This document shows positions 1 to 64,000 of a stretch of DNA of 64,000 nt, piece after piece. The translations under genes and the position numbers were made by a program. Where the stretch lies: the NCBI GenBank assembly GCA_965223505.1, contig CBDCWP010000031.1, positions 32,001 through 96,000 on the forward strand. The letters run 5' to 3'. The first letter of the stretch is position 1. The number at the start of each line of letters is the position of its first letter. The stretch comes from Planctomycetota bacterium (GTDB lineage Bacteria; Planctomycetota; PLA2; JAEUHO01). The notes beneath the pieces were generated by a model that had not been told where the DNA came from, made no database searches, and was given only the letters and a program-made list of their open reading frames with translations.

Positions 1-1098
1 GTTGGCAATCCCCCGGGACCATGCCTGTGCTCCTCCTCCGGCGACGGCATCACGTACCCCGTCGAGCCTCCGATCCTCATCCGGCAGAGCGGCGAAGTCA
101 GCGGTGGCCCATGGCCAGCGTGCTCGCTCGGGTCCCCGAGCGCCTTCGAAGTACACGTGCGGGGTTCCGAGATCGTCGAACAGTGCTGCGACATTCACGA
201 AGTGCACGAGGCCCCTGTCGCCGAGAACCGTCGAATCGTGAGGCGCGACAAAGGTGCTGCTGATCTTGAACTCGTGGACGGAGATCTCCTCATCGGCAAC
301 GGCTACCACCGCACGGTCGGGGGCGCTGACGGCTACATCGAAGCCACCGCGAACGTACTGTCCGTATTCCGCAAACACCTGGGGCTGATGCCAATAGAAC
401 TTGCGGGTTGCCGGATCGAACCACCGAAAGCGAACCCGACGTTCGGCTGCGAGCTGCTCGTCCGGCCGTTGATCCCATACAACCGCCGCCAATCCGGAAC
501 TCGCGAGATCGACGGCGACGCGCACGTCCAGGGTGGCGTTGAGCTCTTGCTCGACGACGTGGACGCGTTCTACGAGGTGCTCCCCCAGGATCAATCGCCC
601 GCCTGCGAACGGACCGCCGTCGGATGCGCCGTCCCACCCGCCGTCGACGTAGTCGTACACGCCGAGAAACTCAACGTGGTCCGAGGGCAAAGAGGACAGG
701 TTGTCTTCGAGCCGGACCACCAACACGCCCGTAACCTCGGTGTCATTCCCGGCCATGACGAGATCCTCTAGCCGAACGATCGAAAGCGGGTCGCTCTCCT
801 CCTTTCGACGGATCGGGCTCTGGTCGATCAGTACGGGCTCCGACCAGGTTTCGAGGTCCCTCCGATAGATCTTGTGCCAGACACTGCTGGTCTTGTCTTC
901 GAAGGTCATCCAGACCGCGTGAAAGTTGCCGTCGCCGTCGGCGGCAACATGAGGCGAGGTAGGGCAGGATGGAAAGAAGTTGAAATTCTCCTCGCTAGGG
1001 GGGGGATCGGGGGGAACCGTACCGCACGCCAGGATCGCCGCGATCCCGAGGACATGGACCGCCGCCAACAGAAGCGATCGAGCTGAGCTGACATGCAT
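1..1098 (-). CDS. Putative lipoprotein (possible beta-propeller), 3' end runs off the window
   Basis: Read by hand; absent from the ORF track because it has no stop in the window. ATG at 1098, open to base 1: MHVSSARSLLLAAVHVLGIAAILA-CGTVPPDPPP...PHVAADGDGNFHAVW. Lipobox-like ILAC; starts 2 nt after the stop of the upstream gene. Confidence 0.7.
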   Translation of the reverse strand, partial: MHVSSARSLLLAAVHVLGIAAILACGTVPPDPPPSEENFNFFPSCPTSPHVAADGDGNFHAVWMTFEDKTSSVWHKIYRRDLETWSEPVLIDQSPIRRKEESDPLSIVRLEDLVMAGNDTEVTGVLVVRLEDNLSSLPSDHVEFLGVYDYVDGGWDGASDGGPFAGGRLILGEHLVERVHVVEQELNATLDVRVAVDLASSGLAAVVWDQRPDEQLAAERRVRFRWFDPATRKFYWHQPQVFAEYGQYVRGGFDVAVSAPDRAVVAVADEEISVHEFKISSTFVAPHDSTVLGDRGLVHFVNVAALFDDLGTPHVYFEGARGPERARWPWATADFAALPDEDRRLDGVRDAVAGGGAQAWSRGIAN

Positions 1099-1100
1099 CG

Positions 1101-1613
1101 TCATGGAGATCTCCGAATCACGAACCATGCGACGGCGGCGCCCAGGCACGCCGCGATCGCGTCGAGGGCATCGAACGAACCCCGCTCGAAGAAGGCCGCC
1201 CAGAAGCCGGGCGACGTGCCTGGCGTCGCTCTTGCGACCGGCACGGTTTCCCGCAGCTGACCGAGCTCGAAGCCGACCTCGATGAGCAGCCAGATGCCGC
1301 AGAGGACGAGCGCGCCTCGCGGCGCCGGCTGCGCCACGGCCACCGACATCAGGCAGAACGCCAGCGTGTGGAAGAACGTCGGCATCGGACCCAGCAGCGC
1401 CGCGACCTGCGCACAGGGCCGCACATCGAGGTCGAACGCTTCGGGCAAGAGCGCCAGGCTCCCCGCCGGACGACCCACTGCGTAGACGAGCACGCCGGCG
1501 ATTAGCGTCGCCAAACCCCATGCGAACAGCCGCCAATCGACCAACTCGCCGAGGGCGCCCCGCGGGCGCAGCGGGCGCTTCTCCGCCCGCAACGGATTGC
1601 CTACACTGGACAC
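1101..1613 (-). CDS. Hypothetical integral membrane protein
   Basis: 170-aa ORF with about 4 hydrophobic segments and a GSFDALD motif; start uncertain. Confidence 0.6.
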   Translation of the reverse strand: MSSVGNPLRAEKRPLRPRGALGELVDWRLFAWGLATLIAGVLVYAVGRPAGSLALLPEAFDLDVRPCAQVAALLGPMPTFFHTLAFCLMSVAVAQPAPRGALVLCGIWLLIEVGFELGQLRETVPVARATPGTSPGFWAAFFERGSFDALDAIAACLGAAVAWFVIRRSP

Positions 1614-1630
1614 ACTGTCGAGTACGCAAA

Positions 1631-2224
1631 GTGAACGTCGAACGTGCCAACCTGCCGGAGATCGACCCCGCCCCAGGTGAGGTTACGGAAATCCTCGCCG
1701 CCGCTCGGCGCGGCGAGGCCGGCGCGAGCGACCAGCTCTACGAGGCGGTCTACGCGAAGCTGCGCCGCATGGCCAGGGGGATCATGCGGGGGCATCGCGC
1801 CGGCCCGACGATGCAGCCGACGGCATTGGTGCACGAGGCCTACTTGCGCCTGATGGGAACGGATGCGAACGGCTGGCAGGACCGCCGACACTTCTTCGGA
1901 TGCGCCGCGAGTGCCATGCGTTCGATTCTCGTGGACGCCGCGCGTGCCCGCGGCGCGCTCAAGCGCGGCGGTGATCGAGGCCGCATCGCATTGCGGGACG
2001 ACCTCGACAACGAGGTCTACGATCCCGACACGATCCTCTCGATTCACGAAGCACTCGAGAAACTCGACGTCCACGAGTCCGACGCGGCGCGTATCGTCGA
2101 GCTGCGGTTCTTCGCCGGGTTGGGCATCGATGAGACGGCCGAGGTGCTCGGCGTGTCCCGGCGAACCGCCTACCGCCGCTGGGACTACGCCCGGCTCTGG
2201 CTCTATCGCGAGATCGCCGTTTGA
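1631..2224 (+). CDS. ECF sigma factor, TIGR02999-type (kinase-associated)
   Basis: EVTEIL...LYEAVYAKLRRMA...TMQPTALVHEAYLRL...WQDRRHFF...IVELRFFAGL...W.YARLWL. GTG start at 1631 chosen within ORF 1520..2224. Confidence 0.9.
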   Translation: MNVERANLPEIDPAPGEVTEILAAARRGEAGASDQLYEAVYAKLRRMARGIMRGHRAGPTMQPTALVHEAYLRLMGTDANGWQDRRHFFGCAASAMRSILVDAARARGALKRGGDRGRIALRDDLDNEVYDPDTILSIHEALEKLDVHESDAARIVELRFFAGLGIDETAEVLGVSRRTAYRRWDYARLWLYREIAV

Positions 2225-5200
2225 GCGGCGCGCCGTCCCGGCGCGTGTACGACCTACTCGCGGAGGCCCGCGCGAAGGACGGTCCCGCGCGCGACGCGTT
2301 CCTCGACGACGTGTGCGCAGGGAACGACGCGTTGCGAACCGAGATCGACGCACTGCTCGCCGTCGCCGAAGAGACCGGTCACCGTTTCCTCGAACGTCCG
2401 GCGATGGAGAGCCTCCAGGCATGGGAGGAAGAAAAGCCGCCCTTGGAGCCCGGCGCGCGCGTCGGGCCGTACCAGATCGAGCGCCTGCTGGGGCACGGCG
2501 GCGACGGTGTGGTCTACCAAGCACGCCAGAGACGGCCGCGCCGTCGGGTCGCGCTCAAGATCCCGCGCGCTCGGTTGGTCTCGGAGTCGACGCTTAGGCG
2601 CTTCGAAGCCGAGACCGATCACCTCGGCCGACTGCACCATCCCGGTATCGCCCAGATCTACGACGTGGGCGTGCACGAGGGCGAGGCGTACTTCGCGCTG
2701 GAGCTGATCGAAGACGCGCGCACGATCACGGCGTACGTCGAAGAACGCGACGCACCCGTTGCGGAGCGGATCGAGCTCGTGGCGCAGGTGTGTGACGCAC
2801 TTCAGCACGCCCACGAACGAGGTCTGCTGCATCGGGACATCAAGCCCGCCAACGTGTTGGTCACGCCAGAGGGTCGCCCGAAAGTCGTCGACTTCGGCAT
2901 CGCGGTCGTCCAGGACCTCGAGGACGAACCGGAGGCGGCGGCCGGAACGCGTCCCTACATGAGTCCGGAGCAGCTCAATCCGTCGCTCGACGTGCGCACC
3001 GACGTGTTCGGACTCGGCGTGTTGCTCTACGAAGTGCTCACGGGGCGGCTCCCGCCTCGCGAAGGGATGGGAACCGATCGAAACCCGGCGTTGGATGCGC
3101 TGCCGCGCCGCTGGCGGGGCGACCTGAGCGCCATCGTCGGCAAGGCGCTCCGTCGCGATCGCGAGCGCCGGTACGCGAGCGCCGCCGACCTGGCCGCAGA
3201 TCTCCGGCGTTGCGTTCGGTCGGAGCCGGTCATGGCCCGTGATAACGGGATCGCATCTCGCGTGGTTTGTGCCGTGCGAAGGTACCGGACCGCGTGTGTC
3301 GCCGGGAGCGTCGTTCTGCTCGCGGTGTTGGCGGCGACGGCGTATGGCCTGGTTGCTGCCGCCCGGATCGACGACTTCCATCGCGTCAGGCAGCGGGTAC
3401 GGAGCGAAGCGCGCTGGGTCGCATACCGCACGGCAATCGCGACGGCGCAAGCTGCACTTCTCAACCACCGCCGCGGCGACGCCGTGTGCGCGTTGGAGAG
3501 TGCCCCTACGGAGCACCGTTCTTGGGAATGGCGGTACCTTTGGCGCAAGGCGGGACAGCACACGCGCGTGTTGCGACCCGAGGGCTACACGCTGAGAGCA
3601 GGTGTCGTCAGCGACAGCGGTCGTCTAGCGGCTGCGGAGGCTCGTGGTTCGTCGGCGAACACGGTGCGCATTGCCATCTACGACCTCGAGTCGGCGTCAC
3701 TTCTGCACTTGATTCCGACGAAGGGGAAGGTCACGGCGCTCGTGTTCAGTCCAGACGAGACGGTTGTCTGGAGCGGCGACCGCAGTGGATGGCTGCAGGC
3801 GCACCGGGTCGAGAGCGGAAAACTCGTTGCCCGACGGCAGCTTCACCAGGACTCACTCAACGACATCGAAGTCGATTCGATCTCGGGCCGCATCCTTACG
3901 GCATCGAGCGACGGCACGATTGGCGTCTGGAGCCTCGATGCACTCGCCCCCCTGGGGCACCTGTCACGCGGAACGGATCGCGTCATCTGCTTGGACATGG
4001 CGCCAGACGGTCGCCTTGCAGCGGGGAGCCGTGACGGCGTGATCGACATTTGGGACCTCGAAGCGCGCGAGGTCGTCAAACGGTTGGAGGGGCATACCAG
4101 CAGCGTCGAGTCGGTTGCGTGGAGTCCCGACGGGCGGCGGCTCTCGAGCGGGTCGAGGGATAAGACGGTGCGCCTATGGGACGCAGAGACGGGAGCGGGA
4201 CTCTCCGTTCGGGATGATCACGGAGCAACGGTGCGCGTCGTTGCGTTTTCCCCCGACGGCGAGACGTTCGCCAGTGGCGGCTGGGATCGGACGATTCGTT
4301 TCTGGCGGACGAGCGACGGCCGCCTGATCGAGACTCATTCGGACTACCACACTCTCTTGATCAGCATGGCCTTTCTCGACTCCCAGGAGCTGCTGTCTTT
4401 CAACGGGGGGATGCGGCGGATCCGCGCTCCGCGAGCAGTGGACCCCTACAGCGCGCATGAAGACCTGGCCAGCCACCTCACATGGAGCCCGGATGGCCGA
4501 TTTCTGGCGACGGCCGCCATCGACGGCAGCGTCGCGATCTGGGACGTCGCAGCGGACGAGCGGGTCGCCGTCGTCGGCGGCGACCATCGCTGTGTGGGCC
4601 TGGGATTCAACACCCGGGGTGTCCTTCGTCTTGCACAAGACAGCTTCGTTCTCGAGTTCGATGGGACGATGAGAAAGCAGGGACAGCTTGACCCTTCGAA
4701 TCCGGGGGCGGCCTGGTTCGGCTCGGACACGATCGTTGCGTCGTACTATGCGGGCTTGGTCCGCACGTTCGACGCGGTCACACTCGAACGGCGGAGAACT
4801 TGGGTGCTACCGGGAACCAGGGCGCGAGTTCTCACCGTCGCGCCGGAGACGGATATCGTCGCGACCGGCCACGACGACGGAACCGTCTTTGTTTGGCGCC
4901 TCACGACAGGCGCGCGCTTGGCGCGATTCAACACGACCGGGTGGCGGGTATACGGACTCTCCATCTCCAGGGACGGTCGCTTGCTCGCAAGCGCATCTCG
5001 TGACGGCTGCTCTCTATTCAACGTTGGAGAGCTGAACGTGAGCCACGTCTTGGGGCGCAAGACGGACGGCTGGCAACACGACGTCGCGTTCAGCGGAGAC
5101 AGCCGAAGGATCGCCTCGGCCGGGGGCGATGGGATGATTCGCATCTGGGACGTCGCGACCGGCGACCTGGTCTTGGCGATTCGCGGTCACGTCGAGTACG

Positions 5201-5331
5201 GCATCCGTCAGCTCGAGTTTTCCCCCGACGGCAACACGCTGGCCTACGTCTGTGGATACAACGAGGTGAAGCAGCTCGTTCGATTCCTGCGGGCCGTGCC
5301 CGAGAGCGAGGCGGACGGGGCGGCAAAGTAG
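2221..5331 (+). CDS. Ser/Thr protein kinase with C-terminal WD40 repeats
   Basis: GHGGDGVVY, VALK, HRDIKPAN, DFG, GTRPYMSPEQ; a hydrophobic helix; then many GH...WD repeats. Overlaps the sigma-factor stop. Confidence 0.93.
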   Translation: MSGAPSRRVYDLLAEARAKDGPARDAFLDDVCAGNDALRTEIDALLAVAEETGHRFLERPAMESLQAWEEEKPPLEPGARVGPYQIERLLGHGGDGVVYQARQRRPRRRVALKIPRARLVSESTLRRFEAETDHLGRLHHPGIAQIYDVGVHEGEAYFALELIEDARTITAYVEERDAPVAERIELVAQVCDALQHAHERGLLHRDIKPANVLVTPEGRPKVVDFGIAVVQDLEDEPEAAAGTRPYMSPEQLNPSLDVRTDVFGLGVLLYEVLTGRLPPREGMGTDRNPALDALPRRWRGDLSAIVGKALRRDRERRYASAADLAADLRRCVRSEPVMARDNGIASRVVCAVRRYRTACVAGSVVLLAVLAATAYGLVAAARIDDFHRVRQRVRSEARWVAYRTAIATAQAALLNHRRGDAVCALESAPTEHRSWEWRYLWRKAGQHTRVLRPEGYTLRAGVVSDSGRLAAAEARGSSANTVRIAIYDLESASLLHLIPTKGKVTALVFSPDETVVWSGDRSGWLQAHRVESGKLVARRQLHQDSLNDIEVDSISGRILTASSDGTIGVWSLDALAPLGHLSRGTDRVICLDMAPDGRLAAGSRDGVIDIWDLEAREVVKRLEGHTSSVESVAWSPDGRRLSSGSRDKTVRLWDAETGAGLSVRDDHGATVRVVAFSPDGETFASGGWDRTIRFWRTSDGRLIETHSDYHTLLISMAFLDSQELLSFNGGMRRIRAPRAVDPYSAHEDLASHLTWSPDGRFLATAAIDGSVAIWDVAADERVAVVGGDHRCVGLGFNTRGVLRLAQDSFVLEFDGTMRKQGQLDPSNPGAAWFGSDTIVASYYAGLVRTFDAVTLERRRTWVLPGTRARVLTVAPETDIVATGHDDGTVFVWRLTTGARLARFNTTGWRVYGLSISRDGRLLASASRDGCSLFNVGELNVSHVLGRKTDGWQHDVAFSGDSRRIASAGGDGMIRIWDVATGDLVLAIRGHVEYGIRQLEFSPDGNTLAYVCGYNEVKQLVRFLRAVPESEADGAAK

Positions 5332-5346
5332 TGCCCCCGAGACCGC

Positions 5347-5919
5347 CTACAGATGCTTGACGTAGGTCTTGAAGGCCGCGTCGTGCGTGCCGGCGCTCCA
5401 GGTGTTCACCATCGCCATCGGATTGCGAGAGAAGGCATTGCCGCCCGGATACGGGTCGGCCTCGGTCGGCCAGTCGTAGGCCGGTGCCGCCGGCGAGCCG
5501 GGCGCGCGCAGGCAGATGGCCAGCACCTGACCGGCCGTGACCTGGATGCCGAACGCCTCCAGATCGAAGCTCGTGAACGTCCCGCTCGTCGTCGGCAGCG
5601 TTCCCGTGGGAACGCTGATCGACGCGAGAACGTTGTTGTCGTCTTCGAGCGGGACGCCGGCCACCGTCTCCCGTACGTCGATGATCAGCGGCGTCTGGGC
5701 GTTCACCTCGTGCACCATGAGCTCGATCCGGCTGAGCAACCCCGTGATGCCGACCGTGAAGGTCGTGGCCTTGTCCACGGTGTCGTTGACGCCGCTCGAC
5801 GACGGACTCGTCACGCCGGCATCCTGATCCAACGACTCGGTCACGAGCGCGAACGGATCCGTGCGGCCTCCACATCCGCACAACAACAACACGAGGCCGG
5901 CGAGTACGACATGTCGCAT
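5347..5919 (-). CDS. Hypothetical lipoprotein (beta-sandwich, choice-of-anchor-like domain)
   Basis: MRHVVLAGLVLLLCG-C lipobox; GGAGG SD upstream of ATG 5919. Confidence 0.65.
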   Translation of the reverse strand: MRHVVLAGLVLLLCGCGGRTDPFALVTESLDQDAGVTSPSSSGVNDTVDKATTFTVGITGLLSRIELMVHEVNAQTPLIIDVRETVAGVPLEDDNNVLASISVPTGTLPTTSGTFTSFDLEAFGIQVTAGQVLAICLRAPGSPAAPAYDWPTEADPYPGGNAFSRNPMAMVNTWSAGTHDAAFKTYVKHL

Positions 5920-5955
5920 GGGCGCCTCCAGTCGAAGGCACTGTAGCAAATCGAC

Positions 5956-6801
5956 CTATTGCGCCGCCACACGCTCCAAGACCGCGCGGATGGCCGGACG
6001 CTTCTCGCGCCCAAGCCGCTCGCGGGCGTACACAGCGGCGTTCGCCGGGGCCAGCCTCTCGAGTCCCTCGGCCGCCGCCAGGCGCGTGTCGTCGTCGCCG
6101 TGCTCGATGCCGCCGATGAGGCGGGCGGCCGTACCCTCCGCCGGCGCACGCGCGATGAATCGATAGGTGTCGGTCCAGACCACGCGGGTCGCCGCCTCGC
6201 GCTCGTTCGCGAAGTCCTGCAGCATCGTCGACAGCTGTTCCGACGCGAAGTCGAGCCCGCCGAACAGCCGCGAGACCGGCATGTCGCTGAAGGCCATCTT
6301 CAACACCAACCGGTGGAAGTCCTTCTGCTTGAAGCCCGCGTCCGGGCCGCCGTCGGCGACGGCGCGCGCGACGACGTTGCTGTCCAGGCAACACGCCTCG
6401 ACGTGCGCCGAGATGTTCGTGCGTTGCGCCTCACCGAGCAGCGCGACGGTCGCGTCCGTGATCGGGCGCAACGCCAAGCTTCGCATGACGATCGTGCGCT
6501 CCTCCGTATCGCCGTGCCGGTACCAGTCCACGAGCGTGTCCTCGTCCGGCTTGGCGATGTCGATGATCACCGCGCCGGCGACGTCGCACGCCCGCCACAC
6601 GCCGAGGTCGACGATCCGGCCGTGCTCCTCCAGTCGATCGCCGCCGATGGGATCGCGGCCGAGCTTGCGCGGGAGCTGGGGGAGCAGCACCGGTGCGTGA
6701 TCCGGTCCCCTCTCGTCGAGTGTCGCGAGGGCGCTCTGCCACCAGGCGCGTGCGTCGTCGTCCAGCGCCGCGTCGAGGCGTGCCGCGAGATCCGCCATCA
6801 C
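5956..6801 (-). CDS. eboA: EboA-domain protein with C-terminal HEAT-like repeat
   Basis: WYRHGDTEERTIVMRSL, EAQRTN, LVLKMAF, LSTMLQDFANEREAATR match the EboA pattern; coupled to a TatD/EboB-like gene. Confidence 0.75.
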   Translation of the reverse strand: MMADLAARLDAALDDDARAWWQSALATLDERGPDHAPVLLPQLPRKLGRDPIGGDRLEEHGRIVDLGVWRACDVAGAVIIDIAKPDEDTLVDWYRHGDTEERTIVMRSLALRPITDATVALLGEAQRTNISAHVEACCLDSNVVARAVADGGPDAGFKQKDFHRLVLKMAFSDMPVSRLFGGLDFASEQLSTMLQDFANEREAATRVVWTDTYRFIARAPAEGTAARLIGGIEHGDDDTRLAAAEGLERLAPANAAVYARERLGREKRPAIRAVLERVAAQ

Positions 6802-7679
6802 ATGGCGTCCGGGTCTTGGCCGCGAAGCGGCGAGTTGCCTTCGAACGTCTCGCGCAGGTTGGCACTGGCGGGATGCTCGAGCGCCTCGACGACGAGCTTG
6901 CCGCTCTGGGCGAAGAACTCGACCGGGTTGGCCCAGACGAGCCTTTCGATGTCGGCCTCGGGATAGCGAGCCTGCTGCAGCTTGAGCACGGTCTTCGGAA
7001 CCATCAGCGGGTCGCTGACGCCCCAGTCCGTCGCGCTGTTGATGATCATGCGCTCGACGCCGTACTCGAGCACGATCTTGACCATCCGGTTCACGTCCAT
7101 CTTCGTGTTCGGGTAGATCGAAAAGCCCGAGTAGCAGCCGAGGTCGCGGGTGATCTTGATCGTCTGCTCGTTGCCGTGGTCGAGCAGCACGCGCTCCATC
7201 GGGATGCCGCTGTCCTTCACGATGTCGATGCAGCGCTCGAAGCCCTTTTCCTTGTCACGGTGGGGTGTGTGGATCAGGACGGGAAGATCGTGCTCCATCG
7301 CCAGCTCGATCTGCGCGAGAAAGAACTTCTCTTCCTTCTTCGTCTGGTCGTCGAGGCCGATCTCGCCGACGCCGAGCACGCTGTCCTTCACCACGTACCG
7401 CGGCAGCACGTCGAGCACGTCCTGGTTCACGCGGTCGTCGTTGGCTTCGCGCGGGTTGAGCGCCATCGTGCAGAAGTGATGGATGCCGAACTGCTCCGAG
7501 CGGAAGCGCTCCCAGCCGAGCAGAGTGTCGAAGTAGTCGATGAACGTGCCAACCGACGTGCGGTTCTGGCCGAGCCAGAAGGCCGGCTCGAGAATGGCCC
7601 GGACGCCGCAGAGCGCCATGCGCTCGTAGTCGTCGGTCACCCGGCTGAACATGTGGGCGTGCGGTTCGAAGATTCTCAT
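6798..7679 (-). CDS. TatD-family hydrolase (EboB-like)
   Basis: PHAHMFSRVTDDYE, EPAFWLGQ.RT, GVGEIG, IHTPHRDK, DH, NSATDWGVSDPL; ATG at 7679. Confidence 0.88.
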   Translation of the reverse strand: MRIFEPHAHMFSRVTDDYERMALCGVRAILEPAFWLGQNRTSVGTFIDYFDTLLGWERFRSEQFGIHHFCTMALNPREANDDRVNQDVLDVLPRYVVKDSVLGVGEIGLDDQTKKEEKFFLAQIELAMEHDLPVLIHTPHRDKEKGFERCIDIVKDSGIPMERVLLDHGNEQTIKITRDLGCYSGFSIYPNTKMDVNRMVKIVLEYGVERMIINSATDWGVSDPLMVPKTVLKLQQARYPEADIERLVWANPVEFFAQSGKLVVEALEHPASANLRETFEGNSPLRGQDPDAM

Positions 7680-7841
7680 GGGTGAGTGGTCGGACGCTCC
7701 TCGTGACTCGTCGGCAAACCGGCTCCAGATCGTATTCCAGGAAACGATCCTGACGAGTCTGGGTTCATCGTGGGGCGCTCCGAGGGCCCGGCATCGCGCG
7801 GAATGTTCCAGCCTGCGTGCTGGTGCGCTACCTTGCGGCAC

Positions 7842-10016
7842 ATGTCCGCCGAAAAACCGTCATCGCCGCCCGAGCAGCGCGAGGTCCGTCTCGAGAAGAT
7901 CGAGCACCTCGAGCGCGCCGGGGTCTCGCCCTATGCCGAGCGCTTCGACCGCACGCACGCCCTGGCGCAGGCGCGGGAGTTGGCCGAGGCCCAGGAGAAC
8001 GCAGAGCCCGACACGGGCGGCATCGTGCGCGTCGCGGGCCGCGTGATGACGCTGCGTCGCTTCGGCAAGCTGCAGTTCCTGCACCTGCAGGACGGCTCCG
8101 GCCAATGCCAGATCGCGCTGGACGAACGGACCGTCGGCGCGGAGTCGATGGACCTCTTCCGGCGCTGCGTGGACATGGGCGATCACATCGGTGTCGAAGG
8201 ACGCACCGGCCGCACCAAGAAGAACGAGCCCACGGTCTGGGGGGAGAGCTGGACCTTCTTGAGCAAGGCCTTGCGGCCGCTGCCGGAGAAGTGGGCCGGG
8301 CTCTCGAACGTCGAGGCGCGCCAACGCGAGCGTTACCTCGATCTCATCTCGAACCCCGAGACGCGCGAGCGCTTCCGCTTTCGCACGCGCTTCCTGCGCG
8401 AGATGCGCCGCTACCTCGACGAGCACGGGTTCGAAGAGGTCGATACGCCGGTGCTACAGACCAAGGTGTCCGGCGCGTTGGCCAAGCCGTTCCACACGCA
8501 CCACAACGCGATGGACATGCCGTGCGTGCTGCGCATTGCGCCCGAGACGTGGCTCAAGCAGTGCGTCGCCGGCGGCATCGACCGCGTCTACGAGGTCGCG
8601 CGTTGCTTCCGCAACGAGGGCATGGATCCGTCGCATTTACAGGACTTCACGATGGTGGAGTACTACGCGGCGTACTGGAACTACGAAGACAACATGAACT
8701 TCACCGAGGCGTTGATCCTGCATCTGCTGGACACGCTTCTGGGGACGCGCATCGTCGAGTGGGAAGACAAGCGGATCGACTTCTCTCCCCCGTGGCCGCG
8801 GGTCTCGTTCCGCGAGCTGATCCAACGCGACGCGGGGCTCGACTACGAGGATCATCCGGACGCCGACAGCCTGCGGGCGGCGATTCGCGAGAAGGGCATC
8901 GATCTCGAGCGCGACGACCTCGAAAACGTCGGCCGCGGCACGCTGATCGACCTGCTCTACAAGAAGGTGAGCCGGCCGAAGCTGATCAACCCGACCTTCC
9001 TCGTCGGGCATCCGATCGACCTCTCCCCGTTGGCGCGGCGCAACGACGAGAATCCCGGCATCACCGATCGCTTCCAGCTCGTGGTGAACACCTGGGAGGT
9101 CGTCAACGCGTACTCCGAGCTCGTCGATCCGGTGGACCAGCGCGGCCGCTTCGAGAGCCAGGCGGCGGCGAAGGCCGCGGGCGACGAAGAGGCGCTCGAG
9201 GTGGACGAAGAGTACCTGCGCGCCATGGAGCACGGCATGCCGCCCATGTCCGGGTGGGGGATGGGCGTCGAGCGCTTCCTCGCGCTGCTCACGGGCCAGG
9301 ACAACCTGCGCGACGTGGTGCTGTTCCCGTTGCTCAAGCCGAAGAAGGATGGCGAGGTCGAGGACGCCCCCGTAGAGACCGGCGCGGACGGTGCGACCGA
9401 CGAGGACATGCGGCCCGAGCACCGCAAGCTGCTCGGCTACCCCGCGGACGACGTCGACGACATCGGCATCACGATGGACCGCGCGCGCGAGCTGTTCGAC
9501 GAGTGGGTCAAGACGCCGAGCCTGCGCCGCCAAATGGAGCAGTCGGAGGTCGTGATGGCGGCGCTCGCGCGCAAGCTCGGCAAGAACGAGGACGCGTGGC
9601 GTGTGCTCGGACTCCTGCACAATCTCGACTTCGACCAGGTGAAGGAGCCGGAGCGTCACTGTCTGGTGTCGGCGGAGGTCTTCGAGAAGGAAGGCATGCA
9701 TCCGGCCGGCATCCACGCGATCGCGGCGCACAACGACAAGGGCCTGCACGCCACCGGCATCCGGTGCATCTCGGTCATGGATCACGCCGTGTCGGCGGCG
9801 GAGGCGGTCGTGGGGTTGATCCACGCGTCGAGCCAGGTGTTGCCGAGCAAGGACGTGAAGGACCTGAAGGTCAAGAGCGTCAAGAAGCGCTTCAAGAACG
9901 CGAAGTTCGCCGCCAACGTCGAGCGCGACCTGATCGCGCGCTGCGAGGGCGCCGGCGTTGCCCTGGACGACTTCCTCACGCTCGCCGTCGAGGCCCTGCA
10001 GGGCGAGCGCGCGTAG
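7842..10016 (+). CDS. lysS: Lysine--tRNA ligase (class II) fused to a C-terminal degenerate HD/HDIG domain
   Basis: OB-fold (RVAGRVMTLRRFGK), KALRPLPEKW, RYLDL, FRNEG, RFQL, NAYSEL.DP, HGMPP..GWGMGVER, LRDVVLFP; then a ~180-aa HDIG-like tail ending SVKKRFKNAKFAANVERD. Confidence 0.95.
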   Translation: MSAEKPSSPPEQREVRLEKIEHLERAGVSPYAERFDRTHALAQARELAEAQENAEPDTGGIVRVAGRVMTLRRFGKLQFLHLQDGSGQCQIALDERTVGAESMDLFRRCVDMGDHIGVEGRTGRTKKNEPTVWGESWTFLSKALRPLPEKWAGLSNVEARQRERYLDLISNPETRERFRFRTRFLREMRRYLDEHGFEEVDTPVLQTKVSGALAKPFHTHHNAMDMPCVLRIAPETWLKQCVAGGIDRVYEVARCFRNEGMDPSHLQDFTMVEYYAAYWNYEDNMNFTEALILHLLDTLLGTRIVEWEDKRIDFSPPWPRVSFRELIQRDAGLDYEDHPDADSLRAAIREKGIDLERDDLENVGRGTLIDLLYKKVSRPKLINPTFLVGHPIDLSPLARRNDENPGITDRFQLVVNTWEVVNAYSELVDPVDQRGRFESQAAAKAAGDEEALEVDEEYLRAMEHGMPPMSGWGMGVERFLALLTGQDNLRDVVLFPLLKPKKDGEVEDAPVETGADGATDEDMRPEHRKLLGYPADDVDDIGITMDRARELFDEWVKTPSLRRQMEQSEVVMAALARKLGKNEDAWRVLGLLHNLDFDQVKEPERHCLVSAEVFEKEGMHPAGIHAIAAHNDKGLHATGIRCISVMDHAVSAAEAVVGLIHASSQVLPSKDVKDLKVKSVKKRFKNAKFAANVERDLIARCEGAGVALDDFLTLAVEALQGERA

Positions 10017-10030
10017 CGGGCCGTTTTCGT

Positions 10031-11527
10031 CTACTTGGTGGCTTCGGCACGGGACATCTCGACGATCTCATCGTCGGTCACGCACGCGGTGCGCAGGACG
10101 CCCGGTGCCACCTCGTGCCACCAACTCCAGTCGCCCTGCTTCTTCGACTCGCGAATCGCCAGCTCCCAGTCGCGCAGGAACGAGATGAGGAACAGCGGCT
10201 CCAACCCGCGCTCGAGGAACAGTCCGTGCAGGTTGCCGAAGCCGGGCTCGTGGTCCAGCAGGTGCGCGCTGCCGTAGAAGAGGATGACGATTCCTCGAGG
10301 GTCTTCCTTCAGCGCCTTCGCGACCGCGTCCGCGACGCGCCGGTTGCGCTCGAAGAACTCCATCTCCGGCTCCATCGGGTCATCGAGCGCCACGATCCCG
10401 GGACGACGCTCCGCGTCCGGCGTGTCCGCGGCCGGCAGTCCTTCCTTCGGCGACTCGAGCATGCCGACGCGGATCAGCGTCGCGCCGGCCGTGTGAACGC
10501 TCTCCGCGATGTTGACGTACCCGCTGACCGGCCACACCGTGCAGCTCCGCATCAGCTCGAGCAGGGCGGCGCCGTCGTCCACGATCGGCGCGGAGAAGAG
10601 CGGACGTGCCTTCTCGAATTTGTCATCGGGGATCATCTCGAGGCCGACGATCGCGTTGCGTTCCTGGTCGCGGTACATCGGCCCGATCTCGTTGAGGATT
10701 CGCGCGAACGCGCGCTGACACGGCTGCAAGTCGTGGCGGTCCGAGACCACGATGACGTCGGCGGCCTGCACGCGCGCCTGCACGTCCGTCATGTGCAAGC
10801 GCACGGCCTGGTCCGGGTCCTTCCGGATCTTGTCGCGAATGCGCACCAGCGGCGCGATGGCGGCCGCCAGCCACGGGAAGTCGGGACCGCCGATCGTGCT
10901 GTCGATCTCGCGCAGCGCCTTCAATGACGCCCGGGTGTGCAGCCCGCCGCAGCGCGAGTGCGGATCGCGTGCGCTGGACACGACGTCGGCCACGGTTACG
11001 GACTTGCCGCAGATCCACCCGCGCTCGACACGGGTGCACGCGGCGAGCTTCACCGAGACCTGCGTCGTCCCCGCGGTCACCGTGAAGAACACGTTGCCGC
11101 CCTCGATGCCCCAGTGCTCCTCGAAGGTCGTGTTGTGCGGTTCGAGCCCCTGGAAGCTCGCGATCGGCAGGTGGCACTCCGTCGCCAGGATCCTGCGGGT
11201 CTCGGCGAAGCTCTTGCGCAGCGCGTCACGGTGCCGGCGGCGCATGCCGTCGAATCCACCGGCATCACTCAGCTCCCGGCGGGCGTGCTCGAGATCGCGC
11301 GCAGTTCCTCGCGACTGGACGCGGTCGAAGACGTACTCGAGATCGCTCTTGGTGGGCCCCAGCGCCTCGAACGCGTCGACGTCGTCCGCCATCAACGCTT
11401 CGTACGCCCGCCACGCCAGCTCGCGAGCGCTCTGCGCTGCCGGGCGCGCGTCCCCGCTGTCGAGGGCGTACAAGAGCACCGCAATCACGGGCGCAGCGAG
11501 CAGCAGCACCCAGATCCAGCGCTTCAC
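10031..11527 (-). CDS. Exported protein with C-terminal ChaN/Tiki-like domain
   Basis: N-terminal TM (KRWIWVLLLAAPVIAVLLY); VIVVSDRH, VGLEM, RN..., ILFYGSAHL resemble ChaN. GTG at 11527; this is the real part of track ORF 10031..13501. Confidence 0.6.
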   Translation of the reverse strand: MKRWIWVLLLAAPVIAVLLYALDSGDARPAAQSARELAWRAYEALMADDVDAFEALGPTKSDLEYVFDRVQSRGTARDLEHARRELSDAGGFDGMRRRHRDALRKSFAETRRILATECHLPIASFQGLEPHNTTFEEHWGIEGGNVFFTVTAGTTQVSVKLAACTRVERGWICGKSVTVADVVSSARDPHSRCGGLHTRASLKALREIDSTIGGPDFPWLAAAIAPLVRIRDKIRKDPDQAVRLHMTDVQARVQAADVIVVSDRHDLQPCQRAFARILNEIGPMYRDQERNAIVGLEMIPDDKFEKARPLFSAPIVDDGAALLELMRSCTVWPVSGYVNIAESVHTAGATLIRVGMLESPKEGLPAADTPDAERRPGIVALDDPMEPEMEFFERNRRVADAVAKALKEDPRGIVILFYGSAHLLDHEPGFGNLHGLFLERGLEPLFLISFLRDWELAIRESKKQGDWSWWHEVAPGVLRTACVTDDEIVEMSRAEATK

Positions 11528-11529
11528 GT

Positions 11530-13170
11530 CTACTTCGCGGCGCCACCGACGCTGATCGCGCGGCCTGCCACGGCCTGGGCGCGGCGCTTGTGCTTCTTGC
11601 TGGAGAACAGTCCGAAGAACCACGGCATGATCTGGCTGAACACGCGCACGCGGCGCTCGATCCACTCGCTCACGGTGTAGATCAGCCACACCAACGGCGT
11701 CATCACCCACGCGATCGCGCGCGTCAGGTGCCTGAACCCGGGGATCCGTGCGATCAGCATCGGAAGGAAGAAGAGCACGTCGAGGATCTTCGTCTTGCCG
11801 ATCCACGAGTGACGCGTCGCGCCCAGGATCGCCTTGCAGACGAGGTACAGCGGGTCGATCGTCAGCCCGCGGTGACGGTAGAGCTTCGTCATCGAGTTCA
11901 AGAAGCGCCACGGCGTGTACTGGCCGAACTTGATCTTGTTCTTGATCCGCTTGCGCTCGCGGCCGCGGATCATCTCCATCCCGGGCTTCACCTCGCCGTT
12001 CTCGTCGTAGATCATCGGGTAGAGATCGGACTTCTCCGGTACGCGCAGCCGGTTGGTGACCAGCGTGTCGACGCGGTGCCGGCCGCCGAACCAGAGGAAC
12101 TCCATCATGTCCGCTTCGGTCTCGCCCGGCGACCCGAGGAGGAAGTTGCAGAAGAGCAGGATGTTCGTCTTGCTCATCATGCCCATGGCCTTCTCGGCCT
12201 GCGCGACCTTCTGCGCCTTGCGGTAGAAGCGCAGCATCTCGTCGTCGAGCGACTCGACGCCGAACGCGAGCGCCAGGAATCCCGCGCGCTCGAGCTTCTT
12301 CAGCACGGAGACGTCGCTCTTCACGACGTGGTCGACGCGGCCGGTGCCGATCAGGACCTTGCGCACGTCGCTCGCGATCAGCAGGTCCGCGAGCTTGTCG
12401 AGCTCCTCCATGTCCGTGGTCATGTCGTCGTCGACCCACAGCACGAAGGGCGCGTCGATCTCGGCCAGCTCGTTGAACTGGCTCTGCGCCGAGCGTCCGT
12501 TCCAGCGCAGGTACTGACCGTCGGTGTCCTTGCCGTACTGGTAGCAGAAGCGGCACTTGTAGTCGCACCCCATGGCCGCGCGCACCAGGTCGATCTTGAT
12601 GCCCAGCACGTGGTACTCGTAGCGCGGATTGCGCAAGCTTCGCCGCGGATAGACGTCCTCGGAGAGGGGATGGCTGACCTTCTGGTTCCGAACGATTTCG
12701 TCGCCGCGACGCCAGGCGAGGTTGGGAATGTCTCGGGGCGAGCCCGCTTCCATCAGCGCCTTCGCGGGGATGTTCGCGACGCCCTCGATGACGACGTCGA
12801 TGCGCGGGTACTTCTCGAGGGTCTCGACGGCGTTGCCGAACCCGGTGCCGCCCGCGGCGATCGGCGTGTCCGCCGGAATCTGCGCCATGACCTCGTCGAT
12901 TACGTGCACGCCCCACTTGCCGAAGATCGCGCAGTCTTCGAAGAAGCCGTAGAGGCAGACCAGGTCCGCCTGCTCGATCTGTTCGCGCACGTCGTCTTCG
13001 AACCGCATGTCGAGCAGCGTCGCGTTGCAGCCGGCCTCGAGGACGCCCGCGTGCAGGTACTCGGCGGCGAGCGGGGGCAGGCACAAGTACGGGTTTTGAT
13101 ACGTGTACGGGTACACGATCAGCACATCGCGGACTCTTTCGCCGGCCTTCTGTTCGTACGTCGAGACCAT
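11530..13170 (-). CDS. Cobalamin-binding radical SAM protein
   Basis: N-terminal B12-binding-like region (LIVYP...PPLAAEYL...AGG), CxxxCxxC (CDYKCRFC), VDDD, FGVES, GSPGET; hydrophobic C-terminus; AAGGAG SD. Confidence 0.88.
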   Translation of the reverse strand: MVSTYEQKAGERVRDVLIVYPYTYQNPYLCLPPLAAEYLHAGVLEAGCNATLLDMRFEDDVREQIEQADLVCLYGFFEDCAIFGKWGVHVIDEVMAQIPADTPIAAGGTGFGNAVETLEKYPRIDVVIEGVANIPAKALMEAGSPRDIPNLAWRRGDEIVRNQKVSHPLSEDVYPRRSLRNPRYEYHVLGIKIDLVRAAMGCDYKCRFCYQYGKDTDGQYLRWNGRSAQSQFNELAEIDAPFVLWVDDDMTTDMEELDKLADLLIASDVRKVLIGTGRVDHVVKSDVSVLKKLERAGFLALAFGVESLDDEMLRFYRKAQKVAQAEKAMGMMSKTNILLFCNFLLGSPGETEADMMEFLWFGGRHRVDTLVTNRLRVPEKSDLYPMIYDENGEVKPGMEMIRGRERKRIKNKIKFGQYTPWRFLNSMTKLYRHRGLTIDPLYLVCKAILGATRHSWIGKTKILDVLFFLPMLIARIPGFRHLTRAIAWVMTPLVWLIYTVSEWIERRVRVFSQIMPWFFGLFSSKKHKRRAQAVAGRAISVGGAAK

Positions 13171-13443
13171 GCCGCTCCTTCGGTGGATCGAGTATAGATC
13201 CGCAGCTTGCGAAGTCCTTGAAACTCGCGCCGATGGCAGGGCGAGAGCGCGCCGGGCGTGGAGTCTTGCCGAACCGCTGTGTCGCGCAGAGACCCGGTCG
13301 CAGCGGGGGCAACCGGCGGTATGCTTCCGTAGGGTATGGACGTACGCGCGTCCGCAGTTGCGGCCGCTCGGCCGAACATCGCCGGGCTCCGGCGGCGCGG
13401 TGCACGCACCCATTGCGCCCCTCGCACGTCCAATGGAGACCCC

Positions 13444-14706
13444 GTGATTCGACCGACTCATGCATCGCGCGTCGCCGCCATCGCCGCCGGCGGCATCGCA
13501 CTTCTGATCGCGACTGCCTGCGGCGGCGGCGGCTCGCAGCCGACCCCGGAGCCCGCGCAGCTCGGTGATCCCATCGCGGGCCTGAGCGCGGACGAGCTCG
13601 CGGCGTTCGAGGCCGGCAAGCTGGTTTTCGAACGTCGCTTCAAGCCCAGTGAGGGCCTCGGGCCGCTCTACAACGCGACCTCGTGCGTCAGCTGCCACAG
13701 CTCGCCGGTGACCGGCGGCTCGTCGAAGCTGTATCGCAACTTCTACGTCGCGCGCTCGGGCGACCCGACGGTTCCTGGCGGACAGTCGGACCTCGCGGGT
13801 CTGCCGAGCCTCGTCATTCCGGCGTTCGGGAGCGGGCCGCACGCGACGACGACGTTCACGCTCCAAGGCGGCCGCAGGTTGATTCCCCACGACGGCCTCA
13901 ACGGCGGCAGCGGGGATCCCGTCCAGGTCGCGCAGCGCAACGCGATCCCGATCTTCGGCGTCGGTCTCTTCCAGTCCGTGACCAACGCGACGATCATGTC
14001 GAACGCCGATCCCGAAGATGCCGACGCGGACGGCATCAGCGGGCGCTTCAACGTCGTCAACGGCATCGTCGGCCGCTTCGGCGTGAAGGCGCAGGCCGAG
14101 AGCATCGAGGCCTTCACGCGACCGCCGCTCCAGAACCAGATGGGCATCACGACCAACGCGTTCATCGCCAACGCGAAGATTCGCGAGCAGGGGACGATCG
14201 GAACGAACACGCCGACGACCGACAACGACGGCGTGCCGGACCCGGAGCTGTCGAACGCCGACCTCGGGAGCCTGATCGTGTTCACGCTCTTCCTCGGCCC
14301 GCCCCGCAAGAAGCCGTTCAATGCCGCCGCCACGCGCGGCGAAGAGGTGTTCGACGCCCTCGGCTGCGTGAAGTGCCACATCCCGTCGCTGCCGTCTTCG
14401 CGCGGACCCGTCGATGCGTACACCGACCTGCTGCTGCACGACATGGGATCGGACCTCGCCGACCACATCGCGATGGGGACGCCCCAGGCATCGACGATCG
14501 ACGGTCCTACGACGGATACCGAGTTCCGGACCCAGCCGCTGTGGGGCGTGTCGCTGCACGGCCCGTGGCTGCACGACGGTCGTGCCGGGAGCTTGATGGA
14601 GGCGATCCTCCTTCACGGCGGCGAAGCCCAGGCCATTCGCGACGCGTTCGACGCGCTCACCGCCGGTGAGAAGGCGGACGTGATCGCCTTTCTGGAGCAC
14701 CTGTGA
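13444..14706 (+). CDS. Di-haem oxidoreductase family (DHOR/DUF1111) lipoprotein
   Basis: GLGPLYNATSCVSCH, DPEDADADGISGR, GRFGVKA, GCVKCH, YTDLLLHDMG, FRTQPLWG, HDGRA; lipobox ATAC. Confidence 0.9.
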   Translation: MIRPTHASRVAAIAAGGIALLIATACGGGGSQPTPEPAQLGDPIAGLSADELAAFEAGKLVFERRFKPSEGLGPLYNATSCVSCHSSPVTGGSSKLYRNFYVARSGDPTVPGGQSDLAGLPSLVIPAFGSGPHATTTFTLQGGRRLIPHDGLNGGSGDPVQVAQRNAIPIFGVGLFQSVTNATIMSNADPEDADADGISGRFNVVNGIVGRFGVKAQAESIEAFTRPPLQNQMGITTNAFIANAKIREQGTIGTNTPTTDNDGVPDPELSNADLGSLIVFTLFLGPPRKKPFNAAATRGEEVFDALGCVKCHIPSLPSSRGPVDAYTDLLLHDMGSDLADHIAMGTPQASTIDGPTTDTEFRTQPLWGVSLHGPWLHDGRAGSLMEAILLHGGEAQAIRDAFDALTAGEKADVIAFLEHL

Positions 14707-15905
14707 TGCGCGCCGTCCTGTTGTTCTCGGTACTCGTGTTCGCGCTCGCCTCGGCGTTGCTCGCCGCGCAGAGCGGGGCGCCGCCCGTCTCGAGTCGGAT
14801 TGCGAGCGCGTTGCCTGGCGACGGCGCGTTCGATGCGCCCGTGCCGCCCGTCGGCGCGCCCGGTGGCCCCTCGCGCGTGCTGAACGCGGTGGAGCTGGAC
14901 CGGTGGAAGCGCGGTCGCGCGTTGTTCGACCACGACTTTCACCGCGCGGACGGACTCGGCACGCCGGAGTTCAACGCCGACAGCTGCCGCGCCTGCCACC
15001 AGGATCCGCAGATCGGCGGCGCCGGCGGGCTCGAGCTCAACGTCTCGCGCTTCGGCCGCGACTTCGGATCGTCGACCACGTTCACGGATCTCCCGGGCGG
15101 GCAGGCAGCCAGCCGACTGCGCCCGCCGTACGTGCTCGCGCGCGAGGAGATCGACGCGACGGCCGACGTGTTCGAACAACGCCAGACACCGTCGCTCTTC
15201 GGCGCGGGCCTGATCGATTCGATCTCGGACGCGGAGATCCTCTCGAACGAAGACCCCACCGACACCGACAGCGACGGCGTGTTCGGTGTCGCGCGGATCG
15301 TCGACGCCGGCGGGTCGCTCGAGGTGGGTCGCTTCGGCTGGCGTGCACAGGTCCCCCGCGTCACGGACTTCGTACGCGACGCGATGGCGGGCGAGTGCGG
15401 CATCACCACGCCGGACGACGGGCGCGGTTTCGCGCTCGTGGCCGACGCCGACGCGGTGCCGGATCCGGAGCTGACGGTCGAGCAGGTCGACGACCTCGCG
15501 TTCTTTCTGTCGAATCTCGCGCCGCCTGCGCGCGGCGGCTCGCAGAGCGCCCTCGTCGTTCAAGGGGAGCAGCTCTTCGAGACGATCGGCTGCGCGACGT
15601 GCCACATCCCGACGTTGCAAGGCGCACAAGGGCCCGTGAACCTGTTCTCGGATCTGTTGTTGCACGACGTTTCGCCGGCCGGGTTCCGCGGCATGGCCGA
15701 GGCCGGTGCGCCGGTCGGTTTCTATCGAACACCGCCGCTCTGGGGCAACTGTGAAACTGCGCCGTACATGCACGACGGCGCCGCGGAGACGGTCGAAGCG
15801 GCGATCGAGATGCACTTCGGGGAGGCCGACGCAGCGCGCGTGGCGTTCGCCGGTTTGACGCAGCAGGAAAAGGAAGCCCTCCTGGCGTTTCTCGCGGATC
15901 TCTAG
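14703..15905 (+). CDS. Second DHOR/DUF1111-family di-haem protein
   Basis: FNADSCRACH, DPTDTDSDGVFG, GRFGWRA, GCATCH, FSDLLLHD, YRTPPLWG, HDG; signal peptide. Confidence 0.9.
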   Translation: MMRAVLLFSVLVFALASALLAAQSGAPPVSSRIASALPGDGAFDAPVPPVGAPGGPSRVLNAVELDRWKRGRALFDHDFHRADGLGTPEFNADSCRACHQDPQIGGAGGLELNVSRFGRDFGSSTTFTDLPGGQAASRLRPPYVLAREEIDATADVFEQRQTPSLFGAGLIDSISDAEILSNEDPTDTDSDGVFGVARIVDAGGSLEVGRFGWRAQVPRVTDFVRDAMAGECGITTPDDGRGFALVADADAVPDPELTVEQVDDLAFFLSNLAPPARGGSQSALVVQGEQLFETIGCATCHIPTLQGAQGPVNLFSDLLLHDVSPAGFRGMAEAGAPVGFYRTPPLWGNCETAPYMHDGAAETVEAAIEMHFGEADAARVAFAGLTQQEKEALLAFLADL

Positions 15906-15908
15906 CGC

Positions 15909-16382
15909 ATGCGACGACGTTTCGCCCTCCTGGTCGCGCTCGTCTTCGTCGCGGGGTGCGGCGCCAGCCCGTCCGCACCGCGCGTGCCGACCGCCAACCT
16001 CGACGCGCTGCCGACGACACGCATCCTGGTGGGGGGCGCCGAGGTCGAAGTCTGGCTCGCGACGACGCCGGCGCAGCAAGAGCAGGGACTCATGTTCGCA
16101 ACACCGGAACAGCTGGCGCCGTTGCCCGACGGAACGCGCCGGGGCATGCTGTTCGTGTTCGACCCCGCAGCGTTCGTCAGCTTCTACATGCGGGATACGT
16201 TCGTGCCGCTCGACCTCGCCTACATCAGGTTCGACCGCTTCATCGTCGCCATCCACGATCTCGCGCCGCTCGACGAGACGATGGTCCTCTCGACGGAGCC
16301 GGTCGCGTTTGCGCTCGAGGTACCCGCAGGGACGCTCAGCGAGCTCGGCGTCGACGTCGGAGACGCCGTGTTGATACCCTGA
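15909..16382 (+). CDS. DUF192-family lipoprotein
   Basis: VAGC lipobox; A.TP....QGLM, GMLFVF, FYMRDT.VPLDLAYI, ALEVPAG, GVDVGD. Confidence 0.88.
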   Translation: MRRRFALLVALVFVAGCGASPSAPRVPTANLDALPTTRILVGGAEVEVWLATTPAQQEQGLMFATPEQLAPLPDGTRRGMLFVFDPAAFVSFYMRDTFVPLDLAYIRFDRFIVAIHDLAPLDETMVLSTEPVAFALEVPAGTLSELGVDVGDAVLIP

Positions 16383-16439
16383 CCGGGTTCGGGGAGCGCG
16401 GTTCGCCGCGCCGAGAATCAGAGGTATGCTCCAAACGGC

Positions 16440-18731
16440 TTGGGCGCGGAGACAGACTCGGAGACCCGCCTGGTGACGCGTTCAGCGCGCTTGTATCGGG
16501 GCCTTTGCCTCCCCGCCATCGGCCTCGCCGCTGTTCTCACGCTCCTGGCGTGTGGCGGAGGGAGCAGCCCGGACCTGCAGGTGCCGCCGCCCCCGCAGGG
16601 TGGGGGCCCGTTCGGTCTGGACGCGCGAACGCCCCTGGCCCAGCTCGCATTTCCCACGTCGACGCCGAACCCGGGCGCCGTCCCGCTCGAGCCAGCGTTT
16701 CCCAATCTCGTCTTCGCACGCCCCGTGTACCTGACGGCGGCGCCCGACGGAACCGACTGGATCTACGTCGTCGAGCAGCGGGGACGCATCTGGGTGTTCC
16801 CAAACGACGACAGCGTGCAAACCGCCGACACGTTCCTGGACTTGCGGCCGGTCGTCGGCGGACCCGTCACCGGAACCCAGAACGAGGAAGGACTGCTCGG
16901 CCTTGCGTTCGATCCGGACTACGGCACCAACGGCGTGTTCTACGTCTACTACTCGTCCGTCTCGGGTCCGCAGGGCCGACGCTCGGTTATCTCTCGCTTC
17001 ACGGCGACCTTTCCCCAGGGCCAGGCGCCCACGGCGAACGCCAACTCCGAAGAGATCATCCTGGAGGTGCCGCAGTTCCAGTGGAACCACAACGCCGGCA
17101 TGATGGACTTCGGTCCGGACGGGTTCCTCTACGTCGCGTTCGGCGACGGGGGCGGGGCCGGCGATCCGCAGGACCACGGCCAGGACCCGAGCACGTTTCT
17201 CGGGTCCCTGATCCGGATCGATCCGCGCAACCCACCGGCCGGCCGGACCTACGGCATCCCGACCGACAACCCGTTCGTCGGCGAGGCGGGCATGCTCGAG
17301 GAGATCTGGGCCTACGGATTGCGCAACCCGTGGCGCTTCTCCTTCGACCGCAACACCGGCACGCTCTATCTCGGCGACGTCGGCCAGGGCGCGCGCGAGG
17401 AGGTCGACATCATCCGGCGCGGCGGCAACTACGCGTGGCCGATCTGGGAAGGCAACGCGGTCTTCGACGGAGGGATCCCGGCGAACCAGTTCGACATGCC
17501 GATCCTGGACTACGGGACCGGGCTCGGCCGCACCGTCATCGGCGGCTACGTCTATCGCGGCACCGCCGTGCCCAGCCTGAACGGCCTCTACGTCTACGGT
17601 GACAACGCGAGCGGCCGAATCTGGGCGATGAACTACGACGGCCAGCAGGTCGTCACGAACACCGAGATCAACACGCTGGGCAACGTGTGCAGCTTCGGCG
17701 AGGACGGCAACGCCGAGCTCTACGCCGTCTCGAACAGCGGGCCGATCCGGCGCTTCGTCGAGCCGAACGGCGTTCCGCCGCCCGCGTTCCCGGACACGTT
17801 GAGCGCGACGGGGATGTTCACGAACCTCGTCGATCTCACGCCGGCCGCGGGCCTGGTCGAGTACGACGTCAACGCGCCGCTGTGGTCGGACAACGCGGCG
17901 AAGCGCCGCTGGATCGGCGTGCCCGGCACCGCCCGGATCACGTTCTCCAACGGCGTGTACCAGTTCCCGGTCGACACGATCCTCGTCAAGCACTTCGAGC
18001 TCGAACTGACGGTGGGGGATCCGAGCACGCGGCGGCGGCTCGAGACGCGGGTGCTCATCAACCACGCCACCGGCTGGGCGGGCTACACGTACCGATGGAA
18101 TGCCGCCCAGACCGATGCGACGCTGCTGGCCGACGCACTCGATGAGACGTTCGTCATCCAGGATCCGAGCGCGCCCGGTGGGCAGCGCGACCAGGTGTGG
18201 CGCTACCCGAGCCGCACCGACTGCCTGCAGTGCCACACGGCGACGGCGGGTCGGATCCTCGGTTTCCGCACCGAGCAGCTCAATCGCGACTTCGCGTACC
18301 CGAACGCGACGGACAATCAGCTGCGAACGCTCAATCACATCGGGCTGTTCACGTCCGACATCGGCGATCACGCGCAGTACTCCGCGTGGGCCGATCCGCG
18401 CGACGCCGGCGCATCCGTCACCGCGCGCGCCCGTGCCTACCTACAGGTCAACTGCGCGCAGTGTCACCTGCCGGGCGGGCCCGCGCCGAGCGACATCGAC
18501 TTGCGGCACGACACGGCGGCGGCCGGCATGAACGCGATCGGGGTGCCCGCGCAGCTGGGCAACCTGGGCCTGCCGAACCCGGAGATCATCGACGCCTTCT
18601 CGAAGGAGAACAGCGTGCTGTGGCTGCGCCTGGGCACCACGGATCACACCCGCATGCCGAAGCTCGGCAGCAACCTCGTCGACGATCCCGGCATGGCGTT
18701 GGTCGGCCAGTGGATCGACCAGGGTCCGTAG
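16440..18731 (+). CDS. PQQ-dependent sugar dehydrogenase (GSDH) fused to a di-haem cytochrome c domain
   Basis: EEGLLGLAFDP, NHNAG...FGPDGFLY..GDGG, EIWAYGLRNPWRFSFD; then YDVNAPLWSD.A.KRRW, CLQCH, NCAQCH, RMP. Start uncertain. Confidence 0.88.
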   Translation: MGAETDSETRLVTRSARLYRGLCLPAIGLAAVLTLLACGGGSSPDLQVPPPPQGGGPFGLDARTPLAQLAFPTSTPNPGAVPLEPAFPNLVFARPVYLTAAPDGTDWIYVVEQRGRIWVFPNDDSVQTADTFLDLRPVVGGPVTGTQNEEGLLGLAFDPDYGTNGVFYVYYSSVSGPQGRRSVISRFTATFPQGQAPTANANSEEIILEVPQFQWNHNAGMMDFGPDGFLYVAFGDGGGAGDPQDHGQDPSTFLGSLIRIDPRNPPAGRTYGIPTDNPFVGEAGMLEEIWAYGLRNPWRFSFDRNTGTLYLGDVGQGAREEVDIIRRGGNYAWPIWEGNAVFDGGIPANQFDMPILDYGTGLGRTVIGGYVYRGTAVPSLNGLYVYGDNASGRIWAMNYDGQQVVTNTEINTLGNVCSFGEDGNAELYAVSNSGPIRRFVEPNGVPPPAFPDTLSATGMFTNLVDLTPAAGLVEYDVNAPLWSDNAAKRRWIGVPGTARITFSNGVYQFPVDTILVKHFELELTVGDPSTRRRLETRVLINHATGWAGYTYRWNAAQTDATLLADALDETFVIQDPSAPGGQRDQVWRYPSRTDCLQCHTATAGRILGFRTEQLNRDFAYPNATDNQLRTLNHIGLFTSDIGDHAQYSAWADPRDAGASVTARARAYLQVNCAQCHLPGGPAPSDIDLRHDTAAAGMNAIGVPAQLGNLGLPNPEIIDAFSKENSVLWLRLGTTDHTRMPKLGSNLVDDPGMALVGQWIDQGP

Positions 18732-18759
18732 GAGGACGCCGCCTTGCGCGCGGATGTCG

Positions 18760-21700
18760 CTACGGGCCGGGGATCCGTAGCACGATGCCCGTCGTGCCCG
18801 GCGTGACCGCCTCTTCCTTGTTCGACTTGTTCTCGCCGGTACCCGCCTGCAGGTCGTAGGGCTCGTCGATCAGACCGAGATGCTCGAAGTTGCCGTCGGC
18901 GTCGGTCTTGATCCAGCGGTACCACGTCTTGCTCTGCGCCTTCACCCAGAAGTTGGGCTTCGGGCTGCCGTCCGCCGTCTCGACACGACCCTTGATGGTC
19001 AAGCCCTCGACCAGCTCGACGGTGATGTTCTTGGCGTCGGCCGCGAACGGGCCCGCCAGCGCGTAACGGTTGTCGCCGCGTCTCATCGCGGCCACCATCC
19101 ACTTCTCGTCCTTGCCGCCGATCGTGATCGTCCAGGAACCGTCCTCCGCAGCCTTTCCGTAGACCGCCTTCTGTGGATCGCCACCCTCGCGCCAGGCCCG
19201 GATCTGGAACTTGGGCGCGTCGCTGCCGGCGCCGAGCAGCTTGCCCCGCAGCTTGACGGCCGTCGGGACGACGATCTCGACGCCCTCCGCCGGCGCGTTG
19301 ACCGTCGTCGCCGGCGGCGCCGGGCCCCCGTCCTGTCGGTTGATCATGATCTTGTAGCTGCCGCGCTGCAACCCGGCGAGCTCGAACGTCCCGTCGCTCG
19401 TCGGCTGATTCCAGCCGCCGGCGTGCGCGCCCTCCTCGGTCTGGGCGTATATCCAACACTGGGTAAACGGCTTGCCGTCCTCGCTGCGCACGACGCCCTT
19501 GACCGACACGCCTTGCTCGAACTGCAGCTCGAGGTTGTCGGTGCCGGGGCGCACGTCCTTCAGCATGATCGGCGCGAACATCTGCTTGCCGTCGACCCAA
19601 TTGCTGTTGACGGTGAGGTTCACCATCACGTCGTCAGGAATGCCGGCGATCGTGAAGGTGCCGTCGTGCGCGACCTGCGTGTTGGCGTTGCCGTAGTGGC
19701 CGTCCGCCTTCTGCCAGCTTGCGTTGGCCCAGCCGCCGGTGCCGGCCTTGCCATCCGGGCCCGTCACGCGGCCCTTGATCGTCTGACCGATCGCCAGCGT
19801 CACCACGATGCCCTTCTCGCCCGATTTCACGCTGAGGTTCTTCGGTTTGATGAACTCCTGGGGCGGCGTGATGTTGAGCGAGATCTCGCCGTCCTTCAGA
19901 CCGCCGAGCCGGAACAGCCCGTCGGCGGCCGTGCGAACGGTCATCGTTCCGTGCTGGACGTTGACGCCGGCGACCGGGTTTCCGTCGGGCCCCTTCACGA
20001 TGCCGTCGATCTCGAGCCCGGTCTCGAGCCGGATCTCGACCGGCTCGCTCGGCACGGTCTCCAGCTTGACCGACTTCGTCTGGACGTTGAGCGGCAAGCC
20101 GTCGCGCCCCTTCGCGTTCGAGACCGTGATCGTGAAGGGCGGGTTGCCCTTGACCGTTCGCCGGAAGTGTCCGTTGACGACCTCGTTCGCATTGCTTCCC
20201 GGGTAGTACATCTGCTGGTTGTTGCCGGACTGGCCCTTGCCCTTGATCGCGACGTTGCACAACGGGACCGGCTCGCCCGCACTGTCGAACACGCGACCCT
20301 CGATCGTGACGGTCTGCGGCTTCTCGTAGACGAAGGTGAGCCCGATGGCGGGCGCTTCGAACTTCTCACCGATGTTGACCTGGCCCGTCTGCGTGTGCAT
20401 CACGATCTGGACGGGTCCCTCCTTGGCGCCCTTGAACTCGAAGTGGCCGTCCTTGTCGGTCGAGGCGTGGACCCAGTTGCCGCCGCCGCCGCCCATCGGC
20501 TGCAAGTTCAGGCCGAGGTTCGGCACGCCTTTGCCGTCCTTGTCGACGATGCGCCCGCTGACCGAGACACCGGCCAGCAGCTCCACTTCGACGTCATCGC
20601 GCACTTCGCCGGCCTTCAGCGCGCCGATCGCCTGCTGTTGCTGCTTCGCGACGAAGGTCGAGGAATGGACCCAGAGGTTGTACGTGCCCGCGGGAAGGTC
20701 GACGAACTCGAACGTGTTCTCCGGACCGACCTGCTTGTAGGTCGCGTCGCCGGCGAGATGCGACTGCGGTCCCCAGACGTTGATGCTGACCGAGGAGGTG
20801 TCGCTCTCGTCGGGACGGATGACCTTGCCCCGAATCGTCGCGCCGTGCGCGAGCTTGAGCTCGAGATCGGCCGTCTCTTCGCCCTCCTTGTACGCCAACG
20901 GCGCGGACTCTCCGCCCGCGAAGCCCTTCTTCTTGGCGTAGAGAACCAGCCCATCCTTCGGTGGCAACGACCGGACGGTGAACGTCCCGTCACGGTCCGT
21001 GACAGCGAGCTCGTTGAGCTGGTTGCTGTACCAGTTCACACCCCACTGATAGGCGACCTGCGAGAAGTTGAAGTTCTTGCACAGGATCTTCGCGTCCGCC
21101 GCGGGCGCCCCGTCGGGATCGAACACGACACCCGAGACGACGCGTCCCGGGGCGAGCAGGATGTCGCGCTCGACCGTATCGCCCTTCTCCGGCATCACGA
21201 TGGTGAGTTCGGCCGGCGCACCGGTGTTCGCGTTCGGATCGTAGGCCACGGGCTGGTTGGCTGTCGGCGCGAGCTGCGGCAGGTAGTACGCGTCGTGCAT
21301 GGCCACGATCACCAAGCGCCCTTCGGCGACGCCCTCGAAGACGAAGCGTCCGTTGGCGTCCGCTTCGACGATCATCGGTGGGTAGTTGTCGACGCCCGTC
21401 GCGCTCCGGGCCTGGTAGAGCCGCACTTCCGCCTTCGCGATGCCCTCCTTGGTCTCGTTGTTCAAGACGCGGCCCGTCACGCGACCGCCGCGGACCATCG
21501 TGAGGTCGAGCTCGGTCTCGGCGCCTGCCTTGATCTCCGTCTCCTTCAGTCGCCCGTTCGCCTTGGTCAGCGTGCGTGCGAGATAGCCGTCCGCGAGAAT
21601 GCGAGCGGAGGTGATCTTCCCCTCCGGGACGCCCTCGATGCGGTAGTCGCCTGCGCCGTCGCTCACGCCCGTCAAGGTCGCGTTGCGCGTCGTCGTCGTC

Positions 21701-22629
21701 TCGCCTTCCTCGATCTCCTGCATGACGGAGATGAGGACTTCGGCGCCGACGACCGGTGTCGCCGACGTATCGGCGACCTTCCCGAAGAGCGTGCCACCCT
21801 TCTCGCCGAGCCGGATCACGAGCTCGCCCTCGTGCGGCGTCGCCGCCTTGATGCCCGTCACCTTCACGCGTCCCGGCACCGTGACCGTAAAGGAGAGCGA
21901 GCCCGACGGGACGGCATCGAATTCGAACGCGCCCGTTGTCGTGTCGCTCATCTCCACCGGCATGGCGAACCAACGCTTCTTGAGCTCCTGCGAGTACCAG
22001 GAGACGGAGAGTGCGGCGCCGACGGGCTGGTCGCCGGCGTCGACCACGCGCCCGTTCAGGCGTGAGCCGGGCAGGATGTAGATCTCGCCGCCGCCGCCCA
22101 AATTCCATTGGTTCAGCGTCACGGTATGGACCGTCGACACCTTCGGCGCTTCGGGCCACGCGCGGAAGTGATATTTGCTCGCGGCGACGTCGTCGAAACG
22201 GTAGCGACCGTCTTCGTCGGTCGTCGTCTCGGCGACCCGTCTCCAGGTCTGCGCCGGGGTCCGCAGCTGTCGAAGGTCGCGCTCGAGCCGGTAACGAGGG
22301 TTGTTGCGTATCCACGTGCGCGGGTCGCTGTAGTCGATGTCGCCTTCGTCCTCGTGCATCGTGACGCGCATGCCCGCGACGGGCTTGCCGTCCTCGTCCT
22401 TCACGAAGCCCTGGACGTGGAAGTCGCCTCCCGGTAGCGCTGCTTCTTCGGGGCTGTTGATCGCTGCGCCGGTGCCCTTGAGCCCGGGCCCTTCCTGATC
22501 GACGATCGTTTCACCCTCGTCGCCGTAGTACGCCCCGCCGCCGCCGGTGTCGGCAAACGGGTCGAGGATGAGGACGACCGCGCCGACGGCCAGGCCGAGC
22601 CCCAGAACCAGAAAGACCACCTTGCCCAT
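18760..22629 (-). CDS. Large membrane-anchored protein with tandem carboxypeptidase-regulatory-like beta-sandwich repeats
   Basis: N-terminal TM; more than 10 repeats of G.V.D..G.PV.GA.V...TD.DG.F...G; GGAGG SD. Confidence 0.85.
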   Translation of the reverse strand: MGKVVFLVLGLGLAVGAVVLILDPFADTGGGGAYYGDEGETIVDQEGPGLKGTGAAINSPEEAALPGGDFHVQGFVKDEDGKPVAGMRVTMHEDEGDIDYSDPRTWIRNNPRYRLERDLRQLRTPAQTWRRVAETTTDEDGRYRFDDVAASKYHFRAWPEAPKVSTVHTVTLNQWNLGGGGEIYILPGSRLNGRVVDAGDQPVGAALSVSWYSQELKKRWFAMPVEMSDTTTGAFEFDAVPSGSLSFTVTVPGRVKVTGIKAATPHEGELVIRLGEKGGTLFGKVADTSATPVVGAEVLISVMQEIEEGETTTTRNATLTGVSDGAGDYRIEGVPEGKITSARILADGYLARTLTKANGRLKETEIKAGAETELDLTMVRGGRVTGRVLNNETKEGIAKAEVRLYQARSATGVDNYPPMIVEADANGRFVFEGVAEGRLVIVAMHDAYYLPQLAPTANQPVAYDPNANTGAPAELTIVMPEKGDTVERDILLAPGRVVSGVVFDPDGAPAADAKILCKNFNFSQVAYQWGVNWYSNQLNELAVTDRDGTFTVRSLPPKDGLVLYAKKKGFAGGESAPLAYKEGEETADLELKLAHGATIRGKVIRPDESDTSSVSINVWGPQSHLAGDATYKQVGPENTFEFVDLPAGTYNLWVHSSTFVAKQQQQAIGALKAGEVRDDVEVELLAGVSVSGRIVDKDGKGVPNLGLNLQPMGGGGGNWVHASTDKDGHFEFKGAKEGPVQIVMHTQTGQVNIGEKFEAPAIGLTFVYEKPQTVTIEGRVFDSAGEPVPLCNVAIKGKGQSGNNQQMYYPGSNANEVVNGHFRRTVKGNPPFTITVSNAKGRDGLPLNVQTKSVKLETVPSEPVEIRLETGLEIDGIVKGPDGNPVAGVNVQHGTMTVRTAADGLFRLGGLKDGEISLNITPPQEFIKPKNLSVKSGEKGIVVTLAIGQTIKGRVTGPDGKAGTGGWANASWQKADGHYGNANTQVAHDGTFTIAGIPDDVMVNLTVNSNWVDGKQMFAPIMLKDVRPGTDNLELQFEQGVSVKGVVRSEDGKPFTQCWIYAQTEEGAHAGGWNQPTSDGTFELAGLQRGSYKIMINRQDGGPAPPATTVNAPAEGVEIVVPTAVKLRGKLLGAGSDAPKFQIRAWREGGDPQKAVYGKAAEDGSWTITIGGKDEKWMVAAMRRGDNRYALAGPFAADAKNITVELVEGLTIKGRVETADGSPKPNFWVKAQSKTWYRWIKTDADGNFEHLGLIDEPYDLQAGTGENKSNKEEAVTPGTTGIVLRIPGP

Positions 22630-22815
22630 TCACACCTCCGCGCCACCCGGTCCGGAACGATGGCGGCTTCGGGGTGCGCCCAGGCGTCCTCCCCGCCGAG
22701 CGCGGCTCCAAACCGGGGGGCTTCAGCGTACGCCCAAACGAGGGCGCGGTTTGTCAGCTGCGGGTCAGGAAACGAAAGGCGGGTGCGCTGCATCCCGGGC
22801 TGCTACGCTCCTCAG

Positions 22816-23439
22816 GTGAGTGACGCAGAGAGCCAACCCGCGGCGGACGGCCCGTCGCCGAAGCGTGACGCCGATCCGGATTTGGTGCGACTCGCCGCCG
22901 GTTTCTACGGCGTGGTCCTGCTGTTCGCGGTCGGCTACGCGCTGTTCTCCGGCAACCACGAGATCAAGAAGATCCTCGGCACCCAGATGCCGACGATCCC
23001 CGCGTTGTTGGCAGGGATCGGCGTCGGCCTGGTCATCGTCTGCGTGGTGCGAATCGGCGCAGAGGTCCTGCCTGCGGTGGACAACGCGGCGACCGCGCTC
23101 GCCGAGCTCCTCGGACCGGTCTCCCGCAAGGACGCGCTGCTCCTGGCGCTGTTCTCGGCCGTTGCCGAAGAGGTGCTGTTTCGCGGTGCGTTGTGGCACC
23201 ACCTCGGGCTCGCCGGGACGACGTGTCTGTTCGGCCTCGTTCACATCGTGCCGAGACGCAAGCTCTGGGCCTATCCGCTGTTCGCAGCGGCCGCGGGGTT
23301 GATTCTCGGTCTGTTGCGGCAAGGCACCGGCAGCGTGCTGCCGCCCATCCTCGTGCACTTCGTCGTCAACGCGCTCAACCTCGTGTGGATCGGCGCGAGG
23401 GCGTCCAAGTCCCCGGCGTCGGCGGGCGATGCCGCCTAG
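22816..23439 (+). CDS. CPBP (CAAX/Abi) family intramembrane metalloprotease
   Basis: AEEVLFRG, FGLVH, ILVHFVVN motifs; GTG start 6 nt after TACGCT. Confidence 0.88.
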   Translation: MSDAESQPAADGPSPKRDADPDLVRLAAGFYGVVLLFAVGYALFSGNHEIKKILGTQMPTIPALLAGIGVGLVIVCVVRIGAEVLPAVDNAATALAELLGPVSRKDALLLALFSAVAEEVLFRGALWHHLGLAGTTCLFGLVHIVPRRKLWAYPLFAAAAGLILGLLRQGTGSVLPPILVHFVVNALNLVWIGARASKSPASAGDAA

Positions 23440-24796
23440 CACCGCGACGACCGGGACCGACGCGCCGAAGGTGCGCCTCGTCGATCACCTTCACGTGTGT
23501 TGGCTGGCGTTCATCACGATCTTCGGCGCGGTCCCGTATCTCGTCGCGTTCGTCCTCTCGCCGGTGCTCGCGCCCTGGATGCGGCGTCGCGGAAGGACCT
23601 ATCTGTCGCAGCCGCCGTCGACGCCGGCGCCGATCCCGGACGTCGATGCGACCGCCTGGAACGGTCGGACGATCTTCGTCGTGGTGGGGGAGGCCTCGGC
23701 CGACCGGTTGGCAGCGCGCGTCGTTCGCCGCATCCTCGACCAATGCCCGGGAGTCCGCGTGCGCGGGTACGGCGGGCCGGAGTGCGCCAAAGCCGGCATG
23801 CTGGTCGACCGGGATCTCACGTCGCACGCCGTCATGGGCTTCTCCGCCGTTCTGGGCACCGTCGGCTTCTGGTGGCGGGTGTGCGCGCAAACGCTCGCGC
23901 GCTGGCGCGAGGAACGACCGGACTTGCTGCTCACCGTGGACTTCGCGGGCTTGAACGTGCGGTTGGCGCGATGGGGGCGGCAGCGCGGCGTTCGAACCGT
24001 GCATCTGGTCGCGCCGCAGCTGTGGGCGCACTCCCCGTGGCGTGCCGGCCGCTGGCGTCGCGCGGTGGACCACCTGCTGGCGATCTTTCCGTTCGAGCCG
24101 CGCTGGTTCGAGCGCTCGGGCATTCGTACGACGTACGTTGGGCATCCGCTGTTCGAAGAACCGCTCGACGAGCCGCGCACGCAACGCAGCTGGCCCGGCA
24201 CCGACGCCGTGACGGTCGAGCTCTGGCCCGGCAGCCGGCGGCGGGAGATCAACGGCCACGCGCCGTTGGTGCTGCGCGCAGCGCGGCGCATCGAGGCGCG
24301 CCTGCCGCGGGTCGAGTTCGTGGTGCGCCTGGCGGAGGACGAACACCGGGTCTGGTTCGACGAGGCGTCGAGCGGCGTGGATCGGCCCGCGCGCATTCGC
24401 TTCGCGACCGAAGCGTCCGAACACGCGCTGCCGCTCGTCGGCGCGCTCTGCGCGTCGGGGACGGCGACCGCGGAGCTGGCCGTCGAGTTGGTGCCGCTGT
24501 CGGTCTTCTACCAGACACGCCGGCGCGCACGGATCGGCGCGTGGGTCGTGCTGACGACACCGTGGTTCTGCTTGGTGAACGTCGTCGCGGGGGAAACCGT
24601 CGTCCCCGAGCGGCTGACGACGGCCAGCCGCGACGCGAACCATGTCGCCGACGATCTCCTGTCTTCGATCGCCACGGCCGACGTCTGGCGAACCACGCGC
24701 GAACGTCTCGAACGTGTTCGCGATCGGCTTGCGTCGCGCGACGTCGCGCGGCGTGCCGCGGCGATCATCTTGAGCGAGCCGGTGGGGAGCCGCTAG
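23429..24796 (+). CDS. lpxB: Lipid-A-disaccharide synthase
   Basis: VGEASAD, AVMGF, PDLLLTVDFAGLN, APQLWA, LAIFPFE, YVGHPL, PGSRRREI, SGTATAELA, VVPE. Confidence 0.88.
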   Translation: MPPSTATTGTDAPKVRLVDHLHVCWLAFITIFGAVPYLVAFVLSPVLAPWMRRRGRTYLSQPPSTPAPIPDVDATAWNGRTIFVVVGEASADRLAARVVRRILDQCPGVRVRGYGGPECAKAGMLVDRDLTSHAVMGFSAVLGTVGFWWRVCAQTLARWREERPDLLLTVDFAGLNVRLARWGRQRGVRTVHLVAPQLWAHSPWRAGRWRRAVDHLLAIFPFEPRWFERSGIRTTYVGHPLFEEPLDEPRTQRSWPGTDAVTVELWPGSRRREINGHAPLVLRAARRIEARLPRVEFVVRLAEDEHRVWFDEASSGVDRPARIRFATEASEHALPLVGALCASGTATAELAVELVPLSVFYQTRRRARIGAWVVLTTPWFCLVNVVAGETVVPERLTTASRDANHVADDLLSSIATADVWRTTRERLERVRDRLASRDVARRAAAIILSEPVGSR

Positions 24797-24808
24797 CGCG
24801 AACCGCAT

Positions 24809-27508
24809 CTAGGTCGCGCGCTTGCGCAGCCAGCCGCCCGTCGGCGTGTCGCTACGGGCCAGGTCGTGCGGCGTTCCCGAGAAGAGCAGCTTGCCGCCGC
24901 GCTCCGCAGGGCCGGGTCCGATCTCGAGCACGTGATCCGCGGCGCAGATCAGGTGCGCGTGATGCTCGACGGCCAACACGGCGTGGCCGTCGTCGACCAG
25001 GCGCCGCAGGACGTTGGCGAGGTGCCGCACGTCGTGGGGATGCAGTCCCGCGCACGGCTCGTCCAGCACGAAGAGCGTGCGCGCTCGCGACGCGCGCCCC
25101 AGCGCCGCGGCGAGTCGCAATCTCAGTGCTTCGCCTCCGGACACCTGAACCGTCGGCTCACCCAGCGCCAGATGACCCAGCCCCACGTCCGACGCGGCGC
25201 GCAGCGGTGCGGCGACGCGCGGGATGTCGTGGAAGACGGAAGCGGCGTCCTTGATCGGCAGACGCAGCGCCTGATGAATCGAGAATCCCTTTATGCGCAC
25301 GCGCAGCGTCTCGCGGTCGAAGCCCGCGCCTTCGCACACGTCACAGGCCACACGCAGTCCGGGCAGATCTCGAACCGCGGCGCCGCGAACGCCGAGTCCC
25401 TTGCAGGCCTCGCACCGGCCGCCGCGGGTGTTGGCCGAGAAGCGCGACGCGCTCCATCCCTTGGCGCGCGCATCGAGTGTGGCGGCGTACAGCTCGCGCA
25501 GCGGCGCCAGCACGCCGAGCACGCTTCCCGCCGTCGCGCGCGCGTGACGCGCGGGCGCGCCGACGGCGGTCACGACGCGCTCGAATGCGCCGGCGTCGCG
25601 CGTCGTCGCACGCGGCGAAGCCGGCGCGGCGCCTCGGGCTCGCGCGGCGAGGTCGTGCGCGACGACGTCGACGGCGAGTGTCGTCTTGCCGGCGCCGCTC
25701 ACGCCGGTCACGACCGTGAGGCCGCGACGTGGGAACGTGCAGGACAGATCGAGACTGCGGTAGCGAACGTCGTCGAACGCGACGTCGCCTTCGTCGTGCG
25801 AACGCGTCCTGCGGAGCGGCGGCAGCTGCGCGCCTCGAATCGGCGCGTCGGTCAGCGCCGCCGGCTCGGCTTGCGCGATGATGCGGCCACCGTCCTCGCC
25901 GGAGCCCGGTCCGAGCTCGATGACATGATCGGCGTGGTCCAGGGCTTCTTGATCGTGGTCGACCGAGATGACGGAGTTGCCTTCGTCGACGAGCGCACGC
26001 AGGCGGTCTCGCAGTGCTCCCCGGTCCAGCGGATGCAGTCCGACGGTGGGCTCGTCGAGCAGATAGAGCAGGCCGCTCATGCGCGCGGCGCAGGCGCTCA
26101 CGAGCTGCGCGCGCCGCAGCTCGCCGCTCGAGAGCGTACCGGCCCGCCGTTCCAGGGTCAGGTATGGCAAGCCGACGTCGGCGAGGAAGCGCAACCGCAG
26201 GCGCGCGTCTTCGAGCGCCGGCGCGGCGAGCGCCGCCGCGGCGCCGTCGAGCTCGAGTGCGTTCAACCACGCGTTCAATGCCGTTGCCGACAGCGCGCAC
26301 AGCTCCGGCAGGCTGCGGTCGGCGAGCGTGGCAGCACGCGCGTACGGCGACAGCCTGCTGCCTTCGCAGTCACCGCAGACGTCCCAGCGCGCGAGACGTG
26401 TCCAGCGGCCGTGCGCGCTGATGACGCTGAGGAGTCCGGCGCGCTTCGGACGTTTTGTTCCGTCGAGCCAGCGTCGCCGGGCGGCCGCCGGCAGGTCGCC
26501 GAGGAGATCGCGCCCCTCGAGCTCGTGCAAGGCGAGCAGCGAGTCGAGGTGTGCCTTCAGGTGTGCGCGTTCCCTGGCGGGCAGCGCCGTGCGCAGGTGA
26601 CCGGGGATGCGGCGCAGTCGCAGAGACGTCGGGAGAACGCGGTCCGGATCGAGGACCGCGACGACGCCGCGTCCCGCGCAGGTTGCACACGCGCCGGCGG
26701 CGGATTGAAACGACAGGGCGGAGGTGGAGAGTGGTGGATAGGACGTGCCGCACGGAACGCAGTGCGGCCGGTCGGCAAAGTGCTCCACGAACGCGTCGGT
26801 GCCGGGTGGATCGATCGAGGCGGTGAAGCGGTGGTCGCCGATCTGCAGCGCCTGATCGACGGAGGCCGCAAACCGATCGCGTGCGTCGGGCTTCACGATC
26901 AGTCGATCGACCACGACGTCGACGGATGTTCCGGCGGCGACCGCATCGATGTCGAGGTCGTCGATGCGGTGAACGGTGTCATCGAGACGCACGCGGACGA
27001 AGCCTTCGCGTTCGGCTGCGTGAACCGCGTCCGGTCCGTCGCCGTAGGGCGCGCTGAGCACGATGCGCGTGCGTTCCGGCCGGGCGAGAAGGGCGGCGAC
27101 GATCGTCGCGGCAGGCATGGCGGAGATGGGCCGGCGGCAGCGCGGACAGTGGGGTATCGCGGCGCGCATGAAGAGGGCGCGCAGCGCGTAGGTGATCTCG
27201 GTGACGGTACCCAGGGTCTGGCGTGCGTCCGGCGCGCGGTTGGCGAAGCCGGCGACGACGGCCGGCGGCAGGCCGTCGATGCGGTCGACGTCGGGTCGCG
27301 CGACGAGCTCGAGGTCGCGCAGCCCCCGCGCGAACGTGCCGATGAAGCGGCGGCGCGACTCGGCGCCGAGGGTGTCCATGACGAGCGAGGACTTGCCGGA
27401 TCCCGAGATGCCGCAGACGACGGTCCAGGCATGGAGCGGGAAGTCGACGTCCAGGTCCTGCAGGTTGTGGGTGCGGGCGCCGCGGACGTGGATCTTCCGT
27501 TCGGACAT
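24809..27508 (-). CDS. uvrA: UvrA-family ABC ATPase (divergent excinuclease ABC subunit A paralogue)
   Basis: GARTHNL, GISGSGKSSL, Zn-finger CxxC pairs, LSSGE, LDEPTVGLH, GVSGAGKT, GGRCEACKG, SGGE, LDEP..GLH; 899 aa. Confidence 0.88.
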   Translation of the reverse strand: MSERKIHVRGARTHNLQDLDVDFPLHAWTVVCGISGSGKSSLVMDTLGAESRRRFIGTFARGLRDLELVARPDVDRIDGLPPAVVAGFANRAPDARQTLGTVTEITYALRALFMRAAIPHCPRCRRPISAMPAATIVAALLARPERTRIVLSAPYGDGPDAVHAAEREGFVRVRLDDTVHRIDDLDIDAVAAGTSVDVVVDRLIVKPDARDRFAASVDQALQIGDHRFTASIDPPGTDAFVEHFADRPHCVPCGTSYPPLSTSALSFQSAAGACATCAGRGVVAVLDPDRVLPTSLRLRRIPGHLRTALPARERAHLKAHLDSLLALHELEGRDLLGDLPAAARRRWLDGTKRPKRAGLLSVISAHGRWTRLARWDVCGDCEGSRLSPYARAATLADRSLPELCALSATALNAWLNALELDGAAAALAAPALEDARLRLRFLADVGLPYLTLERRAGTLSSGELRRAQLVSACAARMSGLLYLLDEPTVGLHPLDRGALRDRLRALVDEGNSVISVDHDQEALDHADHVIELGPGSGEDGGRIIAQAEPAALTDAPIRGAQLPPLRRTRSHDEGDVAFDDVRYRSLDLSCTFPRRGLTVVTGVSGAGKTTLAVDVVAHDLAARARGAAPASPRATTRDAGAFERVVTAVGAPARHARATAGSVLGVLAPLRELYAATLDARAKGWSASRFSANTRGGRCEACKGLGVRGAAVRDLPGLRVACDVCEGAGFDRETLRVRIKGFSIHQALRLPIKDAASVFHDIPRVAAPLRAASDVGLGHLALGEPTVQVSGGEALRLRLAAALGRASRARTLFVLDEPCAGLHPHDVRHLANVLRRLVDDGHAVLAVEHHAHLICAADHVLEIGPGPAERGGKLLFSGTPHDLARSDTPTGGWLRKRAT

Positions 27509-27688
27509 GGCGCGCCACCGTAACCGCCGACGGGGTTCGGACGATGTTGGCTGGGGGGCCCAGAGCGAGAACACGCGAGGTCGGCGAGCGGGCCCACAGG
27601 GAGAGCACGCGAGGTCGGCCGCGGCCCGATCGCGAGACAGTGTCAGATCACCGGGTTCGCACGGCCCGCCAGTACGCTGGTTCGCCTC

Positions 27689-28417
27689 ATGACGACGCCC
27701 GCAGAGACCCCGCCGACGCGACCGCCCGAGGTGCACCGGCGGCGGCTCTCCGCCGTCTTCGGAACGCTGTTCGGCGGCGTCCTCTTCGCGGCCTGCTTCG
27801 TCCCCTGGGTCAAGGTCGATCCGGCCCAGGCCGAGCGGGTGCAGAAAGCGGTCGCCGTCGAGATCGCAGGCGTCGCCGAACCGTCGCGGGCGACCCGTGA
27901 CTTCGCGCAGGTCTTCGACACCCTCGGCAACACGTCGAGCCTGAGCGGCGTCGACCTGTTCCAGTGGTGCCGGGCGGCGCGCGGCTACCGCGACTCGATT
28001 CGAGCCGGCGAGGCAGGGCGCGCTCGCGACCTGACGCGCAAGATCGATCGCGCGCTCCTCCTCTTCGCCATCGCGCTCGCGGCCATTCCCATCGGCGGCA
28101 TGCTGCTCGGGCTCTACTTCCTGATTCACCGGTTCCGCCGCAACCGCAGCCCCGTGCTGATCCTGGCCGCCATCATCGGCGCGATCGCGATCACGATCGC
28201 CGGCGCGTACGAACGCACGATCAATCCCATTCACGAGGCCGTGCAACCCGGGCTCGGATTCCCGCTGCTGCTCGTCGGCGGCGCTGGATTCCTGCTCGTC
28301 GCCACGTTCGGCGTGACCCGGCGCAACTGGTGGCGCGTGTATCTCGGCGTCGGCGTCACGGCCGCCGGGCTGGCGCTGATGGCGTACTCGTTCCTGCAGC
28401 GGGGAACGGTGCCTTGA
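27689..28417 (+). CDS. Hypothetical membrane protein
   Basis: About 5 hydrophobic helices; its stop overlaps the next start (TTGA). Confidence 0.7.
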   Translation: MTTPAETPPTRPPEVHRRRLSAVFGTLFGGVLFAACFVPWVKVDPAQAERVQKAVAVEIAGVAEPSRATRDFAQVFDTLGNTSSLSGVDLFQWCRAARGYRDSIRAGEAGRARDLTRKIDRALLLFAIALAAIPIGGMLLGLYFLIHRFRRNRSPVLILAAIIGAIAITIAGAYERTINPIHEAVQPGLGFPLLLVGGAGFLLVATFGVTRRNWWRVYLGVGVTAAGLALMAYSFLQRGTVP

Positions 28418-31197
28418 GCGCAGCCGGACGCAACGTGAAGCACACGACGCACCGCGTCGGACTACTCGTGTTCTTCCTCACGCTGCTCGGGTTGATCGGC
28501 GTCGGCCGGCTCGCGATGGAAGCGTGGCTCAATCGTCCCGCGCCGCGCGAGCTGCCGGAGATCGGCGCGCGCACCGACCAAGCCGCGCCCTTCCTGCTCA
28601 TCATCATCGACGGGTTGCGCGAGTCGGCGGCCTGGGCCGTCGAAGACCCGCCCATGCCCTGGCTGCAGTCGTTCGCGCGCGAGGGCGCGTCGGGTGTCGG
28701 CATCGCGGGCGAGCCGACGCTCACCGCGCCGTGCGTGCGCGCGCTGCTCACGGGACGCCGCCCCGATCTCCTGACCGGATTCCGCAACTTCAACGCGCGC
28801 CCCGTCGGCGGCAGCATCGTCGAGTACCTCGTCGACCGCGGCGGCCGCGCCGGTCACGGCGGCGACGCGGCGGCATACCAGTTCTGTCGTCCGTTCTACG
28901 TCGATGGCGACTTCCTGCAGTTCCCCGACGAGGGCCCGACCGACCAGGGCGAGAACGACGCGGAAGCCGTGCCCTTCGTGAAGGCGCTCATCGAGGACGG
29001 CTGCACGGTCGTCACGCTGCACCTCACCGGTCCCGACCATGCGGGCCACAAGTGGGGCGCGATCGGCCGCGAGTACTGGCAATCCTGTCGCGTGGTGGAC
29101 GATCACATTCGCGGCGTCGTCGAGGCGTTTCGCGCCAAGCACCCCGACGCGACGGTGCTGATCGCCTCCGACCACGGCGTGTCCGCCATGGGCACCCACG
29201 GCGGCGGCGAAGTCTCGGCCAAGCGCGCCCCGTTCGCGCTCGTCGGGCCGAACATCACGCCCGGCGTCCGCAAGGAGCTCGATCAGTGTTCGCTCGCGCC
29301 GACCGTGGCGATGGCGCTCGGACTCCCGATGACGCCGCTGGCGGACGCGCCGCCCGACCCGGAGCTGACGTCGATCCACCAGGGCATCGAGCGCGACGCC
29401 ATGGAGGCCTACGTGCGCGCGCGCCTGGTCGTCGCCGCCGACCTGCGCGGCGACGTCGTCGAGGTCGCGCGCGCGCGGCGCTCCGTCAAGGAGCTGGGCG
29501 GCAAGGACGCGCAGCAGCTGCTCGCGATGGCGGACGACATCAACGCGACCATCAATCCCTCTTCCGCGGGTCACGCGTCCATTGCGCTTCTCCTCGGCGC
29601 GTTTTGGTTGATGGTGCTCGTGAACCTCGTCTCTCGATCCACCGTCGAGATCGTTCTCGGCCGCGTGGCGTCGGCGTATTGCGTCGTCGCGATCCTCGCC
29701 ACGTTCGACCCGCTGCCGGCGCTCTACACCACGACGCCGATGACCTCGGCGATCCTCGTTCTCGTCGGATGCGCGCTCACGCTGCGCGCGGTCGGTTCCC
29801 TGTCCCTGCGCGGCGGCGCGCTCACGCTCGCCTGCCTGGCGGCGGTGCCGGTGCTAACGGGGGCGGGGCTCACCTTGCAGTCGGCGTTCGAGTGGGCGGA
29901 GGACACGGGCCCCGCGTCGCTGCGAATGGCCTTCGCGCTGCTGGCCTTCTCCGCTGCTGCGTTGGCGTTCGTCCGTCCGCGGGCTGCGTCGCTGCGATTG
30001 GCGGGCCGGGCGGCCGCCTCCCCCGGTCTCGTCGCGGCCTTCGGTGGATCCGTCCTCGGTTTCCTGCTGACGTTGCGGCCGTTCATCGACCCGTTCCTGC
30101 ATCTGATGATCGTCTACGCGGTGCTCGGCGTGATCATCGTGCTGCTCTTCGTGTTCACGCGGGCGAAGGGCTCGACGCCCGCGTTCGCGCGGTACGGGTT
30201 GCTCGCGACCGCGCTCGTGCTGTTCCTGGGCACGCGCATCGCCGAGGGCTTCACCGGCGACGTCTGGGTGAACGCCACCGACCTTCGCAGCCCGGTGTGG
30301 TGGGTCGTCGGGCTCAACCTCTCGCTCGCGGCGGTCGGTATCGTCCTCGCGCGCGGTCGCCCCGACGCGCGTGACGCTCCGGGCCTCGTCATCGCCGTCG
30401 TCGCCTGGATCCTCGCGTACGTGTCGCGCGCGTGGATGGACGCGCCGATGGTCGTCACGATCGGGGCCAACGTGCTCGGGCTCGCCGCGCTGTTGGCAGC
30501 GCTCCTCAGCGGCAGTCCGGACGGTCGCTGGTTGGTGCGCATGATCGCGGCGCTCGCGCTCGCGCGCCGGCTGTCGATGTCGGAGGCGGAGTTCTCGGCG
30601 TTCGCGCTGACGGCGGTCGGCGCCGCGTTCGCGTCGCACTGGCGCGGACCGGTGACGCGCTTGCGTGTCGCGTGGTGCGCCGTGGCGTTGTTGGCGCTTC
30701 GGACCGCGATCTTCCACGCGATGGGCTTCAACGAGAGCTTCTCGACGCTGGACGTCGGGCAGGCGTTCGCCGGATTGGAGGGCGGCGACACGCCTGCGCT
30801 CGACGCGGCCGGCGGCGCGGTGATCACGTGGCAGGTGATCGTGGCCGCGATCCAGGTCGCGCTGCGCATGTCGTTGCCCTGGGTGCTGATCCTGGGCGCG
30901 CTGGTGCGCGTGCTGCAGGCGACGCCCGGCGCCGGGCCGGGCATGTTTCGCTGCCTGCTGATGGACCTGGCCGTGACCTTCGCTGCGCGTGGCGCAGCCA
31001 TCGTGACCGCGCTCTGGGCGTGGTGGCGCAGCTCCTGGTGGATGACGAAGGCCTACACGGTCTATGCGTTCGGGGCGGCGGACGTGATCCTGCTGCTGGT
31101 GTGCGCGACGTTGGTCGGGGCGTGGGGCCCGAAGCGGGCAGGCCGTCAACGCCCGGCCGACGAACCGGCTGCCGAGCCCTCGGCGAGCATCGCATAG
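28414..31197 (+). CDS. Alkaline-phosphatase-superfamily multi-pass membrane transferase, GPI ethanolamine-phosphate-transferase-like
   Basis: One N-terminal TM; IIIDGLR, MPWLQS, EPTLTAPCVRALLTG, LHLTGPDHAGH, SDHG, GTHGG; then roughly 14 TM helices with FHAMGFNESFSTLD..AFAG. Confidence 0.75.
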   Translation: MSAAGRNVKHTTHRVGLLVFFLTLLGLIGVGRLAMEAWLNRPAPRELPEIGARTDQAAPFLLIIIDGLRESAAWAVEDPPMPWLQSFAREGASGVGIAGEPTLTAPCVRALLTGRRPDLLTGFRNFNARPVGGSIVEYLVDRGGRAGHGGDAAAYQFCRPFYVDGDFLQFPDEGPTDQGENDAEAVPFVKALIEDGCTVVTLHLTGPDHAGHKWGAIGREYWQSCRVVDDHIRGVVEAFRAKHPDATVLIASDHGVSAMGTHGGGEVSAKRAPFALVGPNITPGVRKELDQCSLAPTVAMALGLPMTPLADAPPDPELTSIHQGIERDAMEAYVRARLVVAADLRGDVVEVARARRSVKELGGKDAQQLLAMADDINATINPSSAGHASIALLLGAFWLMVLVNLVSRSTVEIVLGRVASAYCVVAILATFDPLPALYTTTPMTSAILVLVGCALTLRAVGSLSLRGGALTLACLAAVPVLTGAGLTLQSAFEWAEDTGPASLRMAFALLAFSAAALAFVRPRAASLRLAGRAAASPGLVAAFGGSVLGFLLTLRPFIDPFLHLMIVYAVLGVIIVLLFVFTRAKGSTPAFARYGLLATALVLFLGTRIAEGFTGDVWVNATDLRSPVWWVVGLNLSLAAVGIVLARGRPDARDAPGLVIAVVAWILAYVSRAWMDAPMVVTIGANVLGLAALLAALLSGSPDGRWLVRMIAALALARRLSMSEAEFSAFALTAVGAAFASHWRGPVTRLRVAWCAVALLALRTAIFHAMGFNESFSTLDVGQAFAGLEGGDTPALDAAGGAVITWQVIVAAIQVALRMSLPWVLILGALVRVLQATPGAGPGMFRCLLMDLAVTFAARGAAIVTALWAWWRSSWWMTKAYTVYAFGAADVILLLVCATLVGAWGPKRAGRQRPADEPAAEPSASIA

Positions 31198-31231
31198 GCG
31201 GCGCGTCCCCCCCGGCCCCGAAGATGACGCC

Positions 31232-31798
31232 ATGAAGCGGCTCATCTCGGTCTTCGGCCCGGGTCATCCCACGCGCAAAGAGTACAACCTCGCCGCCGAT
31301 GTGGGTCGTGAGCTCGCGCGTCGCGACTTCGGCGTCGTCTGCGGCGGACTCTTCGGCGTCATGGAAGCCGCGTGCATGGGAGCGAAGGAAGAAGGGGGTA
31401 CGACCGTCGGCCTCCTGCGCACCTACAACCGCTTCGACGCCAACCCCTACGTCGACATCGTGATTCCCACCGGGCTCGGCGACGCGCGCAACATCCTCGT
31501 CGCCACGGCGGGCGAGGCCGCCATCGCCGTGGGCGGACGGCTGGGAACGCTGTCGGAGATCTCCATCGCGCTGAAGCACGGGATCCCGGTCGTCGGGCTC
31601 AACACCTGGAAGCTCGATCGCCACGCGCTGTTCGATCGCTATCTGCCCGCCGCGGCGTCGGCGCTGGAGGCCGTCGAGCTCGTGCTCGAGCTCGCGGACA
31701 AGCGGGAGGCGGAGCGCGCCGCGGGCGAGCCGGAGGTCAAGCCCGGAACCCTGCCGGACGAGGGCGATGACCCTGACCATCCGGAGCTGAGCCTGTAG
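31232..31798 (+). CDS. TIGR00725-family SLOG/LOG-like nucleotide-binding protein
   Basis: CGGLFGVMEAA..GA, ANPYVDIVIPTGLGDARN, GGRLGTLSEI. Confidence 0.9.
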   Translation: MKRLISVFGPGHPTRKEYNLAADVGRELARRDFGVVCGGLFGVMEAACMGAKEEGGTTVGLLRTYNRFDANPYVDIVIPTGLGDARNILVATAGEAAIAVGGRLGTLSEISIALKHGIPVVGLNTWKLDRHALFDRYLPAAASALEAVELVLELADKREAERAAGEPEVKPGTLPDEGDDPDHPELSL

Positions 31799-31807
31799 GG
31801 AAGGGCG

Positions 31808-34270
31808 TCAACCCTCGGCGTCGTCGTCCCGGCCGACCGCGTCGATGCGTCCCGACGTGAGGTCGTACTCGGGGCCGATGAGATCCGGCACGTGCCGCAG
31901 CGGAAGAGCCTGTGCCTCGGAGGGCTGTCCCGACATGTACCGCAAGCGATGCTTGCCTACGCGCACCGCGAGCCCGTCGACCAGAAGGCGGCGGTCCTTC
32001 CCGCCGCTCTCGTCGTCGATCTCGAGGGAACCGCCGACACGCGTCGCAACGATCGTGGCAATCGGCTCGCCGTCGCCTTCCAGATGCAGCTTGCCGTGTT
32101 CGTCGCGCCGCACCGCGGTGGTCTTGCGTCCGACCGGCCGAAGATCCAGCCGCCCGACGACGCCGTCGACACCGTCGATCGTGTAGAGCAGCGTGCCCGC
32201 GATGAGCGGCGCGCGCAGCTGCACGAACGCGAAGACCCCGAGCAGGAGCGCGACGCCGGCCAATCCCAAGAGGACGTATGCCCACAACCCCCAGCGCGCC
32301 GGCGCCTCGACGAGCACCTCGTAGTCGTAGTTGACCTGCCGCAGCGCGTCTTCCGGCCAATGCACCCGGATCTTCACCCACGCCTGCGCGTCGTCGAAGA
32401 TCGACGTCTCCATCATCGGCGCGCCGGCAGGCGTGATCCGCCAGCGGCCGCCTTCCATCGACTCGATGTTCCAGTCGGTGATCGACGTGCCTTCCAGGAC
32501 CTCCACGGTGGGGGGCACGGCCTCGCGCGCCTTCTTCCAGACGCCGCCGCCGCCGTCGGCGTTCACGACGAGCTCGAGCGGCACCTGGACGTCGAACGCA
32601 CCCTTCTTGACGAGCACGTGGGGGACGGCGGTGACGTCGACCGGCAGCAGCACCGGCCGGCGCGGCTCGAGCGCGATGCGGTGTTCGCCCGCGACCTCGA
32701 CCCCGCCTTCCTTCAGACGGAACGTGATCATGCCCATCGACATGTCGCGCCAGCACTCAGGATCCTGCAGATCGAGGCGGAGCTCGAAGGGCCGTCCGAC
32801 TTGGAGGGTGCGTGACTCCATGAGGTCCCAGACCCCGCCGTCGATCACGGCGTGCAGCAGCTCGCGAAGCTCCGGCGGAAAGCACTCCGCGACGAGCTGC
32901 AGTCGATCCGGCGCGTATTCGTTGTCGCCGCGCAACGTGAGTGTGACCGCCGAGTCGTCCGCGGCGCGGGGGAGGCGCAAGGACGTCGGCCCGTCGTACT
33001 GCAGCGTGGCCTTGCCCGGCGGTACCTTGATGTCGAACAGAATCTCGAGCTTGCCTGCCGTGCTGGAGAGCTCGATGGTGCCAATCGCCTCGACGGCGAC
33101 CCCCTTGCGGGCGCGAACGGAGACGGTGACCGGCGCCTCGACGACGAATTCCGAGATCACCCGCTCTTCGCCGACCTCCACCTCGAGGTCGAACCATCGG
33201 CCGTTCTCCTCGGCGCCGACGATCTGCACGCTCCACTCGGGCTTGTGCTCGGTGTTCGTTCGACGCAAACGGAAGTGATGCTCTTCATGTCCCCCCACCG
33301 GTGGCCGGTGGGCATGGACGAGCAACGGCCGGCCGTCTTCCGTTTCGAGAACGGCGGCCTCGGCCAACGGCCACTCGAGGTGAACGGTTTGCGGAACAGG
33401 GCAGAGTGTGACGGTGTCATCCGTCCAGGGGTGAAACGAAACACGCGTCTTGTGGGGCTCGATCAGCGCCGGACGAGCGATGAAGACCTTTTGTTCGTCG
33501 TCGATGAATTCCAATCTGAGCTCGTCGTCCTGGGACCCCTTGACACCCACGAGTCCCGGCACGAAGCCTGTCGCAGTTCCCGCGGTCCAGACCTCGGCGC
33601 CGATCATGATGAAACCCCGCAGGCGCCAAGCCGGATCTGCGAAGGGCGACCATCCGCCGAACGTTGCTACGTGCGGTTTCTCGAACGCAAGGACCAACCA
33701 CGCCTTCTCCACGGCGCCGCGCAGGTTGGCGGGCATCGGCGACGGGAACGGATGGTCGATCCAGTAGACCTTGACGTCCTCCGGCGCGGTGTCCTGCCAG
33801 TACTTGGCGTCGCGGTCCCACTCGCGTCGGGCCGCCTCGGACGGGGAACCCGTGCCGCCGAACGCGCCGATCAACGCGACCCGCAGCGGGTCCTTCTTCT
33901 GATGCACCTGTGCGGCGAGGCGCAGCGCCGTTCGAATGTCGGTCAGACCCGACAGCTCGTATCCGGTGACGCTCGCGTGCTCCTTCAACCGCGCGAGCCG
34001 CCGGGCCGGATCGGCCTCGTTCACGACGGCCTTCAGGTCACGCCCGCGACTCCGGCCCTCGGCGTCGGCGCCGAGCGCCACGAGCTTCACGCGGTCGCCC
34101 CGCAGCGCGAGGACCTCGATCAGACGCAGCGTCTTGGTCCGGTACGTCTCGATCTGCTCCTTCGACGCCATGCCGTGGTCGAGAACGACGACCCAGTCCT
34201 CCGCCCATGCGGGCTCGACGAAGCACGCAGCGGCGGCGAGGAGGATGACGAGGCGTCGAACGAGGAGCAT
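31808..34270 (-). CDS. Exported single-pass membrane protein with a vWA-like N-terminal domain
   Basis: Signal peptide, WVVVLDHGMAS and LTDIRTAL (degenerate vWA), C-terminal TM and a cytoplasmic tail. Confidence 0.6.
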   Translation of the reverse strand: MLLVRRLVILLAAAACFVEPAWAEDWVVVLDHGMASKEQIETYRTKTLRLIEVLALRGDRVKLVALGADAEGRSRGRDLKAVVNEADPARRLARLKEHASVTGYELSGLTDIRTALRLAAQVHQKKDPLRVALIGAFGGTGSPSEAARREWDRDAKYWQDTAPEDVKVYWIDHPFPSPMPANLRGAVEKAWLVLAFEKPHVATFGGWSPFADPAWRLRGFIMIGAEVWTAGTATGFVPGLVGVKGSQDDELRLEFIDDEQKVFIARPALIEPHKTRVSFHPWTDDTVTLCPVPQTVHLEWPLAEAAVLETEDGRPLLVHAHRPPVGGHEEHHFRLRRTNTEHKPEWSVQIVGAEENGRWFDLEVEVGEERVISEFVVEAPVTVSVRARKGVAVEAIGTIELSSTAGKLEILFDIKVPPGKATLQYDGPTSLRLPRAADDSAVTLTLRGDNEYAPDRLQLVAECFPPELRELLHAVIDGGVWDLMESRTLQVGRPFELRLDLQDPECWRDMSMGMITFRLKEGGVEVAGEHRIALEPRRPVLLPVDVTAVPHVLVKKGAFDVQVPLELVVNADGGGGVWKKAREAVPPTVEVLEGTSITDWNIESMEGGRWRITPAGAPMMETSIFDDAQAWVKIRVHWPEDALRQVNYDYEVLVEAPARWGLWAYVLLGLAGVALLLGVFAFVQLRAPLIAGTLLYTIDGVDGVVGRLDLRPVGRKTTAVRRDEHGKLHLEGDGEPIATIVATRVGGSLEIDDESGGKDRRLLVDGLAVRVGKHRLRYMSGQPSEAQALPLRHVPDLIGPEYDLTSGRIDAVGRDDDAEG

Positions 34271-34310
34271 CCACGGAGCGTACCTCGCGTTCGGGACGGC
34301 GTCGCCGCGC

Positions 34311-35255
34311 TCAGGGCCGTCCGCACAGGCGCCGGTAGACGCAGGCCTCGCACTTCACGCGGTCCTCGGTCATGGCGAAGTCCTCGCGCATGGCGACATT
34401 GCCCTGCTTGTCGCGCAGGCGCGTACGCATGGCCGCGATGCTGGCGCGCATGGTCCGACGCGTCTCCTTGATGTCCTCCTCGGTGGAGGGCAGCGTGAGC
34501 ACCTGCATGTCGTCGCCGAGGAAGACCAGGTTGGTCGTCACGCGCTGTGACGGCACGCCGCGCGACGCCTCCATGTACATCGCGTAGACGCCGAGCTGGG
34601 ACTTGTAGGCCTCCGCCTTCGGCTCGCCCGTCTTCCAGTCGTAGATCTCGATGCGGCCGTCCGGCATGGTGCGGGCGAAGTCGAGCACGGCCCAGACCGG
34701 TGTGCCCTCGAACTCGAACTGGTCCAGCTGCTCGATCGGCAGCCAGTCGCGCGGATTCGATTCGCGAATCGACGCCCAGAGGTCCGACGTGAGGAAGTCC
34801 CCGATGGCGCGCTTCGCCTTGGTATTGAGCGCCCGCCACTCGTCGCCGGAAACCTCGTCGCCGTACTCGTGCTCCGCGAGGCCGAACATCTTCTTGGGAC
34901 GGTCCCGGTAGAAGCCGCGCTTGCTCTGCCGCCAGTCCTCGCGCATCCGCAGCGTCACGCCCTCGACCTCGTTCGCCGGCTCGACCTGCGGGCGTACGAA
35001 CGCCAGCTCGTTCTTGAGCGCCGACTCCTGCAGGTCGCGGAGGATGCGCTCGATCGTCTCGTGAACGACGGTGCCGACCCACGCCCAGCGGTTGCTCAGG
35101 TTCTTCAGCGTGTACGCCTCGCGCACCTCGGCCGGGGCGTTGGGCTCCCAGCCGCCCCAGGAGCCGTAGTAGTTCCACCAATACTGCCGCTTGCAGTATG
35201 CGAAGGCCGCCGCACGGGAAGCCGACCAGGTGAACTCGTTCTCGAGCTTTTTCAC
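34311..35255 (-). CDS. PD-(D/E)XK nuclease (AddB/Cas4-like) with putative Fe-S cluster
   Basis: WSASR...YCKRQY, GTVVH, E, LDF, IYDWKTG, QLGVYA, C-terminal CEACVYRRLC. Confidence 0.85.
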   Translation of the reverse strand: MKKLENEFTWSASRAAAFAYCKRQYWWNYYGSWGGWEPNAPAEVREAYTLKNLSNRWAWVGTVVHETIERILRDLQESALKNELAFVRPQVEPANEVEGVTLRMREDWRQSKRGFYRDRPKKMFGLAEHEYGDEVSGDEWRALNTKAKRAIGDFLTSDLWASIRESNPRDWLPIEQLDQFEFEGTPVWAVLDFARTMPDGRIEIYDWKTGEPKAEAYKSQLGVYAMYMEASRGVPSQRVTTNLVFLGDDMQVLTLPSTEEDIKETRRTMRASIAAMRTRLRDKQGNVAMREDFAMTEDRVKCEACVYRRLCGRP

Positions 35256-35298
35256 CGGCTAAGGATAGGGGGAACGCCTCGGGTCCGGCCAGCCCGCT

Positions 35299-38259
35299 CT
35301 ACGGGGCGCGCAGGGTGATACGGGCGCTCGCGTTGCCGCCCGGCGAGACGTAGACCCGCGGCGGATCGGTGACCTGGGTCCAGTCCTCGTACGTGATCTT
35401 GACCGTGTACGTGCCGGCCGCCAGGTCCGCGATCGACGCGCGGCCCTCTTCGTTCGTGACGCTGTTGTCGCTGTCGAACAGGTTGACGAGCGAGTACGTC
35501 TTGCGCACCGCCTGTCCGCGTTCGTCGTAGAGCCGAAGCTTCGCGCCCTGGACGGGATGACCGGACTCGTCCTCGACGAGGATGTCCACGGCGCCGCCGC
35601 GCGTGAGCGTGCCGTCGACCGTCGCGCCCTGGGTGTCCAGCGTGACCGCCTTCTCGTCGGGGCCGTATCCGGCCGCTTCGAACCGCACGGTGTACGAGCC
35701 GGGCTCCATCCCCTGCAGGTAGTACTTGCCGTCACTGCCGGACGTGCTGAGCGAGAACGTGAACACCGGGCGGCCGTTGGCGTCCTTCAAGGAGACCGTC
35801 GCGTCCTCGACCGGGACCCCCGCGTCGTCCTTGACGGTGCCGCTGAGCGTCGTGCCTTGCGGGAGCTTCAGGTCGCCCAGGTCGCGCGACTCGTTCTCCT
35901 GCAGCAAGAGGGGATCGCTCAGGTACTGCGCGTGTCCGGGCGAGTTGACACGTACACGATACGTCCCGGCGCTCAGGCCGCCGGCCTCGAACGTGCCGTC
36001 CTGGTTGACGCTCATCTGCGCCTTGATCGACGTCCAGATCTCGTCGCCCTCCTCGACCGACTCGACGTAGGCCCATGCGCCGCTGACGGGTTTCCCTTCG
36101 GCGTCGACCGCGCGGCCGCGCAGTGTGCCGCTGCCCATATCGATCCTCACGTCCAACGACGTCGTGCCCTCGGCGAACGTGGCGCTCTTGCTCGTCGAGA
36201 GACCGCCGCCCGTTTGCACCATGACGGTCACGCGTCCCGTGCGCAGACCGGACGCGCTGAAGCGGCCGTTCTCGTCCGTCACGGCCGACGCGATGAAGCG
36301 CATGCCGCGATCGTCCGTGACGCTGATCGTGGCGCCGGCGACGGGCTTCTCGTTCATGTACACCGCGCCGGTGACCGTGCCGCCGGCACCCTGGGTCTCG
36401 AAGTCGACGGTGACCGGGTCTTCGCCCGAAACGACGACGCCCGACTTCATGAGACCGGCGGCGCCGGGCTCGAACGGACCGGTCGACATCTGGTACGTGC
36501 CGGGGGAGATGGCGTCGAAGGCGTAGTAGCCCCTATCGTCACAGTAGGTGACGTAGGTGGATCGCGTCTCCCAGAACGTCTGGAACAGGTTGACCTGTTC
36601 GCCCGCGATCCCGTTTCCGTCCGGATCGTAGACGTGGCCTTCGATGCGCGCGCCCTTCGTCAGGCGGACCGTGACCTCCTCCGCCTGAGACGCGAGCTTG
36701 GCTTCCGTCTCGAGCACGGTGTCGCAGTGCTTCGGGTGGACGACGTGCAGCTTGACCGGACCCAGGCCGAGGCCGCTCACCTCGAAGGCACCGTCCGCGT
36801 CCGTGCGCGTGTAGTGCTCGCGGGACTTCGTCGGCGGGAAACCGCCCATCTTCACGTAGACCTCGGCGCCCGACACGTGTTCGCCGTCGCCGTGCGTGAC
36901 GACGCCGCGGACGACGCCGGTTTCCGGCATGACGACCTCGAGCTTCGTCGTTTCGCCGACCTTGACTACCGCCTTGCCGTCTTCGGAGAGCGTTCCATCG
37001 TCGGCGAGGATGCGGAACTGCCACGTTCCCGTGGGGAGGTTCACGGCAAACGTGCCGTCGGCGTTCTCGATCTTCGTCGTGAAGCTGTAGACGTAGCCGT
37101 AGGGCTCGGCGCGGTAGGGCCGAACCTGCGCGTTCGTGACCGGGGTGCCGTCGGCCCAGGTCGCGACGCCCTCGACGCGGCCCGTACCGGCGAGCTTCAG
37201 AACGACGCCGGAGCCGGGACTCTTGGTGTTCGTCAGGACCGATCCGCCCTCTTCCTGCCACGCGATGACCATGTAATTGCCCCGCCGGAGTCCGTCCATC
37301 ACGAACGAGCCGTCCTTGCCGGTCGTGGCGGGCAGGCTGGGCTGGAACGTCGGCATCGCGAAGCCCATGACGGCGGCGCCGGCGACAGGCGCGTTGTCCG
37401 AGTCCACGACCTTGCCGCTGATCGACTCCGCGAGCAGCATCTGAACGCTGAGGTGGCGCGTGCGCCCGGACGCGACGACGACCTGGTTCGTGCCGGTCGT
37501 CGCGAAACCCCTGGCGCTGACGGCGACGTTGTACTTGTCCGGGTGCAGCGGCCCGAGCCGTGCCTTGCCGAGCTCGTCCGTGACACCCGCCTTGTGGCGC
37601 ACCGACTTCACACCCGCCATCTCCGGTCCCATGGAGAGGTGGATGTCCCACGGCATCGTCGTCGCCAAGACGTTGGCGCCCCGGATGGGACGCCCCATCG
37701 GATCGGTGACCTTGACCTCGATGGCGTCGGTCTGATCGGGTCGACGCCGGAGGTCGATCGTCGCGAGCGTGATGACGGCGGCCGCTTCGACCTTCTCCCC
37801 GTCGACCATCGTGAATCCGACGGGCTGCGCGAGAACCGTCTTCGCGAGAAAGCCGTCGGCCGCGGCGCGCAACGTGTGCTGTCCGTCCGGCAGCCCCTTC
37901 ATCTCCCAAGTGCCGTCCTTGCGAGTACGGACACCCCGCTCGTTGCCGGGAAGCACGACCCGGACCCGCGCGAGATAGAGCGGCTGCTCCTCGCCGGTGA
38001 TCATGCCCTTGATCGTGTTGGGGCCCAGGCCGAGGTCGAGGGCGCCTACGGGGTCGCCTTCGTACTCCGTGAGGTCGGCAAGCTCCGCCTCGCCTTTGCC
38101 GCGGCCCTTCAAGCCCGCGCCTTCGAGGTCGCCGGCTTCTCCGACCTCGCCATCGGACCCGTCGTCGCCGGATCCGAAGAAGCCCAGCGGATCCAAGGTG
38201 AAGAACAACGCGGCGACCGCGATCACCGCCAACAGTACAAACCACGCGGACCGATTCAT
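35299..38259 (-). CDS. Membrane-anchored carboxypeptidase-regulatory-like repeat protein
   Basis: N-terminal TM, LDP..F and GLKG motifs shared with 18760..22629; repeated G.V.D..G.PV.GA units. Confidence 0.85.
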   Translation of the reverse strand: MNRSAWFVLLAVIAVAALFFTLDPLGFFGSGDDGSDGEVGEAGDLEGAGLKGRGKGEAELADLTEYEGDPVGALDLGLGPNTIKGMITGEEQPLYLARVRVVLPGNERGVRTRKDGTWEMKGLPDGQHTLRAAADGFLAKTVLAQPVGFTMVDGEKVEAAAVITLATIDLRRRPDQTDAIEVKVTDPMGRPIRGANVLATTMPWDIHLSMGPEMAGVKSVRHKAGVTDELGKARLGPLHPDKYNVAVSARGFATTGTNQVVVASGRTRHLSVQMLLAESISGKVVDSDNAPVAGAAVMGFAMPTFQPSLPATTGKDGSFVMDGLRRGNYMVIAWQEEGGSVLTNTKSPGSGVVLKLAGTGRVEGVATWADGTPVTNAQVRPYRAEPYGYVYSFTTKIENADGTFAVNLPTGTWQFRILADDGTLSEDGKAVVKVGETTKLEVVMPETGVVRGVVTHGDGEHVSGAEVYVKMGGFPPTKSREHYTRTDADGAFEVSGLGLGPVKLHVVHPKHCDTVLETEAKLASQAEEVTVRLTKGARIEGHVYDPDGNGIAGEQVNLFQTFWETRSTYVTYCDDRGYYAFDAISPGTYQMSTGPFEPGAAGLMKSGVVVSGEDPVTVDFETQGAGGTVTGAVYMNEKPVAGATISVTDDRGMRFIASAVTDENGRFSASGLRTGRVTVMVQTGGGLSTSKSATFAEGTTSLDVRIDMGSGTLRGRAVDAEGKPVSGAWAYVESVEEGDEIWTSIKAQMSVNQDGTFEAGGLSAGTYRVRVNSPGHAQYLSDPLLLQENESRDLGDLKLPQGTTLSGTVKDDAGVPVEDATVSLKDANGRPVFTFSLSTSGSDGKYYLQGMEPGSYTVRFEAAGYGPDEKAVTLDTQGATVDGTLTRGGAVDILVEDESGHPVQGAKLRLYDERGQAVRKTYSLVNLFDSDNSVTNEEGRASIADLAAGTYTVKITYEDWTQVTDPPRVYVSPGGNASARITLRAP

Positions 38260-38369
38260 TGCACGCCTCCGCGGCGGGGGAACAGCGGTACGGTACCCCT
38301 TGCGAGTGGGCCTGACGCGTCGTTCCCAAGTGGACGGGCAGCTCCGATTCGAAACGGGCTCAAGTGCGT

Positions 38370-38395
38370 GACCGTCCTAGGACGATAGGACGGTC
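38370..38395. promoter_or_regulatory. Putative GntR/YtrA autoregulatory operator
   Basis: Perfect inverted repeat GACCGTCCTA-N6-TAGGACGGTC ending 3 nt before the GntR ATG; the core GTnnTA-N6-TAnnAC fits the YtrA-subfamily palindrome. Confidence 0.7.
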
Positions 38396-38398
38396 GCC

Positions 38399-38833
38399 AT
38401 GGAGATCCGTGTCGACCCCGCCCGCGCCACGCCGCCCTCGCGACAGATCGTCGAGGCCGTCCTGGAGCGCATTGCAGGCGGGCTCCTGGGGCCCGGCGAC
38501 AAGCTTCCCAGCGTGCGCAAGCTCGCGGCGGCCGCGCTCGTCAACCCCAACACGGTCGGCAAGGCCTACCGCGACCTCGAGGCGATGGGCGCGGTTGCCG
38601 GGCGCAGCGGCGCCGGGGTCTTCGTCACCGACGCCGGACCCGCGACCGCGAAGGCGGACCGCCGCGCGGCGTCGCTCGACGCGGTCCAGACGGCGATCGA
38701 GACCGCCGTGCGCGTCGGCCTTCCGGCCGATCAGCTCGCCGGCCGGATCGAGAATTGGCTGCGCGGCGCCGTGAAGGCCAACGGAAACGGCGCCGCGAAT
38801 GGAAACGGCAACAACGGGAGAAACGGACGATGA
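38399..38833 (+). CDS. GntR-family regulator, YtrA subfamily
   Basis: PGDKLPSVRKLA...VNPNTVGKAYRDLE...G.GVFV; short C-terminus; precedes an ABC ATPase. Confidence 0.92.
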   Translation: MEIRVDPARATPPSRQIVEAVLERIAGGLLGPGDKLPSVRKLAAAALVNPNTVGKAYRDLEAMGAVAGRSGAGVFVTDAGPATAKADRRAASLDAVQTAIETAVRVGLPADQLAGRIENWLRGAVKANGNGAANGNGNNGRNGR

Positions 38834-39573
38834 CCCCTACGAACGTCGGCATCGACATTTGCGACGTGCATCAGCGCTACGGCCGCAGGCCCGTGCTGAA
38901 AGGAGTGACGCTGGCAGTGCCCGAAGGCGCCACGACGGTGCTTCTGGGCGCGAACGGCGAGGGCAAGACGACGCTGCTCAAGCTCTGCCTGGGCGTCTTG
39001 CGGCCGCGCGAAGGCGTCGTGCGCGTGCTCGACATGGATCCCATCAGCGACGCGTCGAAGCTGCGCGAGACCATCGGCTACGTTCCCGACAAGCCGGACG
39101 CGTACGGCTGGATGCGCATCGGCGACCTGTTTCGATACCTGCGCGCTCACTACCCGACGTGGGACGACGAGAGAGCCCGGGAGCTCGTCGACACGCTCGT
39201 CATCCCGACCCGTTCGAAGTTCAAGCAGATGAGCCGCGGCCAGGGCATGAAGGCCATGCTCGCCGCCGCGTTGTCGCACCATCCGGACGTGCTCTTGCTC
39301 GACGAGCCGTTCGGCGGCCTCGATCCCCTCGTTCGCGAAGACGTGCTGCGCAACGTGATCGAAGCGATGGGCGACCGCCCGCGCACCGTGTTGTTGACGA
39401 CGCACGACCTCGACGTCGCGTCGCGCGTCGCCGACCGCATCGCCGTGATGGCCGACGGGGTCATCTCGGCAGAGGGGCCGGCAGCCGAGATCGCCGGCAA
39501 CGACGAGGACAGTCCGACGCCCGAGAGCCTGCGCCGCGCGCTGGCCGAGGCCGTGCAAGGGAGCTACGCATGA
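38830..39573 (+). CDS. ABC transporter ATP-binding protein (YtrB-like)
   Basis: GANGEGKTT, MSRG, LLLDEPFGGLDP, TTHD; ATGA overlap. Confidence 0.92.
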   Translation: MTPTNVGIDICDVHQRYGRRPVLKGVTLAVPEGATTVLLGANGEGKTTLLKLCLGVLRPREGVVRVLDMDPISDASKLRETIGYVPDKPDAYGWMRIGDLFRYLRAHYPTWDDERARELVDTLVIPTRSKFKQMSRGQGMKAMLAAALSHHPDVLLLDEPFGGLDPLVREDVLRNVIEAMGDRPRTVLLTTHDLDVASRVADRIAVMADGVISAEGPAAEIAGNDEDSPTPESLRRALAEAVQGSYA

Positions 39574-41552
39574 AGCGCTTGACGATCGGTTTGTGGAAGG
39601 AGTGGCGCGATCATCGCGGCGTGCTGCTCGGGCTGCTCGGCGCGATTCCGCTGCTCACGTTCCTGGGCTTCTGGGCGTTCGCCGAGGAGTTCGAAGGCGC
39701 GCGCGTGTGGAGCGTGACGGGCTGGTTCCTGAGCGTGTCGCTCGTGCTGCTGCTCTTCAGCGTCGCGGCCGACCTCGTGGCCGGTGAGACGCGCCGCGGC
39801 ACGATGGCCCTGGTGCGGCGGCTGCCGCGCTCGATGGTGTCGTCGTTCGTCGTGAAGCTCTCGTTTCTCGTCGTCTCCGTCGCCACCGTGACGGTCGTGC
39901 AGATGGGCTCGCTCGCGGCCGCGTGGGCGTTGTTCATCGGCGACGGACGCGGGCAGGCCGTGTTCGACAGCCTCGCGTCGTTCCCCGGAGGTCAGGTTTG
40001 GGCGCAGGCGCTCGGCGTCATGTTGCTCATGTCCTGGACGCTTGTGACGTCGACCTGGCTGGGGCGCAGCGGCGCGGCGGCGGTGGCTTCGATTCTCGTC
40101 TTGGCGTTGATCGCCCTGCCGTGGGCGCTCTTGCACTATTGGCATCCGTACTTCCTGCGCTTCGACGAGAGCTACATCCCGTCGGTCGTGGCGATCTTCG
40201 CCGTACTCGCGCTCGTGGTCGCCGCGGTCTCGTATCTACGCGGGCTGCGCTTCCATGCCGCGGCGTGGCGACCGGCGGCCTACGGCGCGGTCTGCCTGTT
40301 CGTCATCACCGGCGCGTCCTACGGCTACGCACAGGCCCGTCTCGACTCGTGGCTCGATCTCGATCCCGCGGACGAGGACTTCTTCATCCACGACGCCTAC
40401 TACGGCGCCGGCGGCCACAAGCTCTACCTCAACGTGTATCGCAACCACCCGTGGTACGGCGGCGCGCCCGCCAAGCACCTGCCGCGCGGCGGCTCCATCG
40501 CGGACGAGCGCGGCACGCCGATGCAGGCCTGGGTCGTCGACCTCGAGAGCGGTTCGATCGACAAGCAGGCAATCGACGGTCTCACGACCTTCAATCTGCC
40601 GATGGACGCACAGTTCCAGAGCGCGCAGTGGGGTGGGTTTCACTCGGCGCGGATTCCCATTCCGTTGCTGGTCCGGTATCGGATCCACGACGACAAGCTG
40701 ACTGCGGTCGATTGGGTCGATGCCCGAACGGGCGCGCTCGTCGACACGTTGCCGCCGCGTGTGCGCAACGAGAAGACCGAGGCGTTGCTGCGTGACGCAC
40801 TGCGCGAGTCCGCCTACGTGCGCGACAGCAAGGGGCGGCGCGTGTGGCTGCGGGAGCTGGCGCTCGAGCGCGAGGGGGAGGAACGACCGATCGAGCCCGG
40901 CGTGCGCGCGATCCGGGGTGCCAGCGCGGTGCCCACGCCGGACGGCTGGCACGTCGTCGCCTTCGGCAGGAACAAGATCCAACGCACGCTCATCGACTAC
41001 GAAACGGGCGAGGAGCACCAGCTGCCCATGCACTTCGGTGCGATCCTGTCGCGCGACTGGTCGCTCATGGGGAACCGAACGAAGAACTTCGAGCTGGTCC
41101 CGCTGCAGGGGCAGACCGGCGTGCCGCAGATCGTGAACCCGCCGCAGTTCACCGTGCAGTGCGTCGCGCGCGACGCCATGTTGGCGTTGCGAGGGCCGAA
41201 AGCGAAGTACCGGCTGGAGCTCTGGAACCCGCTGACCGGCGAGACGCAGCCGGTCGCGTGGCCCGGCGTCGATCACCTTCGCGGCAACGACGTGCTCGTG
41301 CGCGGACGGGACCGCCACGGTCGTCCGCTCTTGTCCGTGCGGCGGGGCGCGAACGTCCCGTTCCGATACGTCTGGGGCGTGTTGGACGTCGCGAGCGCGA
41401 CCGTACGGCCGCTGCGCGAAGGTGGGCCCGGCGAGAGCGTATGGCCGCTCGTGTTGGACGACGACGGCTCGCTCGTCGCGGTCGAGGACTACAAGCGCGT
41501 CGTGCGCTACGGTCCGAACCCCGACGTGCGTGAGGTGCTCTTCCCGCGCTAA
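39570..41552 (+). CDS. ABC-2-type permease with large C-terminal soluble domain
   Basis: LWKEWR start, GETRRGT...LP motif, about 7 TM helices, then a beta-rich domain; ATGA overlap. Confidence 0.8.
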   Translation: MKRLTIGLWKEWRDHRGVLLGLLGAIPLLTFLGFWAFAEEFEGARVWSVTGWFLSVSLVLLLFSVAADLVAGETRRGTMALVRRLPRSMVSSFVVKLSFLVVSVATVTVVQMGSLAAAWALFIGDGRGQAVFDSLASFPGGQVWAQALGVMLLMSWTLVTSTWLGRSGAAAVASILVLALIALPWALLHYWHPYFLRFDESYIPSVVAIFAVLALVVAAVSYLRGLRFHAAAWRPAAYGAVCLFVITGASYGYAQARLDSWLDLDPADEDFFIHDAYYGAGGHKLYLNVYRNHPWYGGAPAKHLPRGGSIADERGTPMQAWVVDLESGSIDKQAIDGLTTFNLPMDAQFQSAQWGGFHSARIPIPLLVRYRIHDDKLTAVDWVDARTGALVDTLPPRVRNEKTEALLRDALRESAYVRDSKGRRVWLRELALEREGEERPIEPGVRAIRGASAVPTPDGWHVVAFGRNKIQRTLIDYETGEEHQLPMHFGAILSRDWSLMGNRTKNFELVPLQGQTGVPQIVNPPQFTVQCVARDAMLALRGPKAKYRLELWNPLTGETQPVAWPGVDHLRGNDVLVRGRDRHGRPLLSVRRGANVPFRYVWGVLDVASATVRPLREGGPGESVWPLVLDDDGSLVAVEDYKRVVRYGPNPDVREVLFPR

Positions 41553-42502
41553 CGACCGCGCCGTAGGTGAACGACGGGATAGGTCTGCAGAACCAGGTCG
41601 AGATTCGGGTGTCGTCCGAGGAGGTCACCCACCCGCTTGGGGTCGACCGCCGCCTGACGCGCTTCGATGCGCTGGATGTCGGGGTTGAGCTCGATCAGCC
41701 GCGTGAGTCCATCGTGTGTGATCAGCGTGCGGTCGATCTCGAGGTGACGCAGGCTCGACATCCGTCCGATCCACTCGATCGCGGTGTCGTCGACCGAGAT
41801 GCCGTTGAGCTTCAGCGTCTGCAGGCGGTCCATGTGGGGGAGCCGGTCGAAGTCGCGCGGCGCGACCTTCGTGTCGGTCAGATGAAGCGATAGCAGATCC
41901 GAGCGGATGTGCGCCAGGCCCTTGCCGGTGACGTTCGTTGCGCGCAAGTCGAGATGGTCGAGGGGAATCTGCGCCAGGACGGCGAGGTCGTCGTCGGTGA
42001 TGTTCGTGCCGTGAAGACTCAGGCTCTTCAGGTTCGGCAGCGAGGCGAGCAGCTCGAGGTCGGCCGGTGTGAGCGTGGCGCCCTTCAGGCTGATGTTGCG
42101 AAGCTCTTCGAGCTCGACGCGGCTGAAGGCGCGCATGCGCTCCAAGAGCGCCTGACCAGCGGGTGGTGCTTTTTCGTCGCTCGCAGAAGGCGATGCAGCC
42201 GGCTGCGGACCAGCGTCGGTAGCGGGCACGAGCCGAGCGAGCCGCGCCGTCTCCCGCCTGCTCTCTTCCAGCGCCTGCTCGAGCTCTTCGATGCGCCCGT
42301 GAAGCGCGTCCGGATCGTCGTCCCCGAGCTGGCGTCGCTCCGGTTCCAGCGTCGGCGCCACGGCGCGCGAATCGAGACCGTGGTCGGCGGACGAAGCCGG
42401 CAGCTGCGAATCCGGCGTGCGCTGCGATCGACCGAGCGCCCACCCGACCCCGACACAGATGACGACGACGACGCCGATAGCGATGACCTTGCCTGCGGTC
42501 AT
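41549..42502 (-). CDS. Membrane-anchored leucine-rich-repeat protein
   Basis: N-terminal TM, coiled coil, LxxLxLxxTxITDxxL repeats; GGAGG SD. Confidence 0.8.
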   Translation of the reverse strand: MTAGKVIAIGVVVVICVGVGWALGRSQRTPDSQLPASSADHGLDSRAVAPTLEPERRQLGDDDPDALHGRIEELEQALEESRRETARLARLVPATDAGPQPAASPSASDEKAPPAGQALLERMRAFSRVELEELRNISLKGATLTPADLELLASLPNLKSLSLHGTNITDDDLAVLAQIPLDHLDLRATNVTGKGLAHIRSDLLSLHLTDTKVAPRDFDRLPHMDRLQTLKLNGISVDDTAIEWIGRMSSLRHLEIDRTLITHDGLTRLIELNPDIQRIEARQAAVDPKRVGDLLGRHPNLDLVLQTYPVVHLRRGR

Positions 42503-42579
42503 GCGTCCTCCGGCAAGATCATACGCCGTTCGCAAGGGTCGAACGACCCGGCAGGGGGGCGCGCTCGCGGCGCTCGCCG

Positions 42580-43572
42580 CTAGCCGAGCGCGAGCATGCG
42601 CTCGACGGGCTTCAGCGCGCGGATGCGGATGTCTTCCGGCACCGTGATCTCCGGCTGGAGGTCGCGCAGCGCCGTGTACAGCTTCTCGAGCGTGTTGAGG
42701 CGCATGTACGGACAGACCGCACAATTGCAGCCCGAGCTCGGCTCGGCGCAGATGATCTTCACGCCCGGGCGCTTCTGACGCATCTGATGCGTCACGCCCA
42801 TCTCCGTGGCCACGATGAACTCGTCGCAGGACATGTCCGTCACGACGTGACTGATCAGCTGCGACGTGGACCCGATGAAGTCGGCCATGTTCAGCACGGC
42901 CTGCTCGCACTCCGGGTGCGCGACGAGCTGCGCGTTCGGATGTTCGTTCTTCATGCGCTGCATCTGACGCGCGGTGAACTGCTCGTGCACGACGCAGAAG
43001 CCGGGCCACAGCACCATCTCGCGACCGGAGTGCTTCTGTACCCAGCGGCCGAGGTGCCGGTCGGGCGCGAAGACGATCTTCTTGTCCTTCGGCAACGACT
43101 CGACGACACGAACGGCGTTCGACGACGTGCAGATGATGTCGCTCATCGCCTTGATTGCCGCGGACGTGTTGATGTAGCTGACGACCAGGTGGTCGGGATA
43201 CTGCTCCATCCATTCCGCGAACAGGTCCGGCGGGCAACGGTCCGCCAGGCTGCAGCCGGCGTCCGAGTCCGGCATGACGACCGTCTTCTCGGGGTTGAGG
43301 ATCTTGGCGGTCTCCGCCATGAAGTGCACACCGCAGAAGGCGATGACGTCCGCGTCGGTCTTGGCGGCCTGCTGTGAGAGTCCCAGGCTGTCGCCGACGT
43401 AATCGGCCAGATCCTGGATCTCGGTGTCCTGGTAGTAGTGCGCCAGGACGACCGCGTTGCGCTCTTTGCGTAGGCGCGCGATCTCCGCCTCGACGTCGAG
43501 GGCGGGGTCGAACGCTTCCCGGTCCGGAATGGCGGTGGGTAGCGGCATCTGCGGGACGGCTTGGGGACTCAT
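42580..43572 (-). CDS. nadA: Quinolinate synthase
   Basis: LAHYYQ, GDSL, FCGVHFMAETAKILNP, AGCSLA, YINTSA, CTSSNA, C.VH, HPEC, CPYM. Confidence 0.96.
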   Translation of the reverse strand: MSPQAVPQMPLPTAIPDREAFDPALDVEAEIARLRKERNAVVLAHYYQDTEIQDLADYVGDSLGLSQQAAKTDADVIAFCGVHFMAETAKILNPEKTVVMPDSDAGCSLADRCPPDLFAEWMEQYPDHLVVSYINTSAAIKAMSDIICTSSNAVRVVESLPKDKKIVFAPDRHLGRWVQKHSGREMVLWPGFCVVHEQFTARQMQRMKNEHPNAQLVAHPECEQAVLNMADFIGSTSQLISHVVTDMSCDEFIVATEMGVTHQMRQKRPGVKIICAEPSSGCNCAVCPYMRLNTLEKLYTALRDLQPEITVPEDIRIRALKPVERMLALG

Positions 43573-43607
43573 GGCCCCCAAGGATACGGGGTCCGCGCGG
43601 CTCAGGG

Positions 43608-44276
43608 CTACCGATCCGCAGTGCGGTCCGCCTCGAGCTTCGGAAGCGCGCCCGTTTCGAACGGCCCGCCCGGCAGCAGGTCGTTGGCGTGCGCGAGGAG
43701 GCGCGGCAACACCTCGTCGATCGTGATCGGGCGCTGTAGCTGCCTCGCCATCGAGGTCATCACCTTGCCGTCGAGTCCGCAGGGGTTGAACGTCTCGAAC
43801 GGTGCGAGGTCCGTCGCGACGTTGAGCGCGAGACCGTGCCAGGTGACCCAACGGCGTACGGCGATGCCGAGGCTCTGGATCTTTTGCAGGCCGATCCAGA
43901 CGCCGGTGAGTCCGTCGCGCCGCCCGGCCTCGATCCCGAAGTCGGCCAGGGTGCGGATGCCGATCTCTTCGAGGTCGCGCTGGAACGCATGCAGGTCGCG
44001 GCGCGCCTGCGTGAGATGGATGATCGGGTACGCGACGAGCTGGCCGGGACCGTGATAGGTCGCTTCGCCGCCGCGCTCGACCTTGACGATCGGAAAGCGC
44101 TCGTCGTAGTCGGCCCCGTCGGGCGTCTTGCGGCCGAGCGTGATGACGTGCTCGTGCTCGCCCGTGAGCAGCAGGTTCGGGATCCGATCTTCCGCGCGCG
44201 CGACCACGAGTCGCTGCTGCAACGCGTGCAGCTCGGCGTACGGCGCCGTGCCCCAGTGATGGTGCAGGCCGCCCAC
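43608..44276 (-). CDS. lipB: Lipoyl(octanoyl) transferase
   Basis: EH..VITLGR, RGGEATYHGPGQLVAYPI, KIQSLG, TWHGLALN, NPCG. Confidence 0.95.
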   Translation of the reverse strand: MGGLHHHWGTAPYAELHALQQRLVVARAEDRIPNLLLTGEHEHVITLGRKTPDGADYDERFPIVKVERGGEATYHGPGQLVAYPIIHLTQARRDLHAFQRDLEEIGIRTLADFGIEAGRRDGLTGVWIGLQKIQSLGIAVRRWVTWHGLALNVATDLAPFETFNPCGLDGKVMTSMARQLQRPITIDEVLPRLLAHANDLLPGGPFETGALPKLEADRTADR

Positions 44277-44279
44277 CGG

Positions 44280-45320
44280 CTATGCCTTCGTCTTGGTGAA
44301 AGCCGCCTCTTCGACGAGATCGACGAACGCCTCGGGTTCGACGCGTGCGTTCGCGGCGCCGACACCCAGCTCTTCGATGAGGTAGCGCGTGCCGACCGCG
44401 TTGTCGGTCGCAGGACCGGCGATGACGTCGATCGCGAGATCGTGCTCCTGCAGCCACTTGACGCCGCCCCAAGCCGCGACGAGGTCGTTGGCCGTGAGCA
44501 CGTGCGCCTGGATGAGGGAGCGGAACTCGGCGTCGCGCAGGATCGAGTCGACGCCGTACTGCCCGATGATGCCGTCGCCCATCTCGGCGACGATCACGTC
44601 GAGCTCGACGTCGGCTTGCGACGGCATGGAGCGCAGCACGCGCTTGGCGACGGGCGCGACGTCGTCGAGCCCGGCGGTCGTGGGATAGCCGCACTCGAGG
44701 AACGTCAGCACCGCGGCCGCGCCGTGGTCGACCATGTTCAGCGGATCGCGTACGGCGGCGATGCCGGTCAGCTTCGCGCCGCCGCACGCATAGCCGCGCT
44801 GCGACAGGCGCGAGATGATCTCGCAAGCCGCGACGGTCTTGCCGGAGTTCATGCAGGTCCCGGAGACGACGACGACCGGCGGGATGGGCGTGTCCGGGTC
44901 CGGTTCCGGCACGGCCGCGTCGGCGATGTTCAACCCCTTGCCTTCGTGCGTGACCATGCCGAGCACCTCGACGCGCAGCGGATGGCCGACGTCGCGGTTC
45001 TCGCTGACGGCTTCGCCGAGCACGCCGCCGAGGTTGAGCAGGTTGATGGTGTCGCCGGCCTTCAACGATTGCGGCACGCGCCCCACGAAGCCACGCAGCG
45101 CGTCGCGGCGACCCAGCGCGCCGACGAGAACGTCGCCCTTGCCCACGTGCGCCATCCGGCCGGTGTTGAGCTCCATCAGGTCGTAGACGCGCTTCTCTTC
45201 GAGCGCGCGCACGACGAGCACCTGTCCGCTGCGGCAGTCGATGCGGCGCGTGAACGTGACTTCGGGACCGAGGTCGAGCGTGTGCACGACACTGGCGATC
45301 TTGTGCGGGCGGATCTTCAC
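44280..45320 (-). CDS. DUF1611/DgcN-like P-loop protein
   Basis: GDVLVGALG.R.A..GF, GTCMNSGKT, AKLTG.A..RD, G.PTT, AEMGDGI; GTGA overlap with the argG stop. Confidence 0.65.
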   Translation of the reverse strand: MKIRPHKIASVVHTLDLGPEVTFTRRIDCRSGQVLVVRALEEKRVYDLMELNTGRMAHVGKGDVLVGALGRRDALRGFVGRVPQSLKAGDTINLLNLGGVLGEAVSENRDVGHPLRVEVLGMVTHEGKGLNIADAAVPEPDPDTPIPPVVVVSGTCMNSGKTVAACEIISRLSQRGYACGGAKLTGIAAVRDPLNMVDHGAAAVLTFLECGYPTTAGLDDVAPVAKRVLRSMPSQADVELDVIVAEMGDGIIGQYGVDSILRDAEFRSLIQAHVLTANDLVAAWGGVKWLQEHDLAIDVIAGPATDNAVGTRYLIEELGVGAANARVEPEAFVDLVEEAAFTKTKA

Positions 45321-46528
45321 GACGTTCCCTTCGCGCGTTCGGCCGCGCGCCGGGCGAGCGCCGACGGAATGCCGTAGAGCCGGGCGAAGCCCGCGGCCTC
45401 CTCTCCCGTCCAGCCGGTGGCCTCCTCGCCGTAGACGGCGATCTCGGGATCCATGAGCGAGTGCGGCGAGCGCGCGCCGACGATGGTGCACGACCCGCGG
45501 TGCAGCTTCACGCGTACGTCGCCCGTCACACGTTCGTTGGCGCTGTCGAGGAACGCCTCGAGATCGCGCATGACCGGGTCGTAGAACTGCGCTTCGTGCA
45601 TGAGATTGCCGTAGAAGCTGCCGAGCGTCTCGCGCCAGTAGCTCTGCCAGCGTGTCTGCACGAGCTTCTCGAGGTCGCGATGCGCCTGGATGAGGATGAG
45701 CGGGCCGGGCGCTTCGAAGGCGAGCCGTCCCTTGACGCCGAGGATGGTGTCGCCGAGGTGGATGCCGCGCCCGACGCCGTGGGGGCGAGCGCGCTCGTTC
45801 AAGGCCGCGACGATGGCGACGCCGTCCATGGCGACGCCGTCGAGCGAGATCGGCAGGCCTTGCTCGAAGCCGATGACGAGTTCCTCGGGCTCGGCATCGG
45901 CGGACTCCGGCGCTTCGGTCATCGTGTAGGCGCGGTCGGGCGGAACCTGCCAGGTGTCGTGCGTCTCCTTGCCGCCGATGGTGGTGCCGAAGAGACCCTC
46001 GTTGATGGAGTACTCGACGGTCTTCGCATCGATGTCGAAGCCGCGCTCGGCCAGCCAGTCGCTCTCCTGCTGCCGGGACCAGTTGAGGTCGCGGATGGGG
46101 GCGTGGATGGTGAGCTTCGGATCGAGCGCGCGAATGGCGACGTCGAAGCGGATCTGATCGTTGCCGGCGCGGGTGGAGCCGTGGGCGACGGCATCGGCGC
46201 CGACGTCGTGGGCGACCTGGACGACGGCTTCGGCCTGGGCGGTGCGCTCGGCGCCGACGGAGACGGGGTAGACGCCGCCGCGCAGACAGTTGCCCTTGAT
46301 GAGGTAGGCGACGAAGCGGTCGTAGACGTCTTGCTTGGCGTCGACGACGCGGTGCTCGGACACGCCGAGGGCTTTGGCGCGGTCGGCGATGTCGGCGAGC
46401 TCGCGGTCGGAGAAGCCGCCGGTGTCGACGGTGACGGTGACGATGTCGGCGCCGGTCTGTTCGCGCAGGTAGATCGCGCAGAAGGTGGTGTCGAGGCCAC
46501 CGGAGAATGCGAGGACGATCTTCGACAC
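45317..46528 (-). CDS. argG: Argininosuccinate synthase
   Basis: VLAFSGGLDT, AHGSTRAGNDQIRF, APIR, YSINEGLFG, GVGR, GVKGR.AFEAPG; GTG at 46528. Confidence 0.96.
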   Translation of the reverse strand: MSKIVLAFSGGLDTTFCAIYLREQTGADIVTVTVDTGGFSDRELADIADRAKALGVSEHRVVDAKQDVYDRFVAYLIKGNCLRGGVYPVSVGAERTAQAEAVVQVAHDVGADAVAHGSTRAGNDQIRFDVAIRALDPKLTIHAPIRDLNWSRQQESDWLAERGFDIDAKTVEYSINEGLFGTTIGGKETHDTWQVPPDRAYTMTEAPESADAEPEELVIGFEQGLPISLDGVAMDGVAIVAALNERARPHGVGRGIHLGDTILGVKGRLAFEAPGPLILIQAHRDLEKLVQTRWQSYWRETLGSFYGNLMHEAQFYDPVMRDLEAFLDSANERVTGDVRVKLHRGSCTIVGARSPHSLMDPEIAVYGEEATGWTGEEAAGFARLYGIPSALARRAAERAKGTS

Positions 46529-46631
46529 GGGGGGGTGGGCTCCGAATTGCCCGGAAACGGGGGCGAACCCGAGATGGTAGTCCGGGGGCCGAATTGGCGC
46601 ACGGAAATGGGGCGTGCTGACAGATTCGCCG

Positions 46632-46689
46632 TACGCCGGCACTCCGGCTTCGCCTGCGTGCCTTGCTACCCCCCAAACCCGGTTTGGGG
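46632..46689. repeat. 58-bp direct repeat, copy 1 (contains the palindrome CCCCAAACC-C-GGTTTGGGG)
   Basis: TACGCCGGCACTCCGGCTTCGCCTGCGTGCCTTGCTACCCCCCAAACCCGGTTTGGGG; 56/58 identical to 46834..46891. Confidence 0.9.
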
Positions 46690-46737
46690 CAACCCCGAAT
46701 TGAGGACCGGGGCGATTCGACTCCAGCCTTCATCACC

Positions 46738-46759
46738 CGCGCGTAGGGACTCGAACCCC
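46738..46759 (-). repeat. 22-bp duplicate of the tRNA-Arg 3' end (T-arm/acceptor stem; att-like)
   Basis: CGCGCGTAGGGACTCGAACCCC is identical to 46955..46976. Confidence 0.9.
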
Positions 46760-46833
46760 TCGACTTCCGCGCTTTGCGCTCCAGCCAAGGGAACCCCATC
46801 GCTTCTTCAGGGGGGAACTGTGTAGTTCCCCCC

Positions 46834-46891
46834 TACGCCGGCACTCCGGCTCCGCCTACGTGCCTTGCTACCCCCCAAACCCGGTTTGGGG
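46834..46891. repeat. 58-bp direct repeat, copy 2
   Basis: See copy 1; immediately preceded by the 11-bp hairpin AGGGGGGAACT-GTGT-AGTTCCCCCCT (46809..46834). Confidence 0.9.
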
Positions 46892-46912
46892 TTCACCACC
46901 GAATTGTGAAGA

Positions 46913-46940
46913 CGGAGGCCGGCTCGCTCTCCGGCCTCCG
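46913..46940 (-). terminator. Hairpin downstream of the tRNA, putative intrinsic terminator
   Basis: 10-bp perfect stem CGGAGGCCGG/CCGGCCTCCG with an 8-nt loop, followed on the minus strand by only a weak U-tract (TCTTCACAATT). Confidence 0.5.
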
Positions 46941-46949
46941 CCACGAATT

Positions 46950-47026
46950 TGGTACGCGCGTAGGGACTCGAACCCCAAACCTCCTGATCCGTAGTCAGGT
47001 GCTCTATCCAATTGAGCTACGCGCGC
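46950..47026 (-). tRNA. tRNA-Arg (anticodon ACG)
   Basis: GCGCGCGTAGCTCAATTGGATAGAGCACCTGACT-ACG-GATCAGGAGGTTTGGGGTTCGAGTCCCTACGCGCGTACCA: 77-nt cloverleaf with encoded CCA. Confidence 0.97.
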
Positions 47027-47047
47027 ACGTGAACTCAGCGAGGGCGG

Positions 47048-47076
47048 ACCTTACTGCCGCCCCACGAACCCGGCAA
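47048..47076 (-). promoter_or_regulatory. Sigma70-type promoter of the tRNA
   Basis: TTGCCG-N17-TAAGGT followed by a GC-rich discriminator, about 20 nt upstream of the tRNA. Confidence 0.65.
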
Positions 47077-47243
47077 GGACGGCCCCGACCGCTCCACCGA
47101 CCCCCCGGCAACGTCCCGCAATCAACCCCGGCTGGTAGAGGCACCCCGCCGACGCCATGCCGTTCCTTTCGGCCTCTCGCCGGCGGCGAAATGGATTCCA
47201 GCGGATTCGGCCATTGCTGTTGTTCAGCCCGTACTACTCGATC

Positions 47244-48065
47244 ATGAGAACTGCATTTGTCTGCTACGACCGCTCGCAGCGCCACACGGTGGAAGCGCTG
47301 GCGAAAGACATCAGGTCCCTCGGTTGGGACCCCTGGTTCGACCGGGAAATCAAGCCGTCCGACAACTGGTGGCCACGGATCCTCGAGAAGAGTAGGACGT
47401 GCGACGTCTTCATCTATGCCTTCTCCGCCGAGTCGGCGTCATCCGAAGCCTGCGACGTCGAGTCGAGATGGGCAGCCGACTGCGACCGGATCCTCCTGCC
47501 GGTTCAACTCGAGTCGGGGTCGATCTCCGGACTGCCGGCCTTCGCCGCCAGTAGACAGGCCATCAAGTACGAGCCGGACTCGAGGACCTCGCTCAAGCAA
47601 CTGGAAGATGCGCTCGCCGGCATCCCACCGACGCCGCCGCAACCCGAGCCGCTTCCGCCCGCGCCGGATCCACCGGGCTTCCTCGTGAACAGCATCAACG
47701 AGCTCGCAGGCAGCTCGACACCCGATCCGAAAGAGCAGCAAGGTCTGGTTGACAGCGCTGCCAAGCGCAACTGGCGTGAGGAGGAGATCGATGATGCGAT
47801 CACGGCACTTCGCCGGTTACGGGGCAACCCCGTCGTCATCGGAACGGTGCGAGACAAGATCGATCGAGTTCTCGCCGACCTCACCGAACGGCGGTCCCCG
47901 GCCGATGCCGTCGAGTTTCAGGAGGTCACGCTACCGGATCCGCCCGAGCTCCCCGATGATGACGCACTCGTCGTCGTCGAGGAGAAGAAAGAGACGAGCG
48001 CGCTCGAGGTCATCGGCGGGATCGTCGTCGTCCTCTTCATCCTCGGCATGATGCAGAGTTGCTAA
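47244..48065 (+). CDS. TIR-domain protein with C-terminal TM helix
   Basis: AFVCY.R.....V..LA.DI..LGWDPWFDREI...DNWW..IL....CDVFIY.FS..S..SEAC..E..WA.....ILLPV; Pro-rich linker; C-terminal hydrophobic helix. Confidence 0.85.
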   Translation: MRTAFVCYDRSQRHTVEALAKDIRSLGWDPWFDREIKPSDNWWPRILEKSRTCDVFIYAFSAESASSEACDVESRWAADCDRILLPVQLESGSISGLPAFAASRQAIKYEPDSRTSLKQLEDALAGIPPTPPQPEPLPPAPDPPGFLVNSINELAGSSTPDPKEQQGLVDSAAKRNWREEEIDDAITALRRLRGNPVVIGTVRDKIDRVLADLTERRSPADAVEFQEVTLPDPPELPDDDALVVVEEKKETSALEVIGGIVVVLFILGMMQSC

Positions 48066-49267
48066 CGGGACAAACGTCGCAGGACGTCCGCCGGGATCTT
48101 CGGGCGGCCCGCCGCGTCGCCCTTCGAGAGCTCGAGCACGTACTTCGCCCGGAAGAGCATCTCGTCCACCATCGGATTGTTCGTCATCGTCGTCACCTGG
48201 CTCGGCAGCTTGCGCTCGATGCTGATCGAGATCCGCACCACCAGGCCGGTCTCGGGGTTCACGTAGAACGTCCCAACGATCTGCTTGACGGCCAGTCGAA
48301 TCGCGGCGGCCACGGTCATGCCGGTCGCCGGGTCCTGAATGAGCGAGTCGTCGAACGTCGTCCTGAATCCGTCGCAGCGAACGTCGCCGATCAGGCTCGG
48401 GTTGTCGGCCTCGACGCCGTCGCCGGACTCGATCGCCGCGGCGAGGTCCGTGAAGCCCAGAATGCCCTTCAGCTCGCGCGCGAAGCCGGCGACGGGGGGC
48501 GCGCTCGTGCCCTCCCACGTGTGGCGTTGGATGACCCGCTCGACCTTGCGGTACACGTCCAGCTTGCCGGCTTCGGTCTCGATCGATGCGCTCGTCACAC
48601 CGTCGCGCGTGATCCACGCTTCGAAGGGCCCATCCGGACCGCTGCCGAAAGGGTTCATGCCGCCGGGGAACGGCGAGATCCGCGTCACGCGCGCGTCGAT
48701 CGCGATGTCGTCCAACGCCGCGGTCTTGCGAAGCGCGGCAACGAGCTTCTGCTTGTGCTCCGGCGCCGGTCGCGGAGCGTCCGGCGTGGCTTCAGCCGAC
48801 CCGTCGTCCTTCTTGGGGTCCTGCTGGACGCCCTTGAAGCGTGCCCACGCGTCGTCGAGGATGGCGAGCATGCGTTTGGGCGCCAATCCGACGGTGACCT
48901 CACCCTTGCCCTCGAACAGCAGGTTGCCGTCGTTGTCGATGAGCAGGAAGTTGCTGGCGACGGACGTGCGCTTGTCCGCGAGCTTCCAGGCGTCCTTTCC
49001 CGTGACGCTGTCGTCGATGTCGATGGCGACGGCGCGCTCGTTGATCTGCTTGACGACCGAGGCATCCGTGAACAGCCCACCGGGCTTCATCATCTCCTTG
49101 CCGGGTCAGGTCGCCGGTCCGGTGATGAAGACGAGCAGCAGCTTGCCGTCGGCCTTTGCTTGCGCCACGGCTTCGGGAACGTCCCGGCGCCACTTGACCT
49201 CGTCGGCTGCGTAGGCGGCGGTTCCAGCGAGCAGGATCAACATCGACAGGCAAGCGGCGCGCTTCAT
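48062..49267 (-). CDS. Exported thioredoxin-fold protein with in-frame TGA (candidate selenoprotein; otherwise split gene/pseudogene)
   Basis: Track ORFs 49106..49315 and 48062..49093 share one frame, separated only by TGA (49106-49108) and 4 codons: signal peptide-VKWRRDVPEAVAQAKADGKLLLVFITGPAT*PGKEMM...VVKQINERAVAIDID...FLLIDNDG. Confidence 0.65.
49069..49089 (-). promoter_or_regulatory. Candidate bacterial SECIS hairpin
   Basis: UGAAGCCC-GGU-GGGC(UG)UUCA stem-loop; the G-starting apical loop lies 24 nt downstream of the UGA. Confidence 0.45.
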
Positions 49268-49419
49268 GGTGTTCTCCCGGACAGCTGCATGCACCGTCCT
49301 AGACGCATTTGACACGCCCGCTGTTGGTCCTGCCGCGCGGAGGTCGGCAGAAAGTCCCGGCTGTGCGGCGCCTCGTCCGACCCTGTACCCTCTGGGTCGC
49401 TCTGGCGGAGAGGTGCTCG

Positions 49420-52332
49420 ATGCGGGGAATCAGCCGTTGCTGCATGGTGCTGGGGGTGCTGCTCGCCGGCGCCGCGGCGCCCGCTCCGGTCCGTGCGGAC
49501 GAGCCGCCCGCCGACGCCGACGCGTGGCACGCCGCGGTCGCGCACGCCGCGGCCGCGTTCGACCGGGCGGCGCTCACCGGCCTGGCCCGTGCACCGCGCG
49601 GCGACGCCTGGATCGCGACCGACCGGATGGTCGCCCGCGGCTTCGTGCAGATGGCGGATCACTTCGCCTCGCAGGTGGCGGCGCCCGATGCGGAGGCGCT
49701 GCGTCGCTACTTCCGTGGCGAACCCGAACCCCGACGAGTCGAGCGCGCCGTGCTCGACCAGATCCGCCAGCGGCTCGAGGGCGGCGACGCGTTGGGGGCC
49801 GCGCGTGCGGCTGCGAAGCACGGCGACGGGTTGCCGGATCTCCTTCGCTATCGCTTCCGTTTCATCGAAGCGTGGGCCTGGCGCTTCGCGGGCGAGCTCG
49901 ACGCGGCGCGCAGCGCCTTCGAGGCGGCGGAGACGATTGCGACGCGTCTGGGATGGCTCCAGGCGATGCTGGACAGCGTGACGGGACTGTTCGAGACCGT
50001 CGCGTACGCCGATCGTGCGGCCGCCGAAGCGGCGCTGGTGCGCCGCGGGCAAACCGCGGCGAAGCTCGGGGAGCCTGTGGTGGTTCTCGAGACGCAGGTT
50101 TGGCGCGGCGGCGTCGAGGCGGAGAGCGGACGGATCACGGCAGGCGTTCAGCGCCTTCGAGCCGCGCTCGCCGAGCTGACCGTGCACCAGAAGGACGAGT
50201 ACACGGGCGAGGCGCACGCGACGCTGGCGCAAGCGCTCGTGATGGGGGGGCAGTACGGTCTCGCCTTGAATCACGGCGCGGAGGCCGCGCGGTGCTTCGA
50301 GCGGGCCGAGCACGTCGAGGGGGCGCTGTACGCGCGCGCATCGATCATCGCGGCGTACTCCGATATCGGCCTCGACGAGTCCGTCGCTCGGCTTTGCAAG
50401 GTCCAGGTGGCGCAGGCGCAGGGCGTCGACGCGCAGCTGCTCGCGGACGCGCGCCTTGCGTGGGCGATCTCCGCTGCCCGACTGGGCGATGCGGACCTGG
50501 CGGCGGCGAAATTCGCGGAAGCGCTGGCGTACTTCGACGCACACGACGACCATCGCCAGTCCGCCATCCTCCGCATCAACCGGGCGAGCGAGCTCCACAT
50601 GCCGATTGAGGACTGGGAGGCCGCGGCACGGGATCTCGCCCACGTGCTGGAGAGCGAGGCGATGTCGCGTCGGCTCCAGGGTTATGCACATCTCTTCCTC
50701 GGAGACGTTCACGCCGCGCGCGGCGATGACGAAGCGTCGGGTGACGCGTACCAACGCGCGGAACGGGCGGCGACGGAGACCGGCGATCGCACGCTCAAAG
50801 CGATCGCGCTGGCGGGACTCAGCGAGCGGGCGTTCGATCGCGACGCGACCGAGGCGCTGGATCTCGCCGTTCGCGCGAGTGCCGAGATCCTCGCGGAAGC
50901 CGATCATCTCGCCGACACGGAGGCGGTTTCGTTTCTCGGGCAGGCGGCACCGGTTCGCGCCGCAGCCGCGCGGCTGCGCGCGGCGTTCGCGATCGGTGAC
51001 CCCGCCATCGCGTTCGACACCATCGAAGCCGTGCGTGCGGTTGCCCTGCTGGACAGTCTCGGCGGTGTCGGACAGGTCTATCGCGCCGCCCTGCCGGACG
51101 AGCTCCGCATTGCGCTCGAGCAAGCGCAGCGGCGACTCCGCGATGCGGAAGCCGCTCACGACGCGGAGCTCGCAGGCGACGGGAACTTGAAGCGGCTCGC
51201 GCGCGTCCGCGCGGAGCGGCAGACCGCTCGAACGGTCTTGACGGAGACGCAATCCCGCCTGCAGAGGGAGGCGGCTCGCATTGCGCGCGTGTCTCGCCCT
51301 GCGTTCGTCTCCCACGACGCGCTCCGGGCATGGCTCGCACCGCACGAGGTCTTCGTTCACTACGCCGTCGTCGACGCGTCGCTGCACGCCGTCGTCGTCG
51401 ATCGAGCGGGTGTGCGGTTGCTATCGATCGGCGCCGCCGCCGCCGCGCTCGCGTCGGTCTCGGTGCTCGACACGTACCGGCGTCCACGTCGGGCAGGTGA
51501 GAACGAGCGCAAGCCCGCGACCGTCTTCCGGTCCCTCGCGAACGAGTTGCTCGGCCCGCTCGAACTTGCGCCGACCGTCACCAACGTCATCGTTTCGCCG
51601 TCGGCAGAGATCGCGAATCTCCCGTGGCCCAAGATCGGACGGCACGCCGACGTGGCGTTGACGCTCGCTCCCTCCGCGTCGGTGCTGATGCTGTTGTCGA
51701 ACGACCCCGTGCGCGTTACACGCAAGCGCCTCGTGCTCGCGGATCCCGACTACACCGGCAGGAGCAGGCTCTCACCGCTGCCTCGGTCCGGTGACGAGGG
51801 CCGTGCCGTTGCTCGCGAGACCGACGAGCTGCGATTGGGGGCCGAGGCGTCGGAGTCGACGCTGCGCGACGTGCTTCACGGCCGTGACGAGGCGTGGTCG
51901 GTGGTGCACTTCGCGTGCCACGGCATTGTGAACCGCGAGTGGCCGGCCCTCTCGTCGTTGGCCCTTGCGCAGGATGCCGGGCACGACGGGTTTCTGACCG
52001 GCGCCGAGATCCTGGCGTTGCCGCTCGACGCCGATCTGGTCGTTCTGTCGGCATGCGACACGGGCACGATGACCGCGGTCGCGGGCGAAGGCTATCTGGG
52101 CGTTCCGCGGGCGCTCCTCGCGGCGGGCGCGAGCCGGATCCTCGCCAATCTGTGGCGCGTCGACGACCGGGCCGGCATGGAGCTCATGCGACTCTTCTAC
52201 GCTGCGCTCGAGGCCGGCGCGATGCCGATCGAAGCGCTGCGAAGCGCGCAGGAGGAGCTACCCGCGATCGATGCGAAGTGGGCGGACCCGTACTACTGGG
52301 CGGGATGGGTGTGCTGGGGGTCTCCGCGCTGA
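49420..52332 (+). CDS. Signal-peptide-bearing TPR-like/CHAT-domain (caspase-like) protease
   Basis: Helical repeats; LPRSGDE, GAEASES, VVHFACHG (catalytic His), DGFLT..EI, LVVLSACDT (catalytic Cys), LWRVDD, PYYWAG. Confidence 0.9.
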   Translation: MRGISRCCMVLGVLLAGAAAPAPVRADEPPADADAWHAAVAHAAAAFDRAALTGLARAPRGDAWIATDRMVARGFVQMADHFASQVAAPDAEALRRYFRGEPEPRRVERAVLDQIRQRLEGGDALGAARAAAKHGDGLPDLLRYRFRFIEAWAWRFAGELDAARSAFEAAETIATRLGWLQAMLDSVTGLFETVAYADRAAAEAALVRRGQTAAKLGEPVVVLETQVWRGGVEAESGRITAGVQRLRAALAELTVHQKDEYTGEAHATLAQALVMGGQYGLALNHGAEAARCFERAEHVEGALYARASIIAAYSDIGLDESVARLCKVQVAQAQGVDAQLLADARLAWAISAARLGDADLAAAKFAEALAYFDAHDDHRQSAILRINRASELHMPIEDWEAAARDLAHVLESEAMSRRLQGYAHLFLGDVHAARGDDEASGDAYQRAERAATETGDRTLKAIALAGLSERAFDRDATEALDLAVRASAEILAEADHLADTEAVSFLGQAAPVRAAAARLRAAFAIGDPAIAFDTIEAVRAVALLDSLGGVGQVYRAALPDELRIALEQAQRRLRDAEAAHDAELAGDGNLKRLARVRAERQTARTVLTETQSRLQREAARIARVSRPAFVSHDALRAWLAPHEVFVHYAVVDASLHAVVVDRAGVRLLSIGAAAAALASVSVLDTYRRPRRAGENERKPATVFRSLANELLGPLELAPTVTNVIVSPSAEIANLPWPKIGRHADVALTLAPSASVLMLLSNDPVRVTRKRLVLADPDYTGRSRLSPLPRSGDEGRAVARETDELRLGAEASESTLRDVLHGRDEAWSVVHFACHGIVNREWPALSSLALAQDAGHDGFLTGAEILALPLDADLVVLSACDTGTMTAVAGEGYLGVPRALLAAGASRILANLWRVDDRAGMELMRLFYAALEAGAMPIEALRSAQEELPAIDAKWADPYYWAGWVCWGSPR

Positions 52333-52350
52333 TCGCGAAGCGGCCGACCG

Positions 52351-53007
52351 CTACGGCACGGCAGTGGTCTTCGACTTCTGCTTGAATTTCACCTCGAACG
52401 CGCCGTCCCGATACGGGTAGTAGCAATCGGCCGTGTACTCGCCGGGAGAGGGGCCGTTCTTCATCACGATGACGATGTCCTCGTGAAAGCTCTCTTCCGT
52501 GCCCACAGCCGGGTTGACCGTGACCGCGTCCACCGTCATCTCCTCCCATCCGGGCGTGGACCGTTCGATGAACATCTTGAGCTCGATCTTCCACGCGTAA
52601 CCGGACCAAGGCATGTCGAGGTCGATCAGACGAAACGACGTATCCGTGTTGACCGCCGCGCACTCGAGGGGGCCGTTCGTCACGGACTGCTCGTTGTCGC
52701 CGTAGATCTCGTCGACCCCGCCCGGCGTCGGCCTGACGGTCATGACGACGCTTTGCGCGGCACCAAACTTCACCTTCCGGTCGGACTTGTTGAGGAAGCG
52801 TATGCGTGTCGGCGGCGGGTTCGGATCTCCCTCGAGGCCCACGAACTCCTCGAGGCTGGAGATTCGCATCTCCATGTCGTCGATGCGCGCATCCGGCGGC
52901 TCTTCACCTCGCTTCCTGACCTTCGGCGCGTCCTCGTCGCCTTCCTCGCATGCGCCGAGAAGCGCTCCGAGCGCGATGCACAAAACCACTGCGACATGTC
53001 TGGTCAT
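52351..53007 (-). CDS. Hypothetical lipoprotein (paralogue of 54838..55398)
   Basis: LLGA-C lipobox; PTRIRFLNKSDRKVKF motif; GAGGAG SD. Confidence 0.7.
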   Translation of the reverse strand: MTRHVAVVLCIALGALLGACEEGDEDAPKVRKRGEEPPDARIDDMEMRISSLEEFVGLEGDPNPPPTRIRFLNKSDRKVKFGAAQSVVMTVRPTPGGVDEIYGDNEQSVTNGPLECAAVNTDTSFRLIDLDMPWSGYAWKIELKMFIERSTPGWEEMTVDAVTVNPAVGTEESFHEDIVIVMKNGPSPGEYTADCYYPYRDGAFEVKFKQKSKTTAVP

Positions 53008-53020
53008 CCGTCTCTCCTCG

Positions 53021-54754
53021 CTATTGAACGATGTTGATCCCGACCTGTGTGTCCTGGTGCGAAAGCCACGCGACGTCATTGTCGTCCGTCTGGTCGCGCC
53101 CGGGATGCGTCGCTCGCCATTCCAGGCGAAATCCGTTCCCGTGCATGTCGCGCGGGATGCGGATTTGGTAGGAAGCCGCGATCCAGGTGGCGATCGGATC
53201 CCGAAAGTGATAGCGGCCCACCACCCGCGGTGCGTGGCCTCGCTTCGTGAGTGTGAACGTGAGGAGGGCCTTGCGGATCGGGACCGTCCCGCGATTCTCG
53301 ACCTGGATCCCGACGATCTTCAGCTTCTCGCCCGCGGTCACTCGGACTTGATTCGCGTTCCGGTGACCTTCGACATGTGCGCGGATGGGAAGGCACCTGG
53401 AACCCGGCCAGACGTGGCACCCTGCGACGGTCGCCAGGTCGCAGAACCTCCGGATTTTCCAATCGCCGCGCTCGGGCGGCTGCTCGGCCAGGAAGTGACG
53501 GATGCACGCATAGTCGGCGGCGCGCGCATAGTCGGCGCCGGTGTCGCCCGGGGGGACGTAGACCGACGTGCGCGCCACCATGATCGTCAGGGCGCCGCAC
53601 TCGTGGCCGTGGAGCAGCGCGTGGCCCAGCTCGTGGGTGATCGTCCGTTCCCGATTCGACGGCCGAACGCGCCCCTTGATCAGAACGTCGGCCTCGACGA
53701 ACCGTCCCGTCTCCGCGTCGACCCACAGATAGCACTTGCCCTCGTTCGAGCCCAATCGGTACGGCCCCGTGGTCACCTCCTGGCCCAGGATCACGATGCC
53801 CGACCGGCTGTCCTGCATGAACGCAGGATGCGTACCGTCCCCCGGCGACTCCGTCGAGAACGTGAGCGGCGGACTTCCACCCACCGTTGCGACGTGATTC
53901 CACGCACGGAACCCTGCGGCCACCTCCTCGCGCAGCCCGGCTTCCGTGTTCTTCAGATGGAACTCGATACCGCGGTCCAGCCAGGGGACGACGCCCTCTG
54001 ACTCCGACTGGTCGATGCAAGAGCTGTTGCAGCTCATGCTCTGCGTCGCGAAGGGGTTGACGAACGAGCTCGTCGTCTCGCGCTGAATGCAGTTGCAGAC
54101 GAGCGACGCCGACACCGTCGAGATGGCCGTCGGCTCGTGTTCGACCGGAGACGCGAAGAGTCCCTCCTCGCCGAAAGGCAGCTTCGACTGAGGGGGCGGC
54201 GGTTCGACGCACACGCGGCGCTTGCGATGCAGCGTCGGCTCCAACGCCGACAAGGCACGGTGAATTCGTCCGTCCGCGTCGAGGCCGAGCCGGAATCCCT
54301 CTTCGTCGCTCATGCGACCGGTTTCGGAGACCGCGTAGACGCCGTCGAGCACGTTCTGATTCTCGGCGGCGTTGGTGAGGACCACGTAGCGTCGCTTCGG
54401 CTCGAGGCGGACCGTGCCCTTGCTCGGGATCAGCTCGAGGCCGTTGGGCGCGCGGCCCCCTTCGACGTAGAACGTGAACGACGACGCGCCGGGCGTGTCC
54501 GGCTTCAGCCAGTGCGTTTCGTCCATCTCGTAGCGCGTCGCCGGAAGCCCCAGCGGGCTCTCGCTCTCGAACGTCACGCGCCGAACGCGGCCGCGGACCA
54601 CGGCGTTCGCCGACCGAAACGCGGCTCGAATCTCGCGCTCGGCCGCGGTGAGGCGATCGGACGAGGACTTCTCGTCCGCCAGCGCCGTGCCGAAGCCGAG
54701 CAAGAGCAGCGCCACGAGCGCCGTCCGTGAGAACAAGTCACACCTCCCAATCAT
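53021..54754 (-). CDS. Secreted metzincin (matrixin-like) Zn metalloprotease with C-terminal Ig/CARDB-like domain
   Basis: Signal peptide; AGFRAWN, FVEADV, HELGHALLHGH, Met-turn LTIM; C-terminal VENRG...DDND. ATG at 54754. Confidence 0.75.
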   Translation of the reverse strand: MIGRCDLFSRTALVALLLLGFGTALADEKSSSDRLTAAEREIRAAFRSANAVVRGRVRRVTFESESPLGLPATRYEMDETHWLKPDTPGASSFTFYVEGGRAPNGLELIPSKGTVRLEPKRRYVVLTNAAENQNVLDGVYAVSETGRMSDEEGFRLGLDADGRIHRALSALEPTLHRKRRVCVEPPPPQSKLPFGEEGLFASPVEHEPTAISTVSASLVCNCIQRETTSSFVNPFATQSMSCNSSCIDQSESEGVVPWLDRGIEFHLKNTEAGLREEVAAGFRAWNHVATVGGSPPLTFSTESPGDGTHPAFMQDSRSGIVILGQEVTTGPYRLGSNEGKCYLWVDAETGRFVEADVLIKGRVRPSNRERTITHELGHALLHGHECGALTIMVARTSVYVPPGDTGADYARAADYACIRHFLAEQPPERGDWKIRRFCDLATVAGCHVWPGSRCLPIRAHVEGHRNANQVRVTAGEKLKIVGIQVENRGTVPIRKALLTFTLTKRGHAPRVVGRYHFRDPIATWIAASYQIRIPRDMHGNGFRLEWRATHPGRDQTDDNDVAWLSHQDTQVGINIVQ

Positions 54755-54837
54755 CCCGCCGTACGCCAATAGCCGGTCGGACAGGTTATCTGAGAGCGTG
54801 GATCGACCGCAAGTCGCCGAGTCCGCAGCGGTTCTCG

Positions 54838-55398
54838 CTACGGCACGTCCTCCAGGGTCGCCTGCTGGTAGTGCCACAACTCGTCCGGTTCGTCGTCGTC
54901 CTTGTCGTACGTGAAGTAGCAGCGCGCCGTGTAGTCGTCGCCGTCGTTCTCCAGGAAGATGAAGATGTCGCGCACGAAGCTCTCTTGTCCCACGTCGGAT
55001 GCATCGCACTCGGCCGACGGCACGTCGAGAGGCACGAAGGTGTTCGCTGTGCTCGTCTCGATCCAGAGCTTGAGGGTGACCCGGCTGGTGTAGACGTTCT
55101 CCTCGGCGAAGTCGAGGGTGCAGTCGTTGTCGCACACGTAGGACCGATCGAGCGGGTAGTACGGTGAGTCGGGATCCGCTCTGGCGGCTCGCACCATCAT
55201 CACGACGCTTCGCTCGCCGTCGACGTGACTGAATTTCACACGCCGATCCGACTTGTTGAGGAAGCGAATCCTCGTCGGCGCCGGTCGGTTACGACGCTCT
55301 GCGCTCTTCGCGCCGTCACCGGCGTCCTTTGCCTTCTCACCGCACCCCGCCAGGGGGAAGAGCGAACACAGGACGAAGCAAGCGAGTCGTAGCAGCAT
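54838..55398 (-). CDS. Hypothetical lipoprotein (paralogue of 52351..53007)
   Basis: LAG-C lipobox; PTRIRFLNKSDRRVKF motif; GGAGG SD. Confidence 0.72.
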   Translation of the reverse strand: MLLRLACFVLCSLFPLAGCGEKAKDAGDGAKSAERRNRPAPTRIRFLNKSDRRVKFSHVDGERSVVMMVRAARADPDSPYYPLDRSYVCDNDCTLDFAEENVYTSRVTLKLWIETSTANTFVPLDVPSAECDASDVGQESFVRDIFIFLENDGDDYTARCYFTYDKDDDEPDELWHYQQATLEDVP

Positions 55399-55531
55399 GC
55401 GCCTCCCGTCGTAGGGGGTGCCCCTTCAGGCGCAGTACCGCCCCCGACCTGTCTCGAAAAACACGTGCGCAGGATCCTATGCCCGCGGGTGCAAACGATG
55501 CAAGGCGCCCGATGCGGGCCGCGCCCGTCTG

Positions 55532-56875
55532 CTACGAATTGTCGGCCGCGGCGCGGATCGCGTCTCGAAGCGCCCGCTCGCTCTGCTGGCCCATCAGCCG
55601 GCGCCGGCCGATGTCGAACGTCGGCAGGCCCTTCAAACGCGCCTTGCGCGCGAGCTTGCGGTCACGCACGAGCTCCGCCGGCGGCGTCTTCTCGTTGACG
55701 AACTGCTGGAGCGCCCTCGCGTCCAGGCCCACGCGGCGGGCCGCGCGGAACACTTCGCTGCGCTTCTGCGACTTCGTCTCCATGAGCGCACGGAAGAGCT
55801 CCTCTTCCTTGCCGACCTGCCTCGCGTACATGCAAGCTCGCGCCCAGAGCGGATACTCGTCCGAAGACCAGGTGTAGATCCGCCGACGCTTGACCTCGAC
55901 GTTCAGCTCCGCGAGCACCTTGTCGAGCCTTTGGTGCGACTTGCGGCAGTGCGGGCAGTACGCATTCAGGTACTCGACGATCAGCACCCGGGGTTGCGGC
56001 TTCGGCGCCGGCTCGGGGTCCGGTTTCGGCGCCGGCGTCGTTGCCGGAGCAGGCGTCGGCGGCGGCGGCGGCTCGGGCGTGATCTCGATCGCAACGACCG
56101 GCTCGTCGGGCTCCGGGTTGACGAGCAGCGCGGCGGCCGCCTCGCTGGTTTCAGGGTCGTCGTCGTCGAGCGCCGGCGGAGGCGGTGGAGGCGGCGGTGC
56201 AGGGAGCGAGGCCGTCGATGGCTCGACCACGGCGTTCGTCGGGGACTCGAGGGCCGCCGGCGCTTCCGCCAACTTGCGCTGCGGCGAGGCCGCGCGCACG
56301 AGGATCTCGAGCGGTTCGAGGTCCTCGTCGGCCAACGGGACCGCCTCCTCGTACGTGGGCACCTCCTCTTGCGGCATCGCGAACGGCGCGACGCACACCA
56401 CGAAGCCCAGCATCGTCCAGGCGATCTTGCTGCCGATCGACTCGCGATCATGCCAGTCGTAGACCGGGCGCGACACGGCGTTCAGCACGATGATGCCGCC
56501 GCCGACGATGGCCGCCACGTCGACGACGACGCACAGCGGACAGAACGACTTCAGTACGAACGCCTGGTAGAGAAAGAGCGCCGTGCCGACGGCGACGCAA
56601 AGGCAGCCGCCTGCGGCGCGCAGCGTCCGTCCCAGTCCGCGGGACGGCAGCGTCAGCAACAGCAGGACCGCGAACGCGCTCGCCCCCAGGATCGATGTGG
56701 GGATGCCCGCTACCGATCCGAGCGGGCTCTCCGCCGCCTTGTCACACGCCTCTTCGAGTGGACAGAACGAGGGACCGGGCCGGAAGTGGTCGGCCACGAG
56801 GACCGCGCTGACGCCCAGCGCGACCAACACGGAGATTCGAGCGTAGACGATCAGCTGCGAAAGGGGGGATCGCAT
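55532..56875 (-). CDS. Vitamin K epoxide reductase (VKOR) - DsbA/thioredoxin fusion
   Basis: FCPLEEACD.....S....GIP, FCPLC (VKOR); long Pro/Glu-rich linker; IVEYLNAYCPHC...GLPTF (DsbA-like). Confidence 0.85.
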   Translation of the reverse strand: MRSPLSQLIVYARISVLVALGVSAVLVADHFRPGPSFCPLEEACDKAAESPLGSVAGIPTSILGASAFAVLLLLTLPSRGLGRTLRAAGGCLCVAVGTALFLYQAFVLKSFCPLCVVVDVAAIVGGGIIVLNAVSRPVYDWHDRESIGSKIAWTMLGFVVCVAPFAMPQEEVPTYEEAVPLADEDLEPLEILVRAASPQRKLAEAPAALESPTNAVVEPSTASLPAPPPPPPPPALDDDDPETSEAAAALLVNPEPDEPVVAIEITPEPPPPPTPAPATTPAPKPDPEPAPKPQPRVLIVEYLNAYCPHCRKSHQRLDKVLAELNVEVKRRRIYTWSSDEYPLWARACMYARQVGKEEELFRALMETKSQKRSEVFRAARRVGLDARALQQFVNEKTPPAELVRDRKLARKARLKGLPTFDIGRRRLMGQQSERALRDAIRAAADNS

Positions 56876-56993
56876 GGTGATTCCAGACTTCCACGGCTGG
56901 AGCGCCTGCCGCACGCCCCTCCCAGAGCCTCCCAGGCCCGCCTCATCATCGACCGGAGGCCGATCTGAACTTGAGCTTCATCACCGAGACGCT

Positions 56994-58757
56994 CTAGCGG
57001 GCGGCAGTCCGCTTCGCCTCCAGCGCCTCCCAACGCCCGTAGGACGCGGCGACCTCGCGTTCGAGCTGCTCCAGCCGGGACTTGGCCTCCGCGATCACCG
57101 CGCCGTCGCGGCGGAAGAAAGCCGGATCGGCCATCTCGTCGTGCAGCGCCGCCACCGCCGACTCCAGCGCCTCGATGCGGGCGGGCAGGTCGCGCAGCTC
57201 CCTCTTCTCGGATCGATCCAGCGGCGATACGGGCCGGGGGCTGCTCTTGCGTTCGCGCTTGCTGCGCCGCGGTCGCTCCGGGTCCGTCGATTTGCGTTGC
57301 GCGAGCCAGTCCGTGTACCCGCCAGCAAACTCGTTGACGACGCCGTCTCCCTCGAGCACCAGCGTGCTCGTCACGACGTGATCCAGAAGCTCGCGATCGT
57401 GGCTCACGACCAGTACCGTGCCCGCGTACTCGGCAAGCAGCGCCTCGAGCACCTCGAGGGTCTCGACATCCAAGTCGTTGGTCGGCTCGTCGAGCACCAG
57501 CACGTTGGACGGTCGCGCGAACAGACGGGCCAGCAAGAGCCGGTTGCGCTCGCCGCCCGAGAACAGCCGCACGGGGCTGCGCGCTTGATCCGCGGAGAAG
57601 AGGAAGTTGCGCAAGTACCCGATCACGTGGAGCTGGCGACCGTTGACCAAAACCGTCGACGCGCCGTCTCCCACGTTCTCGATGGCGGTTGCGTTCTCAT
57701 CGAGCGTTCGGTGCAGCTGATCGAAGTAAGCGATCTTCAGATTCGTTCCATGGCGAATCGTGCCCGCGTCGGGCGCGAGCTCGCCGAGCAGGAGCCGCAA
57801 GAGCGTCGTCTTGCCGGAGCCGTTGGGGCCGATGACGCCCACGCGCTCACCGCGCATGATCGTCGTCGAGAGATCGCGCGCGATCGCCTGTCCTTCCCAG
57901 TCGAAGGAGACCCCTTTGGCCTGCAGGACGAGGCGGCCCGAGCGCTCGGCGCTCTGCGCCGTGATGCGGACGGTTCCTTCGACATCGCGGCGCGCGCTGC
58001 GTTCCGTACGCATCTCGCCGAGTCGCTTGACGCGGCCCTGGTTGCGCTTGCGGCGCTCCCGAACGCCGCGCCGAATCCACACCTCTTCCTCGGCCAACTT
58101 CTTGTCGAACTGTGCTTCGCTGCGCGACGCCGCCTCGAGGGCCGCCTGCTTGCGGTCCACGTACCGGTCGTAGTCCGCGTCGAAACGCGTCAGGTGTCCG
58201 CGATCGATGTCCAGGATGCCCGTGGCGAGCGCGCGCAAGAAGGCGCGATCGTGCGTGACGAACAGGAGCGTGGTCGCCTGTCGCCGCAGGAAGTCCTCGA
58301 GCCAGGCGATCGACGCGACGTCGAGATGGTTGGTCGGCTCGTCGAGCAGGAGCAGGTCCGGCTCCATCGCGACGGCTCGCGCCAGCAGCGTCCGTCGCCG
58401 CAAACCCGCCGAGAGGTCGCTGAAGTTGGCATCCGGGTCGAGACCGATGCGCGAGACGGCCGTGTGCGCGGCTCGTTCGTCGGCGCCGCCGGCGAGCACG
58501 ACGTCCAGCACGCTCCCGGCCATGCCAGCGGGCACGTCCTGCTCGAGCGTGGCGACGCGCAAGCCGGACGATCGAACGACCTCGCCCTCGTCGGGCTCCG
58601 TCACGCCCTGGATGACCTTCAGCAGCGTCGTCTTGCCGCTGCCGTTGCGTCCGAGCAGGCAGAGCCGTTCCTTGCGCTCGATGACGAGATCGACGCCGGC
58701 GAGGACGGGCGGGCCGCCGAAGGCGACGACGACGTTGCTGAGCTGGAGAAGCGGCAC
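56994..58757 (-). CDS. uup: ABC-F family ATPase Uup
   Basis: Two ABC cassettes (GRNGSGKTT, GPNGSGKTT), EEVWIRRGV..RR.RNQGR linker, DEPTNDLD, C-terminal ELRDLPARIEALE coiled coil. Confidence 0.9.
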   Translation of the reverse strand: MPLLQLSNVVVAFGGPPVLAGVDLVIERKERLCLLGRNGSGKTTLLKVIQGVTEPDEGEVVRSSGLRVATLEQDVPAGMAGSVLDVVLAGGADERAAHTAVSRIGLDPDANFSDLSAGLRRRTLLARAVAMEPDLLLLDEPTNHLDVASIAWLEDFLRRQATTLLFVTHDRAFLRALATGILDIDRGHLTRFDADYDRYVDRKQAALEAASRSEAQFDKKLAEEEVWIRRGVRERRKRNQGRVKRLGEMRTERSARRDVEGTVRITAQSAERSGRLVLQAKGVSFDWEGQAIARDLSTTIMRGERVGVIGPNGSGKTTLLRLLLGELAPDAGTIRHGTNLKIAYFDQLHRTLDENATAIENVGDGASTVLVNGRQLHVIGYLRNFLFSADQARSPVRLFSGGERNRLLLARLFARPSNVLVLDEPTNDLDVETLEVLEALLAEYAGTVLVVSHDRELLDHVVTSTLVLEGDGVVNEFAGGYTDWLAQRKSTDPERPRRSKRERKSSPRPVSPLDRSEKRELRDLPARIEALESAVAALHDEMADPAFFRRDGAVIAEAKSRLEQLEREVAASYGRWEALEAKRTAAR

Positions 58758-58791
58758 CCGCGTAGCTTCGCAGACGAACCGCTCGAGACCG

Positions 58792-59109
58792 TCAGGCGTC
58801 CCAGAGCGACGACGCGGCGACGCGCCGCCGGTCGTCGAACACGACACCCTCGGCTTCGAGGATGAGGCGCTGGAGACGCTCGCCGGCGGGATCGCCTCTG
58901 TCGCTGATCCGGCGCTGGGCGTTCACGATGCGATGCCAAGGAACGCCGGAGTCCTCGGAGAGCCGTCGAAGCGCGGCGCCGACCATCCGTGCCGTACAGC
59001 CGTGCACCTGTGCGGCGATCTGACCGTAGGTCGCGACGCGTCCTTCAGGTACGGCGCAGACGGCCTCGTGGATGCGCGCATCGAGCCACGGAAGTCGCGA
59101 CGAGCCCAT
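58792..59109 (-). CDS. Alkyltransferase-like (ATL/MGMT-family) protein
   Basis: VPEGRVATYGQIA, ARMVG.AL, VPWHRIVN (Trp in place of the catalytic Cys), LEAEGV. Confidence 0.9.
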   Translation of the reverse strand: MGSSRLPWLDARIHEAVCAVPEGRVATYGQIAAQVHGCTARMVGAALRRLSEDSGVPWHRIVNAQRRISDRGDPAGERLQRLILEAEGVVFDDRRRVAASSLWDA

Positions 59110-59813
59110 CACCGCGGCGGATCGTGCCGGTACACGAAAAGGCGCGACTTCTGCGCGTCGCGCGTCGGCACCTCTCCTGCGGGGGCGACGAAGTCCCACT
59201 CGCCGACGTAGTTCCGGTCGCCGGTGGGCAGGAGATAGTAGATCGTCAAGGCCCGGGGATGCGCGTCGAGCGAGCTCTTGATCCGGTCCCGCACCGCGTC
59301 GATCACCGGCGGATAGAAGGGGTTGAACAGGAAGGCGATGGACATGTCGTCGGGCGGGTCGAACGTCATGGCGTTGCCGCCGACGACCTCGACGTCGTCG
59401 CACTTGCGGCCCTTGATGCGCGGGATGTTGTCCTGCGCCGTGGCGCTCAGCGCTTCGGAGAGCTCGATCCCCACGATGCGTCGAAACGGATGTTGCGCCG
59501 CCGCCGCGACGATGCGGCCCTTGCCCGATCCGTAGTCGACGAGAACGTCCTCCCCCGGGCGGATCGTCATGTGGGCGAGGGCACGGCGCACCAGCGGATA
59601 GGGGGTCGGCTCGTAGTGGGCCGAGGTGTCGTCCTGGCCGAGGTCGGCGCGATCGACATATCCCTTGGTGTGTACGCCGAGGCGCCACTCGTGAAACTCC
59701 TCGTTCAGGCGGAAGCGCGTCCAGCGCAGCGTGCTGCGAAGCCCCTGCTCCCGTGTGCGACGCACGACCTTGCCGACGAATCCGAGCACGAGCCCCTCCG
59801 AGGAGCGCGGCAT
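59109..59813 (-). CDS. Class I SAM-dependent methyltransferase
   Basis: YEPTPY, VDYGSGKGR, IVGIELS, FLFNPF. Confidence 0.85.
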   Translation of the reverse strand: MPRSSEGLVLGFVGKVVRRTREQGLRSTLRWTRFRLNEEFHEWRLGVHTKGYVDRADLGQDDTSAHYEPTPYPLVRRALAHMTIRPGEDVLVDYGSGKGRIVAAAAQHPFRRIVGIELSEALSATAQDNIPRIKGRKCDDVEVVGGNAMTFDPPDDMSIAFLFNPFYPPVIDAVRDRIKSSLDAHPRALTIYYLLPTGDRNYVGEWDFVAPAGEVPTRDAQKSRLFVYRHDPPR

Positions 59814-59828
59814 TGTAGAGGGGGTGCG

Positions 59829-60923
59829 CTACACGGTCGCTCGCGGCCGCGACGGACGACCGGACACCGGACTGTTCGAAAGCGCGGCCCGCTCGAGCTC
59901 GAGCAGCCGCTGCTTGCGCCAGACGCCGCCGCCGTATCCGGACAGCGAACCGTCCGATCGAACGACGCGGTGGCACGGAATCACGATCGCGATGCGGTTC
60001 TGACCGTTCGCCGAGCCCACGGCGCGACTCGCGCCCGGACGACCGACGTGCTCCGCCACCTCTCCGTAGCTCTGGGTCGCGCCGTACGGAATCGTTCGAA
60101 GGTGCGTCCACACGGCTTGCTGAAACGGCGTCGGCCGCGTGTCGAGCGCAACGTCGAAGGCGGTGAGTCGGCCCGCGAAATACGCCGCCAGCTCCCGCTC
60201 GACCTGTGCGAGGTGTTCGTTGCTGCCGGGCACGACCGATCGGCGGAACCGAGTGCGCACCTGCTGCAGCTCCCGCTCCAACGCGCGCCGGTCGACGAAC
60301 TCGAGCAGCACGAGACCGTGCTCGGAGGCGATGGCGATCATCGGTCCGAGCGGGCTCGAGATCCACGCTGCCGTCAGCGCCTCCTTCGAGCGCGACGCAC
60401 CGGGCGGCATGCCGAACACCTTCGCGAACGCGTCCCGGAAGCCGCTTTCGGACTCGTAGCCCGCGTCGACGCCGGCTGCCGAGATCCCTGCGCCTCGCGA
60501 GAGCGCACGCATCGCGATACCCAGCCGCCAGGCGCGCTGAAATGCCTGAAAGGTCACCCCGAAGTGCCGCACAAAGTAGCGCCGCACCGTCGCCGGGTTC
60601 AGGCCCTCTTCGATGAGCTCGCGATCGCGGATGCGGCGGTTCGGCGCACTGCCGACGCTGCGGATGAGACGAGCCGCCCACGACGGGCGGTCCGGATCCC
60701 GGTCGAGCGGACGGCACACTTTGCACGGCCGATAGCCGGCATGGAGGGCGGCCGCCGCGGTCGAAACGAACTCGACGTTCTGCGGCTTCGGCTTTCGGGC
60801 ACGGCAGACAGGACGACAGAAGATGCCGGTGGTCCGAACACACGCGAAGAACAGCCCGTCGTACGACGCGTCGCGCCGCACCAGCGCGTCGAACATCTCA
60901 GGGTCGGGCGGAAGCGTCTGCAC
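59829..60923 (-). CDS. ada: Bifunctional Ada regulator / methylated-DNA-protein-cysteine methyltransferase
   Basis: RDASYDG.FF..V.TTGIFCRPVC, GYRPCKVCRP (Zn), AraC HTH (GYESESGF), IPYG, IPCHRV, GYGGG. Confidence 0.95.
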   Translation of the reverse strand: MQTLPPDPEMFDALVRRDASYDGLFFACVRTTGIFCRPVCRARKPKPQNVEFVSTAAAALHAGYRPCKVCRPLDRDPDRPSWAARLIRSVGSAPNRRIRDRELIEEGLNPATVRRYFVRHFGVTFQAFQRAWRLGIAMRALSRGAGISAAGVDAGYESESGFRDAFAKVFGMPPGASRSKEALTAAWISSPLGPMIAIASEHGLVLLEFVDRRALERELQQVRTRFRRSVVPGSNEHLAQVERELAAYFAGRLTAFDVALDTRPTPFQQAVWTHLRTIPYGATQSYGEVAEHVGRPGASRAVGSANGQNRIAIVIPCHRVVRSDGSLSGYGGGVWRKQRLLELERAALSNSPVSGRPSRPRATV

Positions 60924-60994
60924 GGCCGGAGTCTAGCGACCGGTCGAACGGCCTCCACCGCGCATCGGACGACCAATTCGGATTCCCACCGGTG

Positions 60995-62440
60995 TCATGC
61001 GCTGGAATGCTCCTCGACCCGCCGCGCCGCGGCGTTCGCCACGAGAAGTTGCCAGCGCGCGTCGTGTCGAAACAGCTTGTGTCGAATCGGCTCGCGGAAG
61101 AGCGGCAGCCACGCCCACATGAGCCGGACGAGCGAATACCCCACGCTCATTCCGAAGATGCCGAAGAGCACCGGAAATGCACTCATCCACTCGGGAAGGG
61201 GCCGGCCGATGTACCTCGTGGCCCCGACCGTCAAGCCGCCCACGAGCAGACACCCGACCAGCGCCATCAACGCGAGGTTGAGGGCGCGTACCGTGCGTTC
61301 GACCCTGGGACCGTCGATCACGGAGGCACGCACCTCGCCCTTCGGGAAGATGCGCGAGAGGATCCACGCGAAGGCGCCCAGCAGGATGTAGCTGTCAATC
61401 GCGAGCTCGGATCCCATCGCGTGCGCCATTACGACGTGCGTGCCGTGAATGAGCGCGTTGAACGGCGGGACCGAGATCAAGAGCGCCACGGGCAAGAGGA
61501 AGACGTTCCAGTGCTTGGACAGCGACAGGAAGCGCTTCGCGGCCCCGAAGGACGCGCCGAGGACCTTCGGCCGCCCGAGCTTGCCCACGATGTCTCGCAA
61601 GAGGCTCCAGAGGATGATGATCTCGAGCATGCTCACGACGAACGCGACCCACTTGACGAGATGCGACTGCGGTAGGTGGTAGGTGTGGTGCGTGTAGTTC
61701 GTGAACGAGTTCAGCAATCCCAGTCCGAACAGGGCGAATGCCGAACGTGACTGCGCCACGGAGCGGTCGCGTGAGAGGCGTTCGCCCACGTACAGCAGCG
61801 AGCCGTACACCATCTGGTTGAACGACGCGACCAGTGTCCCGCACGACTTCCACTGGATCTGGAGGTCGGCAACGGGCTGCGAGCTCACGAACGGCAGAAG
61901 GTGCGCATGGCCTTCCGCGAAGGTGTACACGAACAAGCAGGCGCCGGCGGTCCACATGTACACGTAGACGGGCCTGGACCAGAAGCCGCGCCGGACACGG
62001 CGCAGAAACGTCCAGAGGAACAAGACCCAACCGACCAAGATCGATACGGATATCAGCGGATGGAATCCGAGGTACTCCCGGCCCGAGGTGATTCCGAGCG
62101 GCAGCGTGACGATCGTCGCGATGCCTGCCAGACCCCAGCAGACCATGTGCGCCCGATACCGGCGCCGTTCGCCGCGATTCGGTTCGCCGAAGGTCTCGAA
62201 GAGGAACCAGTACATGCAAGCGACGCAGCCCAGGTAGATCCAGGCCGAGGCGAAGGTCGTGTGCAACGGTCGGATCTGGACGAGGCTGATGCCCGCGTTC
62301 GCCATCGGCCGTGAGAACGCGGGAACGTAGTACAGCGCACCGAGCGCGCCCATCAGGACGGACAGGAGCATGCAGGCGAACGCACAGGCCATCGCCACCA
62401 GCACCATGCGCTCGCCGGACTTGAAGACGGGGTCGTTCAC
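60995..62440 (-). CDS. Heme-copper oxidase superfamily subunit I, NorB-like with atypical active site
   Basis: About 12 TM; RPLH, GREY, YTHHTY, SMLE, HGTH...AHAM; helix-VI His/Glu absent (QWKSCGTLVASFNQ). GTG at 62440 overlaps the upstream stop. Confidence 0.8.
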   Translation of the reverse strand: MNDPVFKSGERMVLVAMACAFACMLLSVLMGALGALYYVPAFSRPMANAGISLVQIRPLHTTFASAWIYLGCVACMYWFLFETFGEPNRGERRRYRAHMVCWGLAGIATIVTLPLGITSGREYLGFHPLISVSILVGWVLFLWTFLRRVRRGFWSRPVYVYMWTAGACLFVYTFAEGHAHLLPFVSSQPVADLQIQWKSCGTLVASFNQMVYGSLLYVGERLSRDRSVAQSRSAFALFGLGLLNSFTNYTHHTYHLPQSHLVKWVAFVVSMLEIIILWSLLRDIVGKLGRPKVLGASFGAAKRFLSLSKHWNVFLLPVALLISVPPFNALIHGTHVVMAHAMGSELAIDSYILLGAFAWILSRIFPKGEVRASVIDGPRVERTVRALNLALMALVGCLLVGGLTVGATRYIGRPLPEWMSAFPVLFGIFGMSVGYSLVRLMWAWLPLFREPIRHKLFRHDARWQLLVANAAARRVEEHSSA

Positions 62441-63204
62441 TTGTACTCGAACCACGGAAGGCCGTCCGTGGTCTCCTGCGCCTTGGGGGCGGCATCGCGA
62501 AACGACGCATGAATGGACTCCGCGTTCGCGCCCAACCAAGTCAAGAAGTCCAGGAGGTCGTCACGCTCCTGCGGAGCGAGGGCGAACCGCGGCATGCCCT
62601 TCGACGGGATCCCGTTGGCCAGCATGGCGGCGACGCCTTCGCGTCCGAGCTTCGTGATCAGGTGCGTGAGATCGGTTCCCTTGTGCTCGGCCATGGGGTT
62701 GGGGAGATGGCAGCCGATGCACTTCTGCGCGAAGAGCACGTCGCGGCCGTGCGCCTGCGCCGGGGTCATGAACACGCCGTCTTCGACCGCTCGCGACACC
62801 GCCTCTGCCAGTACCTCCGCGCCGTCGAAACCGCGATACGGCGGCAGCTGGCCGCGGCCGGTCTCGTGGACCTCGGCCAGAAACGCCTCAATTGCCCGGC
62901 GGTCTGCGTCACTCAGGTCGAACGCCGGCATCTGGCCGGCGCCGATGGTGAGGACGGTGTCGACCCGTGCGCGGGTCAGGCGTTCCGTCGCGTTGGTGAG
63001 GTCGGGCCCGAGGAACCCGCCGAATCCGTAGATCTGATGGCAGCTCTGACAGTTGTGGCGGTGCCAGACATCGCGGCCCGCGGACGCCTGACCCGACAAC
63101 GCCGCCGTCGCCCGGCCCGCGGGATCCGTGTACACCAGCCAACCTTGCAGAAAGAACACGGCCACCAGACTGACGAGGAGAACCTGGCGGGCGCGCGTGC
63201 TCAT
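62437..63204 (-). CDS. NorC-like membrane-anchored di-haem cytochrome c
   Basis: N-terminal TM; G..VW...NCQSCHQIYG.GG.LGPDLTN...MP; second CIGCH...MP. Confidence 0.85.
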   Translation of the reverse strand: MSTRARQVLLVSLVAVFFLQGWLVYTDPAGRATAALSGQASAGRDVWHRHNCQSCHQIYGFGGFLGPDLTNATERLTRARVDTVLTIGAGQMPAFDLSDADRRAIEAFLAEVHETGRGQLPPYRGFDGAEVLAEAVSRAVEDGVFMTPAQAHGRDVLFAQKCIGCHLPNPMAEHKGTDLTHLITKLGREGVAAMLANGIPSKGMPRFALAPQERDDLLDFLTWLGANAESIHASFRDAAPKAQETTDGLPWFEYK

Positions 63205-63935
63205 CTACGTTCGGTGAGCTCCGAGTTCGTGGCGACGTAGATCGTATCCGTTTGGTCGTCGTCGATCATCGGGTTGAACACGACGATCTCGTGCGTCGCG
63301 ACGTCGGCGAACGCGGTCGAGAGCAGCCGGGTGAAGGCGTCGTTCGTCGCACCCGCCGACCACAGCGCGAACACGCCGCCCGGCGACAGCAACGCCGCCG
63401 CCGATGCCATCGCGCCGCGCTCGTAGAAGCGACCGTGCGCCGGACCCAGCCAGGCGTCGGGCGCATGGTCGATGTCCACGAGGATCGCGCCGTACCCGCC
63501 GGCGACCGCGATCTCGCTCTCCGCACCCCGGCCGACGAGCGCGAAAAAGTCGCCTTGACGCAGCGTGCAGCGTTCGTGCCCGCACAAGGACGCCCCGAGC
63601 GGAACGAGACCCGTTTGGTGCCACTCGATGACCTCCGGCAACAGATCGACGACCGTGACGCTGCGCGCGCGCTCGTCGCCGAGCGCGGCCCATGCCGTGT
63701 ACCCGAGGCCGAGCCCGCCGACCAGCACGTCGAACGGTTCATCCGGCGCGTCAGCGAGCGCAAGCAGAGAGAGCTGCTGCTCCGACTCGTTGAGCCAGCT
63801 CGACATCAACAGGTCGTCATTGAGCTTGATCTCGTAGATGGGCTCGGGGCCGAGCCCCGGCACCGTCCTGCGACGCAGCACGAGCTCGCCCAACGCGCAC
63901 TGACGGACGTCGAGCTCTTCGTAGGTGGTGCTCAT
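63201..63935 (-). CDS. Spermidine-synthase-like SAM-binding protein
   Basis: GELVLRRR, EIKLNDDLLMSS, VLVGGLGLGYT, GDFF, ILVDIDH, GVFALWS; ATGA overlap with the cytochrome gene. Confidence 0.85.
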   Translation of the reverse strand: MSTTYEELDVRQCALGELVLRRRTVPGLGPEPIYEIKLNDDLLMSSWLNESEQQLSLLALADAPDEPFDVLVGGLGLGYTAWAALGDERARSVTVVDLLPEVIEWHQTGLVPLGASLCGHERCTLRQGDFFALVGRGAESEIAVAGGYGAILVDIDHAPDAWLGPAHGRFYERGAMASAAALLSPGGVFALWSAGATNDAFTRLLSTAFADVATHEIVVFNPMIDDDQTDTIYVATNSELTERR

Positions 63936-64000
63936 GGAACGCGCATCGTCGATGCGTCGGGTCAATTCGAGCCAGGGAAATCGAAGCCGTCCGCGCGCTT

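What the first reader, a model, noticed from the sequence alone, without database searches (positions are those of the whole stretch)
60995..63204. NorBC-like heme-copper oxidase with a rebuilt active site (no helix-VI His/Glu; His-to-Met heme ligand) and a di-haem partner
Seen: the NorB-like subunit keeps the helix-II heme His (RPLH), the GRE Ca-binding loop, the HH pair (~61685), a helix-VIII Glu (SMLE) and HGT. Where cNOR has WWVVHLWVEGxxE it reads IQWKSCGTLVASFNQ, and the helix-X HxH reads HAM (~61415-61423). The partner cytochrome has two CxxCH motifs, and no norQ/norD is adjacent. Established: in canonical NorB the helix-VI His and Glu ligate non-heme FeB, and the second His of HxH ligates low-spin heme b; His/Met ligation generally raises heme potential. 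Inference: this is not a standard NO reductase or O2 reductase but an HCO-fold enzyme with different chemistry. Lys, Cys or the EGHAH segment may replace the lost ligands. It may belong to one of the uncharacterised cNOR-related clades, for which functions such as N2O reduction have been proposed but not shown here.
Basis: partly seen in the sequence, partly recalled or inferred. Interest (0 to 1): 0.78.

Follow-up and report, generated by a model that had tools for sequence, protein, structure and literature searches.

The report
Rebuilt-site relative of nitric oxide reductase
This two-gene operon encodes an intact membrane haem enzyme related to bacterial nitric oxide reductase whose metal-binding site has been rebuilt; it belongs to a published but never assayed enzyme family, so it is a real oddity but not a new one.

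Summary
Window 60995-62440 (-) encodes a 481-aa haem-copper-oxidase (HCO) subunit I. Window 62437-63204 (-) encodes a membrane-anchored di-haem cytochrome c. The two genes are coupled by a GTGA overlap.

The canonical helix-VI metal histidine is Gly201, and cNOR's Glu211 and Glu215 are lost. The second axial ligand of the low-spin haem is Met342. These changes are conserved family traits, not decay. Profile search finds 388 representatives, and 223 species genomes carry a relative.

A tree places the family as sister to cNOR/qNOR. Through one genome's HCO inventory I equate it with the "N2Ored" family of Murali et al. (PNAS 2024), which was proposed as an N2O reductase and, in the papers I could search, has not been assayed.

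It is one turn above Gly201 and co-varies with Glu273. A sister subclade has His198/Asp201/Ala273 instead, which suggests a retained 3N+1O metal site. Cys200 and His178/His180 are not conserved.

Carriers mostly lack the denitrification genes searched: 9 of 50 have a nitrite reductase (nirK or nirS) and 12 of 50 have nosZ. This genome has none of the three.

The substrate is unknown. I favour NO, then N2O. Verdict: a new member of a known, uncharacterised family.

The parts
60995..62440 (-). HCO subunit I homologue (481 aa, 12 predicted TM helices), a K-type member of the 'N2Ored' clade
   Evidence: PF00115 at 58.5 bits. AF2 model with pLDDT 90.5. Best Foldseek hits are cNOR NorB 4xyd_A and 3o0r_B, then cbb3 CcoN. 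The start is fixed by alignment with 25 homologues.
62437..63204 (-). Membrane-anchored di-haem cytochrome c partner (255 aa): N-terminal TM helix, a NorC-like first haem domain, a second class-I haem domain, and a conserved LPWFEY tail
   Evidence: PF13442 and PF00034. A homologue lies upstream on the same strand in 79 of 80 related loci. Alignment A2. Best compact structural matches are NorC 3o0r_C and 4xyd_B, which are weak (E 0.017 and 0.03).
62437..62440 (-). GTGA overlap: the stop of the cytochrome gene overlaps the GTG start of the HCO gene (translational coupling)
62261..62263 (-). His60, helix II, axial ligand of the low-spin haem b
   Evidence: Aligned to the NorB helix-II His. Present in 59 of 59 K-type and 14 of 14 H-type rows.
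62075..62083 (-). Gly120-Arg121-Glu122, equivalent to the Ca-binding GRE loop of cNOR and cbb3
   Evidence: GRE aligns with GRE of NorB and with KEY/SKEY of CcoN. Glu122 is present in 57 of 59 K-type and 14 of 14 H-type rows.
61838..61855 (-). Helix VI segment Gln196-Trp197-Lys198-Ser199-Cys200-Gly201. Gly201 occupies the CuB/FeB histidine column, Trp197 is the universal Trp at His-4, and Lys198 is the candidate replacement ligand.
   Evidence: Multi-family alignment, HMM alignment to CcoN, conservation counts.
61817..61819 (-). Asn208, in the column of cNOR Glu215
   Evidence: Asn in 59 of 59 K-type rows
61685..61690 (-). His251-His252, the helix VII metal-ligand pair
   Evidence: invariant in all 73 K-type and H-type rows
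61622..61624 (-). Glu273, helix VIII, equivalent of cNOR Glu280. It co-varies with Lys198 and Gly201.
61415..61423 (-). His340-Ala341-Met342, helix X. His340 is the proximal ligand of the high-spin haem b3. Met342 replaces the second His of HxH, giving a His/Met low-spin haem.
   Evidence: Met in 57 of 59 K-type and 14 of 14 H-type rows
63037..63051 (-). Haem c site 1 of the partner (CQSCH). The likely distal Met92 is at 62929-62931.
62707..62721 (-). Haem c site 2 of the partner (CIGCH). The likely distal Met204 is at 62593-62595.
63201..63965 (-). Upstream co-directional 254-aa methyltransferase-like gene whose stop overlaps the cytochrome start (ATGA). Probably co-transcribed here, but not part of the conserved unit.
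   Evidence: a homologue is present in 0 of 80 related loci

Best explanation
The locus encodes a functional two-subunit, cytochrome-c-dependent membrane reductase of the HCO superfamily. It is a K-type member of the clade that is sister to cNOR/qNOR, the clade Murali et al. 2024 call 'N2Ored'.

Inferred mechanism:
- A periplasmic donor reduces the two c haems of the anchored, NorC-like partner.
- Electrons pass to a low-spin haem b with His60/Met342 ligation. Murali et al. say, of the same ligand pair in nNOR, that it likely raises the potential by about 150 mV.
- They then reach the high-spin haem b3 on His340.
- Opposite haem b3 lies a rebuilt distal site made of His251, His252, Lys198 and Glu273. 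Gly201 takes the place of the canonical histidine.
- I think this site still holds a non-haem metal in a 3N+1O set. The sister subclade rebuilds the same set as His198 + His251 + His252 + Asp201.
- Protons come from the periplasmic side, as in cNOR, so the enzyme would not be electrogenic.

I take the substrate to be a small nitrogen oxide. The most likely role is a two-electron reduction of NO used for scavenging or detoxification, not denitrification. N2O is the second choice.

Shown here: fold, family membership, residue equivalences, conservation and covariation, partner linkage, and lack of linkage to nir and nos.
Inferred only: metal content, ligation by Lys, substrate, and proton route.

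My odds are about 0.9 for family membership and a non-canonical but functional site. The figure given as confidence covers the whole statement, including NO as substrate.
For: Fold. The AF2 model has pLDDT 90.5. The best solved matches are cNOR NorB (4xyd_A, E 4e-10, TM 0.84; 3o0r_B) and then cbb3 CcoN.

Tree. On 57 rows with the LG+C20 quick method, the family has SH-aLRT support 99, and the branch joining it to cNOR+qNOR+NOD-like has 96. The cbb3 sequences fall outside.

Retained NOR-type features.
- The haem ligands His60 and His340, the GRE loop, the HH pair and HGT are kept.
- Glu273 corresponds to cNOR Glu280.
- Asp192 lies nine residues before Gly201, as an Asp does before the helix-VI His in CcoN and in S. 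meliloti NorB (sequences; my own counting).

Purifying selection. The profile finds 388 representatives at E<=1e-3. In genome contigs, 223 matched stretches in species genomes encode a relative. The key residues are invariant.

Covariation not imposed by my grouping. All 59 K-type rows have G201, E273 and S323. All 14 H-type rows have D201, A273 and A323.

Partner.
- It is present upstream in 79 of 80 loci.
- It has two CxxCH in 76 of 79.
- Natural fusions exist of HCO + FixO-like + cytochrome c domains.

Not the denitrification NOR.
- Nitrite reductase genes occur in 9 of 50 carriers.
- All 4 carriers with a canonical cNOR also have nirK or nirS. In two of them the cNOR lies 3-4 kb from it.
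- 33 of 50 carriers show no other cNOR or qNOR, so this could be their only HCO-type NO reductase.
- Murali et al. (passages read) argue that several different HCO active sites support NO reduction.
Against: - No activity has been measured for any member, as far as my literature searches reach.
- Two of the three glutamates I recall as important in cNOR (Glu211, Glu215) are missing, together with one histidine. NO reduction by the cNOR mechanism therefore cannot be assumed.
- Lys is a rare metal ligand. I could not inspect model coordinates, so the geometry of Lys198, Glu273, His251 and His252 is untested.
- This genome already carries a NOD-like qNOR, and no nirK, nirS or nosZ was found in it (92.5% complete).
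- The only published functional label for the family is N2O reduction.
- The distribution is patchy: 28 of 301 sampled Planctomycetota genomes, and 0 of 10 in the same family. That fits an accessory role but does not identify it.
Confidence: 0.4

Rival explanations
1. It is a haem-based, NosZ-independent nitrous oxide reductase. This is the function Murali et al. proposed for the family: a membrane-bound enzyme insensitive to sulfide and acetylene.
For: - The family label and rationale appear in PMC11214002 (passages). They rest on the membrane-bound N2O reductase activity of Flexibacter canadensis. I did not read those two papers (refs 30 and 31); I saw only the citations.
- Solitalea canadensis, which I recall is the current name of that organism, has one N2Ored gene. 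S. longa and S. koreensis have none (Dataset S6).
- 38 of 50 carriers lack nosZ.
- A higher-potential His/Met haem fits a very oxidising acceptor.
- One divergent member lies about 6 kb from a nosZ cluster (G089).
Against: - Solitalea canadensis also has nosZ and nosD (Dataset S8), so its N2O reduction needs no new enzyme. A 2026 review lists the F. canadensis enzyme among homologues of the copper enzyme (PMC13685413, passage).
- Dataset S8 also records nosZ in the other N2Ored genomes I looked up (F. croceum, C. normanense, SZUA-318).
- In the phylum sample, nosZ is found in 3 of 28 carriers and 12 of 273 non-carriers. That is neither avoidance nor dependence.
- From general knowledge, N2O binds metals poorly, and I know of no haem enzyme shown to reduce it physiologically.
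Confidence: 0.2
2. The distal site holds no second metal. The ammonium group of Lys198, paired with Glu273, takes the place of FeB/CuB. The enzyme then carries out single-haem chemistry on some other substrate, for example NO dismutation, or hydroxylamine, nitrite or peroxide reduction.
For: - Gly at the histidine position together with a long Lys side chain one turn above would let the amine reach the place of the metal.
- No NorQ-type insertion factor was found in the genome or as a conserved neighbour.
- The same genome holds a NOD-like enzyme, which shows that this lineage tolerates rebuilt NOR sites.
Against: - The sister subclade replaces Lys/Gly/Glu by His/Asp and adds a third helix-VII His in 11 of 14 rows. 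That pattern looks like metal binding.
- His251 and His252 are invariant in all 73 rows.
- No data point to any particular alternative substrate.
Confidence: 0.2
3. It is an oxygen (or peroxide) reductase, a divergent relative of cbb3 oxidases used under particular oxygen regimes.
For: - The only significant sequence-profile hits among solved structures are cbb3 CcoN (E 0.007).
- NCBI names some members 'cbb3-type cytochrome c oxidase subunit I'.
- The Trp197-to-His251 spacing equals that of cbb3.
- The fused forms carry FixO-like domains.
- Carriers are largely aerobic-type lineages with A-family oxidases (Dataset S6).
- Tyr occupies position 200 in 31 of 59 K-type rows.
Against: - There is no helix-VI histidine to carry the His-Tyr cross-link. 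Position 200 is variable, and it is Cys here.
- Murali et al. state that the six new families lack the active-site tyrosine (passage).
- The tree puts the family with the NORs, not inside the C-family.
Confidence: 0.1
4. It is a decaying or inactive relic of a cNOR operon.
For: - Canonical ligands are lost.
- There are no accessory genes.
- The distribution is patchy.
Against: - Both frames are intact and translationally coupled.
- The substitutions are invariant across a family at 44-70% identity, and in 388 representatives from several phyla.
- The model is confident.
Confidence: 0.02

Closest known systems
'N2Ored' HCO family of Murali, Hemp, Gennis et al. (PNAS 2024, PMC11214002; bioRxiv 2021)
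   Same: - Both are a distinct clade in the C-family branch next to cNOR (their text; my tree).
- The taxa match: Planctomycetota, Gemmatimonadota, Bacteroidota (Dataset S6; my).
- In the SZUA-318 genome their counts are A 1, C 1, eNOR 1, N2Ored 1. These match my four PF00115 hits one for one, and the fourth hit is a member of this family.
   Different: Nothing known differs. Their main text gives no active-site description for this family, and I could not read their SI Appendix. Whether they include the H-type subclade is unknown. The function is proposed, not measured.
cNOR (NorBC), e.g. P. aeruginosa 3O0R and R. denitrificans 4XYD
   Same: - The 12-helix fold.
- The haem b and b3 histidines of helices II and X, the GRE loop, the HH pair, the helix-VIII Glu and HGT.
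- A TM-anchored c-type cytochrome encoded upstream.
   Different: - The helix-VI His is Gly201.
- The Glu211 column is absent.
- Glu215 is Asn208.
- The second low-spin ligand is Met.
- The partner has a second haem domain.
- There is no norQ or norD.
- The protein lies outside the cNOR clade.
cbb3 oxidase CcoN/CcoO/CcoP (3MK7, 8SMR)
   Same: - The helix VI motif D-x3-QW and its spacing.
- The Ca-site Glu.
- Cytochrome c partners, with FixO-like domains in the fused relatives.
   Different: - No CuB histidine in helix VI and no cross-linked Tyr.
- A His/Met haem.
- The tree places it with the NORs.
gNOR and nNOR families (Murali et al. 2024, described from sequence)
   Same: - gNOR has Asp in place of an active-site His, as the H-type subclade has at position 201.
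- nNOR has a His/Met low-spin haem, as here.
   Different: Both gNOR and nNOR are B-family derivatives with cupredoxin subunits. This family is in the C/NOR branch with cytochrome c subunits, so these are convergent traits.
NOD-like qNOR (putative nitric oxide dismutase)
   Same: It is a NOR-branch enzyme with substituted metal ligands. One is encoded in the same genome.
   Different: - NOD is a fused qNOR-type protein that keeps the helix-VI His.
- It changes the HH pair to HN, and Glu to Gln in helix VIII.

Membership tests
HCO superfamily, subunit I (PF00115) | 12-helix core fold and a Pfam match over threshold | tested here: met
   58.5 bits against a cut-off of 34.8. AF2 plus Foldseek give TM 0.78-0.84 to NorB and CcoN.
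HCO superfamily, subunit I (PF00115) | Six canonical histidines: helix II, helix VI, the helix VII pair and the helix X pair | tested here: not met
   Four of the six are present (His60, His251, His252, His340). The helix-VI position is Gly201, and the second helix-X position is Met342.
cNOR (NorB) | FeB ligand set of three His plus Glu211, with Glu215 and Glu280 nearby | tested here: not met
   Only the HH pair and the Glu280 equivalent (Glu273) remain. The Glu211 column is a gap, and Glu215 is Asn208.
cNOR (NorB) | Falls inside the cNOR clade | tested here: not met
   The cNOR clade (support 97) groups with qNOR and NOD-like sequences (99). This family forms its own clade (99) as their sister.
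cNOR (NorBC operon) | Mono-haem NorC partner and the NorQ/NorD maturation genes | tested here: not met
   The partner is di-haem. Its N-terminal half resembles NorC only weakly (E 0.017). There is no conserved extra neighbour in 80 loci, and no CbbQ_C domain in the own genome. I did not search for NorD specifically.
C-family (cbb3) oxygen reductase | CuB His in helix VI cross-linked to a helix-VII Tyr, and membership of the CcoN clade | tested here: not met
   Gly201 stands at the His column. TIGR00780 scores 19 bits against a cut-off of 583. The protein lies outside the cbb3 clade.
'N2Ored' family (Murali et al. 2024) | A distinct HCO clade next to cNOR in the C-family branch | tested here: met
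   Tree.
'N2Ored' family (Murali et al. 2024) | The same genes as those the authors counted | tested here: met
   SZUA-318 genome: four PF00115 hits (A-like 449 bits, cbb3 382 bits, B-like 209 bits, and this family 62.5 bits) against their row A1/C1/ENOR1/N2Ored1. The taxa overlap. No accession-level match could be shown.
'N2Ored' family (Murali et al. 2024) | Nitrous oxide reductase activity | not testable with these tools
   The activity is proposed only. No assay turned up in the literature searches.

The most novel reading that the evidence does not exclude
The family is a haem enzyme free of any copper-sulfide cluster that reduces N2O, or carries out another nitrogen-oxide reaction not known for HCOs. 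It would do so at a haem b3 / non-haem-metal centre ligated by two His, a Lys and a Glu. If so, Planctomycetota, Gemmatimonadota and Bacteroidota that lack nosZ would form an uncounted sink, or source, of a greenhouse gas. The K-type and H-type subclades would be two independent solutions for rebuilding the metal site after loss of the canonical histidine.
Probability: 0.18. Interest if true: 0.9.

Novelty: new member of a known kind. Interest (0 to 1): 0.45.

Why it matters
HCO-type enzymes make most biological N2O, and the only proven biological N2O sink is the copper enzyme NosZ. This family is widespread: 223 matched stretches in the species-genome collection encode a relative, and 28 of 301 sampled Planctomycetota genomes carry it. 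It is a NOR relative with a rebuilt active site and is annotated either as 'nitric oxide reductase subunit B' or as 'cbb3 oxidase'.

Until someone assays it, gene-based nitrogen-cycle budgets will misassign it one way or the other.

The residue map given here offers concrete mutagenesis targets: Gly201 at the histidine position, the Lys198/Glu273 versus His198/Asp201 covariation, and the His/Met haem. Cultured carriers named in Murali et al.'s datasets make the test practical.

For this window itself the result is modest. It is one more intact member of that family.

Tried and rejected
**Registers and candidate ligands**
- Cys200 as the replacement ligand. The cNOR spacing His207->His258 = 51 points to residue 200. 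I rejected this because Trp at His-4, the multi-family alignment and the conservation stripe 198-201-205-208-212 all put Gly201 in the histidine column, and position 200 is variable.
- His178 and His180 (the EGHAH segment) as ligands. They are not conserved.
- The hhalign helix-VI register, which aligned Asp192 with the histidine. That stretch of the alignment is gapped and unreliable.

**Searches that led nowhere**
- Direct sequence search of solved structures with the single protein found nothing relevant.
- Three cluster look-ups gave no accession-level match to the 11 N2Ored sequences of Dataset S4. Most members carry no accession.
- Neighbourhood clustering found nothing conserved beyond the two genes. 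The window's own neighbours are absent from all 80 loci.
- An FNR-type box upstream of the operon occurs in 5 of 37 loci at two or fewer mismatches, against a shuffled mean of 1.2 and maximum of 6. This is not convincing.
- No RNA holder was listed for this stretch, so expression could not be examined.
- An apparent in-frame TGA in one homologue (G093) lies outside the intact coding sequence.
- PF18764 (the nosZ propeller) found nothing, but its control rang nowhere. I therefore relied on TIGR04246.

**Linkage to nosZ**
- In one genome the family gene lies about 6 kb from a nosZ cluster (G089). In the two other stretches I fetched around nosZ it was not present.

- Complex prediction was not used. 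Operon conservation and the natural fusions already argue for a complex.
- I could not read model coordinates, so no distances around haem b3 were measured.

**Papers and files I could not read**
- Murali et al.'s SI Appendix was too large, Dataset S2 is images only, and Dataset S3 is in an unreadable format. They may already describe this family's active site.
- I did not read Jones et al. 1990 or 1992.
Full report
**Observation**

Two co-directional genes on the minus strand fill the finding's coordinates exactly.
- The upstream gene (62437-63204) encodes a 255-aa protein with an N-terminal transmembrane helix and two CxxCH motifs.
- The downstream gene encodes a distant HCO subunit I.
- Its real start is the GTG at 62440, inside a GTGA overlap with the cytochrome's stop codon. 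The resulting 481-aa N-terminus matches the homologues.
- Pfam gives PF00115 at 58.5 bits for the large protein and two cytochrome c domains for the small one.
- NCBIfam gives only traces of CcoN (19 bits).

**Fold and placement**

- An AlphaFold2 model built on 26 sequences is confident (pLDDT 90.5, pTM 0.90) and has twelve long helices.
- Foldseek ranks cNOR NorB first (4xyd_A, E 4e-10, TM 0.84; 3o0r_B), followed closely by cbb3 CcoN. B- and A-family oxidases and qNOR rank lower.
- By sequence alone nothing solved is found. With the family profile, only CcoN reaches E 0.007.
- I fetched a canonical NorB from S. meliloti pSymA. hhalign gives 94% probability over 395 columns.
- A maximum-likelihood tree has 57 rows: 35 family members, 5 cNOR, 5 qNOR, 4 NOD-like, 4 cbb3, 2 C-like and 2 A-type as outgroup. 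It used the IQ-TREE quick search with SH-aLRT only.
- In that tree the family has support 99, and the branch joining it to the cNOR+qNOR+NOD clade has 96. The cbb3 sequences fall outside.
- These sequences are very divergent, ten rows have deviant composition, and no bootstrap was run. The topology should be read with care.

**Residue equivalences**

hhalign and the multi-family MAFFT alignment, which is identical under --auto and L-INS-i, agree on these:
- His60 = the helix-II haem b ligand.
- Gly-Arg-Glu122 = the GRE loop.
- His251/His252 = the helix-VII pair.
- Glu273 (SMLE) = cNOR Glu280 (STLE).
- His332-Gly-Thr = HGT.
- His340 = the haem b3 ligand.
- Met342 = the second His of HxH.

Helix VI needed more work.
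- Spacing from the HH pair would put Cys200 (cNOR spacing 51) or Gly201 (cbb3 spacing 50) at the metal histidine.
- Three things decide for Gly201.
  - The Trp four residues before the histidine in the cNOR, qNOR, canonical cbb3 and A-type sequences I compared is Trp197 here.
  - The ungapped match of ADLQIQWKSCGTLVASF to CcoN's TDAMVQWWYGHNAVGFF supports the same register.
  - The conserved stripe 198-201-205-208-212 lies on one helix face, whereas position 200 is variable.
- In this register cNOR Glu211 has no counterpart (a one-column gap), and Glu215 is Asn208.

**The changes are family traits**

- The 90%-clustered database holds 455 homologues at E<=1e-3 among the 8000 candidates scored.
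- The exhaustive profile search of 1.84 billion representatives gives 388 at E<=1e-3, 282 at 1e-10 and 150 at 1e-30.
- In the scan of the species-genome collection, 223 matched stretches encode a relative.
- I aligned the query with the 80 listed representatives of at least 400 aa, making 81 rows.
- I set aside 7 rows whose later motifs are broken or aberrant: P0170 (Arg at 198), P0172, P0206, P0208 (RH for HH), P0210, P0213 and P0241.
- One further row, P0267, has Gln at 198 and falls in neither group.
- The remaining 73 rows split by residue 198 into 59 'K-type' rows (Lys) and 14 'H-type' rows (His).

Residues shared by both types:

| Residue | K-type (of 59) | H-type (of 14) |
|---|---|---|
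| His60 | 59 | 14 |
| Glu122 | 57 | 14 |
| Glu176 | 59 | 14 |
| Trp197 | 57 | 14 |
| Asn208 | 59 | 11 |
| His251, His252 | 59 | 14 |
| His332, His340 | 59 | 14 |
| Met342 | 57 | 14 |

- Three further positions follow the split without exception, although I did not use them to define it:
  - K-type: Gly201, Glu273, Ser323 in 59 of 59.
  - H-type: Asp201, Ala273, Ala323 in 14 of 14.
- The H-type also has a third helix-VII histidine in 11 of 14 rows.
- The tree recovers both types as clades (support 91 and 100).
- Cys200 is Cys in only 5 of 59 K-type rows (Tyr 31, Asn 7). His178 is present in 34 of 59, His180 in 3 of 59, and His255 in 29 of 59.

What the covariation suggests (inference):
- One subclade offers His198 + Asp201 + His251 + His252. 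That is three nitrogens and a carboxylate, the ligand set of FeB in cNOR.
- The other subclade offers Lys198 + Glu273 + His251 + His252.
- The simplest reading is that a non-haem metal site was kept but rebuilt after the canonical histidine was lost. In the K-type, Lys sits one turn above an obligatory Gly that makes room for it.
- I could not read the model's coordinates, so the geometry is untested. A metal-free pocket with a Lys-Glu pair is a live alternative.

**Partner**

- A homologue of the cytochrome lies immediately upstream on the same strand in 79 of the 80 fetched loci.
- 76 of the 79 have two CxxCH. Two of the three exceptions are ORFs cut by a contig end.
- The alignment shows the anchor helix, a highly conserved NCQSCHQIYGFGGFLGPDLTN segment, Met92 and Met204 as likely distal ligands, and a conserved LPWFEY tail.
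- Its model (pLDDT 84) finds NorC of the two solved cNORs as the best compact matches. These are weak: E 0.017 and 0.03, TM 0.64 and 0.49 on the target. Nothing reaches E 0.001.
- In four roughly 800-aa relatives the HCO is fused to C-terminal cytochrome c domains. Three of the four also carry a FixO-like stretch.
- Together with the start/stop overlap, this supports a NorBC-like two-subunit complex with one extra haem.
- No other neighbour is conserved. After the two genes and their overlapping-frame artefacts, the next cluster occurs in 10 of 80 loci.
- The window's own neighbours occur in 0 of 80 loci. They are a methyltransferase-like gene that overlaps the cytochrome start, an Ada-type regulator and an SAM-methyltransferase.
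- Beyond the window's end lie an IPT/LTD-type lipoprotein and a kinase.

**Identity with a published family**

- Murali et al. [quoted passage not shown] They count 293 GTDB genomes for it (passages). The 2021 preprint says the same.
- Their Dataset S6 lists it in Bacteroidota, Planctomycetota class UBA1135, Gemmatimonadota and others.
- My relatives come from the same groups.
  - The closest 80 loci are mostly Planctomycetota with Gemmatimonadota.
  - A more distant branch (P0178, 304 bits to my profile) has homologues named from Flavobacteriaceae, Chitinophagaceae, Sphingobacteriales and Niastella.
- The direct link is one genome.
  - Locus L067 comes from the MAG isolate SZUA-318. The genome behind it has exactly four PF00115 hits: 449 bits (A-like), 382 bits (a cbb3 CcoN that also scores 666 bits with TIGR00780), 209 bits (B-like), and 62.5 bits. 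The last hit is the same DNA as L067.
  - Their row for SZUA-318 sp003248075 reads A 1, C 1, ENOR 1, N2Ored 1.
  - Both their table and my search find nosZ in that genome.
- I could not show an accession-level match.
- Their main text does not describe this family's active site. It says gNOR is the first family to replace an active-site histidine.
- Their SI Appendix could not be read here, so I cannot say whether the residue map above is new.
- Four literature searches found no assay of the family.

**What the genomes say about function**

This genome (5.15 Mb, 92.5% complete):
- It has five other HCO genes: two A-type, two C-like and one NOD-like qNOR.
- No nirK or nirS was found.
- No nosZ was found; the only hits are 24-bit matches to CuA domains beside the A-type oxidases.
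- No CbbQ_C domain was found.

Among 50 of the 80 carrier genomes (the tool takes 50 per call):

| Gene | Carriers with it |
|---|---|
| nosZ | 12 of 50 |
| nirK | 6 of 50 |
| nirS | 3 of 50 |
| nirK or nirS | 9 of 50 |
| canonical cNOR (47-49% identity to S. meliloti NorB) | 4 of 50 |
| qNOR- or NOD-like, no cNOR | 13 of 50 |
| no cNOR or qNOR match | 33 of 50 |

- All four carriers with a canonical cNOR also have nirK or nirS. In two of them the cNOR lies 3-4 kb from the nir gene.
- In an even sample of 301 Planctomycetota genomes at 80% or higher completeness, own genome included:
  - 28 carry the family.
  - 0 of 10 in the same family carry it, and 1 of 6 in family f2 of the same order.
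  - nosZ is found in 3 of the 28 carriers and 12 of the 273 others.
- Related genomes are not independent and MAGs are incomplete, so these are descriptions, not tests.
- Even so, they show an accessory, patchily distributed gene pair that is tied neither to nitrite reduction nor to NosZ.

The published N2O idea:
- It rests on Flexibacter canadensis, which I recall is now called Solitalea canadensis.
- That species has one N2Ored gene, while two congeners have none.
- It also has nosZ, nosD, nirK and qNOR, so its N2O reduction needs no new enzyme.

**Verdict on mechanism**

- I take the pair to be a working NorBC-like complex.
- Electrons run from two c haems to a His/Met haem b and then to haem b3, which faces a rebuilt distal site.
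- I rank the substrates in this order: NO, in a scavenging or detoxifying role; then N2O; then chemistry at a metal-free pocket; then O2 or peroxide.
- Decay is practically excluded.
- I see no conserved polar residue deeper than about two thirds of the way toward the cytoplasmic side of helices VI-VIII. With the retained Asp192 and Glu273, this fits periplasmic proton supply as in cNOR. That is an inference from conservation only.

**Novelty**

- The clade has been in print since 2021/2024, so this is a new member of a known but uncharacterised family.

Noticed in passing
own genome, contig C21:92748-95564 (-), outside the window: A qNOR-type gene with HN in place of the helix-VII HH pair (GIAHNFYW) and STLQ in place of STLE. 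I recall these as the substitutions described for putative nitric oxide dismutases. In my tree it groups with three similar genes from carrier genomes (support 99).
   Followed up: partly
proteins P0243-P0280 (representatives): A deep sister subclade of the family ('H-type') has QWHG[LI]D in helix VI, mostly HHH in helix VII, and Ala in place of Glu273, but keeps the His/Met haem. One cluster member is named from a marine Gammaproteobacteria MAG. Whether the published N2Ored family includes it is unknown.
   Followed up: partly
proteins P0162, P0177, P0202, P0208: Forms of about 800 aa in which the HCO subunit is fused to C-terminal cytochrome c domains, with a FixO-like stretch in three of the four. 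The domain order is the reverse of the operon order seen here.
   Followed up: partly
L114 (G089:C18:1-16000): A divergent family member (36% identity) and its short cytochrome lie about 6 kb from, and divergent to, a nosZ-containing cluster whose NosZ scores below the NCBIfam cut-off (487 bits). The two other stretches I fetched around nosZ did not contain the family gene.
   Followed up: partly
own genome, C34:35979-37841 (+) and C30:135329-136834 (-): Two divergent C-family-like subunit I genes keep the HNAVG/HNVVG histidine but have Gly, not Trp, four residues before it. They form a sister pair to canonical cbb3 in the tree.
   Followed up: no
window 63201-63965 (-), and 63962-65320 (-) in window-based numbering, which runs past the window's end at 64000: Two upstream co-directional genes each overlap the next by 4 bases: a 452-aa IPT/LTD-like lipoprotein, then a 254-aa methyltransferase-like protein, then the cytochrome. 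In this genome the operon may therefore be four genes long, but neither extra gene is found beside the pair elsewhere.
   Followed up: partly
window 59829-60923 (-): An Ada-type fusion of an Ada Zn-binding domain, an AraC HTH domain and O6-methylguanine methyltransferase lies directly downstream of the operon. It is ordinary and unrelated.
   Followed up: no
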